Assembly (NCBI RefSeq): GCF_963921235.1
Contig: NC_086105.1
Location: forward strand, 95,480,001 to 95,544,000
DNA: 64,000 nucleotides
Origin: Mobula hypostoma
Taxonomy: Eukaryota
Reading direction: 5' to 3'
Shown: positions 1 through 64,000 of the stretch, in pieces
Layout: every line of letters begins with the position of its first letter
Position numbering within the stretch: position 1 is the first letter of the stretch
Position numbers and translations under genes: made by a program
Notes under the pieces: model-generated
The model's database searches: none
Told to the model about the DNA's origin: nothing
What the model saw: only the letters and a program-made list of their open reading frames with translations

Positions 1-39
1 AACCTATAAACATAAAACAGACAGAAACACACTCAAACA

Positions 40-42
<3 letters not shown>

Positions 43-92
<50 letters not shown>
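43..92. repeat. (CA)n microsatellite
   Basis: Uninterrupted CA dinucleotide run. Confidence 0.97.
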
Positions 93-95
<3 letters not shown>

Positions 96-419
96 GCATG
101 CACTACACATACATGTACTCGAATGTCCCAAGACACACAATCAGACTTTAATCAGAAAACGTAAGAGCCAATGTACCAGCAGAGCTGACCAGAAGCTTTG
201 TGTGGACAGCAGGTTTCAAAAAGCATCTCAAAAGAAGGTTAGGAGAGAGTCCAGGAGCTTAGGGCTTGGCAATTGCCTGCGTGATAACCAAATTAGCGCA
301 AAGGAAAATGAAGATGATAAAGACCGCGGGGCTGGTTCCTGTGCTGTGCAGATTCTATGTTCAAAGAGGCTGGAACCAGAGGAACCGCAAATTCTGAAGT
401 TAAAGTCGCACACAGTCTG

Positions 420-2460
420 GTGTAGTGTGGCAGACTGACCTCTACCCTGCTGAGGCCAGGTGGCAACTCTCAGACATCTCCTCGTAACTACCCCAGGGGA
501 GGACCTCCTCGTACCTACCCCCAGGGGAGGACCTCCTCGTACCTACCCCCAGGGGAGGACCTCCTCGTACCTACCCGCAGGAGAGGACCTCCTCGTACCT
601 ACCCCAGGAGAGGACCTCCTCGTACCTACATCAGGAGAGGACCTCCTCGTACCTACCCCAGGGGAGGACCTCACTACAGAGCATCCAACTATTGTCTTCT
701 GCACCATTACCAACCTCATCGACTCTGGAGATCTCCTATCCACTGCCACTAACCTCAAAGTTCCCTTACTCCACACTGCTCGTTTCTACCCTACCCAAGA
801 TCACAAACCTGTATGCGTACGTCCATTGCTCCTACATGCACCTGCCCCAGTGAACTCATGCCCACGTAGCTCAACTTCAGTTTGTCCCCCTTTTGTTCAG
901 CCCCTTCCCACTTACACCCATGATACTTCACACGTTCTTGATCACTCTAAGTTCCCTGGCCCTGATGGCGTCATTTTTACAATGGCCATCCAGTCCCCAT
1001 ACACTCCTACTGGCCCATTTGATTTCTCTTTTGGCTTTTGGAACTTTCTCCAAACACAAGGTGAAGCCATGGACATCCACATGGGCTCCAGCTATACCTG
1101 CCTTTTCGTTGCTATGTGGGACAGTCCATATTCCAAGCCTACACTGCGAATGCTCTCCCACCTACTTCTAAGTTTCATCGACAACTTCATGCACCCATGC
1201 TGAGTTTGTCAGTTTCATCAACTTTGCCTCCAACTTTCAACCTGCCCTCAAATTTACTTGGTCTATCTTGGACATCTCTCTCCCCTTTCTTGATCTGTCT
1301 CTATCTCCATCTCTGGAGATATAAACCTACTGACTCTATACCTCTTCCCACCATCACTTGTAAAAATGCTATTCTCTTTTCTCAGTTCCTCCATGTCCAC
1401 TGCATCTGTTCCCAGGATGAGGCTTTCCATTCCAGATATGTCCTCCTCCTTCTAAGAATGGGTTTCCCTTCCTCTGCCATTGATGCTGCCCTCACCCAAG
1501 CCCCCCTCTATTTCATGGACATCTGTCCTCACACCACTCTCCCGCTACCATAACAGGAATAGAGTTGCTCTTGTCCTCACCACGAGCCTCCACATCCACT
1601 AGTTATTCTCCATATTGCCATCTTCAGTGGGATCCTACCACTGAATATATCTGCCCCTCCAGCCCACTCTGTGCTTTCTGCAGAGACTGCTCTGTCCATA
1701 ACTCCCTCGTCCACTCATCCCTCCCCACCGATCTCCCTCCAGGCACCTACCCCTCCAGGTAGGACCTGCTCAAAGCCTCCTCCCTCAGCACCATTCAGGG
1801 CCCCAAGCAGTCCTACCAGGTGAGGTGACTATTCACCTGCTGGGGGGTCACCTACTGTACCAGTGCTCCCAGTGCAGCCTCCTCAACATCGGTAAGATCT
1901 GATGTAGTTTGGGGGATCGCTTCATCAAGCAACTTCATTCTGTTGGCCTCAAAAGGCTGGTCTTCCTATTCCCCAGTTTGGCATGTTGGTCCGTGACTTC
2001 CTCTACAGTCACAGTGAGGCCACCCTCATGTTGGAGAAGCAACACTTCATATTCCATTTGGGTAGCCTCTAACCTGACAGCATGAACATTGATTCCTCTA
2101 ATGTCTGGTAATTTCTCTCCCCTCCCCCTCTCTCATTTTCCATCCCCCAATTTGGTTTCCCTCTCACCCTTTCTCTTCTCCCCAAGTGCCCATCACTTCC
2201 CTCTGGTGCCCCTCCTCCTCCCTTTTCTCCATTGGTCCACTCTCCTGTCCTATCAGATTCCTTCTTCTTCAGCTCTTTACCTCTTCGATCTATGACCTCC
2301 CAGCCTCTTCCTCCCCCCCCCCCGCAAAACCTGGTTTTGATTATCAGCTGTCAGCTTGTCCTCCTCCCCCTTCCTCCTTTCCAGTCCTGGTGAAGGGTCA
2401 GGGCCTGAAACATCGACTGTCTGACCTTCTGGCTTCTTCCTGCACTTTGTGCATGTTGCT
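420..2460 (+). mobile_element. Degenerate Penelope-like element (RT + GIY-YIG endonuclease remnants, 3' tail)
   Basis: Broken translations VVWQTDLY, AMDIHMGSSYTCLFV and AILFSQFLHVHCICSQDEAFHS; GIY-YIG-like YC..CSQCSLLNIG near 1850-1895; pyrimidine-rich tail with a hammerhead-like motif at about 2382-2420. Confidence 0.8.
476..672. repeat. 27-bp minisatellite (about 7 copies, CCTCCTCGTACCTACCCCAGGGGAGGA) expanded inside the Penelope-like element
   Basis: Direct tandem repeats; TPGEDLLVP repeats in the ORF track. Confidence 0.92.
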
Positions 2461-2691
2461 CTATTTCACTGTCAGTCAAATTTCTACAAAAAACAAGTTC
2501 TTCCCTTGCGTTCCCTCCTCCCCCAATGTCTCTCCCTTTCACACAAAACTGGACACACACAACTGAGGAAAGATCCACTTCTCCCCACACTCATAGTGGC
2601 CAGAATCCCGGTGTGCCTCACACCAGCAAGCTTCCCCAGGTCGGAAGCAAGAGAATATCTGCAAATGCTGGAAATGCTATGAGAGGCTTAC

Positions 2692-3072
2692 CCAAGTAGT
2701 GCAGGGTAAGTCCATGCTTGAAGCCGGACGCCGATGTTTGAAGAATGATGACACCTGGCCCTCGCCCTCGGATCACAAGCCTCCTGCCGGCCTCAGGGAC
2801 GCTCCACAAGAGACCACAGAATTCTCTTTCATTTTCTGTTGCTTCCAGTTTGATTTCCAAGTAGGCAGACTTGCAACTGGCTTCGGCCCAGGAGGTGGTC
2901 TGATGGGAGACAACGTCCAAGTGGATGGCGTCCGCATTCTTCAGGAGAATCCAGGAGCACCTGGCCCCGTTGATGGAGTCAGGCAAAGGCAGGAAGTACT
3001 GCAGAGTTCCATGGGTGCTGTAGGGCAAGAGAACGCCACTGCATTCCTGGTGGGTTGGACCAAGGAGAAGCC
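2692..3072 (-). CDS. Internal exon encoding a divergent CUB-like domain of an unidentified gene
   Basis: cctttag|GG acceptor and G|GTAAGC donor; 381 nt, phase 1-1, open. The translation ECSGVLL..HGTLQY..RCSWILL..IHLDV..SCKSAYLEI..EFCG..IILQTS..GLTLHY has the 4-Cys, C-x-W, YLEI and FCG pattern of CUB domains. Confidence 0.7.
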
Positions 3073-3449
3073 CTAAAGGATACAGACAGTGATTAAAGAA
3101 ACAACTGCACTCACTCACTGTTGGCATGCACATACACAGTCGAGTGAATTGTCTTGTGTACAATTACCATGAGGTACAGGTACAATGAGAACTTTGCTTA
3201 CAGCAACATCACAGGCGGGTGCAGTAGGTACAGAACACACAGTGTATAACTTATACATAAGAGACAATGAGAGGGAGAGAAAAAGACAGCACAAAAACAC
3301 GATTATCAGTGCAAAAACGGATGCAATAGAGCTAAGCGGTTGTCTGTAGCGTCCCATTGCTGATGTAGGATTAGGATTACGAGGGTAGTTCAAGAACCTA
3401 ATGGTTGTTGAAAGTACTGAACCTGTTCTACAGACAGCAAGAGATCCAA

Positions 3450-4140
3450 CACAGTTCTGTTGTATTCAGCCAGTACTGGGATGCACTGTCCTATAATACC
3501 ACAGGGAAACATGCTTAACCCACTGCTCTACTGATGACTATGTGGATAGACACAGCTCACATCCCATCTATAAATTCTCTGGTAACAGCACTGTTATCTC
3601 AGATGGCGATGTGGAGGCGTACGGAGGCAAAATGGATCGGCTAGTCAAGTGGTGTCACAACAAAACAGACTTACGTCCAATGTCAGCAAGACCAAGGAAC
3701 TGATGGTGGACTTCAGAAAGGAGTAGCCAGGAGAACAAACAACAACCCTTATCGAGGGGTCAGCGGTGGAAAGGGGGAGCAGTTTCAAGTTGCATCTCAG
3801 AGGATCGACCCTGGGCCCAACGTATCACGCCAGTGGGAGTTTGAGGAGATTTGCAATGTCACCAAAGACTCTAGCAAATTTCTACGGACGTTCAGTGGAG
3901 AGCATTGGAACGGGTTACATCACTGTCTGGTTTGGAGATGCCGATAGAAAGAATCAGAGCCTCCGCCATGGAGGTCATCTTCCAAAGCAGCATCCGCTCT
4001 CACCATCCGGGACACCCCTCTTCTCTTTACTGCAATCAGGGAGGATGTACAGGAACCGAAGACCCACACTCAACATTTTAGGGACAGCTTCTTCCCCTAC
4101 ACCACCAGATTTCTCAATGGTCCATGCATTCATGAACACT
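3450..4140 (+). mobile_element. Rex1/Babar-type LINE 3' fragment
   Basis: LRRFAMSPKTLANFYGRSVESIGTGYITVWFG and ..NVSKTKELMVDFRK-type motifs; frameshifted. Confidence 0.7.
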
Positions 4141-4275
4141 ACCTTGCTATTGCTCTTTAATTATTTTAATAATTCATTTAATTAATTATTTTATTGTAAT
4201 TTATAGTTTTTTTATGCCAGCACTGTAGAGCTGTCACAAAACAACACATTTCACAGTGTCAGCAAACCTGCTTTT

Positions 4276-7200
4276 GAACACAGTCAGTGCTGGCTCACAC
4301 CGTCCTGCTGTACACACAGTCAGTGCTATCTCACACGGTCCTGTTGTACACACAGTCAGTGCTATCTCACACGGTCCTGTTGTACACACAGTCAGTGCTA
4401 TTTCACACGATCCTGTTGTACACACAGTCAGTGCTATCTCACACGGTCCTGTTGTACACACAGTCAGTGCTATCTCACGCCGTCCTGTTGCACACACAGT
4501 ACTGGCTCACACGGTACTGTTGTACACACAGTCAGTGCTATCTCACACGGTCCTGTTGTGCACACAGTCAGTGCTATCTCACGCCATTCTGTTGTACACA
4601 CAGTCAGTGCTGGCTCACACCGTCCTGCTGTACACACGGTCAGTGCTATCTCACACGGTCCTGTTGTACACACAGTCAGTGCTATCTCAGACTGTCCTGT
4701 TGTACACACAGTCAGTGCTATCTCACACGGTCCTGTTGTACACACAGTCAGTGCTATCTCAGACTGTCCTGTTGTACACACAGTCAGTGCTATCTCACAC
4801 GGTCCTGTTGTACACACAGTCAGTGCTATCTCACACGGTCCTGTTGTACACACAGTCAGTGCTATCTCAGACTGTCCTGTTGTACACACAGTCAGTGCTA
4901 TCTCACACGATCCTGTTGTACACACAGTCAGTGCTATCTCACACGGTCCTGTTGTACACACAGTCAGTGCTATCTCACGCCGTCCTGTTGCACACACAGT
5001 ACTGGCTCACACGGTCCTGTTGTACACACAGTCAGTGCTATCTCACACGGTCCTGTTGTACACACAGTCAGTGCTAACTCACGCCATTCTGTTGTACACA
5101 CAGTACTGGCTCACACGGTCCTGTTGTACACACAGTCAGTGCTATCTCACACAGTCCTGTTGTACACACAATCAGTGCTATCTCAGACTGTCCTGTTGGA
5201 CACACAGTCAGTGCTATCTCACACGGTCCTGTTGTACACACAGTCAGTGCGATCTCACACGGTCCTGTTGTACACACAGTCATTGCAATCTCACGCCATC
5301 CTGTTGTACAACAGTCAGTGCAATCTCACGCCATCCTGTTGTACACACAGTCAGTGCTATCTCACGCCGTCCTGTTGTACACACTGTCAGTGCTATCTCA
5401 GACTGTCCTGTAGTACACACAGTCAGTGCTATCTCACGCCGTCCTGTTGTATACACAGTCAGTGCTATCCCAGACTGTCCTGTTGTACACACAGTCAGTG
5501 CGATTTCACACGGTCCTGTTGTACACACAGTCAGTGCTATCTCAGACTGTCCTGTTGTACACACAGTCAGTGCTATCTCACGCCGTCCTGTCGTACACCA
5601 GTCAGTGCTATCTCACGCCGTCCTGTCGTACACCAGTCAGTGCTATCTCACACGGTCCTGTTGTACACACAGTCAGTGCTATCTCACGCCATCCTGTGGT
5701 ACACACAGTCAGTGCTATCTCACACGGTCCTGTTGTACACACTGTCAGTGCTATCTCACACGGTCCTGTTCTACACACAGTCAGTGCTATCTCACACGGT
5801 CCTGTTGTAAACACAGTCAGTGCTATCTCAGAGTGTCCTGTTGTACACACAGTCAGTGCTATCTCACATGGTCCTGTTGTAAGCACAGTCAGTGCTATCT
5901 CACACGGTCCTGTTGTACACACAGTCAGTGCTATCTCACACGGTCCTGTTGTACACACAGTCAGTGCTATCTCAGACTGTCCTGTTGTACACACAGTCAG
6001 TGCTATCTCACACGATCCTGTTGTACACACAGTCAGTGCTATCTCACACGGTCCTGTTGTACACACAGTCAGTGCTATCTCACGCCGTCCTGTTGCACAC
6101 ACAGTACTGGCTCACACGGTCCTGTTGTACACACAGTCAGTGCTATCTCACACGGTCCTGTTGTGCACACAGTCAGTGCTATCTCACGCCATTCTGTTGT
6201 ACACACAGTCAGTGCTGGCTCACACCGTCCTGCTGTACACACAGTCAGTGCTATCTCACACGGTCCTGTTGCACACACAGTCAGTGCTATCTCACACGGT
6301 CCTGTTGTACACACAGGCAGTGCTATCTCACACGGTCCTGTTGTACACACAGTCAGTGCTATCTCACACGGTCCTGTTGTACACACAGTCAGTGCTATCT
6401 CAGACTGTCCTGTTGTACACACAGTCAGTGCTATCTCACACGGTCCTGTTGTACACACAGTCAGTGCTATCTCACACGGTCCTGTTGTACACACAGTCAG
6501 TGCTATCTCACGCCATCCTGTTGTACACACAGTCAGTGCTATCTCACACGATCCTGTTGTACACACTGTCAGTGCTATCTCACGCCGTTCTGTTGTACAC
6601 ACAGTCAGTGCTATCTCACACGGTCCTGTTGTACACACTGTCAGAGCTATCTCAGACTGTCCTGTTGTACACACAGTCAGTGCTATCTCACACGGTCCTG
6701 TTGTACACACAGTCAGCGCTATCTCATACTGTCCTGTTGTACACACAGTCAGCGCTATCTCACGCCGTCCTGTCGTACACCAGTCAGCGCTATCTCACAC
6801 GGTCCTGTTGCACACACAGTCAGTGCTATCTCACGCCGTCCTGTCGTACACACAGTCAGCGCTATCTCACACGGTCCTGTTGTACACACAGTCAGTGCTA
6901 TCTCACACGGTCCTGTTGTACACACTGTCAGTGCTATCTCACGCCGTTCTGTTGTACACATAGTCAGTGCTATCTCAGACTGTCCTGTTGTACACACAGT
7001 CAGTGCTATCTCACACGGTCCTGTTGTACACACGGTCAGTGCTATCTCACGCCATCCTGTTTAACATACAGTACTGGCTCACACGGTCCTGTTGTACACA
7101 CAGTCAGTGCTATCTCACACGGTCCTGTTGTACACACAGTCAGTGCTATCTCACACGGTCCTGTTGTACACACAGTCCGTGCTATCTCACACGGTCCTGT

Positions 7201-9555
7201 TGTACACACAGTCCGTGCTATCTCACACTGTCCTGTTGTACACACAGTCCGTGCTATCTCAGACTGTCCTGTCGTACACACAGTCAGTGCTATCTCACGC
7301 CGTCCTGTCGTACACACAGTCAGTGCTATCTCAGACTGTCCTGTTGTACACACAGTCAGTGCTATCTCAGACTGTCCTGTTGTACACACAGTCAGTGCTA
7401 TCTCAGACTGTCCTGTTGTACACACAGTCAGTGCTATCTCAGACTGTCCTGTTGTACACACAGTCAGTGCTATCTCAGACTGTCCTGTTGTACACACAGT
7501 CAGTGCTATCTCAGACTGTCCTGTTGTACACACAGTCAGTGCTATCTCAGACTGTCCTGTTGTACACACAGTCAGTGCTATCTCAGACTGTCCTGTTGTA
7601 CACACAGTCAGTGCTATCTCACACGGTCCTGTTGTACACACAGTCAGTGCTATCTCACACGGTCCTGTCGTACGCACAGTCAGTGCTATCTCACAAGGTC
7701 TTGTTGTACGCACAGTCAGTGCTATCTCACACGGTCTTGTTGTACGCACAGTCAGTGCTATCTCAGACTGTCCTGTTGTACGCACTGTCAGTGCTATCTC
7801 AGACTGTCCTGTTGTACACACAGTCAGTGCTATCTCAGACTGTCCTGTTGTACACACAGTCCGTGCTATCTCAGACTGTCCTGTCGTACACACAGTCCGT
7901 GCTATCTCAGACTGTCCTGTTGTACACACAGTCAGTGCTATCTCAGACTGTCCTGTCGTACACACAGTCCGTGCTATCTCAGACTGTCCTGTCGTACACA
8001 CAGTCCGTGCTATCTCAGACTGTCCTGTTGTACACACAGTCAGTGCTATCTCAGACTGTCCTGTCGTACACACAGTCCGTACTATCTCACACGGTCCTGT
8101 TGTACACACAGTCCGTGCTATCTCACACTGTCCTGTTGTACACACAGTCCGTGCTATCTCACACGGTCCTGTTGTACACACAGTCCGTGCTATCTCACAC
8201 TGTCCTGTTGTACACACAGTCCGTGCTATCTCAGACTGTCCTGTCGTACACACAGTCAGTGCTATCTCACGCCGTCCTGTCGTACACACAGTCAGTGCTA
8301 TCTCAGACTGTCCTGTTGTACACACAGTCAGTGCTATCTCAGACTGTCCTGTTGTACACACAGTCAGTGCTATCTCAGACTGTCCTGTTGTACACACAGT
8401 CAGTGCTATCTCAGACTGTCCTGTTGTACACACAGTCAGTGCTATCTCAGACTGTCCTGTTGTACACACAGTCAGTGCTATCTCAGACTGTCCTGTTGTA
8501 CACACAGTCAGTGCTATCTCAGACTGTCCTGTTGTACACACAGTCAGTGCTATCTCAGACTGTCCTGTTGTACACACAGTCAGTGCTATCTCAGACTGTC
8601 CTGTTGTACACACAGTCAGTGCTATCTCAGACTGTCCTGTTGTACACACAGTCAGTGCTATCTCACACGGTCCTGTTGTACACACAGTCAGTGCTATCTC
8701 ACACGGTCCTGTCGTACGCACAGTCAGTGCTATCTCACAAGGTCTTGTTGTACGCACAGTCAGTGCTATCTCACACGGTCTTGTTGTACGCACAGTCAGT
8801 GCTATCTCAGACTGTCCTGTTGTACGCACTGTCAGTGCTATCTCAGACTGTCCTGTTGTACACACAGTCAGTGCTATCTCAGACTGTCCTGTTGTACACA
8901 CAGTCCGTGCTATCTCAGACTGTCCTGTCGTACACACAGTCAGTGCTATCTCAGACTGTCCTGTCGTACACACAGTCAGTGCTATCTCAGACTGTCCTGT
9001 CGTACACACAGTCCGTGCTATCTCAGACTGTCCTGTTGTACACACAGTCCGTGCTATCTCAGACTGTCCTGTTGTACACACAGTCCGTGCTATCTCAGAC
9101 TGTCCTGTTGTACACACAGTCCGTGCTATCTCAGACTGTCCTGTTGTACACACAGTCCGTGCTATCTTAGACTGTCCTGTTGTACACACAGTCCGTGCTA
9201 TCTCAGACTGTCCTGTTGTACACACAGTCAGTGCTATCTCACACTGTCCTGTTGTACACACAGTCAGTGCTATCTCACACGGTCCTGTTGTACACACAGT
9301 CAGTGCTATCTCACACGGTCCTGTTGTACACACAGTCAGTGCTATCTCAGACTGTCCTGTTGTACACACAGTCCGTGCTCTCTCAGACTGTCCTGTTGTA
9401 CACACAGTCCGTGCTCTCTCAGACTGTCCTGTTGTACACACAGTCCGTGCTATCTCAGACTGTCCTGTTGTACACACAGTCCGTGCTATCTCAGACTGTC
9501 CTGTTGTACACACAGTCAGTGCTATCTCAGACTGTCCTGTTGTACACACAGTGCT
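4276..9555. repeat. 36-bp minisatellite array (about 145 copies; consensus CACACAGTCAGTGCTATCTCA[CACG/GACT]GTCCTGTTGTA)
   Basis: Tandem 36-bp units giving 12-aa periodic ORFs in several frames. Confidence 0.98.
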
Positions 9556-9708
9556 GGTCATGCTCTCTATCTCTCACACTGTGTCAGTGTCAAACGCTGA
9601 ACAGAGCAAAGTTTGGAAGATTTGTAATTGCGTGATTTGGATGAAGGGAAGAAAGGCGATGTTTGTATTAAAATTTAATACAGATGTAAACAACTATTTA
9701 GTTACATG

Positions 9709-9903
9709 CAACACCCACAAAGTGCTGGAGGAGCTCAGCAGGTCAGGCAGCATCTATGGAAGAGAATAAACAGTCGATATTTAACAAACGCCGACGTTGA
9801 ATAAACAAGACCTGAAGAAAGATCTCGGCCCGTAACGTTGACTATTCATTTCCATGGATGCTGCCTGACTTGCTGTGTTCCTCCAGCATTTTTTGTGTGT
9901 TGC
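9709..9903. mobile_element. Palindromic (tail-to-tail) Penelope-tail-derived non-autonomous element
   Basis: Arms tgctggaggagctcagcaggtcaggcagcatctatggaa and ttccatggatgctgcctgacttgctgtgttcctccagca are inverted repeats; relic hammerhead core inside. Confidence 0.7.
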
Positions 9904-9955
9904 TCTGAATTTCCGGCATCTCAGAATCTCTTGTGTTTATCATTTAATTATGTAC

Positions 9956-10204
9956 CTGGGTATAGCACCCAGATGCCATGACGTTTCTTTAATTTCTGTT
10001 CCTTCTGTCATCAAAGGCGCAGCTCGCAACTGAGCGCCACGGAATTCACACCCTGAAACGCGGGAGGTTTTGAGCGCCTCTCTCAGGCAAGGTGCCACGA
10101 ACTCGAAGAGCTCCAGATGGCCTGGTGTACTGCAGGCCGGGTCTGTCGTCCTGTGGTGTGTGAGTAGCATTTTGCAAGAGGTGGTCAACTCACAAATTAA
10201 ATAT
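9956..10204 (-). CDS. Candidate exon (249 nt, phase 2-2) with weak similarity to the second half of the CUB-like exon
   Basis: ccctctccgcctgcag| acceptor and CAG|GTACAT donor; one frame open throughout (..LTHHRTTDPACSTPGHLEL..GCEFRG). Confidence 0.3.
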
Positions 10205-11027
10205 CTGCAGGCGGAGAGGGAATGACAGACCAGCACAGTCGTACACAGCCACCGCTGGTACGCAGTGTCCTGCCGTACACAGAGTCTGTACTGAGACACA
10301 CTGTCCTGGAATACAATCAGAACTGCGACACTCTGCCCTCTTGTGCCACAGTCTGTGCTCGTTAATCTTTCACTTTATGCGCCAAGGAGAGGTAATTTCC
10401 AGACACGCAGCTGCATCAGATTATAAATGGCCACTGGCTCTTCAGAAAAGTACGTTAATTTTTTACTAAATCCTGCTTTGGCCCATAATTTTAAAAAAAA
10501 CGCGCGACAGTTTCCGCTATAAACAATCTCTCCCATTCCTTTATTTTGGACTGTACATTCCGTTTACCTGCATTAGCGAGAAGTAAGAGGCAATTGGTTC
10601 TGGCCCACATAATTCACCCAAGAGGAATGCGAGGAGTCCGCGGGGAAGATAGCGGCAACCGACCCGGGAGCTGCATTTATCGGAGTGCGAGAGAGGCAGG
10701 GCGCCCGGAGCATGGCTCGCTGATGCTGATGTCCCATCCCTTCTGGTTGGCTGGCGGTCAGAAAGGATATCCTTTTAGGATCCAGTCAGGGAAACGTGAC
10801 GGAGAACTGCGTGTGTGGATTAGGGTGAGGGTCAACCAGCAGAGACGGTACAAAAGGTCGGGAGGGACGGCGGTATCGAGCGTGGAGAAAACCCGAGGGT
10901 AGCTGGGGATACTGAGGGAACAGGGTGAGCGCAGGGACCAGGACAGTATCTAACAACACATCAGTTGCTGGCTTTCTGCCCATTTCCACTCTAGGTAGAT
11001 AACCACATATAACATTTACATTCACAG

Positions 11028-11308
11028 ATACGCGGCATCTTGTAGCGGAGTCACAGACATTGATAATTTTTAATATGGGTAGAGTACAGTACATGGTATC
11101 AGAAGATAAACCTGCGCCACTCCGCCACCATGTGGAGAAAACGTTTACTACAGTATATTTCCTCGTTTTCCGGTACATACCAGAGTGCTGTACCTGGATC
11201 CTGATCGGACCCAATGACTTCAGTTCCCAGTTACTTCTCGGGGCGATTGTGACTTCTCTCCGCCCTCCCCTGCCCGACGCAGAAGCCGTGTGTGTTACTA
11301 ATACATAA
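11028..11308 (+). pseudogene. Degenerate or truncated CUB-like paralog exon
   Basis: ttcacag|AT phase-1 acceptor. GRVQY / CTWILI / AEAVC correspond to GTLQY / CSWILL / AEASC of the exon at 2692-3072. Premature TAA at 11306-11308 with an overlapping AATAAA. Confidence 0.4.
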
Positions 11309-11649
11309 TAAATCCAACAGCGAATTCAGGGCAAATTTAATTTTGATTGCTTACAATCTATAGAGGTCATTACTAAAAGAGTTTGGGACAAATTCTATGC
11401 ATACAGTTGTAAACCAGGCAGAGATCGAGCTCGAAAATGGGGAAGAAAGACCGAGAAGAGATTGGAGAGCCGGGTATTTATTCTTTGGAGCGCAGGAGAC
11501 TGAGACACGAGTCCTGAAGAAGGGTCTCAACCTGATACGTCGACTATCTATTCATTTCCACAAATGCCGCCGAACACGCTGAGTTCCTCCAGGATTTTGT
11601 AGGTGTTGCTTTTGGACTTCCAGCATCTGCAGACTTTCTCGCGTTTATG

Positions 11650-14600
11650 ACATGACTTTATTGACGAGTGTAAAATCACGAGGGGACGAACTTAATCTTT
11701 TTTCTCAGGGTTCGGAATGAAGAACTAGAGGGCATTGCTTTAAAGTATGTGGGAAAAAAATTTAGTAGGAAATTGAGGGGCATTTTTTTTTACTCACAGA
11801 AGACGGTATCTGTGTAGAATGATCTGCCAGAGGGAAGTTCAAAAACAACTTTTAGAAGACATGGAATCATAGACCACTACAGCACAGAAACAGGCCATTT
11901 GGCCCATCTGTTTCATGCCTGTTATTCTGGTTAGTTCCATCGGCCCATACCTAGACCATAGCCCTTCATTCTCCTAAATGTTGAAATCGAACCCATATCC
12001 ACTTCCTCTGGCAGCTCGTTCCACGCTCCCACCATCCCGAGTGAAGTTGTTCCCCTGAGGTTCCCTTTAAAAGTTCCTTTTTCTCCAGCCCTATACCTTT
12101 CCCACCCACCTGGTTTCACCAATCGCCTTTTAGCTCGACCTCCTTTCTTTCTCCCCAGCTTATTTATTCTGGCGTCTTGCCACTGCCTTTCTAGTCCTGA
12201 AGAAGACACTCGACCCAAAAAGTTGACTATTGGGTCAATGACTATTAATTTTCATAGAAGCTGCCAGACCTACTGAGTCCTTCCAGCACTTTGTGTATGT
12301 TCTTCTTAATTGTTTTACTTTTCACCCTTAGCCCATGACCTCTTGTTCCAGTTTCACCCAGCCTTGGTGAAAAAGCTTGTTTGCAATACCCTAGGTATAC
12401 CCCTCATAATTTTGTATACCTCTATCAAATCTTCCCTCATTCTCCTACACTCCAGGGTATAATGTCCTAACCTATTCAGCCTTTTCCCTTAACTCTGGTC
12501 CTCCATTTCCAGCAACATCCTTGTCAATTTTCTCTGTACCCTTTCAAATAGCATACTCTTTAGCATACATTTTTCTTATACTTCAACATAACATAGAAAA
12601 CCTACAGCACAATACAGGGCCCTTGACCCACAAAGCTGTGCCGAACATGCCCTTACCTTAGAAATTACCCAGGATTACCAACAGACCTTTATTTTTCCTG
12701 AGCTCCATGTACCTGTCCAGGAGTCTCTTAAAAGACCCTATCATATCTGCCTCCACCACCGTCGCCAGCAGCCCATTCCACACACTCACCACTCCGTGTA
12801 AAAAAAAACTTACCCCCGACATCTCTATACCTACTTCCAGGCACCTTAAAACTGTGCCCTCTTGTGCTAGCCATTCCAGTCCTGGCAGAAAACCTCTGAC
12901 TAACCACACAATCAATGCCATCATCATCTATCACCTCTCATCCTCTGTCACTCCAAGGAAAAAAGGCCAAGTTCACTCAACCTATTCTCATAAGGCATGC
13001 TCCCCAATCCAGGCAACATCCTTGTAAATCTCCTCTGCACCCTTTCTATTGTTTCCACATCCTTCCTATAGTGAGGCAACTACAAATGATCACAGTACTC
13101 CAAGTGGGGTCTGACGAGGGTCCTATATAGCTACAATATTATCTCTCAGCTCCTAAACTCAATGCACCATATGCTTTCTTAACCAGAGTCAACTTGCACA
13201 GCAGCTTTGAGTGTTCTCTGGACTCGGACCCCAAGATCCCTCTGATCCTCCACACTGCCAAGTCTTACCATTAATACTATATTCTGCCATCATATTTGAC
13301 CTACCAAAATAGCATCCTAACTCCTGTCCTCAATACTTTGATTTATGAAGGCCAATTTGCCAAAAGCTCCTATTACAACCCTATCTACCTGTGACACCAC
13401 TTTCAAGGATTTATCTACCTGTATTCTGAGATCCCTCTGTTCTTCTGCACACCTCAGTTCCTTACTGTTCACTGTGCAAGTCCTACCCTGGTTTGTCCTC
13501 CCAAAGTGCAACATCACACATTTGTCTGCTCTAAATTCCATCTGTCATTTTTCAGCCCAGTTTTCCAGTTGGTCCATATAATTCTGCAAGTTTAGATAGG
13601 CATCCACACTGTCCACTACACCCCCAATCTGGGGGTCATCCACAAACTTGCTGATCCAGGTTACCACATTATCACCCAGATTATTGATATAGATGACAAA
13701 CAACAACTGACCCCGCACAAGCCTCCAGTCAGAGAGGCAACCATCTACTACCACTCTCTGGCTTCTCCCACAAAGCCAACATCAAATCCAATTTACTACC
13801 TCATCTTGTATGTCAAGTGACTGAACCTTTTTGAACAGCTTCCCATGCAGAACTTTGTCAAAGGCCTTGATAAAGTCCATGCATATGACATCCACTGACT
13901 TTCCTGATAATCTCCTTGAAAAACTAAGATTGGTTAGACATGACCTGTCATGTACAAAGCTATGTTGACTATCCTTAATCAGGTCTTTTTAAAAAAATAT
14001 ACTCCTAAATCTGATCCCTTGGAATACCTTCCATTAATTTACCCACTACTGACATCAGACTATAATTTCCCTTCATATTCTTAAAGCCTTTCTTCAACAG
14101 AACATTAGCTGCCCTCCAGCACTTGTGACCAAGACCATTTTAAATACTCTGCCAGTGCTATGCAACTTCTGAACTAGCCTCCACAAGTTCCAAGGGAACA
14201 CCGCAGGGTCTTATCCACCCTAATTTGCCTCAGTAGTAAACACCTGCTCTTCTGTAGTCTGTAAATGGTCTATGGCCTCACTGTTGTTTTGCATCAGTTC
14301 TATAGACTTGGTGTCCATTTCCTGAGTAAATAAAGACACAAAAAACTCTATTTAAGTTTGCCTCATTTCATTTGGCACCATTTCAAGTGAACCAATTTTG
14401 TCCCTTTGCTAACTTTTTTTCTTAATATATTTAGAAGCCCTTGGGATTACCTCGTCTTGTCTTTTTCTTAATATTCCTTGAAAACCCCCTAGGTTCCCTA
14501 CATCTGTACAGGAAAATACTGTACAAACTCTGTACTCTCAATATTTCCCTTTTGAAGACCTCCCACTTATCAAGCATCCCTTTGCCTGAAAACCTGCCAA

Positions 14601-15380
14601 ATTCTTTCTGATGCCACCAAAACCAGCCTTTCTGCAATTTAAAATCTCAGCTGAGGACCAGTCCTGTCCTTCTCCATAATTATCTTGAAACTAATGGAAT
14701 TATGATCACCAGAATCATGTTCGCTTGCACAAACTTGTCACCTGCCCTGTCTTGTTCCCTAATAGGAGATCCAGTATCAGACTCTATGCAGTTAGGACCT
14801 CTATTTATTAAGGAAACTTTCCTGAACACATTTGACAAGCTTTCTCCCATCAAATCCCTTTACAGTGCGAGAGTCCCAGTGAGTATGTGGAAAGTTAAAA
14901 TCACCTTATTTTACTTGCTAGTCTGCTATCTCTCTACAAATTTGTTCCTCTAAATAATACTGTTGGGTGGTCCATAATTCCATTAACATGGTCGTCACTT
15001 TTCTATTCCTCAGTCCACCCATATTACCTCAGTAGATGAGCCCACCAGTCTGAGCACTGCTGACATATTCCTTGACTAGTACTGCCACCCCTTCCCCTTT
15101 AATACCTCCCGATCAGGTCTAAAAGAACTGAATCCTGTCCCTCCTGCAACCGTCTCAACAATGGCTATAACATAATTCCACCTCTCACTGAAGCAGATGC
15201 AACTCAGAACATTCTTCTTGGCATGCTCAACCTATTTTGGTTGGACAAATACACGAATTGGAAAGGTTCAGGAGGTTATGAGCCAAACATGGACAAAATG
15301 GGACAAACTTGGATGAAGCATTTTCGTCAGCAAGGACTAGTTGCACCCAAGGGCCTATTTTCAAATTGTAGAACTATAAC
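11650..15380. mobile_element. Nested CR1 cluster: CR1(+) split (about 11650-11861 / 15238-15380) by CR1(-) (about 11862-15190), which is itself interrupted by a Penelope tail (about 12075-12305) and a second CR1(-) (about 12585-13312)
   Basis: Minus-strand translations MEFRADKCVMLHFGRTN and ISKFVDD; CR1 3' tails; CR1 3' sequence is continuous across the insertion (agaagacat|ttggacaaatac). Confidence 0.75.
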
Positions 15381-15559
15381 ATGGTTAGTGGTATATACGT
15401 GCTGCAATGGACTTGTATCAGTTGGCCTGTCTGTGCTACACTGTATAACTATTCCCATTAACTGAAAACTAACTTACCACAAATCATGCTTAAAAACAGT
15501 AGTTTTGCAGGTTTTGCTTACTGAAACACCAGATTCAGGATTAACAGTCAGAGAACACT

Positions 15560-16675
15560 ACAGCAGAGGTGAAGGTGGTGATGAATGGGCAGATGGAGCA
15601 CTTCAGCCACTTGCAGGGATAGGAGCTGGGAGGGACAAATGGAGCCATCCCTGCAAAAAAACAGAGTGTGGGGAGGTAAAGCTGTGCTTGGTGGTAGGAT
15701 CCCTTTCGAGACAGCAGAACTTATGCAGTATGATGTGTTGGATGTGGAGGCTCACAGGGTGGTAGGTAAGGACAAGAGGAACAGATGAGTCGTGATCCTA
15801 TTGAATGGCGGGGCAGGCTCTATGGGCCAGATGGCCTACTCCTGCTCCTATTTATGTTCTATCACTGTTAAGGCTGTGGGGAGATGGGGCAAACATCCTA
15901 GCACCTCTGCACCATCTTATTTACATCTTTCTTCTAGGTAGGTGACCAAAACTGGGCACGATACTCCAAACAAGGCTTCTTATACAACGTAATGTCCGAA
16001 ACCTTGTAATCAATGCATTGGCCTTCAATGTACCAAAAGCTTTCTTTAAACCCTATCTATCTGTGACAGCACTTTCAATGATTTATGGATCTGTATTCCA
16101 GATCTATCTGTTCTACTGCACTTCTCAGTGCCCTACCATTTACTGTGTAAGCCCTACCCTGGTTGGTCCTCCCAAAGTGCAACATCTCTCACTTATCTGC
16201 ATTAAGTTCCATCTGCCATCTTCTCAGTTGGTCCAGATCCCACTGCAAGCTCTGATAGTTTTCCTCACTATCCACTACACTACCAACCCTGGTCTCATCT
16301 GCAAATAGTTTACCACAATGTCATCTATATCAATGAGCTGGATGATAAACAAAAAATGGACCCAGCACCCATCCCTGTAGTACACCACTAGTCACAGATC
16401 TCCAGTCAGAGGCAACCATCTACAACCACTCTCTAGCTTCTTTCACGCAGCCAATGTCCAATCCAATTTACCGCAACTTGAATGCCAAGTCACTGATCCT
16501 TCCTGATCAACCTCCCATGTGAGACCTTATCAAAACCCACGTAGACAGCATCCTCCGTCTTGCCTTCATTAGCTTTCCTGGTAACTTTCACGAAAAACTA
16601 AGATTGATTAGACACAACTTACCACGTACAAAGCCATGTTAACTATCCCTAATTAGTCCCCCTCTATCCAAGTTC
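15560..16675 (-). mobile_element. Penelope-like fragment (about 15560-15890) followed by a CR1 RT fragment (about 15890-16675)
   Basis: Reverse-complement matches to the PLE and CR1 sequences elsewhere in the window. Confidence 0.6.
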
Positions 16676-17390
16676 TTCGGTGTTATCATTTCAGGGAATT
16701 TGTCCTGAGCCAAGCATGTAAGTGCAATTATAAAGAAATCACAGCAGCGCCTCTACTTCCTTAGAAGTTTGGGAAGATCGACATGACATCTAAAACTTTG
16801 ACAAACTTCTATAAATGTGTGGTGAAGAGTATATTGACTGGTTGCAACATGGCCTGGTAAAGAGACAAAAGTGCCCTTGAATGGAAAATCCTACAAGTAG
16901 TGGATATGGCCCTCCCACCATTGAGCACATCTACACGGAGTGCTGTCGCAGAAAATGTGTCCACCATTCAGGACCCCCGCTGCCCAGGAAATGCTCTCTT
17001 CTCGCCGCTGCAATCAGGAAAGTGATACAGGAACCACAGGACCCACACTACCAGGCTCAGAAACAGTTATTACCCCTGAAGCATCAAGCTCTTGAAACAA
17101 TCACTTGCCCCCATCACTGAACTGTTCCCACAATCAATGGGTTCACTTTCAAGGACTCTTCATCTCATGTTCTCAATACTTATTGCTTATTTATTTTTTC
17201 TTCTGTATCTGCACAGTATTGTCATCTTTTGCACACTGGTTGTTTGTCCATCTTGTTGGGTGAGGTCTTTCATTGACTCTTTTGTTTCTTGGATTTACTG
17301 TGCATGCCCACAAGAAAACAAATTTCAGCATTGTATATGATGAGGTACAGTATCTATTTTGATAATAAATTTATTTTGGAACACCCTCAT
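16675..17390 (+). mobile_element. Rex1/Babar-type LINE 3' end with tail
   Basis: QQRLYFLRSL..TSKTLTNFYKCVVKSILTGC motif. Confidence 0.7.
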
Positions 17391-17479
17391 TTCCAATAAA
17401 TAGGCACAGTTACTCATTGATCTAGAACTTTGTGTATCATAGTGATCTGATTAATAAACAGCAACGCATGCCCAGTCCC

Positions 17480-17634
17480 AAGTCTTCAATAGTAATTTAT
17501 TCTTTATCTGACTTCAGGAAATGTTGACGCATTGGAAATATCTCTCTGAACAAACATCAAGAGCCACAGCAGCATGTTGTACTTTAAGCACTGCTAGGAT
17601 GTTGGGTGTTTCACACAATTCCGACAGCAAGAAC
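17480..17634 (-). other. NDUFAB1: NDUFAB1 non-coding 3'UTR exon with poly(A) signal
   Basis: tcttttgcttttgcag| acceptor at 17635; AATAAA (minus strand) at 17496-17501; a donor G|GTGTGA lies 6 nt after the stop codon. Confidence 0.5.
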
Positions 17635-18782
17635 CTGCAAAAGCAAAAGACTAATTTCAGAAACATTTTATGCAAATGTTCTACCCCAAATGTGTCACTG
17701 ATGAGTGAGCATTGCTTCACACAATTGGCCTGACCTCTAGTCTGTGCTAAGTTAAAGGATCATGGAGAGACTATTAGGCCTTTAGATTGTGCAAGATTGC
17801 TTGGTTAATTAGATATAGTGGACCTCACAAGGAGATATTTTACTTCAGACACAATCTGTGCCAGCATTTATTACCCTTTGGAAAGCAGTGACTTTTATCA
17901 GCCAGCTTTTGACATATTTTTGATAGTAATTAACATTCTATTAATGTTGCAGACACAGGTCAGATTTGGCCATTGAGCCCAATTTCCTTTCCTGAAGGGA
18001 CAACAGTCCTCTAGTTCTATGCTTATTATTACAGGTACCAAATACTTACTCCAGATGTATTTGATGAAACTGAAATGCTGTGGTGGGATTGAATTTGATT
18101 AATCACTCACAATGCTTTAGTACCACTGGTGCCCAAGTACATATCCATATCAGAACTATGATTCCACTTGCTGTGTCATGGAACAGAGAACATCACAGTG
18201 GGCTACAGGTCCTTTAGCCTACTACACTGTGCTGACATTTTAATCTATTCCAACATCAATCTCTTTCCTCCTACATAGCTCTTCATTCTTATATCATCCA
18301 TGTGCTTATCTGTTTCGTAATGTACCTGTCTTTGTCATCACTTCAGGCAGGGCGTTCCACATACCCACCACTCTGTAAAATATCCGAACTCTGATATCTC
18401 CCCCCGCCCCATACTTCCCTCCAACCACTAAACATGATGCCCACCCTATCAGCTTTTCTGCCTACATTGGATGACTCCTACAATGACTTTCTTTGATTAT
18501 TAGGAACTGTCAAATCACAACCTCCTCTTAACATAGCAATTCTTCAAACTCAGCACCACCCAACTCCCTCGCAACAACTCAAATAGATATCCTCTGGTCT
18601 TTACTTTTGACGTCAAGGGACCTATGAGAGACCAAATCCAATCAATCACTCTTCCCTTTGCTCTTAACAGATCATGCCACTGGATATGCATTAATGTTTA
18701 GTCCATCCTGCTCCCTCACCCCCATGTAATTAGCATACAAAAGCTCTTACCCTATTAGGACTCTTCAGGGTCACACCGAATC

Positions 18783-18896
<114 letters not shown>

Positions 18897-19605
18897 TCAG
18901 TAGTTCCTAGGAATCAGTAGCCTGGTTTTTAGGGACCACTCCTCAGCTGGCTGAACAAATGCTTCTCAGCATCACTCTCTATCAGTCTCATCATTCTAGG
19001 TGGCAATGTACGTGGATGTGAACTGTCGCAAAGGAACCACGGCAAGCTGCTGCAGGTAGATGAATATTCAAGCCGGATAGGATTCAACTGCCAATCAAGC
19101 AGACAGCTTCTACAAGTTTCATTGCTGCACCCAACCAGTAAAAGGATGGCAATCCATTCCACTCCTAACCTTGCAGATGGTGGAAAGTGTCCAGCAAATC
19201 AGGAGGCCAATTACTTGCTACAGAGCACCCAATCTCCAATGTAAACCTGCATTTACATTACAGGTCAGTAAGCTATGACCAAAGGTGATGATGTTGATAT
19301 GGGAAGTAAGGGGATGGTGGTTCAGTCTTGGCAGTGATGTTTAAGAATAGTCATTGCCCAGCATGTGTAGCACAATATTATTTGCTGCTCAGTAGCTTCT
19401 AGGACTTCCTGCAAGGGGGCACTAACTACTTTATTATCCATAGTAATGGCACTGAGAGCTCAAATAAGAATTAAAGATAACAAGATCCAGGCTCACTCAT
19501 GATAACCAGAAATCCATTCGATTACAGGAATACTATACTCACAAATCAGGGAAAAGGGACACAATTCAGAGAAAATTTGCAAAACTGATAAGATGTTCAC
19601 AATCA

Positions 19606-19776
<171 letters not shown>

Positions 19777-20666
19777 TCACCCACAAGGAATCAATGAAGA
19801 AAACCAATCTAACCAGCAACAAATCACTCCAAGAAACCAAAAGTAATTTTTTCTTATATTTCACGTTTAGCCTATTTAAGCCTAAATCTGCCTTTAGAAC
19901 AATTCCTAATCTCCTGCTTATTTCACTGTTACTCTTTCCCTATGCCCAACACCCCTTAGGTCTGGATCACCTTATTGGATTGACTTCCTTGTAGGCAATT
20001 ATGACAAACCAACATTTATCATTCTCAGTGCTGAGATGAGCTATTTACTCCAGCTCTTAATTAGTTTACTCCAAGTGCTATCTATGGCTGGCAATGAGAC
20101 CTGATGCCTCCAGATAATTAAAGACTGCCAGATATTAATCCACCAACATACCACTATGCTACTGTACCCCCTTAGCTAAGAGGGCATAACGACAGGTTTT
20201 ATACATAAGCACAAGAAATTCTGCAGATACTGGACATCGAAAACAACATAATACATATATGTTATACATGCCTGCCTGTAAAACCAATTGGTTAGAAAAT
20301 AACATCATCTCCAATGCAACGGCACCACAGGATTAAAATGCACAATGGATTTTCCCCCTGGATTTACATATCACCCTCCTCTGCCAGTTCCATCTCACCA
20401 AAAACTATAATGTTCTGCAGAGACCTTACATAACATGTAATCAAACTACAAAATAACCTGCTTTTACCCAAAATGTATAAAAGCATGTTGGAAACATGCA
20501 GTGAGTTAAGCAACCTCTGCAGAGAATCTGATTCACAACAGAACCCTTTGTAGCTGTTGGTCAGCTGGCTGAGACAGACTGTTTCTCCCACCCCCACATG
20601 GTGTTACCTTATATTATTAAGTTCTCTTATGATACATTCCCACAGGAAAATAAAGTATTAATCCTA

Positions 20667-20921
<255 letters not shown>

Positions 20922-21339
20922 TCACTCATATAGAAGACGGCCAACCGATAACCAGCTGGAAGAGATGTCATCAAACTACTTACTGAAAGTCAAGCTGCAG
21001 CATATCCCTTCAATTCTGACAGATGTTCACTGGCCCAAAATATTAATTTGTTCTCTAAGTAGGTACCATTTGTTAACCTGAAGTTCCATCATTTTATGTT
21101 TCAACCTGTTTGATGGTTGAACCAGCAGCCTCAGTTCATAAAAACACTGGAAGTTGTTTAAGCAATTTTCTTCAGCTAACTGGAGACGGACAATGGCATT
21201 GGAAGCAGCATGTCACTAATTTGAGATGATTTTGAAGCAAGCAGTATTCTACTTAAAACTACGTGGCTACTGGTTGGTGTTGGATAAAAATTGGCCAGGA
21301 CCGAGGCAAACTTCTGATCATTCTGGAAAGAGGCTGCAG

Positions 21340-22770
21340 TTATCCATCAACCAAAAACACTAACACAGATCTGCACAGTAATTTGACCTTTGCACTACCA
21401 GACTTCTTCCAAATCTGACCAATTCCCTTTTTACAACCACCCTCCCCCATCTGGCTGAACAGGTCCTTATCCTCAACAATCTTTCTTTCAGCTTCTTCAA
21501 GTTCAAGGTGTAGCCACTGGCACCCGCTTGGTAGGTGTACTGATACTGCTTCCTGTACCCATGCTGAGTTTGTCAATTTCATTAACATTGCCTCCAATTT
21601 CCACTCTGCCTTAAATTCACAATCTATTTCTGACACCACTCTCTCCTTTCTTGATCACTCTCCACCTCTGGAGACAAACTGTCTACTGACATCTTTAATA
21701 AGCCAACAGATTCCCATGGCTACCTTGACTATACCTCTGCCCACCGTCTCCTATAAAAATGTTATTCCCTTTTCTCAGATCCTTCGTCTCCACCCCCTCT
21801 GTTCCCAGGATGAGGCTTTCCTTTCCAGGGCATCACAGATGTCCCCTTTCAAAGAACAGGGTTTTCCTTTCTCCACCATTGATAATACCTCTCCCACATC
21901 ACCTCTATTTCCCACACATCTGCTCTCACCCCATCCTCTTGCTGCCTTAACAGGGATAGGGTTCCTCTTACCTTCACCCACCACCTCATTAGTCTCTGCA
22001 ACTTCTGTCAACTTCAACAGGACCCTACCACCAAACACATCTTTACCTCCCCCCCACCCAAACTCTTCCCTTGTCCATTTGTCCTTCCCTCTAATCTCCC
22101 TCCCAGCACTTACCCCTGAAAGCAGCCGAAGTGCTTTACCCGACCATTCACCTCCATCTTGGGGCCCAAACAGTCCTTCCAGGTGAGGCAACACTTCACC
22201 TGCCAATCTGTTGGATTCATCTACTGAAACCAGTGCTTCCGAAGCAGCCTCCGTTACATTGGTGAGACAGCTTTTGTCGAACACCTCCGCTCCATCCGCA
22301 AAATTTCCCCAAGAGCCAACCATTTTAATACTCATCAGCTTCCCATTCTGACATGTTGGTCCCTGCCTCCTCTTCTGCCACAATGATGCCATTCTCAGGT
22401 TGGAAGACCTTATCTTCTGTCCAGGTAGCCTCCAAGCTGATGGCATGAACATCAATTTCTCCATCCAGTAATACCCACCTTCCCTCTTCTTCTATCCCCA
22501 CTCTGGCCTCTTATCTCTTCTCATTTGCCTATCCCCACTCCTCCCTTTTCTCCACTTTCCTTTGCTATCAGATTACTTCTCCAGCCCTTTATCTTTTCCG
22601 ATTATTACTTCCCAAATTCTTACTTCATCCTCCCTCTTCCACCCGACTTAACCTTTCACTTTCTACCTTGTCCTCTTTCCCCTCCCCCACCTTATTCTAG
22701 CATCTTCCTTCTTCCCAGTCCTGATGAAGTTGACTCTTAATTCATTTCCATAGTCATTGCAGCATTGTGT
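21340..22770 (+). mobile_element. Degenerate Penelope-like element with tail
   Basis: NVIPFSQILRLHPLCSQDEAFLSR; GIY-YIG remnant near 22200-22270; CTGATGA tail motif at about 22720. Confidence 0.75.
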
Positions 22771-23334
22771 GTCATGGACCAATACCATTAAGCAAGGTGT
22801 CCATGGACCGCAGGTTGGGAACCCTTGATATGTGTTCTTCCATGTTTGCTGTCATACATTTATCACTCTTTTTGTATGTTTGATAGAACTAATTTAGTCT
22901 AATAATTTTCATATGGTCAAGTGCATACAACTTTTTACTTGCCTTCATCCTACCCGAGGGCGGTCGACCTGCTGTTTTGGATATACTCTCACTTCTTCCT
23001 TTTCCACTTTATTTTCCCTGGTGCTGCACCTCTCACCAGTCTGAATCCTGACCCAAACCGCTCTCCTGCTACCATCTTGAAGCTGACTCTTCCTTAAAAC
23101 AGCCTTTCCCTTTGTACTCCTAGCATCCTCTGAATGGCCAATAAGCCGTTCATCATCGCTGTCCAACACCAGAGCTTATTCTTATTGATATCCTTCCTAT
23201 ACAACCGATCCAATCTAGTGCCAGGCTTTGGAAAGCAGTTTTATTTCCTTACCCTCTCTGCATGTGCCTCCTTGAATATTTGATTTATAAAAAGCCTTAT
23301 TACTTGTCATATTATTGTTGGCAATTATATTATT

Positions 23335-25094
23335 ATGGCCTTGACAGAAGCTGGACTGTGACAGATATTCACTCCCATCTCACATTTGCTAAGCTTGCTT
23401 TTAAATAGCAACTTATGGAGAAGAGTATGTAACTGAGTATGCGCCATGAGGCTTGCTTCACCCTTCACCTTCTAAGGGTGCAAAGGGTTAGGGCCCATCC
23501 CAAATGTCCACTCCCTCCCTAATATAGCACGACATCCTTTAGAGCACTATTGTCAAATATGGTACAGTGATGGATCCACTCAATTATAATCCTTGCTCCT
23601 GATTATAAAAGGAAAATTGTTATCGGAAACTGCATTTGAAACACACGGGTTGCAAGAACGTCCTTTAAGGAATCATACGGCCCAGTCTGCAGAGGCTAAA
23701 ACCCTAGAATTATGTCTAAAACAAGACAAGAGAACCAGTCTTCATATGTACTGACTCTGATTATTTTAGGAATATGATAGAAAGAGATCTTCCTATCTGG
23801 TCAACTGCTGGATGGAGAGAACACAAAGGTAAACTGCTTTCGCATTGATTTATGAGTTCTTATTGACTCAGACATTAGCACTGGAGTTACACATTCCAGG
23901 ACAAACTACAGGCCTCTTACAGCTATGGTAATAAAGTACCAAAACAAGCTGTCAAGATGGACCTTACTATAGTAAGGGAGGCCAGGGTTTTCGTAGTAAC
24001 TAAGCAACAAATAAAAAATAACTAAGATGATGTTTGAAGAATTCTCCCAGATACAACTGAACCCAATCTCAAAGTAGTTCCAACACAGTACAAACATGAT
24101 GCTGATGGTGAAGGCAAGGTTTGGGTTTGCCACCCTAAAATAGACAAGCAAATACCCCCTGCCCACCAAGGGGAAGCATCGATTCAAGAAGTCCACCAAG
24201 GAATCGGACACAAATATGGTGACGGACAAGCCACTCAAACAAAATTAGCCACGTTATACTGGTCACCCTACATGTTGAATGATTGTAAGCAATTCATTCC
24301 TGGCATATAATAAAAGAGCAGTTGCAAGACCACCTTCTATAAAATCAACTGCACCAATGCAAGTGTAGAAATGGATTATATAGACCTATTTCTGGCATCC
24401 CAAGGTACACCACCTTATGAGAAAACTAGTTAGTATATTCTGCTGGTAATTGATCTTTGTATGGGACATATGTGGTTTGTCTCCGCAACTTGTAGTGAGA
24501 TCGCAAACATCACAGCACTCCAAAACTCCAGAGTCCCACATGCTGGTACCCTCACCTGCATACATGCCAGTCGAAGGTTTTCCTTCATGGCGAGGGATTT
24601 CAAGCGATGTGAATAAACAGGCAGGAGTGAAGTGCAACACTCCCTACCAGCTGAGTGAAGGATTCTAGAGATGAGGTGAGACTTGGAAAAACGTCTACTC
24701 TAGAGGCAAAGCAGACTGTGCCTGAAGTACAACAATACACCAATTGTGAAAAAAGGTGTACACAAGAATCAGGCCAACCAGCACCTATACCCAATACAAC
24801 TCTCCTCAAATTACTGGGAGCTTATGGGAATTCAAGAGAAAACAAAAGAACATGACAAGAAATTTTGGAGATCACAAAAAGGGGACTGTGTCCCAGGAAA
24901 GAAATTCCATAAAAATAATTCCAACCCTAGTTTGAGTTCTAGATGGAAACTTCCTTGTTTCATTACCCAGGTTGGACTGTGGTAATGAAGACCAGGAGGG
25001 GAAACAAGACTGTAAGTAATCTGTCTCCATAGAAAATATCAAACCTGCCCCAGCAGGATTTACACCTTTGACTTTTAAAACCATCTCTTACTAG
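23335..25094 (+). mobile_element. pol: Endogenous foamy-virus-like (spumaretrovirus) pol remnant: connection, RNase H, integrase
   Basis: Manual translation across stops and frameshifts gives WYSDGS (23560), PLRNHTAQSAE (23662), PVFICTDSDY..RDLPIWSTAGW, PTQY..GKVWV..QIPP..EVH..ATQTKLATLYWSPYM (24080-24275), MDYIDLFLASQG..YILLVID..GHMW (24371), NTPYQ and [20 protein letters not shown] (to 25046). These are collinear with prototype foamy virus Pol as recalled. Confidence 0.85.
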
Positions 25095-26401
25095 ATTTTG
25101 TGTGTTACATTATATAATGGTGGAAGACTTGCCAGGAGGAGAAAGATAGCTACCCCTCAGGAATGTTACACTCCTGATCACTTTTTACCTATTCTGTTGT
25201 GACTTCTTCAGAAATGCAGATGTAATCCTACAGCCTTCAGCCTGCAAAGCGTTATACTGTCACAAGGTAGAACTATTTGAATGCGTTTCACTTCTTATTT
25301 GGGTAAAAGCATATATTGCATACGTGGTACCCCTACAATGAAGTAGGACCATTAGGCTCACTGCTATTCATGTCATATTTGTTACAAGACCTCTTTTCCA
25401 TAAATGCTGCCTGGCCTGCTGAGTTCCTCCAGCATTTTGTGTTCACTGCTTAGATTATCAGCATCTGCAGATTTTTTCTTGCTTGGGACTGGATTACTAC
25501 TCTGCGAAGTCTCTCCAGGGATGCCTACGCTGAAGTTTAAACCTTTGCTTCAACGGCAGTTCAGTGAAACACTCTCTCACTGCTCCCCCACCATTATCCC
25601 TGCTTCTCTCCAACTCTTTGACCACGTGCTTACCCAGACCTGCAACTACAGCCATGTATCCTTTCAGGGAACATGCATTCGCGGCCAGCTTGTGCTTTGG
25701 AAATGGTTTACATTTTAGAACTGGTTTGTAATTGGGAAATGTTTAAGATAGAAATCCTACCAGTTTTTAATGCGTTGTGTGGATATAAACATATATCACT
25801 GTAAATAAATTAACTGTGCTTTAAACTACTTTGTTAGTTGGAAATACCTTCTCCTTGGTAGGGAGGGGGGACCCACCAATCGACCAGTGGGTATCGGCAT
25901 CTAAACTCGCCATGGAGAATAAACGCAGGAGTAAACTATTTGTTGAATATTGGGTAGATTCAGTATAAACTCCCTTTACTGAGAGTATTCATGGATACTT
26001 ATACCCAATAGGGCTTAACGTCTTCGTCTGAATTTAAAACTCAGAGTCAGCAAGCCCAACATCATCACAGGCTGCTAATGCTGCCAGTATACCTGCCAAA
26101 TAATTCCTCCCTGCAACACATCTTCTACTTTTTGTCTGGCTCAACACTGAAAAAACAGATCCTGGTGTCCTCTTACATCAGCAACACTTTCCTCTCCTTT
26201 GTTTCTTGTGCCACACTCTACCCACCAAAACACCATAAAAGTTCCCTCATATTTTAATTGCTCTCTTCCCCAAACCTCTGCACAGTGCAACATCCCATCC
26301 TTGGTGATTTCAAACTCTTGATTTATTTTGCATTCTCTTTAAAATTCATCACTCTGCCACATGTCCTGAAACATTTTTTCAAAGTAAAGCCCATTGTCTA
26401 T

Positions 26402-28189
26402 GTTGTATGAAACAGGTGAATTAATTATGGGGAGCAAGGACATGGCAGACCAATTGAATAATTACTTTGGTTCTGTCTTCACTAAGGAGGACATAAGTAA
26501 TCTTCCAGAAATAGTAGGGGACAGAGGGTCCAGTGAGATGGAGGAACTGAGCGAAATACATGTTAGTAGGGAAGTGGTGTTAGGTAAATTGAAGGGATTA
26601 AAGGCAGATAAATCCCCAGGGCCAGATGGTCTGCATCCCAGAGTGCTTAAGGAAGTAGCCCAAGAAATAGTGGATGCATTAGTGATAATTTTTCAAAACT
26701 CGTTAGATTCTGGACTAGTTCCTGAGGATTGGAGGGTGGCTAATGTAACTCTACTTTTTAAAAAAGGAGGAAGAGAGAAACTGGGGAATTATAGACCGGT
26801 TAGCCTAACGTCGGTGTTGGGGAAACTGCTGGAGTCAGTTATCAAGGATGTGATAACAGCACATTTGGAAAGCGGTGAAATCATCGGACAAAGTCAGCAT
26901 GGATTTGTGAAAGGAAAATCATGTCTGACGAATCTCATAGAATTTTTTGAGGATGTAACTAGTAGGGTGGATAGGGGAGAACCAGTGGATGTGGTATTTT
27001 TGGATTTTCAAAAGGCTTTTGACAAGGTCCCACACAGGAGATTAGTGTGCAAACTTAAAGCACACGGTATTGGGGGTAAGGTATTGGTGTGGGTGGAGAA
27101 TTGGTTGGCAGACAGGAAGCAAAGAGTGGGAATAAACGGGACCTTTTCAGAATGGCAGGCGGTGACTAGTGGGGTACCGCAAGGCTCAGGGCTGGGACCC
27201 CAGTTGTTTACAATATATATTAATGACTTGGATGAGGGAATTAAATGCAGCATCTCCAAGTTTGCGGATGACACGAAGCTGGGTGGCAGTGTTAGCTGTG
27301 AGGAGGATGCTAAGAGGATGCAGGGTGACTTGGATAGGTTGGGTGAGTGGGCAAATTCATGGCAGATGCAATTTAATGTGGATAAATGTGAAGTTATCCA
27401 CCTTGGTGGCAAAAATAGGAAAACAGATTATTATCTGAATGGTGGCCGATTAGGAAAAGGGTAGGTGCAACGAGACCTGGGTGTCATTATACACCAGTCA
27501 TTGAAAGTGGGCATGCAGGTACAGCAGGCGGTGAAAAAGGCGAATGGTATGCTGGCATTTATAGCGAGAGGATTCGAGTACAGGAGCAGGGAGGTACTAC
27601 TGCAGTTGTACAAGGCCTTGGTGAGACCACACCTGGAGTATTGTGTGCAGTTTTGGTCCCCTAATCTGAGGAAAGACATCCTTGCCATAGAGGGAGTACA
27701 AAGAAGGTTCACCAGATTGATTCCTGGGATGGCAGGACTTTCATATGAAGAAAGACTGGATGAACTGGGCTTATACTCGGTGGAATTTAGAAAATTGAGG
27801 GGGGGATCTGATTGAAACGTATAAAATCCTAAAGGGATTGGACAGGCTAGATGCAGGAAGATTGTTCCCGATGTTGGGGAAGTCCAGAATGAGGGGTCAC
27901 AGTTTGAGGATAAAGGGGAAGCCTTTTAGGACCGAGATTAGGAAAAACTTCTTCACACAGAGTGGTGAATCTGTGGAATTCTCTGCCACAGGAAACAGTT
28001 GAGGCCAGTTCATTAGCTATATTTAAGAGGGAGTTAGATATGGCCCTTGTGGCTACGGGGATCAGGGGGTATGGAGGGAAGGCTGGGGCGGGGTTCTGAG
28101 TTGGATGATCAGCCATGATCATAATAAATGGTGGTGCAGGCTCGAAGGGCCGAATGGCCTACTCCTGCACCTATTTTCTATGTTTCTAT
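26402..28189 (+). mobile_element. CR1 LINE, 5'-truncated, well preserved (RT domain)
   Basis: 356-aa ORF with [22 protein letters not shown] and KFADD; one TAG at about 27462; frameshift in a G-run near 27800; 3' tail ..ctattttctatgtttctat. Confidence 0.95.
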
Positions 28190-29029
28190 CTCAGCCACTG
28201 TAATAAAATACTATTTCTATTTTGACAGCAACATATACTAACTTCCTGAATGTCATACTCTTCACACTCCCCTCACTTCACCAAACCCCAATTCCCTCCA
28301 AGTCCACTCCAAGAAAATGTCTGCCCTTAAATTTAATTCGTGATATTTTCAGAATTTTGTCTTTTGGCTTCATTTCTGCAACTACTGGTATGCACAACCA
28401 AATGCTTTCTCCCACTTTTCATTCTCCAGTTATTAAAATAAACATTCACCATTTCATTTCCTAGCTAAAGTGGGTATTTCCACTCTCTTAATAGAAGACT
28501 GCAGATTTGAACAGTAGTAACTACTGAATCGTGGCTTCACACTTTGACCGTATTGTCTTCTCCCTACTCACTGGGACAAAATTCTAGGTTGCCTCACACT
28601 CACTCACTCTACAAGACCCAACGCTGAACATATCTGCTCCTCTACTATCCCTTGGTCTCTTCTAACTCACCTCATCACAAGATGCATCCTTTGATTTGAT
28701 TACTACAAAATTTCTGGCAATCCAATTTCCCTTTTAGCCACTTATAGTAACTGACAGATTCACAATGTACCACTTCCCTCACCTTTAATCACCACCCATT
28801 TCCTCAACTTAAAAAAAAAGCCACCTTTGTGAACAATGCTCTTTTCAGCCTTTGCTGTATGAAATCCCCAAATCTGTAATCACTTATTCTGGAATTCTTT
28901 GTCTGAATATCTTCACACAGTGTTGTTTCCTGCATACAATTCTCTCTCCTGCTCAAAGACATCCCTTAAAACTTACCTCGCTAACAAAGCTGTTAATGAT
29001 CTGATCTTTTATCTCCTAAGTAGATTCAA

Positions 29030-29560
29030 GGTGTGGTGCAACATAGAAACAGGGCCTTCAGCCCACTTTATCCATGCTGACTAAGGAGCCTTCCTCAGCT
29101 TTCAATTGCCTCTCAACCTTTCCTATCTCACCAAACTTCTTTTAAACACTAATTGTACCCATCTCTACATTTTCTCTGGCAGTTAATTTCATAATACCAG
29201 AATTATGAGTCTGGTAACATCACCTTGTGAGAAACTTGCCATCAGGTCTCCTATAAATCTTTCCCCTCTTACCTTAAACCTATGTCCTTTACTTTTAGAC
29301 TCCACTACCTGAAGAATTGGACTGTGAATATTCACCATGATTTTGTAAATCTATACAGGTTCAACCCTTGGCCTCTATCCCTCCAGGGAAACCAATCGTA
29401 GCGTATGCAATCTCCCCTTGTAACAGAAGCTCTCCACAGCCACCACCATCTTTACGAATCATTTCTGCACCGTCTCTAGCTCGATCACATCATTTCTACA
29501 AATGTAAATCAGAGATGCACACAATATTCCAGGTGCAGCTTCTCAAAGTCCTGAAGTAGC
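29030..29560 (-). mobile_element. Old CR1 3' fragment
   Basis: Reverse complement of a CR1 3' end (catagaaacagggccttcagccca..). Confidence 0.55.
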
Positions 29561-30606
29561 TGGACTCTGATCTTTTTGTTTGAACACTCATGGGAAGCAC
29601 TTGGGAGACATTTTCACTATGGAAGCGATACAATTTGCCATCTCTCACTCAGGTCCACTCCAGTACTTAATAAGATCATAGCTAATCTGATTGTCAGCCT
29701 TGACTCCACACTCTTATTATGATAGCCTTTCACCTCCTTAGCAAGTGGGCAACCCCTAGTTCCAGATTCTCCCAGAAGCGCAAAGAGCCTCTTCACATCT
29801 GTTTGGTGTACAGTATTTCAATTTAGCTATTCTTTATTATTCACTCATAAACACATAGGACAAGATAAAGCAGACTGAGAAAATTAGCCATGAATACTTT
29901 CAATAATGCAGTAGGCTTGAGGGTACTGTTCTCCAACTTCCCCACAACTCTTCCATTCTACGTATTAGTAAAGTAAAGCATCTGAGAAGGCCTTCCAACA
30001 CACCAATGCCCTTCACTAAATAAGAAACATAACAGATGTTGTCTCACTAATTCTCCAAAGACATGAAGCACGTTTGCATTCAATTCACCTGTAATAAACA
30101 ATAACAGTCAGCTCTCCCAATCACTTGTACATTGCTTTTTGCAGAACACTGCAAGATTTTGAAAGCTCTGCAATCGCCCACCACTTACATTTCCTACAAG
30201 AACGGAAAAGCTCATTTTTCCAAATTATATTCCACTTGTCAGATCTTTAACCAAATTATAACCCATTTCTCTTTACAACAACCTCATATTCCCCTCACAG
30301 TTTACCTAAGCATTGCTGAAGTTGTTATTCGAGGCTCTGAATTCACAATAAACACTATATAAATGCAAATTTCTTTCTTGCCCACCCTACACTTTCACTT
30401 AATCGTCCTGACCTTGGCAACGGACAGGACAGAGATCAATGGCACTTCTTCCAAGTCTGAACCCTGGTTTCAAGGAATGACTGCAGAAAATTATCCGGAC
30501 GGAACGGAGTACTTACCAGGAACCCCCAAGAACCCCACATCACCCCACCCCCACTCCAGTGTGGGTCCCTGCCCGGGTTAGAGTCACGCTCTAGCTTTCT
30601 CATTAC

Positions 30607-30768
30607 CTGAGCCGCGCTCGATGCAGTGGGAGCCTGCCGGCTGAAACCGTGGAAGAAGTTTCTGCCGGCCAGGACAGGGAGCTGGGTCCCGTACACCAGG
30701 CCTGTCCTTGGCCCACCCCAAGGTTGCGGCCACCGGCGGAGGCACCGAGACAACACACGCGACGCCAT
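30607..30768 (-). CDS. NDUFAB1: NDUFAB1 coding exon 1 (mitochondrial targeting peptide)
   Basis: AAGATGGCG start; MASRVLSRCLRRW..ASSAAQ (54 aa, Arg-rich, no acidic residues); CAG|GTAATG donor; CpG island. Confidence 0.93.
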
Positions 30769-30930
30769 CTTGGTCGGAATTCCAGCGTGCACCGCGGCGC
30801 TCATTACACAGCTTTAGTTTAAAGGACGCGCATGCGCATGCGAAACTGCGCTGCCCCGCTTCCACGGTAGGCGGCGCAGCTGAGCGAGGCTGAGCGGACC
30901 GAGCCCGCACGCTGGCCATGCCTCCGCCGT
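30763..30930. promoter_or_regulatory. NDUFAB1 CpG-island promoter with overlapping NRF1 motifs and a YY1 motif over the ATG
   Basis: CGCGCATGCGCATGCG at 30827-30842 (YGCGCAYGCGCR); CGCCATCTT at 30763-30771. Confidence 0.75.
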
Positions 30931-31892
30931 TCAATGTTCAGCACTGATCTTCCACACCAGCATTATTTTTGTTCTCTCCTGATACCTAACTTACAGAAAC
31001 TGATCAGTGCCGTTAATGACGACCAGTGCTGAATTCCAAAGTCAGCATCCTCTGATTAAAGAAATTCCTTCACACTTCACTTCTAAATGGGCTTTTCCCT
31101 GGTTTAGAGAATTTGGACCCTCCTCCTTCAGCTCTGAACTCCTTTACCAGGGGAAGTGTCTATCCTTCAGGGTCTGTAAGGGTGCTTAATGTCAACTGTC
31201 CATTTCCCTCCTCAGATGCTGCCCAACCTGCTGATTTCCTTCAGTGCCCTTTTCAGTTGGTTACAGCTGCAGCTTAACAGTTCCAGAGATGCAGGTTCAG
31301 TGCTGACCACCAGTGCATCCCGACTGGATGTTGTATTGTCCCTTCACATGCTCTAGTTTCCTATCGTCTTAAATATGGTGCAAGCCGAGAGACAGATTGA
31401 TCGCCGTAAACCAGCCCTACTGTGCAGATGAGGGATAAAATCTGAGGAGTGTTGAGAATGCAAGGAAAATAAAATGGAATTAGAGTAAGATTAGTGCAAA
31501 CAGGTGCTCAGCGAACCAAAAAGCCTGTTTCTCTGCTGCCACCCAGATGAAATCTCCACATAGATTACGCATTTGCCAAAGGAGGTCTGGGAAAGGATGC
31601 AATGATCCTTGTTAACATTTGCCCTGAGTAGAACATAGAACAAAGATATCTGCAGCACATTACTGGCCCTTCGGCCTACAATGACATGCCCACCATGTAA
31701 CATACTCTAGAAACTGCCTAGAATTTCCCAACCACATTTTTCTAAGAGTCTCCTAAAAGACCCAATTGAGTAGCTACACGCAGAGGATTCTATGCACTAC
31801 AGATGGTTCCCAAGGGCCTGTGCCATATTTAGTTAAAGAAGCACTTTGAGCTGTCCAAAACGTGTTGGTCTTCCAATGTAAGGAGATATCTA

Positions 31893-33283
31893 CAAACCCC
31901 ATTTCCAGAAAAGTTGGGATATTTTCCAAAATGCAATAAAAACAAAAATCTGTGAAATGTTAATTCACGTAAACCTTCATTTAACTGACAAAAGTACAAA
32001 GAAAAGATTTTCGATAGTTTTACTGACCAACTTAATTGTATTTTGTAAACATACACAAATTTAGAATTTGATGGCTGCAACACATCAACAAAAGTTGGGA
32101 CAGAGCCATGTTTACTATTGTGTTACATCACCTTTCCTTTTAATAACACTTTTTAATCGTTTTGGAACTGAGGATACTAATTGTAGTAGATTTGCAATTG
32201 GAAATTTTGTCCATTCTTGCTTGATATAAGACTTCAGCTGCTCAACAGTCCGTGGTCTCCATTGTCTGATTCTCCTCTTCATGATGCGCCATACATTTTC
32301 AATAGGAGATAGATCTGGACCGGCAGCAGGCCAGTCAAGGACACGCACTCTGTGTCTACAAAGCCATGCTGTTGTAGCCCGTGCAGAATGTGGTCTGGCA
32401 TTGTCCTGCTGAAATAAGCATGGGCGTCCCAGGAAGAGACGTCGCCTTCATGGCAACATATGTCTCTCTAAAATCCTAATATACGCCTCAGAGTCAATAG
32501 TACCTTCACATACATGCAACTCACCCATGCCGTGGGCACTGATGCACCCCCATACCATCACAGATGCTGGCTTTTGCACCTTTCACTGATAACAATCTGG
32601 ACGGTCGTTTTCCTCTTTGGCACGGAGAACTCAATGCCCATTTTTTCCGAAAATTAGCTGAAATGTGGACTCACCTGACCACAGCACACGGTTCCACAGT
32701 CTTTCAGTCCATCTGAGATGAGCTCTGGCCCAGAGAACTCACCGGCATTTCTGCATAGAGTTGATGTATGGCTTCCTCCTTGCATAATACGGTTTCAAGT
32801 TGCATTTCTAAATGCAGCGACGGACTGTGTTGAGTGACAATGGTTTTCCGAAGTACTCCCGAGCCCAGGTGGCTATAATTGTCACAGTAGCATGACGGTT
32901 TCTTAGGCAATGCCGCCTGAGGGCTCAAAGATCACGCGCATTCAACAGTGGTTTCCGACCTTGCCCTTTACGCACTGAGATGTCTCTGACTTATCTGAAT
33001 CTTTTCACAATATTATGTACTGTAGATGTTGAAAGACCTAAATTCTCTGCAATCTTGTGTTGAGAAATGTTCCTTTTGAACTTACTAACAATTCTGTCAC
33101 GCCATCAAATTCTAAATTTGTGTATATTTACAAAATACAATTAAGTTGGTCAGTAAAACTATTGAAAATCTTTTCTTTGTACTTTTGTCAGTTAAATAAA
33201 GGTTCATGTGAATTAACATATCACAGATTTTTGTTTTTAATGCATTTTGGAAAATACCCCAACTTTTCTGGAAATGGGGTTTG
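31893..33283 (-). mobile_element. Tc1-like DNA transposon (DD34E), defective
   Basis: Terminal inverted repeats of about 185-200 bp (CAAACCCCATTTCCAGAAAAGTTGGG..); TA on both flanks; FQQDNARPH..PDLSPIENVW with 34 residues between D and E; first D mutated (WSGES); frameshifts and a 5' deletion. Confidence 0.95.
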
Positions 33284-35922
33284 TACAAGTGAATGTTTGC
33301 TGACTGGGACATCCCAGTTGTACAGTATATGTTAAGGAACACATTGAAGCTCCATACAGCCATTGCAAATGCTTTATTTAGAAGAACCACAGTTCAGAGA
33401 TATGTCAGCACTGCAGACTGTGGGCTGGACCATGTGCAACAGTTTCTTAAACACGAGAGGTACCAACAACCTCTAAAAACAATATATTGATGCTATAATG
33501 AATATTGAGAAAGAATTCCAGGAATTCAACATCCTCTGACTGAGGAAGTTCTTCCTCATTTCATTCCTAAATGGGTTTCTCCCTGATTTAGAGAATGCAG
33601 ATGCTCCACTTTAGTTCTGTACCCTTTGGCCAGGGCAAATATCTATCCTTCAAAAGTCTGTAAGGGTGCTTTATGTCAACTGAATGTATTCACACTACAT
33701 ATGATAAGAAATGTATTTGAAATTAAAAATAACCCAATCAGAACAGGAAGTCCTTTCAAAGGTCCAGCTTGTATAAAGGAAAATGTTCTTTGAAATTGGA
33801 GTCTGGTGTTGTGAGTATTTTATGTCGTAAATCATATGCTGGTTATTGAAAGATATGTAATAAAAAGTTAAAGAAAACACCTTTCTAAAATTGAACACAA
33901 AGTATTTTTCTTTACACATACATTTTAACTATTGCTTTTAAGATTATTAGTTCATGCAATTTTTTTTATATTTCAGATAATATTGGATCTTGTCTTATTA
34001 CCATTTCTTTTACTACAATTCATTTTGTCCTTTGTATTTTGATGTTTTCCCTTTTTATTTCATTATCAACCATAGAAAGTTTTATCTGTTAAATAACAAA
34101 CAGCAGATCCAGTCATCAAGCTGAGAACAGCAAAGAAAGACTTCTATCAATACAGTGCCTATTACAGCCTCAAAAATTTAAAAGCACTTGCCAGATGAGT
34201 GCTTCAGAAATGCAGTCATTGATGTTATATAGGAAATACAGTAAGCTATTCATCACAAATAATATAACTAGAAACCTTTTAGCAATGTTGCTTGTAGTAT
34301 AATCATCCAAATACTGCAAAAAATCCTGTTCTTCAAATCAGAGTTGTACGTGGAAATGAACCTCAGTCTAACAGCAAACTGGAAGGCAGCGCTTCTTCAG
34401 TCATGCTCTACAATATTACCCTAAACGTTTGTGTTTAATTTTCTTAAGTATGACTCAGAGGCAACATTGCTACCAAAAATGCCATAGCCAGCAGCCCAGT
34501 ACCCTGTTACCAGAAATGATCCCAAAGCTGATTAATTTCTCTTGCAACAGTTTAGTGGCTGATTAAATTTGATACTTTGCCACTCCACTTCCTCTTGGAG
34601 GTGTCATTTAGTGTTTGGAACCTTCACCGACACATCAAAACTCCAAGGTAATCCTTCCTTCATTCATAATGATTTGCAAATTTGTTTCAGTAATTGATCT
34701 TATGAATATTGCTCTGGGTTAGCAGCTCTACATCTCTGTGGAATATTGCACTTTAGTACTTGTGGTTGCCATGGTTACATGGCTTGTCCCTCAATTCCCC
34801 ACTTTTGAGTAGGGTTTCTGATGGTCCTTGCTACCTTGATGTGCTGTTTCCAAAGGGAATCTCTGCAGTCAGTTAATTTCCCCTCACTCGGAGCAACGTG
34901 GGAGCTTTCCAGCCACGGTACCCAGCATTCTGTAGAACATGGCGTATGGAGACTATACAATTATAAAGTTTTGATTTGACCAGAGGCATTCTATGCTGTA
35001 CATACAACTGAAAATGTGAGTAGATCTTCGTAAACTGTGGCCAAATAATTCAGAAAACCCAAACAATGATGAGAGGTTACAGAAAGATTAGGTTAAAATG
35101 TTCCAATATGTACAGAAAGAATGGCTCCAAACTACTGCAAGCTAAATGGTATTAAGAACATAATTTCTGCATATGATCCCCACTTTATTGGCCAATGATG
35201 TTTTTATTCAATATTTATAAAGTGCATAATAGAAACTGATTAGCTTTATTTATTAAATACAGATTTGCAACATCATAATCTCTTATTTATCTTATACTTA
35301 ATTAAGTACAGTTACTCCAGGTTTGGAAACAAGTGACCTGTGCCAACTTTTCAAAGATCGATCTCTGTTAATGGGACAGGCAACAAGCCAAAACAGCCAC
35401 ATGGAAATAAATCAAGGCTGGCTTTACTGTTACTGGATAGGAAAACAACTCAGATTTTCCAACTTTATGTCTATCAACAGTGACCTAGAGGAAAATATAA
35501 CCTGCTTGTTTACCACCTGTCAAAACAATTTATAGTGCTCACCCAGGACTACCCTACAAGTGCATTTGGAAAGGAACAGTTTAACTACAGCAGTTAAACA
35601 CAAAACAAATCTTCGTATCTAAACATAAATATTAAATAGTTATGCACTGAAGTATACTGACATTTTTACAGAAATAATCCCAGCAATTTGCAGCACACCC
35701 CTGTAGCAAAATGGCACTGTACAGAACTCAGCAAATCAATCCAAACATTACATTGTGCACATAAACCACAAGTCACTTAGTTCACACTGAAGTCTTATTT
35801 GTCCTGCAGAATTTTGGTGCTTGTCATCCAAAAAAGAATATACACAGGTTTCAGATACAGAAATTATAACCCAGTTTATGCTGTATAATCTTGAGCCAGC
35901 AAAATATTCACTCTGTTCTGCT

Positions 35923-36127
35923 TCATGAGCATTTGTACACATACACAGTGCTATCGTTCTTTTTGGCCAGGAGACACGAGTCCTCCTCTGCCCAGTAAAA
36001 TAGTGACCAGTCCCCACTGGGTTGATGAATGGTTGAGATGTTGCCAGACAGTACATCCCAAAGTACCAGGGTTCCGGGAGTTACAATTGCGGCAATGGAC
36101 TGGCCCTTCACACCTCCATCAACATAC
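35923..36127 (-). CDS. PALB2: PALB2 last coding exon (WD40 C-terminus)
   Basis: YVDGGVKGQSIAAIVTPGTLVLWDVLSG..WSLFYWAEEDSCLLAKKNDSTVYVYKCS*. Confidence 0.93.
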
Positions 36128-37795
36128 CTGATTAAAGAAATAATGGTCAATGAATAAAGTGAGGAAAGCAACCTTCCTATAAATGTGTTATTGACCCAAT
36201 TAGGAAGAACATCTGGATAACATGATCGACAGATGGGTTACAGTGCAGGAGGCCATTATGCTTAACACAGCCCTATGCAAGTTCAATCCAGGTGGTCTCA
36301 TTCCCTGCAAATCCTTTAACTTCAGATGCTTATCTGGCCCTTTTTGATTTCTACAAGTGAATCTTCCTGCACTGTTAACACTGGCAATGTATTCCAAACC
36401 CAAACTATTTATTGCGTAAACACAGTTTTCCCCCTCATATTAATTGTGGTTCTTTTGCTAATCGCCTCCATTCTACATTTATCTGATCTACAAGAACATG
36501 ATATATAGAAAGTGATGTGAAAGCTCAAAAGGCAATTGCATAGAGGCCCCCAGGAGTTCTTATAGACAAATTACTGGTGCAGGAAACAATTAGAAAGGCA
36601 AATGGGGGTGTTGTATTAAATTTTGTAAAACTTTGGATGAAAGTCGGAACAGTTCCAAGTGACACTTTAACTCTTTGTGAGCTTGCAGCATGTGAGGTGT
36701 CTGTACAAGTTAAACACTGTAGGTTCGTTAATGTCTAATCTTTGCAGATAGTGGCTGGATTCTTTCCTGGCCTCAGGCACTAATGGCATGAGAACAAAAG
36801 ACTAAAATGTTTATGTCCCTGTGGGCCTCTCACACTTGTAGAACTCCTATTGAAACCAGGCATGAGAATAAAAGATTAGAGTTTGTACGTCTCCCTACGC
36901 TTGTGGAACCCCTACTTATTGGGGCACCATTCCGTTGCCCTCGGTTCTTGGGACTTCGCCTAGACCGAGGAAATGGTGATTGGTGCCCAGGCACCAGTCA
37001 GGATCAGAATTCCCCTAACAACAGTGAAAATCAAGTGGGTTCGTTTAGGAGTTCAGGAATGAGTGAGAAATGTTGATTCATAACAATCGTTTATTTTGAA
37101 GTTTAGACAAAGGATAGAGCATTTGAAACTAGGTGAGGAACTGAGGAGCAAAGCAGAGATTAAAGATTCAATACATTTAATGAAAAGATAGAGCCTTTGA
37201 AAAATCTATTACCTTTATACTCGAGGTCACAGAAATTCCTTAGATAGAGATAAACAAATTAACGGTTGCACAATTGTATCACGTGGGTTTGAAAAATGCA
37301 AAAGGTATATGTAACTGCTATACCACCTTCTGCCAGTAGGCGGAGGCAAAACACCACATACTGTATTGTGAACAATACACCAGTTTGTTAAAGATACAAA
37401 TCGTCAATAAAAAAAAACAACTGATTCTGATAATGGGTTAACAATACTTCAGGGAGAGAATACAAATGATGAAGAGAGAAACAGAGAGAGCTGACAGCAC
37501 AAGGAAGCCAGGTTTATGCTTGATATCTGACACTGAAACAAAGGATGACTCTACTCCTTTTCCCAACCACACAGCTGGAGAAGCTAACTTCATAGTAAGC
37601 AATGCTAATCCACAAATTGATGAGAAAATACAACTTACAGAGCAATTGTTCTGAAAAGGCTGCAATGTATGCATTTAACACAGAGCCTAATTTTAATGTT
37701 GTGCCAATCCGCCCACAGATATACTGAGCATCAAAAAGCTTTTTTTAAAAAATATCAGAAAGTATTAATGTACATATTGTACAGATGAAGCTTAC

Positions 37796-37953
37796 CTCCC
37801 ACTGCATTCCACAGGGATGGTATATGACATGACTGGTCTACTTTTCCCATTCATGGGATTAACGCCAACCGTTCTCAAAACACAGACTTGTCCTCCAACC
37901 GATCCTTCGCAGGTCCCAATGTATCGATGACTGAGCGTAATGAACAATACTCC
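37796..37953 (-). CDS. PALB2: PALB2 exon (human exon 12 equivalent)
   Basis: 158 nt; GVLFITLSH..VLRTVGVNPMNGKSRPVMSYTIP; AG/GT. Confidence 0.9.
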
Positions 37954-38834
37954 CTAAATTTTAGAAATAAAATAATTATTACTAAATATCTGTTACAGAA
38001 GGGAACAGTCAACCTTAGCTTTACAGATTTACTACAAACTGTAATTTAGAAACAGCATTCATGACTTAATTGTCCCTTCTGTTTACTAAGAGACAACTCT
38101 CTGGATTATAATCCTTAAATCTATGCATACTTAGTGAAATTCATAAACATTGCATACCTGTCTTTGATCATAATGATCTAGGAGAGTAATGTAATGGCAG
38201 AAATAAAACTACAAAAGTACAAAAGAATGCAGAGAACTGAGCAGCACACAAATGCTGGAGGAACTCAGCAGGACAGAACTAATTTTGAGAAGAGGTGACT
38301 GGGGAAGAGGACCTGCAGGGGTAAATTCTTGATAAAAACACTAATTGACGTTACTTTCTTTCCTTGCTGATGGCTATTTAAACAAGAAGTCAAGAAGTCA
38401 GCAGGTCCAGAGACTGTAGTCCTCTCACTCATTGGCATTCCAAACAAAGTAAGTCAAACTGAAGGTTGCTAGTCCAGAGTTAAATTGTACCAAAGGGGTA
38501 CATCTGAGTTTTGAAACAAGAGCAGCAAACACTCCACTTTCCTTCTGGTTTACTGATTTGTTTTTAATAGCAAGCTTCTGCCCTCAAATCACCAGGGCTT
38601 GGAATGCAATAATTATGGATTCTTCTTTCAGAGTCAGTTTTGCTTTATTAAAATGTAGTAAAGCTTGCTTTTAAATTTAAGTAACTATCTCCTTCCTGCA
38701 AAGTGCTTGTACTTACTGTATCCAATATTACCTGTTACTCTGAGTCTCACTTTAATATATCATCTTTGGATTGTGACTGTATCAACAGGAATCAACAAAA
38801 TTCAAGCTAAGATTCTTTTCATCAATTATAATTT

Positions 38835-39170
38835 TTCCCCATTCAAGGCCCCAAAAATCCTTCTAGGTAAGGCAACACTTCCCCTGCGAATCTGTTTTGA
38901 AAATCTACTGTATCCAGTGCTCCCAAAGGGCCTCCTCTACATGGTGAGACCAAATCTATATTGGAGGACCGTTTAGCTTTGCAACTTCGTTCCATTCACA
39001 GAAAAAGCAGGATTTCCTGGTGGCCAACAATTTCAATTGCAATCACCGTTCCCATTCCAACATGTCGGTCCATGACCTCCTCTACTGCCACATTGAGACC
39101 ACTCTCGGGCTGGAGGAGCAACACTTCGTATTCTGTCTGGGTAGTCTCCAACCTGATAGCATTTCTCTAG
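38835..39170 (+). mobile_element. Penelope-like GIY-YIG fragment
   Basis: YCIQCSQRASST-like segment, ANNFNCNHRSH and LEEQHFVFCLGSLQP. Confidence 0.65.
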
Positions 39171-39399
39171 CTTCCATTAATTTTCCCTCCCACTCCAATT
39201 CTCTCTTCTTCAATTCCCCACTCTGGCCTTTCTCAACTCACTTGTCTATCATCCCCCACCCCCCCCCCACCCGGTGCCACTCCTCCTTCCCATTCAGAAC
39301 CAGGTTTAATTTCTCTGGCATATGCCGTGAAATTTGTTTTGCAGCAGAAGTACACTGCAATACATCAAAAACTATAAATTGCAGTAAGTAATATGAATG

Positions 39400-40960
39400 T
39401 GTGTTTTCAGCTTCCCATACTTCCTCCCTGATGGTAGCAATGAGAAGGGGGCATGCCCTGGGTGATGGGGTCCTTAACGATGGGTGCTGCCTTTTGAAGG
39501 TGACCTTGGTGTTGGCGAGGCTAGTGCCCACGATGGAGTCGGCTAAGTTTGCTACTTTATGCAGCTGTTCCCAATCCTGTGCAGTGAGCCCTCCATACCA
39601 GACGGTGATGCAACCAGTTAGAATGCTCTCCACAGTACATCTGTAAAAATTTGCATGAGTCTTTGGTGACACACCAAGTCTCCTCAAGCTGTTAATGAAA
39701 TGTAGCTGCTGTCATGCCTTGTTTGTAATTGCCCAGAACTGTTGTTGTTGAGTGCCCTCGAGTCGTCATCAACTCATGGCCACCCTATGGATGGTGTAGT
39801 TATCCAATGGGGTTTTCGTGACAAGATAAGGAAGAAGATTGCCAGGTCTTTCTTCTGCGCAGATACCGCTACTGCCCAGGTTGGGACCCGGCCGGATTCA
39901 AACTCAGGAACATCCGCCTGCAAGTCCAGTGCTGATGCCACTACACCACTGGCCAGCCCAGGATAGATCCTCAGAAATACTGACACCCAGGAACTTGAAG
40001 CTGCTCACCCTATCTACAGCTGATCACTCGACAAGGACTGCTGTGTGTTCCCTCGACTTCCCTCCCGATGTCCCTGGTCAATTCGTTGGTCTCACTCTTA
40101 AAATAGCTTTCCGTAGGTTGTATCTGGACTTCCTGTGTAGTTCTAGATCACAGGTCTTGATTGCCGCAGATCTAGTCCTCAGCAGACAATAAGTCTCATG
40201 GTTCCTCCTCAGTTTTTGGATTGGGTATGTCTGATATGTTTTCAAAGGCACACACTCACCCACACTGATCCTCATGAAGTCGGTGATAACTGTGACATAT
40301 TCATTCATTTCTCAAGATGAATCCTTGAATATACTCTAATGACTCAGAGCAGTTCAGTAAATGCTTGACTGCCTCCCTTGACCATCCCCTCCTGGTCCTC
40401 ACAACTGGTGATGTGCTCTTTAGTCTCTGTCTTTACGTTGGGAGTATTAATACAGCCAGGTGATTGGACTTTCCAAAGTGCGGGCGTGGGATAGCAAGAG
40501 AAGTGTTCTTGACGGTGGTATATAATGGTGGTCAAGTGTGTTGGTTCCTCTCTATCTACAGGTGATATGTTGGTGGTACTTGCTCAAAGATTTCAAGCTG
40601 GCCTAGTTGAAATCCCTGCAATTATAGGAAAGGTATCAGGGTGCACTGTTCTGTGACAGCTGATCACAATGCTCAGCTCCTCCAGTGCCTGCCTGACGAT
40701 GGCCTGGGGTGGAATGTACACTGCTACCTAGAAGATAGTAGAAAACTCCCTTGGCAGATAAAATGGACAACACTTGACCCCTAGATGTTTCAGGTTGGGT
40801 GAGCAGGTCTGTACACCACAATGAGTTCATCATAAAGCATACTCCCCCTCCTCTAAAGGACTCAACTGATGTGTATTTGCAGAGAATGGTGAAGCCATCA
40901 GGCTGCAACACAGCATCCAAAGTGGCGGCAGTGAGACATGCTTTCGTGAAGCAAAGTACA
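39400..40960 (-). mobile_element. Rex1/Babar-type LINE fragments (interrupted by a SINE)
   Basis: RRLGVSPKTHANFYRCTVESILTGCITVWYG; RGGGVCFMMNSLWC endonuclease motif. Confidence 0.75.
39741..39954 (-). mobile_element. tRNA-derived SINE with RTE/BovB-like 3' end and (CAA)n tail
   Basis: Minus strand: GGCCAGTGGTGTAGTGG (A box), GAGTTTGAATCC (B box), 3' ..catagggtggccatgagttgatgacgactcgagggcactcaacaacaac. Confidence 0.75.
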
Positions 40961-41501
40961 CAGCAGTCCCCGACATCCCTCTGCTATCAGAATTCTTCTT
41001 CTCCAGCCCTTTACCTATTGTACCTATCACCTCCCAGCTTCATATCCCTCTCCCCCACCCACCTGATATCACCTATCTCCTTCTAGCTTGTAGTCCTTCG
41101 CCCTCACTCCACCTTCCTACTCTTAGCTTCTTCCACCTTCCTTTACAGTCCTGATGAAGTGTCTTGTCAACAGAACGTCAATTGTTTATTCATTTTCATA
41201 GATGCTGCCTAATCTGCAGAGTTCCTCCAGCATTTTCTACCTGTTTTCTCCTATTGGTTTGAAATGCAATCAGAACATAGGAGGTGACGGCTACTCATTC
41301 ACAAAAGGCTCCTAGTAAATAGTTTTGAATTATATGCAGTATTCCATTCGATCCCCAGTATCATTGAATCTATTTTATTACACATCCTTTCTCATTATTC
41401 TGCTACCAATGCCCTTGCTGGAAGCAGAAATGGCACAAAGGAGTGTTTTGTGAAATGATGCCACGGTCCGTAGTTCCAAAGTTAAAACAGCTGTTCCTTA
41501 C

Positions 41502-41589
41502 AGACTGGGAATAGGCCTTCTGGCAGACAGTGCCAGGGTAGCTCTCACTTAAATGGATCCTCTTGAGCAGGTGCCCAGTTTTCAAGTTC
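41502..41589 (-). CDS. PALB2: PALB2 exon (human exon 11 equivalent)
   Basis: 88 nt; (W)NLKTGHLLKRIHLSESYPGTVCQKAYSQS. Confidence 0.93.
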
Positions 41590-42381
41590 CTAAGAGGTAA
41601 ACCAATAAAAACATCAATTTCGACAGTGTTTCAGCCTTTGCAGTACCTGAATAACACCCATTCAATAATGTCAAATAATTTATTCCCAACAGAGAATATG
41701 GAGAATGAAGAAGAAAATGCCTTTAAAATGCCTTCAGTGCTTAATAACTACTTTTATTTAGCTATTTATCAGAACTCCCAGAACAGCCTCTGCAGGCTTG
41801 TCATACTTACATTTTTTAAGCGTATATTGTTGCTATTTGGCAAATGAGACAAACTGATTTTTTAATGTATTAAAATCTAAGTAATGTTTCTTAGAAGTGT
41901 TGGCCAAGGAAACAAATTCCCCATCATCAATTTGAACAATTGGGCATGTTCAAAGGCACATTTCCAGGACGGTGGGGCACAGCCCAAAAAAATGCTCACA
42001 TCTTTGTTTGAGAACAAAAGGGTACTCACAACCACGTTAATATGAAGGCAACAATGAGAACAGTGGGGGCAACAGCTGGGGAAGAAATAGAGCCTGCAAA
42101 GCAGGTCGCTGTTGAAATTATAGAGAAATGCTTGAAACACAAGTATTAGTCCATGACTTCTAATTACAACTCACCCACTCCTCTTCCATAGGACTTATAA
42201 ATCTAGCCAAGAGGGAGACGAGGCTTTGATTTGAAAAAAAGACCCTCCTAACAATACAGGACTCTCTCAGCATTGCACTGGGATATAAACTGAGGTTGGA
42301 GTTTATCTGACTCATAGGCCAGCATGCTATGGCTTATGGTGATATTATTGATAAAGGAACAAACTGGGATCAAGTTCTCAC

Positions 42382-42498
42382 CAAATGATGATGTTGCTCA
42401 TTATAGTTGATCCAATCAAAGCTTCTGATTGTCCTTCAACTTCGCTAAAAGCCAGAACCATCTCATTGGGTGGGACAAGTTGCATACATCGCTCACTC
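42382..42498 (-). CDS. PALB2: PALB2 exon (human exon 10 equivalent; BRCA2 pocket region)
   Basis: 117 nt; [38 protein letters not shown](W). Confidence 0.93.
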
Positions 42499-42996
42499 CT
42501 AATCAGAAAATTCAGTCAGTAAACTTGCCCTAACGTGAAAAGTAATACAAAGTATTTCCTCTAGCCTCTTACTCAAACTTTCAGCCAGCTCTGCACAGGC
42601 ACCATTTTCTCTGTTAGTAGCCCAGAGGGGCCTCTGTGGGCATTTACCAAAGCCAGACATTGGAAATGAAATATCTATTTAAACTATGCCCTAACATAAT
42701 CTGCATCAGAATCACAATCAGCTTTATTACCACTGATGTATGCCGTGAAATGTGTTGCTTTGTGATGACAGTTTAGTGCAGGCGTAACAAATTACTGTAA
42801 GTTATTGTAAGAATAAATAGTGTAAAAGCAAATAGTGAGGTTGTGTTCATGAACTGTCCAGAGATCTGATGACAGAGGGGAAAACGTTCTTAAAGTCTTG
42901 ACTGTGGGTCTTTAGGCTCTTGCACCATGACTTTTTGTAACCTACTTTATGCTTTGGTATCACTATTTTCAAGTCCATCGTTAAAACAGTAATAAC

Positions 42997-45442
42997 AGGC
43001 TTCTCATGATGGGTTATCTTAATTTCCCTAATATTGATTGGCATCTCCCTAGACCAAGGGGTTTAGATGGGGTGGAGTTTTGTAGGTGTGTTCACGAAGG
43101 TTTCCTGACACAGTGTGTAGATAAGCCTGCAAGAGGAGAAGAGGCTGTACTTGATCTGGTATTGGGAAATGAAGCTGGTCAGGTGTCAGGTCTCTCAGTG
43201 GGAGAGCATTTTGGAATAATCACAATTCTATCTCTTATACCATAGCATTGGAGAGGGATAGGAACAGACAAGTTAGGAAAGCGTTTAATTGTAGTAAGGG
43301 GAAATATGAAGCTATCAGGCAGGAACTTGGAAGCATAAACAGGGAAATGTATGGCAAAAATGTGGCAAATGTTCAGGGGATATTTGCACAGCGTCTGCAC
43401 AGGGACGTTCCAATGAGACAGGGAAAGGATGGTAGGGTACAGGAACCGTGGTGTACAAAAGCAGTTGAAAGTCTAGACAAGAACAGAAGAAAAGTTTACG
43501 AAGGGTTCAAAAAACTAGGTAATGATAGAGATTTAGAAATTATAAGGCTAGTAGGAAGGAGCTTAAGAATAAAATTAGGAGAGTCAGAATGGGCCATGAG
43601 AAGGCCTCGGCGGACAGGATTAAGGAAAACCCCAAGGCATTCTACAAGTATGTGAAGAGCAAGAGGATAAGATGTGAGAGAATAGGACCAATCAAGTGTG
43701 ACAGTGGAAAAGTGTGTATGGAACCGGAGGAGAGAGCAGAGGTACTTAATGAATACTTTGCTTCAGTATTCACTACGGAAAAGGACCTTAGCAATTATAG
43801 GGATGACTTACAGCGGATTGAAAAGGTTGAGCATGTAGATATTAAGAAAGAGGATGTGCTGGAGCTTTTGGAAAACGTCAAGTTGATAGGTTACCGAAAC
43901 CGAATGAGATGTACCCCAGGCTACTGTGGGAAGCAAGGGAGGAGATTGCTGAGCCTCTGGCGATGATCTTTACATCATCAATGGGGACAGGAGAGGTTCC
44001 AGAGGATTGGAGGGTTGCAGATGTTGTTCCCTTATTCAAGAAAGGGAGTAGCAATAGCTCAGGAAATTATAGACCAGGAAGTCTTACTCCAGTGGCTGGT
44101 AAATTGATGGAAAAGATCCTAAGAGGCAAGATTTATGAACATTTGGAGAGGCATAATATGATTAGGAATAGCAGCATGGCTTTATCAAAAGTTGGTCATG
44201 CCTTATGAACCTGACTGAATTTTTTGAGCGTGTGACTAAACACATTGATGACAGAAGAGCAGCAGATGCAGTGTATATGGATTTCAGCAAGGCATTTGAC
44301 AAGGTACCCCATGCAAGGCTTATTGAGAAAGTAAGGAGGCATAGGATCCAAGGGGACATTGCTTTGTGGATCCAGAACTGGCTTGCCCACAGAAGGCAAA
44401 GAGTGGTTGTAGACGGGTCATATTCTGCATGGAGGTCGGTCACCAGTGGTGTGCCTCAGGGATCTGTTCTGGGACCCCTTCTCTTCGTTATTTTTATAAA
44501 TGATCTGGATGAGGAAGTGGAGGGATGGGTTAGTAAATTTGCTGATGACACAAAGGTTAGGAGATAGTGTGGAGGGCTGTCAGAGTTGACAGTGGGACAT
44601 CAACAGGATGCAAAACTGGGCTGAGAAGTGACAGATGGAGTTCAACTCAGATAAGTGTGAGGTGATTCATTTTGGTAGGTCAAATATGATGGCACAATAT
44701 TAGTATTAATGGTAAGACTCTTGGCAATGTGGAGGATCAGAGGGATCTTAGGGTCTGAGTCCATAGGACACTCAAAGCTACAGTGCAGGTTGACCGTGCG
44801 GTTAAGAAGGCACACGGTGTATTGGCCTTCATCAACCATGGGATTGAGTTCAAGAGCTAAGAGGTAATGTTACAGCTATATAGGACCCTGGTCAGATCCC
44901 ACTTGGAGTACTGTGCTCAGTTCTGGTTACCTCACTACAGGAAGGACATAGAAACCATAGAAAGGGTTCAGAGGGGGTTTACAAGGATGTTGCCTGGATT
45001 GGGGAGCATACCTTATGAGAATAGTTTGAGTGAACTTGGCCTTTTCTCCTTGGAGCAACGGAGAATGAGAAGTGACCTGATAGAGGTGTATAAGCTAATG
45101 AGAGGCATTGATCGTGTGGATAGTCAGAGGCTTTTTCCCAGGGCTGAAATGGCTAACATGAGAGGACACAGTTTTAAGGTGCTTGGAAATAGGTACAGAG
45201 GAGATGTCAGTGGTAAGTTGTTGTTTTTCTTTGACGCAGAGAGTGATGAGTACGTGGAATGGGCTGCTGGTGATAGTGGATATGATAGGGTCTTTTAAGT
45301 GGCTGCTGGATAGGTACATGGAGCTTACAAAAATAGAGAGCTATGGGTAACCCGAGGTAATTTCTAAAGTAAGTACATGTTCAGCACAGCATTGTGGGCC
45401 AAAGGGCCTGTATTGTGCTGTAGTTTTTCTGTGTTCTATGTT
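42997..45442 (+). mobile_element. CR1 LINE, 5'-truncated (partial endonuclease + RT), frameshifted
   Basis: [45 protein letters not shown] and KFADD; 3' tail tgttctatgtt. Confidence 0.93.
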
Positions 45443-45791
45443 AAAAAGCAATTTATCATAATGAAGTCACATCATTCTAGGACATCTTTAACACAAAGAG
45501 TAGGAGAAAAAGGCACAAAATATTTTCCTTGTTAGATCTAGATGGCTTAGAAGTAAAATCAGGACAGTAAGAATCTTATGTTAGTACAGACATTCAATTT
45601 GCTTGGCCTTCCATATCTGCTAGCAATCAAACCAGAGCTGAAGACAAATTAATTTCACTTCTTTGTAATCTCATCTATTTTTCATGAACTATCTGAAACT
45701 CCAGCATCATTTAATGTTCTGAGCATGCAGAAGCTAGCATAGGCTGCTAGCTGAGAAGAATAAAGAATGAAAAATAAAATTAATTTCTGAC

Positions 45792-45950
45792 CTTCCTTCC
45801 TCGGAGAGGGTGTTCAGTTCTATGCTTTGCCTCTGAAGTGTGCCATAACAGCAGACCAACCTCCTCCTAGGCAGCCCCAGCACTGCGTTTATATCTCCTG
45901 CTTGCAGCAGAGTGTGTTCCAAGCAGCCTTTTACTGTAGAGCGTAACACC
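45792..45950 (-). CDS. PALB2: PALB2 exon (human exon 9 equivalent)
   Basis: 159 nt; VLRSTVKGCLEHTLLQAGDINAVLGLPRRRLVCCYGTLQRQSIELNTLSEEG. Confidence 0.92.
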
Positions 45951-46581
45951 CTTACAAGAAGTGTAAAAATAATCCATCTTTATCATCAAGAAAGGAATCA
46001 CCAGCCCACATCTGAGCCAAATATCCATTATTAGAACTACAGTGATATTGTGTAAAAAATAATAGATCTCTCTCTGCACAAAGTACGGCTCCCTCTGCTC
46101 TAAAACATTCCCAGGACAGGTACAGAATGGGTTGGCTACAAAACAAAACTCCAACTATAGTCCCCAATCAGAACTTTCTGAATTAGAAATGCAATCGCTC
46201 CTATTTCAACGCACTCTCTTCAGAACTCTGATAGACCTCTTCTGAGAAAATAATTTTCCCCAGTGACAGAATTCCATGCAGATTTTAGACTGGCTCACTC
46301 CAAAACCTGTTACTAAGAGGAAATTAACTGAGCACTGGACTCCTCCCCTTATACTTTCCACACTCATTTCATTATGGAGCAGTTAATCTCTTAGCTCAGT
46401 AGCTTCCAAACCCATTATGATTATCTAATGTCACAATGTGTCAGCAGTCAGACAATAATGGCAACATGTCTGGTTATAAGTAAGCTGTGTGTTACTCTGA
46501 AACACTGCTGTGTTATATGTGTGCAATTCAGTCAGAAGAGCGGTACTTTTATTGTTCTGACAGTGTTTTTTGAGGACTTAC

Positions 46582-46667
46582 TTCACTTCCCTTATCTCCA
46601 GGCTTCCAAAGGCCACACACAGAATGTTCACAGCATCTGGGATGGGGATGAGTTCAATTATGGGAAC
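46582..46667 (-). CDS. PALB2: PALB2 exon (human exon 8 equivalent)
   Basis: 86 nt; VPIIELIPIPDAVNILCVAFGSLEIREV(K). Confidence 0.93.
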
Positions 46668-47756
46668 CTGAAGGGAAGGGGAAAGAAGTAAATCAATGTT
46701 GAAATTAGATAAAAACTTTAAAAAGGTCACATCATCCTCAATTACTATACCTAAACATTATAAAACCTGAACACACAAGCAGTTAAACCCGTTGCTAAGT
46801 GGTCTCTGAATATATCTTACTGAATAGGATACTTACCTGCACCAAAACAGCATTGATTTGCAACGCAAAACCAGTTTGAGATAAAGCAGTGATCTACTTA
46901 GTGAGAGATTTTAAGATGCACAATAGGGTTCCTAATTGTAGCCTCTTTGCTGCAAAAAAGTATCTAGCAGAACTCTTACATACTTAGTAGATATTTCGAG
47001 GGACAGGAGGATAGCAAATCTCTGGCCTCCTTTTATCTATCTTCACAGATGACTCAGTATGGCCATGATTCACATTGGGGATACGACGGATGAGTTAGTG
47101 GCTACGCATATGGTTACCTGCTCTGCCTGCCACAGATATCAGTCTGGTGATCAAAAACTGTGTGCTGAATACCAAAGTCTGGTTTGTCCCAAATACTTTA
47201 AATATACTGTAACAGTAAAGTTTATAAAGGCGTTTTAGATACAATAGAAGTCTAATGTGTTGATGTCCACTAAAGTTTGGGAACTAGAGTAGGTCTTTTA
47301 AATATTTCATGTTTAATCCCGGAGTTTCTTGTGTAATCCTGGTTTGTGTTATCCAGGACTTTTTAAAAGTGTAATAATCATGAGGAGCTCAATAGATGGA
47401 AGACTTCTCCCAACCAAGGTGAATGGGAAACTTGGATGTAAGAGCTTTGTTCAGGGAAGAAATGAATCCAGGGTTTAGACTTGTTGGAACAATATTGTTT
47501 ATTAATCACAATGCTCCAATCTTTTGGTGAGAGCCCATTGTTTATGAAAGAATTTCATTAGCTGGCTCAGTGTGCAGGCTTCCACAGATGTCAAAGAAAA
47601 AGAAGATAAATTCAACACAGTATTCATGATTCTGTAAAATTAAATATTTGGGATTAAACATTTTATTTTAAGCTAACCAAACGCAATCATTCAGCATCGA
47701 ATACCTGACATCAGATTACACTAATTTATAACAATGAGGAAAGGATGGGCATCTAC

Positions 47757-47918
47757 CTTATCAAAGGTCCAAGTACCGATGTTAATCCACTGGTTCAGCT
47801 GCTGTGGGGCCCACAGGAACACTGCTGTTTCACAGGCACAGGCAATACACAAAGTTCTGGTCTCTTTCACAGTCCAAAATACCGTGCACAAATCAATAAT
47901 GCAGGACGTGGACGGATT
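47757..47918 (-). CDS. PALB2: PALB2 exon (human exon 7 equivalent; WD40 start)
   Basis: 162 nt; NPSTSCIIDLCTVFW..CIACACETAVFLW..QWINIGTWTFDK. Confidence 0.93.
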
Positions 47919-48599
47919 CTATAAACAAAGATAACACTACTCATCCTCCCGAGACTGATGAACCTTTGCATAGATGTCTCATGCCAGCAGCGAAACTGGT
48001 TTACCTGGATAGTGTCCTTTCCCTCAACATGCAAACCATGAAAAAAGTACCTACTGCAAAATTAAGGGTAGCCATGGAAAGAACACTCGTGATAAAAAAG
48101 GCACTGTGTTTGCACCAGAGCAAATACATATTTGCATTTGTTCTGCTCACCTACCCTCAACGTTCTTTAGTCCAAAGAAAGCAGATGCAGCCCCTTAAAT
48201 CTACCCTTGTAACTATAGTCCCTTATCCCAGAAACAATTCGCATTCATTTATCCTGGACCTCTCTAATGTCTTCATATCCTTCCTACGCGACAACTGTAA
48301 TGCTCCATTTGAGGTTGAGCAGTTTTTCAAAGCTTTAGCATAACTTAACTGGTCATTGTAAGGACTGGAACTCTAAATAAATAAACTTTTCTGTTTTTGC
48401 ACCCCATTTCCCCATTGACAAAGCTAAAATTGTGTATGGAGTCAAAAGAGACTACAGACCGATGGTATCTCCCTTTATCTTTCAGTCCAGGTGAAGGGTC
48501 TCGGCCTGAAACCACAACTGCCTATTTCACAGATGATCCCCGATTTGCTGCGTTCTTCCATCGTTTTGCGTGTTGCCCAAGATTTATTACCTACATTCT

Positions 48600-49850
48600 C
48601 ACTTTTACTTGATTTTCGGAGACAACACCACTGTAGTGGCTTGTATCACTTGGAGTACAGGAAGGACATAGACAGCCTAGTGACATGGTGTCAATACAAC
48701 AATCAGAAAGGAGGAGCTTAGGAGGACGATGGTGCCTAACAGCAACTCCTCTGCTTGCATCTTCGGAAGCAGCTCTATTTCCATCTTTAATATCTCTATT
48801 TTTCCCTATCAGGGTTCTTTTGAAGATCCTGACCTGGTGTTACACGCTGACTACGGTTCTTTGCGGGAATGGGACCCGCTCTCAGGGGTTTCATGATGGC
48901 CATTGTTCAGCACACTAATGGCATGGCCTAAGAGCTCAGCTCACCTTCGGAGGACAGAGATTTCGTGGCTCTGGAGATGGGGGAATCAGAGGTCGGTGTG
49001 TCATGGGAGATGGAGGATCTAAGGCCGTGTGCCCGGAGACCCGAGATCTTTGGGCACAGAGGTCGGGAAAAGCGACGCAATGGACTTTTAACATTGTAAA
49101 CCAGCGAGTTATTTGTTATGTCTCCCCTCTCACTGTGAAACGGACACATCTCTTTCTCCCTGAGAAATGGAGACATCNNNNNNNNNNNNNNNNNNNNNNN
49201 NNNNNNNNNNNNNNNNNNNNNNNNNNNNNNNNNNNNNNNNNNNNNNNNNNNNNNNNNNNNNNNNNNNNNNNNNNNNNNNNNNNNNNNNNNNNNNNNNNNN
49301 NNNNNNNNNNNNNNNNNNNNNNNNNNNNNNNNNNNNNNNNNNNNNNNNNNNNAATACCAGGTGAACAAGTAGTCTTTGGGGTACTGCAAGTCTGTGTCTT
49401 TGCTGTTGCCTTGCTCACGCTTGAATGCTCGGTGGCGGATGCCGATGCTTTTTTTTGCCGTGGGGAGGGGGGATTGTTGCCTGCTGGCGCTTACCTGCGG
49501 GAGGGAGGGGAGCCAGGGGGACTCTGGGGTTCTAACATTTAACTGTCATTCATTCTTTGGGGGCACTCCTCTGCTTTTGTGGATGGTTGTGAAGAAAAAG
49601 CATTTCAGGATGTATACTGTATACAGTTCTCTGACATTAAATGTACCTTTGAAGCACTTTCCCTCTGTGCCGAAGAAATAAGAGCCAGTTATTGATTTCA
49701 GGAGGGCCGATGGTCAGTGCACATGCTCTTGTTTACATCAATGGTGCTGAGGTTGAGGAGGTTGGGAGCTTTGAGTTCCTGGGTGTGAACATCACCAATA
49801 CAGCCTGTCCCACTCCAATCACCCAGACACCATAGCTAAGAATGTTTCCA
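48600..49850 (+). mobile_element. Rex/Babar fragment interrupted by a GC-rich non-autonomous repeat (about 48705-49652) that contains the assembly gap
   Basis: EYRKDIDSLVTWCQYNN resumes as ..VIDFRR..VYINGAEVE after about 49660. Confidence 0.5.
49178..49352. other. Assembly gap (175 N)
   Basis: N run. Confidence 1.
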
Positions 49851-50098
49851 TGTTTCAAAGTTAAAGTGTTTGTCCTGTAGTTGCTAAGCTTATCCTTTTG
49901 TTTTGGGCAAGATAATCAAATTACTTAACATAAGACCCTGGCATTTTGTAGGATCTTACTGACTAAATCCAGCAAACCCAGCCTTGCAGGTCTCAACCAT
50001 TTAAATCTATCACAATTAGGGTATTTAAGCAAAGAGCCTTGCTCAGCAAAATCTGGATCATCTGATTTGTCTTTCAGTGCTCATCAGTATTCACTAAC

Positions 50099-50188
50099 CT
50101 GTATCTTGGAGATTAATTGTAACACCCGCTTTTCCAATTTTTGCTCTAATTTCATGGTGGCAAGAGCTGGAGACAAGCCATCATCCTT
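50099..50188 (-). CDS. PALB2: PALB2 exon (human exon 6 equivalent)
   Basis: 90 nt, phase 0-0; KDDGLSPALATMKLEQKLEKRVLQLISKIQ (compare human LQLVSELK). Confidence 0.85.
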
Positions 50189-50744
50189 CTACAAATAAAA
50201 ATTCACAACGTTAGTGAAAAGATTTAGAAACCATGAAATCTTATGCTTATCAAAAGATTGCAGAGCTCCTCTTTACAGATACAGCTAATAAAACTAAAAT
50301 GAAAGTAAAAATAACACTGCACATGTTGGAAACCTGTGACTAAAACAATACAAAAAGGACATCCCTAGCAGGACAGGAAGCATACAGAGAAATTATTTGA
50401 TCTGTTTGAACAGATACAAGGCAAGCTCTGTGTAGGAGGGAAGGGTAAAACTGATTGTGGAGTAGGTTTATATAGGTCAGCACAACATAGCGAGCTGAAG
50501 TTCCTGTAATGTGCTCTACTGTTCGATGTTCTGACCTGGTGTATTTATTTCCCTCAGAGAAGGAAATCTTACATCCTCACCTGGTCTGGCTAAATGCAAC
50601 TCCAGACCCACAGACGCTTAAATGTCCTCTGAAATGACACATCAAATGTTTAGTTGAAAGACAATTAGAAATGGCCTATAAATGCTGTCAGAGCCCAGTC
50701 ACAGATTGCACCACCATACTAAAACATTACAGCAAAATAGTTAC

Positions 50745-51283
50745 CTCTTCAACGACCACTTTTGAAACTTCCTCGGTATAATCACCACTTGGCATCTCTT
50801 GTTGGCTGACGATCGTTCCACATTTGTAGTTGAGGTCCTCCTCCTCATCCTTATTATTTAAAAGATCCCTTCCAGAGAAAGCACATGGACTGCCTTCCTT
50901 TATTGTCGGAGAGGGCTGAGTCAAATGTGGCTGTGATGCTTTTCCAACAGTTGACCGGGATCTCTGTTCACAATTCCCCACATCTTCCAGCCCGTGTAAC
51001 AATGTGGCAGTTTGAGGTGAACTCGAGTTTCCGTAACTCCTTTGGGAAAATACTGGAGAACACCCAGAGGCACCGGAGACAGGAGTGAAGCCAAGTGAAG
51101 GGAATGCAGGGCTACCTGCATATTGGTCATGTTGATGGTCACTCGTAGCCTGTGGAGTTGAAAGCAGAATGCTGGAAGATGGCGTACGGCCAGATGTGTT
51201 TTTTGGAATTTTCTGAACGTGAGAGTTAATGTTGTTCTCTGGCCTTTCGGGGGTCCTGGAAAGTTCCGTGCAACACAGAGACG
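50745..51283 (-). CDS. PALB2: PALB2 exon 5b
   Basis: 539 nt, phase 1-0; PSSSILLSTP..SPAFPSLGFTP (compare human LSSSILLYTP..SPAFPILGTTP). Confidence 0.88.
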
Positions 51284-51957
51284 CTGGAGACAATGGGTTG
51301 AAAAACACAACGTGCATTAATTCATCCATCATTGGGTTTAAGCCTCACTTAAAATAATCGACAAATTTGTAAAAGATCTTTTACTTTGCCAGTACTTGTA
51401 ACTACTTCACCACTGTAGTAATACACTACTCATTAATCCGATTGTCTCATTTATTTTTACAACTGAATTTATGGCCTCACAAGTGGACTGCACACAAACT
51501 GTACACGCAGCAAATTATATTTTTTCTTGCTGTTATTAGAACTCCAGGTGGAGCTTAACTAATCTCAAATGTAAATTTCAAACTTCAGTTTCTGAAGGAG
51601 GAGCAATCAACTGAATCCAACTTTAAGTTTGTGTAATCTGCCATTGTTCGAAGATTATACCAAGCTATTAGAGATCGTACACTTCACAGTAAATTGCCTG
51701 TATTTAATATGTACAAAGACAGTGAGCAGTGTAGAGTGTGCTTTGTATATACTGGGGCCAATTAGCTTATCAGAATGAAGATGATGAACCGATTGAAGTA
51801 CTACTGTTTAAAGTATGTAAACTTATTGGAAAGGCTAACTTGGCAGACAAAGAAAAAAGCTAAACAGAGACGAAAGAAAAGCCATTTCAACTGCTAACTA
51901 TTTGCATTAGAATATTGGAAGCACTTGCCTTAGGAATTTAGAACTAAGCCATCTTAC

Positions 51958-52260
51958 TTTGTGGGTGGGATTCCTCAATGTTCTCTGTAGTTTCTAGTGC
52001 ACATGATCCTTTTCCGGGCGCTGTGTCCCAATTATTCTTCTCCACGAGAGATTTTTTTAATGCTTCTGTTCTTAGCTTTTCTTTAAGCTGACCGTAATCC
52101 TCCTCTGGAAGGTCAAAATCTTGGACTTCCTGGTTGTGAAATAACCTTTTGACAATAGTTTTTTTAACAGCGAGTAATGGTTCTGAACACACTAGTGTCC
52201 TGTATTTAGATCTCTTAGTGATCTTCCTGGAACTTCCATGTGTTCTACGATAGCTATTAC
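51958..52260 (-). CDS. PALB2: PALB2 exon 5a (MRG15-binding FxLP motif)
   Basis: 303 nt, phase 1-1; VQDFDLPEEDYGQLKEKLR (compare human TDFQLPDEDFGPLKLEK). Confidence 0.88.
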
Positions 52261-52559
52261 CTATTGGGACAATACAACTTCCATTACTTCAGAAAGCAGA
52301 AAGGTTAGTAGAAAACTGGCAGGCAGGAAAAGACCGTTTGAGCCAAATAGCCTACCCACAACTGTACTATAGTTTATTCTTAATAGGATTCCTGCACAAA
52401 AAGGAAAATAAGGTAAATTATTTAATAGGGAGAGCATATGCTGAGATAAGCATTCTCTAAAAAGTTTTAAAGTATTTATCTCTGGGAATTTTCATACAAC
52501 ACCCACCATCCCACAATGTAGTCAATGTATTATGCTTTCACTGAGATCTTTTAAAAGAC

Positions 52560-52806
52560 CGCTCAGGGCGTTCCAGAGTTCAATTCCCACACTGTCTGTA
52601 AGGAGTTTGTAGATTCTCCCTGTGGGTTTCCTTCGGGTGCTCCAGTTTCCTCCCACAGTCCAAAGATGCACTGGTTGGGTGAATTGGTCATTGTAAATCA
52701 TCCTGTGATTAGGCTAGTGTTATAGGTGGGTTGCTGGGCAGCATGGCTCGTTGGACCAGAAGGGCCTGTTCTGAGCAGTCTTTCTAAATAAAAATAAATA
52801 ATAAAT
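52560..52806 (+). mobile_element. V-SINE/HE1-type SINE
   Basis: B box gagttcaattcc; core gggtttccttcgggtgctccagtttcctcccacagtccaaaga; (TAAA)n tail. Confidence 0.7.
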
Positions 52807-52889
52807 AGTGCAGGTTTCCAGCTTCTAATCATTTAGATTTAGTGTCTGTAAGAACCATAAAAGAACATCTTCAGAATTGTAACAGAAGA

Positions 52890-53460
52890 TAAACAGTATA
52901 GCAGAGTACAAGCCCTTTGGCTCTGATGTTGTGCCACCCTTTTAACCTGCTTTCAGGTCAATCGAACCCTTCCCTCCCACATAACCCTCCATTTTTCTAT
53001 CATCCACGTGCCTATCAAAGTGTCCCTTCAATGTCGCAAATACTGTACATCTGCCTCTACCACCTCCCTGGCAGTGCGTTCCATGTACTTACCACTCTCT
53101 GTGTAAAAACCTACTGCTGACATACCCCCCTATACCCCTCTTTGTATTAATCACTGCCATCCTGGGACAGAGGCACGGGCTGTCCACCCTATCTATGCCT
53201 CTTATCATCTTATACACCTCTCATTCTCCTTCAGTCCAAAGAGAAAAGTCCTAGCTTGTTCAACCTTTTCTCATAAAACAGGCTCTGTAATCCAGGCAGC
53301 ACCCTGATGAATCTCCTCTGCACCCTCCCTAAAACTTCCACATCCTTCCTATTATGAGATGACCAGAACTGAACACGAGACCCCAAGTGTGGTCTAGCCA
53401 GTTTTATAGAGCTGCAACACTACCTCACGCTTGTTGAACTCATTCTCCCAACTAATGGTA
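52890..53460 (-). mobile_element. CR1 3' fragment
   Basis: Reverse complement of the CR1 RT C-terminus (RPHLGSRVQFWS-like) and tail. Confidence 0.7.
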
Positions 53461-53890
53461 ATGGTTCTATAGAGATCTCATTTTTTCTTTAAAGAAATCC
53501 TATTGCATATTTATTGAAGAGAAAAATACAATTGACTTTTGGATTAGGTAGAAAATAGACTGTCATACTTCGAGGGACTGATTAAATGGCAATGTGTGCT
53601 TACTCTCTTAGATGACACAATGAACCATTCTATTTTCTGCTCTTTTGTAGATTATTTGAACCTCTCTGGTTTTAGACACAATGTCTGTAGAGAACAGTCA
53701 CTATACTTAAAGGCTTCCAGTGGCCGTGAAGTGTTTTTCAGAGATTATGCAAGATTGTATGAAAATAAAAGTTCTTTTTTACTTTTTTCTAATCAAAAAT
53801 AAATGAGCTTTGCTTTCAGAGCAAATCATGCATGAGACTAGCAGTCAAATCAATTCAAGTCCAACAAACCACAGTGTATTCGGTGCTCAC

Positions 53891-55639
53891 CTCCTGAGAG
53901 CTTCACTCTCCTCCTGGACTGAGACACTGGCAACTCTGTCTGCTCTTGGTCCAAACCAACCCCCAATGGAAGTGACCACCTTGTGTCATTTAAACGCTGC
54001 TTCAAGGCAGTGTCATCGGAAGAATCCTGCTGAGTTTCCGGGATCATGTCCTGACTGTCAATATCACTATTTGTGCTTGATAGCTCAGGCATACTCACTG
54101 CAGATTTAACTTGTGCTATCAACAGATCATTTGTGTCTTCTTTACAAGGTTTTATCAACACATCATTAGTCTGAATTGCGTTAGATTTCTGCAGTGGTTC
54201 TACTTGTTCATTGGCTTTGTTTTGCAATGGGCTGGAATTCTTCAGAGTGAAGTTAGTAGTCCCTGAAAAGTGATGACTATCCATGTTATTTTCAGTTTCT
54301 CCATCGAGTTCATTAGAGTCAGGCATTGTCTGGCATGTATTAATTTCATTCCTCTTGACGTCATTTTCACCCTGAACATCAGAAGGCAGAGCAATCTGAA
54401 CATCGCTGGGAACTCTGTGGTCATTTGAATTCTTCTCCACAGACTTCTGTGGAAAATCAGTCAGCTGGAACTTAGTACTTTCTCTTCTACCTCTTTTTCT
54501 TCCTTTCCTTTGGCTTGATTTAGTGTTCTGGGAATTATCACTCACATTACAACGATCTTGCAGGGTAGGCTGCAAGGAAGTTGAACCAGATTCTCTGGCA
54601 CCACCTTCCCGATTATTAAAAAGTAACAACGTATCACAGGTTTCTGCTTCACCCTTTGGGGTGCCTTCTACAGGACTGCTCTGGTTATGCGTGGATTTCC
54701 TGGGTCTTCCTTTCCCCCCATTTCTGGACTTTCCCAACTGGTTATGAATCACTGCATCCAGATCCACCTGTCGCTGACAACTGGCCATTTGGCGAGTGGT
54801 CCGAACGTAGTACTCGACAGGAAAGATAAGTCCTTCAACAAGTGTACAAGACTTCAGTGGGCTATCTCCCGGAGACTTACACACAGTGGTAGCTGCTTGC
54901 TGCTCACCTGGTTCTGCTACAACTCTCTCATCCTTAAGGTTGGATTCAGAAGCTTCACTAGGGTCCTTAGAGCAATTTGGCTTTGCTTCTGGCAGCGTAG
55001 CATCTTCAGTCGGCACTGCTGAAGAGCAAGCTTCATTATTGCACATCAGCCCTCCTGAGGACTTGCCTTCAGGACAGTGAGAATTAGAGTCACTTGCTAG
55101 TCTTGTGTTGGGTGTAATCACACAATTATCTTCTATTTCCTGTGCTCCATTCATTAACAGTGCTGAGTTCCCCTCAGATTGGAGGAGTGCATCGAGCTTT
55201 GTGTTCTCTTCAACACATCTATCAAGAATCTGGGGGACATTGATAACTCTGTTACTGATGAGTGGATCCACTGTTTCCATTTTTTTAACACAAGGCTCTC
55301 CACTGGCAGCCAAAGGTTCATCTGACTCACTGGTTAATTCACACTCTCTTTTCAATACTTTGCATGACCTCTTTTTTCTTAGTTTCAGACGACTTTGAAC
55401 TCCTCCTTCTGTCCTTGTGATGGGATTAATTTCTTCAGCTGCAGGACTGCAGGGTTGAGCTGAAGAGTCAACACTTTCGCAGGTGCCCATTAAAGACTCA
55501 TTTGAATGCTTAATAATTTCTGGCTCAATGCTGAAGGTTATGGTAGAATTCTTTTCCTTGCTTTCTTCTGCTGGAACTCGACTTTCCTTAAAAGGAGAGC
55601 TGGACCAATATGTCCCCAAAATAGAGGGATATTCATTTC
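53891..55639 (-). CDS. PALB2: PALB2 large exon 4 (contains ChAM)
   Basis: 1749 nt open, phase 1-1; ChAM SCTLVEGLIFPVEYYVRTTRQMASCQRQVDLDAVIHNQL; ttttaag|GA acceptor and G|GTGAG donor. Confidence 0.95.
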
Positions 55640-56107
55640 CTTAAAAAGAATCAAGAAAGACACATTAGATCCTTTCCTAACCCTTCAGAGAAACAGAATG
55701 AAACAGGGACATAAACATCTTACTGACAAAAGAACCATACAGGGAACAGGCCTCAAATTGTGAAAAGCGTAAGTTAGGAAACGCAAGTTAGTTAATCGGC
55801 AAAGAAACAGGATTAAAAGAACAGAAAGCAAAGGTGTTCCCCTCAGTGCAGTAGCTTACAACTCCACACCCTTAACGCAGACATCAGTACATACATGCAT
55901 TACATAGAAAGCCAAACATAGGAGAGTTGAGAAGCAGGTTGGCTGTACGCATTCAGTTATACAGCCTGCATATGCCCTTTAGGGTTAACACTCCTCGCTG
56001 GAACATGGGAACTTAAGAAAATTCTTCACCGTGGCCCATCATAAATGAAATATCAATGAAAAGGCACAATCCAGTGTGAGGCTGAAACCATTTTACTGTG
56101 GACCTAC

Positions 56108-56207
56108 CCACTGTCAGCTGCGATGTGCTCTGTTCTTCCTGCAGCCGGTTCTGATGTGCAATGTTTTTTTTAACATGATTCTGTATCCTCTCAGCTTTCT
56201 CTGCACA
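56108..56207 (-). CDS. PALB2: PALB2 exon 3
   Basis: 100 nt; CAEKAERIQNHVKKNIAHQN (compare human [20 protein letters not shown]). Confidence 0.9.
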
Positions 56208-57019
56208 CTAAAGGTAGAAAATAAGGGATAAATATCATATGGTCAACATAAATACATTGTACATGGAATAGATAGTTCTGAAAAGCTGGCATGGAACTAT
56301 TGCTCAAACATCGTCCATCTAAGGATTTTATAACTTGATGAAAGTTACTGTGATCGATTTCTATTCCATATTCAACAGAAGAGCACCTCATCACCAAATT
56401 ATTTGAACTATTGCAGAAAATGTTACAAAATATTATCAGGCATAAAATATGCTTTCATCTTACTGCAATATTAAAGTATTTTTAAACTGAAGCCACATGC
56501 AGCTATTCAGGTGGGCAAGAGGTCCAGCAGCACCCACAACGTTCTTCCATTCAGCATCAAAACATCTTAAAAGTTATTTTATCTAGCATTTACTGGATGC
56601 AATGTTTTCATCTTCAGAACCACAAAAGTTTTTTTTTAAAACACATGCTCAATGCTATGAGCATTTTCACTTTTTTTTCTGGAATCACTAAGCTCTCTGC
56701 TCAGGTCAATGCTGGTTGACCTCAACGTACATAAATGATGTTATATTAATGAAACTTGGTTTCAGAATGAAGGTACCTCACCCAAATGCAGTAATAGCTA
56801 GGCAAAATATAAAAGGTTTTCCATTTACATAACGCTTTTTACGCTGTCTCATCACTCCAGGGAGCTATTTTCTACCCTGATCTCAGATGCAGTTCACGTG
56901 GAGTTTGTATATCCTCTCTGTTACTGCCAGGGTTTCCTTCAGATTGTCAGCTTTCCTTCCGTATTCCAAAGACATGCTAGTGGATTAATTGACTACTGTA
57001 ATTTATCCTTTACTGTACA

Positions 57020-57870
57020 GCAGCACAGACTGGAGCTTCTGCGAGTAATTCGGAAGGCACAAGATCAGTTCATCCCAAAGAAGAAGCAGCATTCTAAAGT
57101 GGAGATGAGGCAACCATGGCTGACAAGGGAAGTTAAAGACAGCATAAAAGCAAAAGAGAGGGCATGCAATATAGCAAAAATTATTGGGCAGCTAGAGGAT
57201 TGGGAAACTTTCAAAAACCAACAGAAGGCAACTAAAAAAAGGATTAAGAAGAGAAAAGATGGAATATAAAGGTAAGGTAAGCCAATAATATAAACGAGGA
57301 TACCAAAAGTTTTTACAGCTATATAAAGCGTAAAAGAGAGGCAAGAGCGGACATCAGACCACTGCAAAATGACCCTGGAGAAGAGGAAATGGCAGAAAAA
57401 CCGAATAAGTATTTTGTGTCAGTCTTCGCTGTGGATGACACCAGCAGCATGCCAGAAATTCGAGAGGGTCAAAGGGCAGAAGTGAGAGCAATTGTTTATA
57501 TGGAGAAAATATTTGGAAAGCTGAAAGGTCTGAAAGTACATAAGTCACCTGAACCAGATGGACTACACCCCAGAGTTCTAAAAGAGATAGATGAAGAGAT
57601 TGTGGAGGCATTAGTAATGATGTTTCAAGAATCACTAGATTCTGGAATGGTTCCAGAGGACTGGAAAATCACAAATGTCACTCCACTGTTTAAGAAGGGA
57701 GATAGGCAAAAGTCAGGAAGTTACAGGCCAGTTCGTCTTACTTCAGTGGTTGTCAAGATGTTAGAGATAAATAAGGATGGAAGTTCAGGGTACATGATAA
57801 AATAGGCAGTTCAGCATTGTTCCTCAAGGGGAAATCTTGGCTGAAAAACTGGAATTCTTTGAGGAATTGA
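57020..57870 (+). mobile_element. CR1 internal fragment
   Basis: QPWLTREVKDSIKAKE; KSPEPDGLHPRVLKE; YRPVRLTS. Confidence 0.85.
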
Positions 57871-58209
57871 ATACTTGACCCTTGCCAAAAGATACCTCTC
57901 AGCTAGGATGCACACACAGATAGGATTTTATCCATACTTCACCTCATAAACAATCTGATGGCCCCAATCCAACAGGAGTCAAATAGAAACAGCATCTGGG
58001 CTGTCTTTAAGCCCATCATAATTAGTTAAGACAATCTCGGCTCCCTTAACAGGAAACACCACACCTAGTTTGATGAGAATGATCGAGAGATCCAGGAGCT
58101 AATTAACCACAAACACAAAGCATTGTTCAATTGAAACAATGGCTCTACAGGAACCCAAAGGTCAAGGCCAAACAAAAATCCCATGGTTTGGAGAACAAAT
58201 GGTGGTTGG

Positions 58210-60520
58210 AAAGATAGTCATCATCTTTTTCCCACCTTGGAGAGTCTAAAACATAGGTTTAAGGTGAGAGGGGTGATATTTAAAGGCTTTCTGAGGAGCA
58301 AAACTTTCATAAAACCTAGAAGTGAGTATACCTTATTAACCAATTTCTCAACCTGCCCTGCACTTTCAATGGTTTGAACACACCCATCTCAAGATCCCTC
58401 AGCTCCTGCAGCCCTTTAAGAACAATATCCTTTAGTCTATGTTGTCTCACCTCATTCTTCTTTCCAAGATTCATGACTTCACCTTTCCCATATTTAACAA
58501 GACCTGCTCAGCATCTGCCTATTCTTTCAGCCTATTTGTACACTGCTGCAATTTATCATTGTCCTTTTCTCTGTTCACATGCCCCAAGTATAGGTCATTA
58601 ACATAGATCAAAGCAATGGCCTCAACTCCGATCCATGAAAAATGCTATTATTCCCCTTCCTCTGGTCTAAAATGAGAACAGCCATTCACCATGAACCCTA
58701 CTGCCTGCTAGATAGCCAGTTTTACACCCAGCTTAACATCTCTTTCATGCACGTGCTTCAGCTTTGCTGATAAGCCTATTTTGAGGCATTCAAAGAAAAG
58801 CCTTCTTGAAGTCCACATACATCAAGACAACCGTGTCACCATTGACTCTATCTGTTACATAAATGAAAAATTCTAACAAGAGTTGAACACAAATCGAGCT
58901 TAGTAAATCTGTGCTAGTTTGCTTTCATTTATTTTCCTCAAGGTGCCCATTAATCCTGTCCTAGATCAGTGTTTCTAAAAGCTTTCCGATCATTATTATT
59001 TTACTGGCCTATGGCTGCTGGGATTATTCTTAGTTCCTTTATTGAGGAATGAACATTTGCCACCATCTGGTCCTCTGGTGCGATGCTGTGTTCAAAGAGC
59101 ACCAGTCACTATACCCATGATTTTCTCTTGAACTTCTCTCAAAATCCGAGGATGCATCCCACTGGTCCTGGTCAGTTACTTATTTAAGTTCAGTCAGCTT
59201 TATGACAGGTCTCGCCACACGGGGAGAACTGGACACCATAGACACCCTGGCAGATTCGTAGGTGAAGTGTTGCCTCACACGGAGGGACTGTTTGGGGCCC
59301 TGAATGGAGGGGAGGGAGGAGATGGGTAGTTGCTGCACTTTGGCCACTTGCAGGGATAAGTGCCGAGTGCCCAGAGAGAGATTGGTGGGGAGGGACAAAT
59401 GGACAAGGAAATCATGGAGTGAGTGATCCCTACAGAAAGCCGTGGGGGTGGGGGGACAAATAGGTGCAGAGGAGTTTTGGTGATAGGATCCCTTTGGAGA
59501 AGGTGGAAGTTGCGGAGACTCGTAGGGCGGTAGGACAAGAGGAACTCTATCAGTGTTAAAGCAGCGGGAAGATGGGGTGAGTGTGGATGTTTTAAATCTT
59601 TTAATGTTATAACCATTATCTTCTAAATGTTCCCCAATTAAAAATTAAAGGCTTTAAGGTTTATTTTATTGTCAGCAAGTATGCATGCAGAATATAACAC
59701 TGAGACTTGTCTTCTCCAGACAGCCATGAAATACAGAAAGAATATGGAGTCGTTCAATGAAAAGATATCAAACACCCAGCACAAAAAAGAAAAGGAAACA
59801 AAAACTTGCAAACCCCAACCCCTCCCTCGCACAAAAACTAACAGATTGTCCACCTGGAAAACGGCAGCTAGAACACCAAACCTCAAAACCCCAACTCCCT
59901 CCATCGCAAATAAAACTAACGTATCGGCCACTTGACCCAATTCATTCCACAGAAACAGACTCAGCACCATTGGTCTCTCCTTGTGGGTTTGGCATGTCAT
60001 CAAAACCTTGACAAACTTCTATAGACGTGTGGTGCGAAGGGTGCCGAGCGGAAAATCACACCAAAGGTAGTGGATTCAGCCCAGTACAGCACAGGTAAAA
60101 TGATCCTGAACATTGAGCACATCTACATAAAATGTTGTCATAGAAAAGCAGCATCCATCATGAAAGATCCTCACCTCCTCAGGCCATACTCCTTTCTCAC
60201 TGCTGCCAGCAGGTAGAAGGTACATGAGCCTCAGGATTCGCACCACCAGGTTCAAGAAAAGTTACTACCCCTCAACCACAGGTTCTTCAGGGGATAACTA
60301 CACTCATTTAAGGACGGTTTTGTTGATGGATGTTATATTATTATTTCATGCTCGTTATTTATTGCTATTTACTTATATCTGCAATTGCACATTTTCTTTA
60401 CAGTTCCTGATTTCCAGTTTACATTTACTGTTCTATACATTTGCTAAGTATGCCCGCAGAAAAAGAATCTCAGGGTTGTATGTGGTGACACGTATGTATG
60501 CTGATTAATACATTTTACTT
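58210..60520. mobile_element. Patchwork of CR1 (about 58210-59180), Penelope-like (about 59200-59590, -) and Rex/Babar (about 59980-60520, +) fragments
   Basis: Similarity to better-preserved copies in this window. Confidence 0.55.
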
Positions 60521-60654
60521 TGATCTTTGGGACCAAAAACAGACTGCTGTAGAAAATCACCTTGGGCACAAGATACCCCAGCGTTCGAGGATCGTAAAAG
60601 CAGCTCCTCAAAACCCTTAGATATGCCCGATTCCAAGAAAGAAATGTCACTCAC

Positions 60655-60714
60655 CTGCAACTTATACACCGTCTTTGCATATTCTTTCTTCAGCAGGGCC
60701 AGTCGTTCCTTGAG
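60655..60714 (-). CDS. PALB2: PALB2 exon 2 (BRCA1-binding coiled coil)
   Basis: 60 nt; LKERLALLKKEYAKTVYKLQ (compare human [20 protein letters not shown]). Confidence 0.95.
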
Positions 60715-60794
60715 CTGGGGGTGAAAAGGAAGAATTAATTTCGGTCCTTTCTGTTTTACCGCGAGTATGATTTGGAGTTTGGCACTGGGCTCAC

Positions 60795-60842
60795 CTGCTC
60801 TCTCGTTTCCAGGCTGAGGGGCCTTTTCAGACCGCTCTCCAT
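60795..60842 (-). CDS. PALB2: PALB2 exon 1 coding part
   Basis: 48 nt MESGLKRPLSLETREQ|GTGAG. In-frame upstream ATGs at 60860 and 60968 make the start uncertain. Confidence 0.85.
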
Positions 60843-61172
60843 GATCAGCTGGTCCTCCATCAACACAGGAACTCCAGACAAAGGCCCCGCCACTTCTGAC
60901 CAATCAACGCCGGCCCTGCTCTCCCTCTCAGCCAATCGGAGGGAGCGGCGGGGAGGCCTGCTGATCATGGATGCCGCCGGACGTCACTCATGGAAATCCG
61001 CTCCGTTGTGAGGAAAAAGAATCACTCAAGTATTGTCGAGTAATGGTCATCTACGTTGGCAGTACGCAAGTAAATTAAAGGGAGGCGCGGTGTTTTCATC
61101 TTGGCCTCGCCTGCCCCGGAAGTGCTCGCTGTTCCGCTGGGCGTGGGTAGACAGCTGAGGCCGGAGGCGGCG
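60843..61172. promoter_or_regulatory. Bidirectional CpG-island promoter, PALB2/DCTN5
   Basis: 330 bp between divergent ATGs; CCAAT boxes at about 60900 and 60932; CRE-like GACGTCA at about 60980; ETS/GABP CCGGAAGTG at 61116-61124. Confidence 0.8.
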
Positions 61173-61220
61173 ATGGAGTTGTGCGAGATCTTGTACAACA
61201 AGGCGGAATATATTGAGACG
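61173..61220 (+). CDS. DCTN5: Dynactin subunit 5 (p25) exon 1
   Basis: MELCEILYNKAEYIET|GTGAGC (compare human MELGELLYNKSEYIET); head-to-head with PALB2, as in human. Confidence 0.93.
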
Positions 61221-61382
61221 GTGAGCGGCCCGGGTTGTTTGTTTTCTCCAAAGAACCGTGTCGGTCACCGGGCTGTCGAGAATGGAGAGGCAGCCCATCA
61301 GTTGGGGGACGAGGGGAGGGCGGAGTTGGGTGGGGACCAGCAGTTGAGGGAGGGGCACCTCTGTTTCGGGGTGCAGAATGAG

Positions 61383-64000
61383 GGGGCATAGGATGAATAG
61401 AAAACTGGTACCATGGTGGACAGAGGAATGTTGTCAGGCTGTAAAAAACAGAAATAGAGCACTCAGGCTAGTTAAAAGAACCCATAATATGCAGCATTTG
61501 GTTCAATATAAGAAAGCACAGGCACTGGTGAGAAGAACTATACGTCAAGCTAAAAGGGCAAGTTGGAGGAGTTTTTGCGACAAGGTAGGAAGAACAACAC
61601 CTGTGGGAGAGATATGGGGAATGATTAAGAGGATGGGAGGAGATAGAAGGGAATGGGAATATCCAGTAATGATATCTGAGGAGGAAACTGCAGTCTCCAG
61701 TAGGGATAAGGCTGAGATCATGGCCAAGTCATTTGTACTGATACACAGTTCAGAAAATTTGTCTGAAGAAGGGAGAAGAAGAAGGGAAAGAATAATGAGC
61801 CAACACCCAGGTGTGTTAAGCAGGAGGGAAGAAACAGATGATATAATTGATGATCCATTTACATTAGCAGAAATGGTGAGAGCAATAAAGAGCTCGAGAC
61901 CAATATCCCCAGGGAAAGATCTGATATGCTCTGTGATGCTAAAAAATCTAGGAGAAGGAGCGCTCTTGAAGTTGCTGCATTTTTATAACAGAGTGTGGGA
62001 GGAGGGAAGATTACCAAGTGCATGGAAAGAAGCAGTAGTAATTCCAATAAGGAAGCCTGGCAAGGATCTGTCAAAACCCACTAGCTACAGACCAATTGCA
62101 TTAACATCAAGTATATGTAAGATAATGGAAAGGATGATAACAGAAAGGTTATCATATGAGCTTGAGAAAAGGGTAATGCTGGCAAATTATCAGAGTGGTT
62201 TTAGAAAGGGAAGGAGTTCCATAGACTCAGTGATTATGTTAGAGACTGAAATAAGGAAGGCCCAGGCAAATAGAGAGTCAGTAGTGGCAGTGTTCTTTGA
62301 CATTGAAAAAGCCTATGATATGATGTGGAAGGAAGGATTATTAATTAAACTGCACAAGATGGGGGTTGGTGGGAGAGTTTTTAATTGGATTAAAGATTTT
62401 TTGTTTGGTAGAAAAATTCAAGTTCGGATGGGATCAGAATTATCAAAACAGTACATAGTGGAAAATGGCACACCTCAAGGTAGTGTGATTAGCCCATTAC
62501 TTTTCATGATTATGATCAATGATGTCTTCACAAAGGTACTAGTGGATATAGGTAGGTCACTGTTTGCGGATGATGGGGCCTTGTGGAAAAGAGGCAGGAA
62601 CATGGACCATATAATCAGGAAACTACAAGAAGCAATTGATGAAGTGGTGGAGTGGGGTTATGATTGGGGATGTAGATTTTCAGTAGACAAAACTCAATCT
62701 GTATTTTTTTTACCAGGAAAAGGGTTGAGGTAGGGAAGAAGTTAAGGATATATGGGGTTGAATTAGAAAGGGTTGCATCATTTAAATTTCTGGGAGTTAT
62801 ATTTGATTCACGATTAACATGGGCAGACCATATCAGGAAAGTTGAGGAGAAATGTAAAAAAGTAATAAATGTGATGAGATGGTTGACTGGTAGGGAATGG
62901 GGAGCAAGTTGTTCAGCTTTGAAGAGAATGTATGTGGCTTGAGTAAGATCTGTATTGGATTATGGAAATATAGTATATGGATCAGCAGCTAGGTCTCTTA
63001 TAAGGAAACTGGATGTGATTCAGGCTCAGGCCTTGGGAGTGTGCAGTGGGGCTTTTAAAACGTCACCAGTGTCAGCCCTACAGATAGAAATGGGAATAAT
63101 GCCTTTGGAACTAAGAAGGATGCAACTGATGGCAAACTACTGGGCTAACTTGCAGGGGCACAATGATTCTCACCCTACTAAAGGAGTGTTGCAGGAGTGC
63201 TGGGAAAATGGGAGGTTTCAGCGGGATACCTTTAGTCGGGTAGGGAATGATATCGCGAAAGAATGTGGAGTATTTGATCTGAGGATAAGTCCTTCAGTAG
63301 TTTATCCGGTTGTAGCTCCATGGAAGCTTGTATGGCCTGACATAGACTGGCATTTATTAGAGGTAAAAAGGAAAGAAAGATATAAAACAAATTTGGTAAA
63401 TGCATTTAACTGTCATGTGATGGAAAAGTATAGTGATTATACTCACATTTATACGGATGGTGCGAAGGAACCTGCAACAGGAGTGACAGGGTTTGGGGTG
63501 GTCATACCAGCAAAAGAAATTGGAATCAGCAGAAGAACATCTAATAAGTTAGGAGTGTTTACAGTGGAGATGCTGGCGGTGTTGGTTGCGTTGCAATGGG
63601 TGCAGAAAGCCAGACAAGTCAAAGCATTGATATGTTCAGATTCATCCTCAGTTCTCGCAAGTTTAAGGTCTTTTCACACAAACAGTCGGCAAGATGTACT
63701 TTATGAAGTCCTTCAGTTAGTTACAAGAATTGCCAACCAGGGAGGTCAGGTAAAATTTCTATGGGTTCCAGCACATGTAGGGGTGAAGGGGAATGAGAGG
63801 GTGGATGAGTTGGCAAAGAGGGCGTTAAAGAAAGAAAATGTGGAAATGCACATTAGTATCATTAAAGCAGAGGTTAAGTGTGTAATCTGGGAAAAAGTCA
63901 ACTGAATGTGGCAAGAAAGATGGGACAGGGAGGGGAAAGGGAGGCATTTATATCAAATACTAAAGAGTGTTGCAGTTACTAGGGTAGGTAATGGAAACAG
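61383..64000 (+). mobile_element. I/Nimb-clade LINE (RT + RNase H), 5'-truncated, running off the window end
   Basis: PWW..; SYRPIALTS, GTPQGSVISP and LFADD; RNase H IYTDGAK..EMLA..CSDS..WVPAHVGVKGNERVDELAK; frameshift near 62705 and stops near 62940 and 63905. Confidence 0.9.

Follow-up and report, generated by a model that had tools for sequence, protein, structure and literature searches.

The window analysed here, a stretch of 64,000 nucleotides of the Mobula hypostoma genome (NC_086105.1, positions 95,480,001 to 95,544,000), carries the host gene NDUFAB1 on its minus strand. Exons 2 (20688..20810) and 3 (19635..19722) match mitochondrial ACP with E-values of 8e-14 and 2e-12 respectively, and the coding part of exon 4 lies at 18783..18874. 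The coding part of exon 1 (30607..30768) has an ATG and a GT donor and encodes what we take to be the targeting peptide. Intron 1 extends over 20811-30606, with confirmed splice sites, and contains at 23357-26069 a dead, multiply deleted provirus on the plus strand. Since NDUFAB1 is read from the minus strand, the element is antisense within intron 1; a previous interpretation of this DNA (the sequence-only reading) had proposed this location, and the exon matches and splice sites bear it out.

That reading had seen a pol fossil alone and had ended it too early. The element reaches 26069 and is a whole provirus reduced by deletions, with LTR, gag and 3' pieces, all on the plus strand. It begins with a 5' LTR start (TG..., 23357..23413) that aligns with the LTR starts of sister copies and is cut by a deletion joint at about 23413. 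A Pro/Gly-rich 3' end of gag follows (23413..23519), up to a second joint at about 23519; this piece maps just upstream of the gag end of the sisters and, in copy C5c, more than 1 kb upstream of RT, a position on account of which its assignment to the RT palm was dropped. The deletion at the second joint removed protease, RT and most of the tether, and none of ten sisters runs unbroken across either joint. The tether end and RNase H (23519..24043) were delimited by alignment to FFV and PFV and by matches to a profile of foamy RNase H (E 2e-5 and 0.013), and are interrupted by stops and by a frame change between 23724 and 23735. Integrase (24044..25062), identified by its match to PFV integrase and by the integrase tree, retains the N-terminal extension, the HHCC domain, the core and an SH3-type C-terminus, with stops and frame changes. 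At least about 3 kb has been lost between it and the piece of the 3' region that follows (25059..25386; env end or accessory region), which matches sister sequences located 3-7 kb downstream of integrase. A short high-copy repeat, with many matches on both strands and very high depth, was later inserted in the provirus (25389..25485), and the 3' part of the 3' LTR (25690..26069, ending ...CA) aligns with the LTR ends of the sisters. The candidate target-site duplications, GGAC on the left (23353..23356) and GGCT on the right (26070..26073), both given on the plus strand, are identical at two of four positions, a pair that is weak on its own.

All the motifs named in the sequence-only reading are present in the plus-strand translation, in three frames between 23365 and 25046, where that reading had placed them, and the likeness that it saw to prototype foamy virus (PFV) RNase H and integrase is real. 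Translated in a single frame, with X for each stop, the stretch 23720-24982 has PFV integrase as its top PDB match (E 5.6e-6), followed by foamy RNase H chains. Against PFV Pol it scores 50 bits, compared with at most 25 bits for 150 codon shuffles, and of 346 stored proteins the 44 that score best come from foamy viruses, are foamy-like proteins of amphibians or are unnamed relatives. Pfam alone gave no match on three frames of the window stretch (0/3), and a word-based search with the window pol stretch, covering long proteins only, gave none among 796 candidates. The motifs attributed to the connection domain fared unevenly: from RHPLEHY onward they are true Pol, whereas IFTPISHL and KGLGPIPNV are not. 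By comparison with the sisters, IFTPISHL (23365-23388) sits in the non-coding LTR start, ahead of the joint at 23413, and KGLGPIPNV (23482-23508) results from reading the gag 3' end in the wrong frame and lies ahead of the joint at 23519, so that both are chance likenesses.

Other features of the window were recorded in passing. Two decayed frames, presumably of retroelement type, flank the provirus in the same intron (21419-22491 and 26388-27461). A long tandem repeat at 4207-9766 contains stop-free frames of up to 1451 codons, and a 596-aa open frame on the minus strand (53853-55640), with no Atlas match at or above 0.9, is by gene order what we take to be the large PALB2 exon.

A family of broken copies in the genome

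The sequence-only reading had called such elements rare, which is wrong within the source genome (3.48 Gb). The element DNA gave at least 62 matches at about 70% identity (40 scored of 624 candidates), the integrase piece at least 148 matches (150 scored of 289) in about 139 separate places, and an RT piece from a sister copy at least 150 matches (150/150 scored, of 443 candidates). As a lower bound, the genome thus contains about 140 or more broken copies of the family, among which the window copy, dead itself, is an ordinary one. No copy listed has a long open pol frame, the longest being 227 aa in the integrase search and 272 aa in the RT search; a further search reached 430 aa, with 12 stops within the match. 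For the comparison of sisters, at least 20 kb was fetched around 28 copies and shorter stretches around others. The fuller copies that the sequence-only reading had proposed to look for do exist as regards LTRs, the gag end and protease, without detectable foamy homology in Env or Gag.

The LTRs of the family measure 1.05-1.19 kb in six measurable cases. A 2-nt spacer follows the 5' LTR end, and then a primer site complementary to host tRNA-Lys(CTT). The matching tRNA end has 20 genomic matches, and the four that were fetched were all called Lys(CTT). In copy C55a, 14 of 15 letters match the tRNA-Lys(CTT) 3' end, and most of 16 5'-LTR ends are followed by decayed forms of the site. In five copies that retain their two ends, a 4-bp target-site duplication is seen, with scores of 4, 3, 3, 2 and 2 out of 4; one copy is perfect and 14 of the 20 pooled letters agree, two of the LTR starts having been placed by eye. 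At the border between polypurine tract and 3' LTR, a purine tract is followed by TG, the exact motif varying among the decayed copies; GGGTG at this border has been described as a foamy-like feature (PMC5210030).

Decay limits what can be read at the end of gag, where an exact YSFR is found in 4 of 20 copies and related forms in about five more; Y-x-x-R is given as the foamy chromatin-binding Gag motif in PMC6042332. Within the same limits, a Cys-His box was seen in none of 20 copies. The order protease, RT, tether, RNase H and integrase, with foamy-type integrase ends, is present in the family. The protease has a D-T-G site, with D in 20 and T in 23 of 26 copies at the catalytic columns; a profile for the foamy protease, of type A9 in true foamy viruses, gave no match, few protease-keeping copies having been searched. 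At the integrase end begins a frame that resembles env and has a hydrophobic, Cys-rich leader, and column counting in this region, where the phase slipped, gives long open stretches only. In single copies the 3' region is decayed beyond annotation of tas/bel accessory genes or an internal promoter. Pfam searches of the genome for foamy Env (PF03408) and Gag (PF03276) gave no match, the controls being silent too. Pfam found no Env family in 15 env-region frames, one of the 15 giving an SH3_11 match under the curated cut-off (E 7e-4), and profiles of env pieces had chance matches only in PDB. As no search linked this frame to foamy Env, we infer an env gene from its place and shape.

In these traits the family resembles PFV, FFV, BFV and the foamy-like elements NviFLERV, AciFLERV and AliFLERV, with which it shares the Pol clade, the integrase N-terminal extension and the SH3-type end, as well as a tRNA-Lys primer site and a 4-bp duplication; within the limits set by decay, a Y-x-x-R near the Gag end and the lack of a visible Cys-His box may be common to them too. 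The same tRNA-Lys primer site is reported for AciFLERV in the supplement of PMC5512871.

Placement of the family and related sequences

Judged by its RT and integrase sequences, the family belongs to the foamy clade. A profile built from 16 natural single-frame pieces matched 13 chains in PDB, all of them foamy (best E 1e-18), and the sister RT piece matched foamy Pol at 1.5e-10, compared with 0.37 for the next retroviral chain. Against 1.84 billion proteins, the best of 92 profile matches was P0001 (E 2e-37; next match 2e-19), followed by proteins of Pelodytes, Spea and Pleurodeles with feline foamy virus Pol, and then by Gypsy-like proteins.

In an RT tree of 42 rows, five sisters of the window copy group together with support of 100/100, with P0001 at 98/92 and within the foamy clade at 97/96. 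An integrase tree of 42 rows, which includes the window's own piece and used a simpler model with long branches, gave 100/100 for the family, 99/95 for the family with P0001 and 99/100 for the foamy clade. No CmiFLERV, coelacanth (CoeEFV), named teleost FLERV or loki sequence is among the rows; the protease motif alone makes P0242 look like a teleost FLERV. AU tests on an RT set of 19 rows rejected grouping of the family with Gypsy (p-AU 0.0005) and with class I elements (p-AU 0.004), so that the foamy identity advanced in the sequence-only reading holds in the PDB matches, the trees and the AU tests alike. Support for the family with P0001 fell to 87/88 on this set, and three alternative placements inside the foamy clade are not rejected (p 0.20, 0.17 and 0.28); the sister link between the two is not firm.

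P0001 is an unnamed protein encoded by a Logan contig of 10,956 nt. It is intact-looking: a single frame of 1687 aa encodes Gag, a protease of RVP type and Pol. Its identity with PFV Pol is 35%, and the protein searches found nothing closely related to it. It is the nearest library protein to the family, its sister in both trees, and like it has Gag and Pol in one frame, but differs in having no stop between Gag and protease. Comparison of P0001 Gag with the family copies, and of family gag profiles with the 346 stored proteins, gave nothing significant, nor was any Gag or Env homology of the family to foamy viruses or P0001 detectable. Atlas values for P0001 Gag were all below 0.9. P0001 may represent a foamy-like virus that has yet to be described, either circulating or endogenous and young.

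Several other viral sequences were met during these searches. P0239, from a Logan contig of 10,295 nt, is an intact foamy Pol, 55% identical to that of feline foamy virus, which branches outside the mammalian foamy viruses. The source genome also holds a second, much younger retroviral family (L068, L070, L071, L074, L075 and L076) with frames of up to 751 aa and short branches; it groups neither with foamy viruses nor with class I elements or Gypsy and is possibly snakehead-retrovirus-like or loki-like. Four further loci (L069, L072, L073 and L077) are class I-like ERVs with long open pol frames, and a class I-like match at G000:C2:216150058 has an open frame of 1386 aa.

Foamy-like ERVs of cartilaginous fish are already known (PMC5512871, PMC10699275), as are SnRV- and epsilon-like ERVs of sharks (PMC4422223). 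The foamy-like CmiFLERV of the elephant shark and XtrFLERV (Aiewsakun & Katzourakis 2017, PMC5512871) resemble the family in lying outside the tetrapod and coelacanth foamy viruses and in likely host group. Compared by description, they differ in that only pol is given as detected in the accessible text, whereas many copies of the family also show a protease, the end of gag, LTRs with a primer site and a region resembling env. The Spuma element ERV-Spuma.0-Sca of the small-spotted catshark came out of a screen of 12 chondrichthyans (Jing et al. 2023, PMC10699275). It is described with an LTR of 866 nt with another start, an env of 1.3 kb and an age of about 36 Myr; the family has LTRs of 1.05-1.2 kb and is far older. 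For a group known so far mostly from pol pieces, the present family adds LTRs, a primer site, gag and a region resembling env.

Age, decay and orthologous insertions

The LTR pairs of six copies differ by K2P distances of 0.19-0.24 over 181-1058 sites, and three shorter pairs by 0.22-0.28; the pair of copy C1a (0.086 over 98 sites) was left out, being short and perhaps not a genuine pair. The window pol is at a median distance of 0.23 from 20 sisters in local alignments, and the median among 30 copies in a global alignment is 0.32, which makes these distances floors. For variants found in single, 2-3 and four or more copies, pN/pS is 1.21, 1.00 and 0.90 (304 codons), and as the ratio stays at 0.9-1.2 in all classes, the copies have decayed neutrally after one old wave. 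At an assumed rate of 0.5e-9 per site per year, the one assumed in PMC10699275, the wave would date to about 190-240 Myr; an assumed 1e-9 gives about 95-120 Myr, and an assumed 2.2e-10, taken from PMC4422223, more than 400 Myr. One deletion joint just behind the catalytic codon is common to 17 of the 23 junction rows of the second group, so a defective sub-lineage multiplied, for which enzymes would have been needed in trans.

The element stretch or part of it was found in 20 public runs with five organism labels, the source genome being organism A; no RNA run was listed. In organism B, one contig covers the 5' host junction together with both 5' deletion joints (18 differences in 648), another the joint at 25062, and a third the 3' junction (9 differences in 552). 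Contigs of organism C cover the 5' junction (35/502 differences) and the 3' junction (29/558). From organisms D and E came short pieces that differ from the window by 1-3%, none of which bridges a junction. The same insertion is thus present in runs of two other species, and dating by orthology, which the sequence-only reading had expected to be possible, is borne out by these junction-spanning contigs. The insertion predates the A/C split, and the deletions spanned in organism B predate the A/B split. The distance from copy to copy is 3-4 times the A-C distance, and the family offers hundreds of old loci datable in the same manner. Inside the element the differences to organism C are 7/140, 19/about 330 and 8/171; since this divergence is no lower than at the edges, there is no sign of constraint, and the NDUFAB1-intron copy likely has no role today.

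The gag/pro-pol junction and the expression of Pol

What distinguishes foamy viruses from all other retroviruses is that their Pol is made separately from Gag. The gag/pro-pol junction of the family is kept only in sister copies, not in the window copy. Thirty copies with the protease region were found, nine of which also keep the gag end. In six of these nine, one natural frame runs without an indel from the gag end through the catalytic site to the flap, and five of the six have a stop at the same place. After the addition of 23 further copies, the junction codon of 28 readable rows is TAG in 15 and TAA in three, and nine of the ten non-stop rows are one letter from TAG. In the alignment of 30 copies the gag frame runs on through the RT motifs, the other two frames being shut by dozens of shared stops, and from the TAG to the catalytic Asp no column carries an ATG in more than one copy. 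Three pol-frame columns contain 46-56% stops; these are TGA beside CAA and CGA, as in most lesser ones, and show the pattern of CpG decay, which the TAG column does not.

The family has no pol with its own AUG in a frame other than that of gag. It shares clade, primer site and target-site duplication with true foamy viruses, yet its pro-pol lies in the gag frame behind a TAG and has a D-T-G protease site, whereas true foamy viruses express Pol from a spliced message (PMC7828637). The junctions of NviFLERV-2, AciFLERV and AliFLERV, as given in the supplement of PMC5512871, have pol with its own ATG in another frame. An in-frame gag/pro-pol stop like that of the family is described for gamma- and epsilonretroviruses and for the class III XtERV-S (PMC8278194), the Pol of which falls in other clades.

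Given one shared frame, one TAG, no in-frame ATG and the single frame of P0001, readthrough of the TAG to yield a Gag-Pol fusion is the likely mechanism, as far as the frame layout of dead copies indicates. Taken as a whole, we consider it probable that the window element is a dead provirus of the foamy lineage, one of many, whose Pol was produced as a fusion to Gag by readthrough of the stop codon. A virus that was infectious and carried an env-like gene would have entered the germ line, likely on the order of 100-200 million years ago. It would have translated gag and read through the TAG into Gag-Pol, rather than using a separate spliced pol message, and would have spread in a single long-past wave before decaying, a defective sub-lineage being copied during that wave with enzymes supplied in trans. 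A 6-bp stem just 3' of the stop pairs in 134 of 159 cells, compared with 14-47% when slid, and folding of the segment around it gives a mean z of about -0.5, no lower than that of another segment; picked from the same alignment, the stem is a weak lead, not evidence.

A provirus of the foamy lineage could also have expressed Pol from a spliced message, a splice having linked an upstream AUG with an acceptor located at the gag TAG or immediately behind it, and the shared frame being incidental. Such spliced, Gag-independent Pol is a hallmark of the clade (PMC7828637), the TAG itself ends in AG with a second AG within 10 nt, and an ATG in the +1 frame stands 17 nt ahead of the TAG in 24 of 28 copies. 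We nevertheless regard splicing as unlikely in this family: the acceptor has no clear pyrimidine tract, the stretch from TAG to the catalytic Asp has no in-frame ATG column, P0001 is one unbroken Gag-Pol frame, and the +1 frame closes about 40 codons on, before the flap, with stops in five of seven. A protease translated in the +1 frame from its own Met was likewise dropped, as that frame closes and the gag frame carries both the catalytic site and the flap.

It is improbable, in our estimate, that the live virus had an unbroken Gag-Pol frame like that of P0001 and that the TAG is a disabling mutation passed on by a defective master copy, which a helper had multiplied. The absence of a junction stop in P0001 and in 4 of 9 protease-keeping copies would fit, as would the spread of defective sub-lineages with shared deletions, but TAG is the commonest codon both in protease-keeping copies (4/9) and in the others (11/19). 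The ten non-stop codons, moreover, are of six different kinds, five of these one step from TAG, and no shared sense codon marks a helper group.

Retention of the intronic copy for a function in NDUFAB1, as an enhancer or antisense RNA, is very improbable: the insertion is fixed and common to at least three species labels, but every frame of the window copy is broken and its divergence to organism C is about that over the junction contigs, with no extra conservation. Scarcely credible, and already largely refuted, is a Gypsy retrotransposon or class I (gamma/epsilon-like) ERV that came to resemble foamy Pol only by decay, a notion to which the in-frame TAG (a gamma/epsilon layout, PMC8278194), the lower-ranked Gypsy-like library matches and the long copy branches lend themselves, but against which stand both AU rejections, the uniformly foamy PDB matches of the profile, the margin of the RT piece and the tRNA-Lys(CTT) primer site.

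With readthrough as the preferred reading, a foamy-clade family with an in-frame gag stop, together with the single-frame P0001, would mean that Gag-independent Pol is not universal in the clade, and the origin of that trait becomes testable by tree and reporter assay. More tentatively, and with less than even confidence, we suggest that the family and P0001 represent an early foamy branch which retained an ancestral Gag-Pol fusion, that spliced Pol arose after the split between the viruses of cartilaginous fish and those of bony vertebrates, and that the family is among the oldest orthology-datable foamy-like insertions.

In the largely open-access literature searched, which included text of PMC6001957, PMC8227577, PMC12789967, PMC12690878 and two preprints, neither a description of the family nor any element of the foamy clade with a gag stop in the pol frame was found. 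In the published table for the catshark element ERV-Spuma.0-Sca, gag (1538-3796) and pol (3920-6865) are both given in frame 3 (PMC10699275), which may be the layout of the present family gone unremarked, or that of another lineage.
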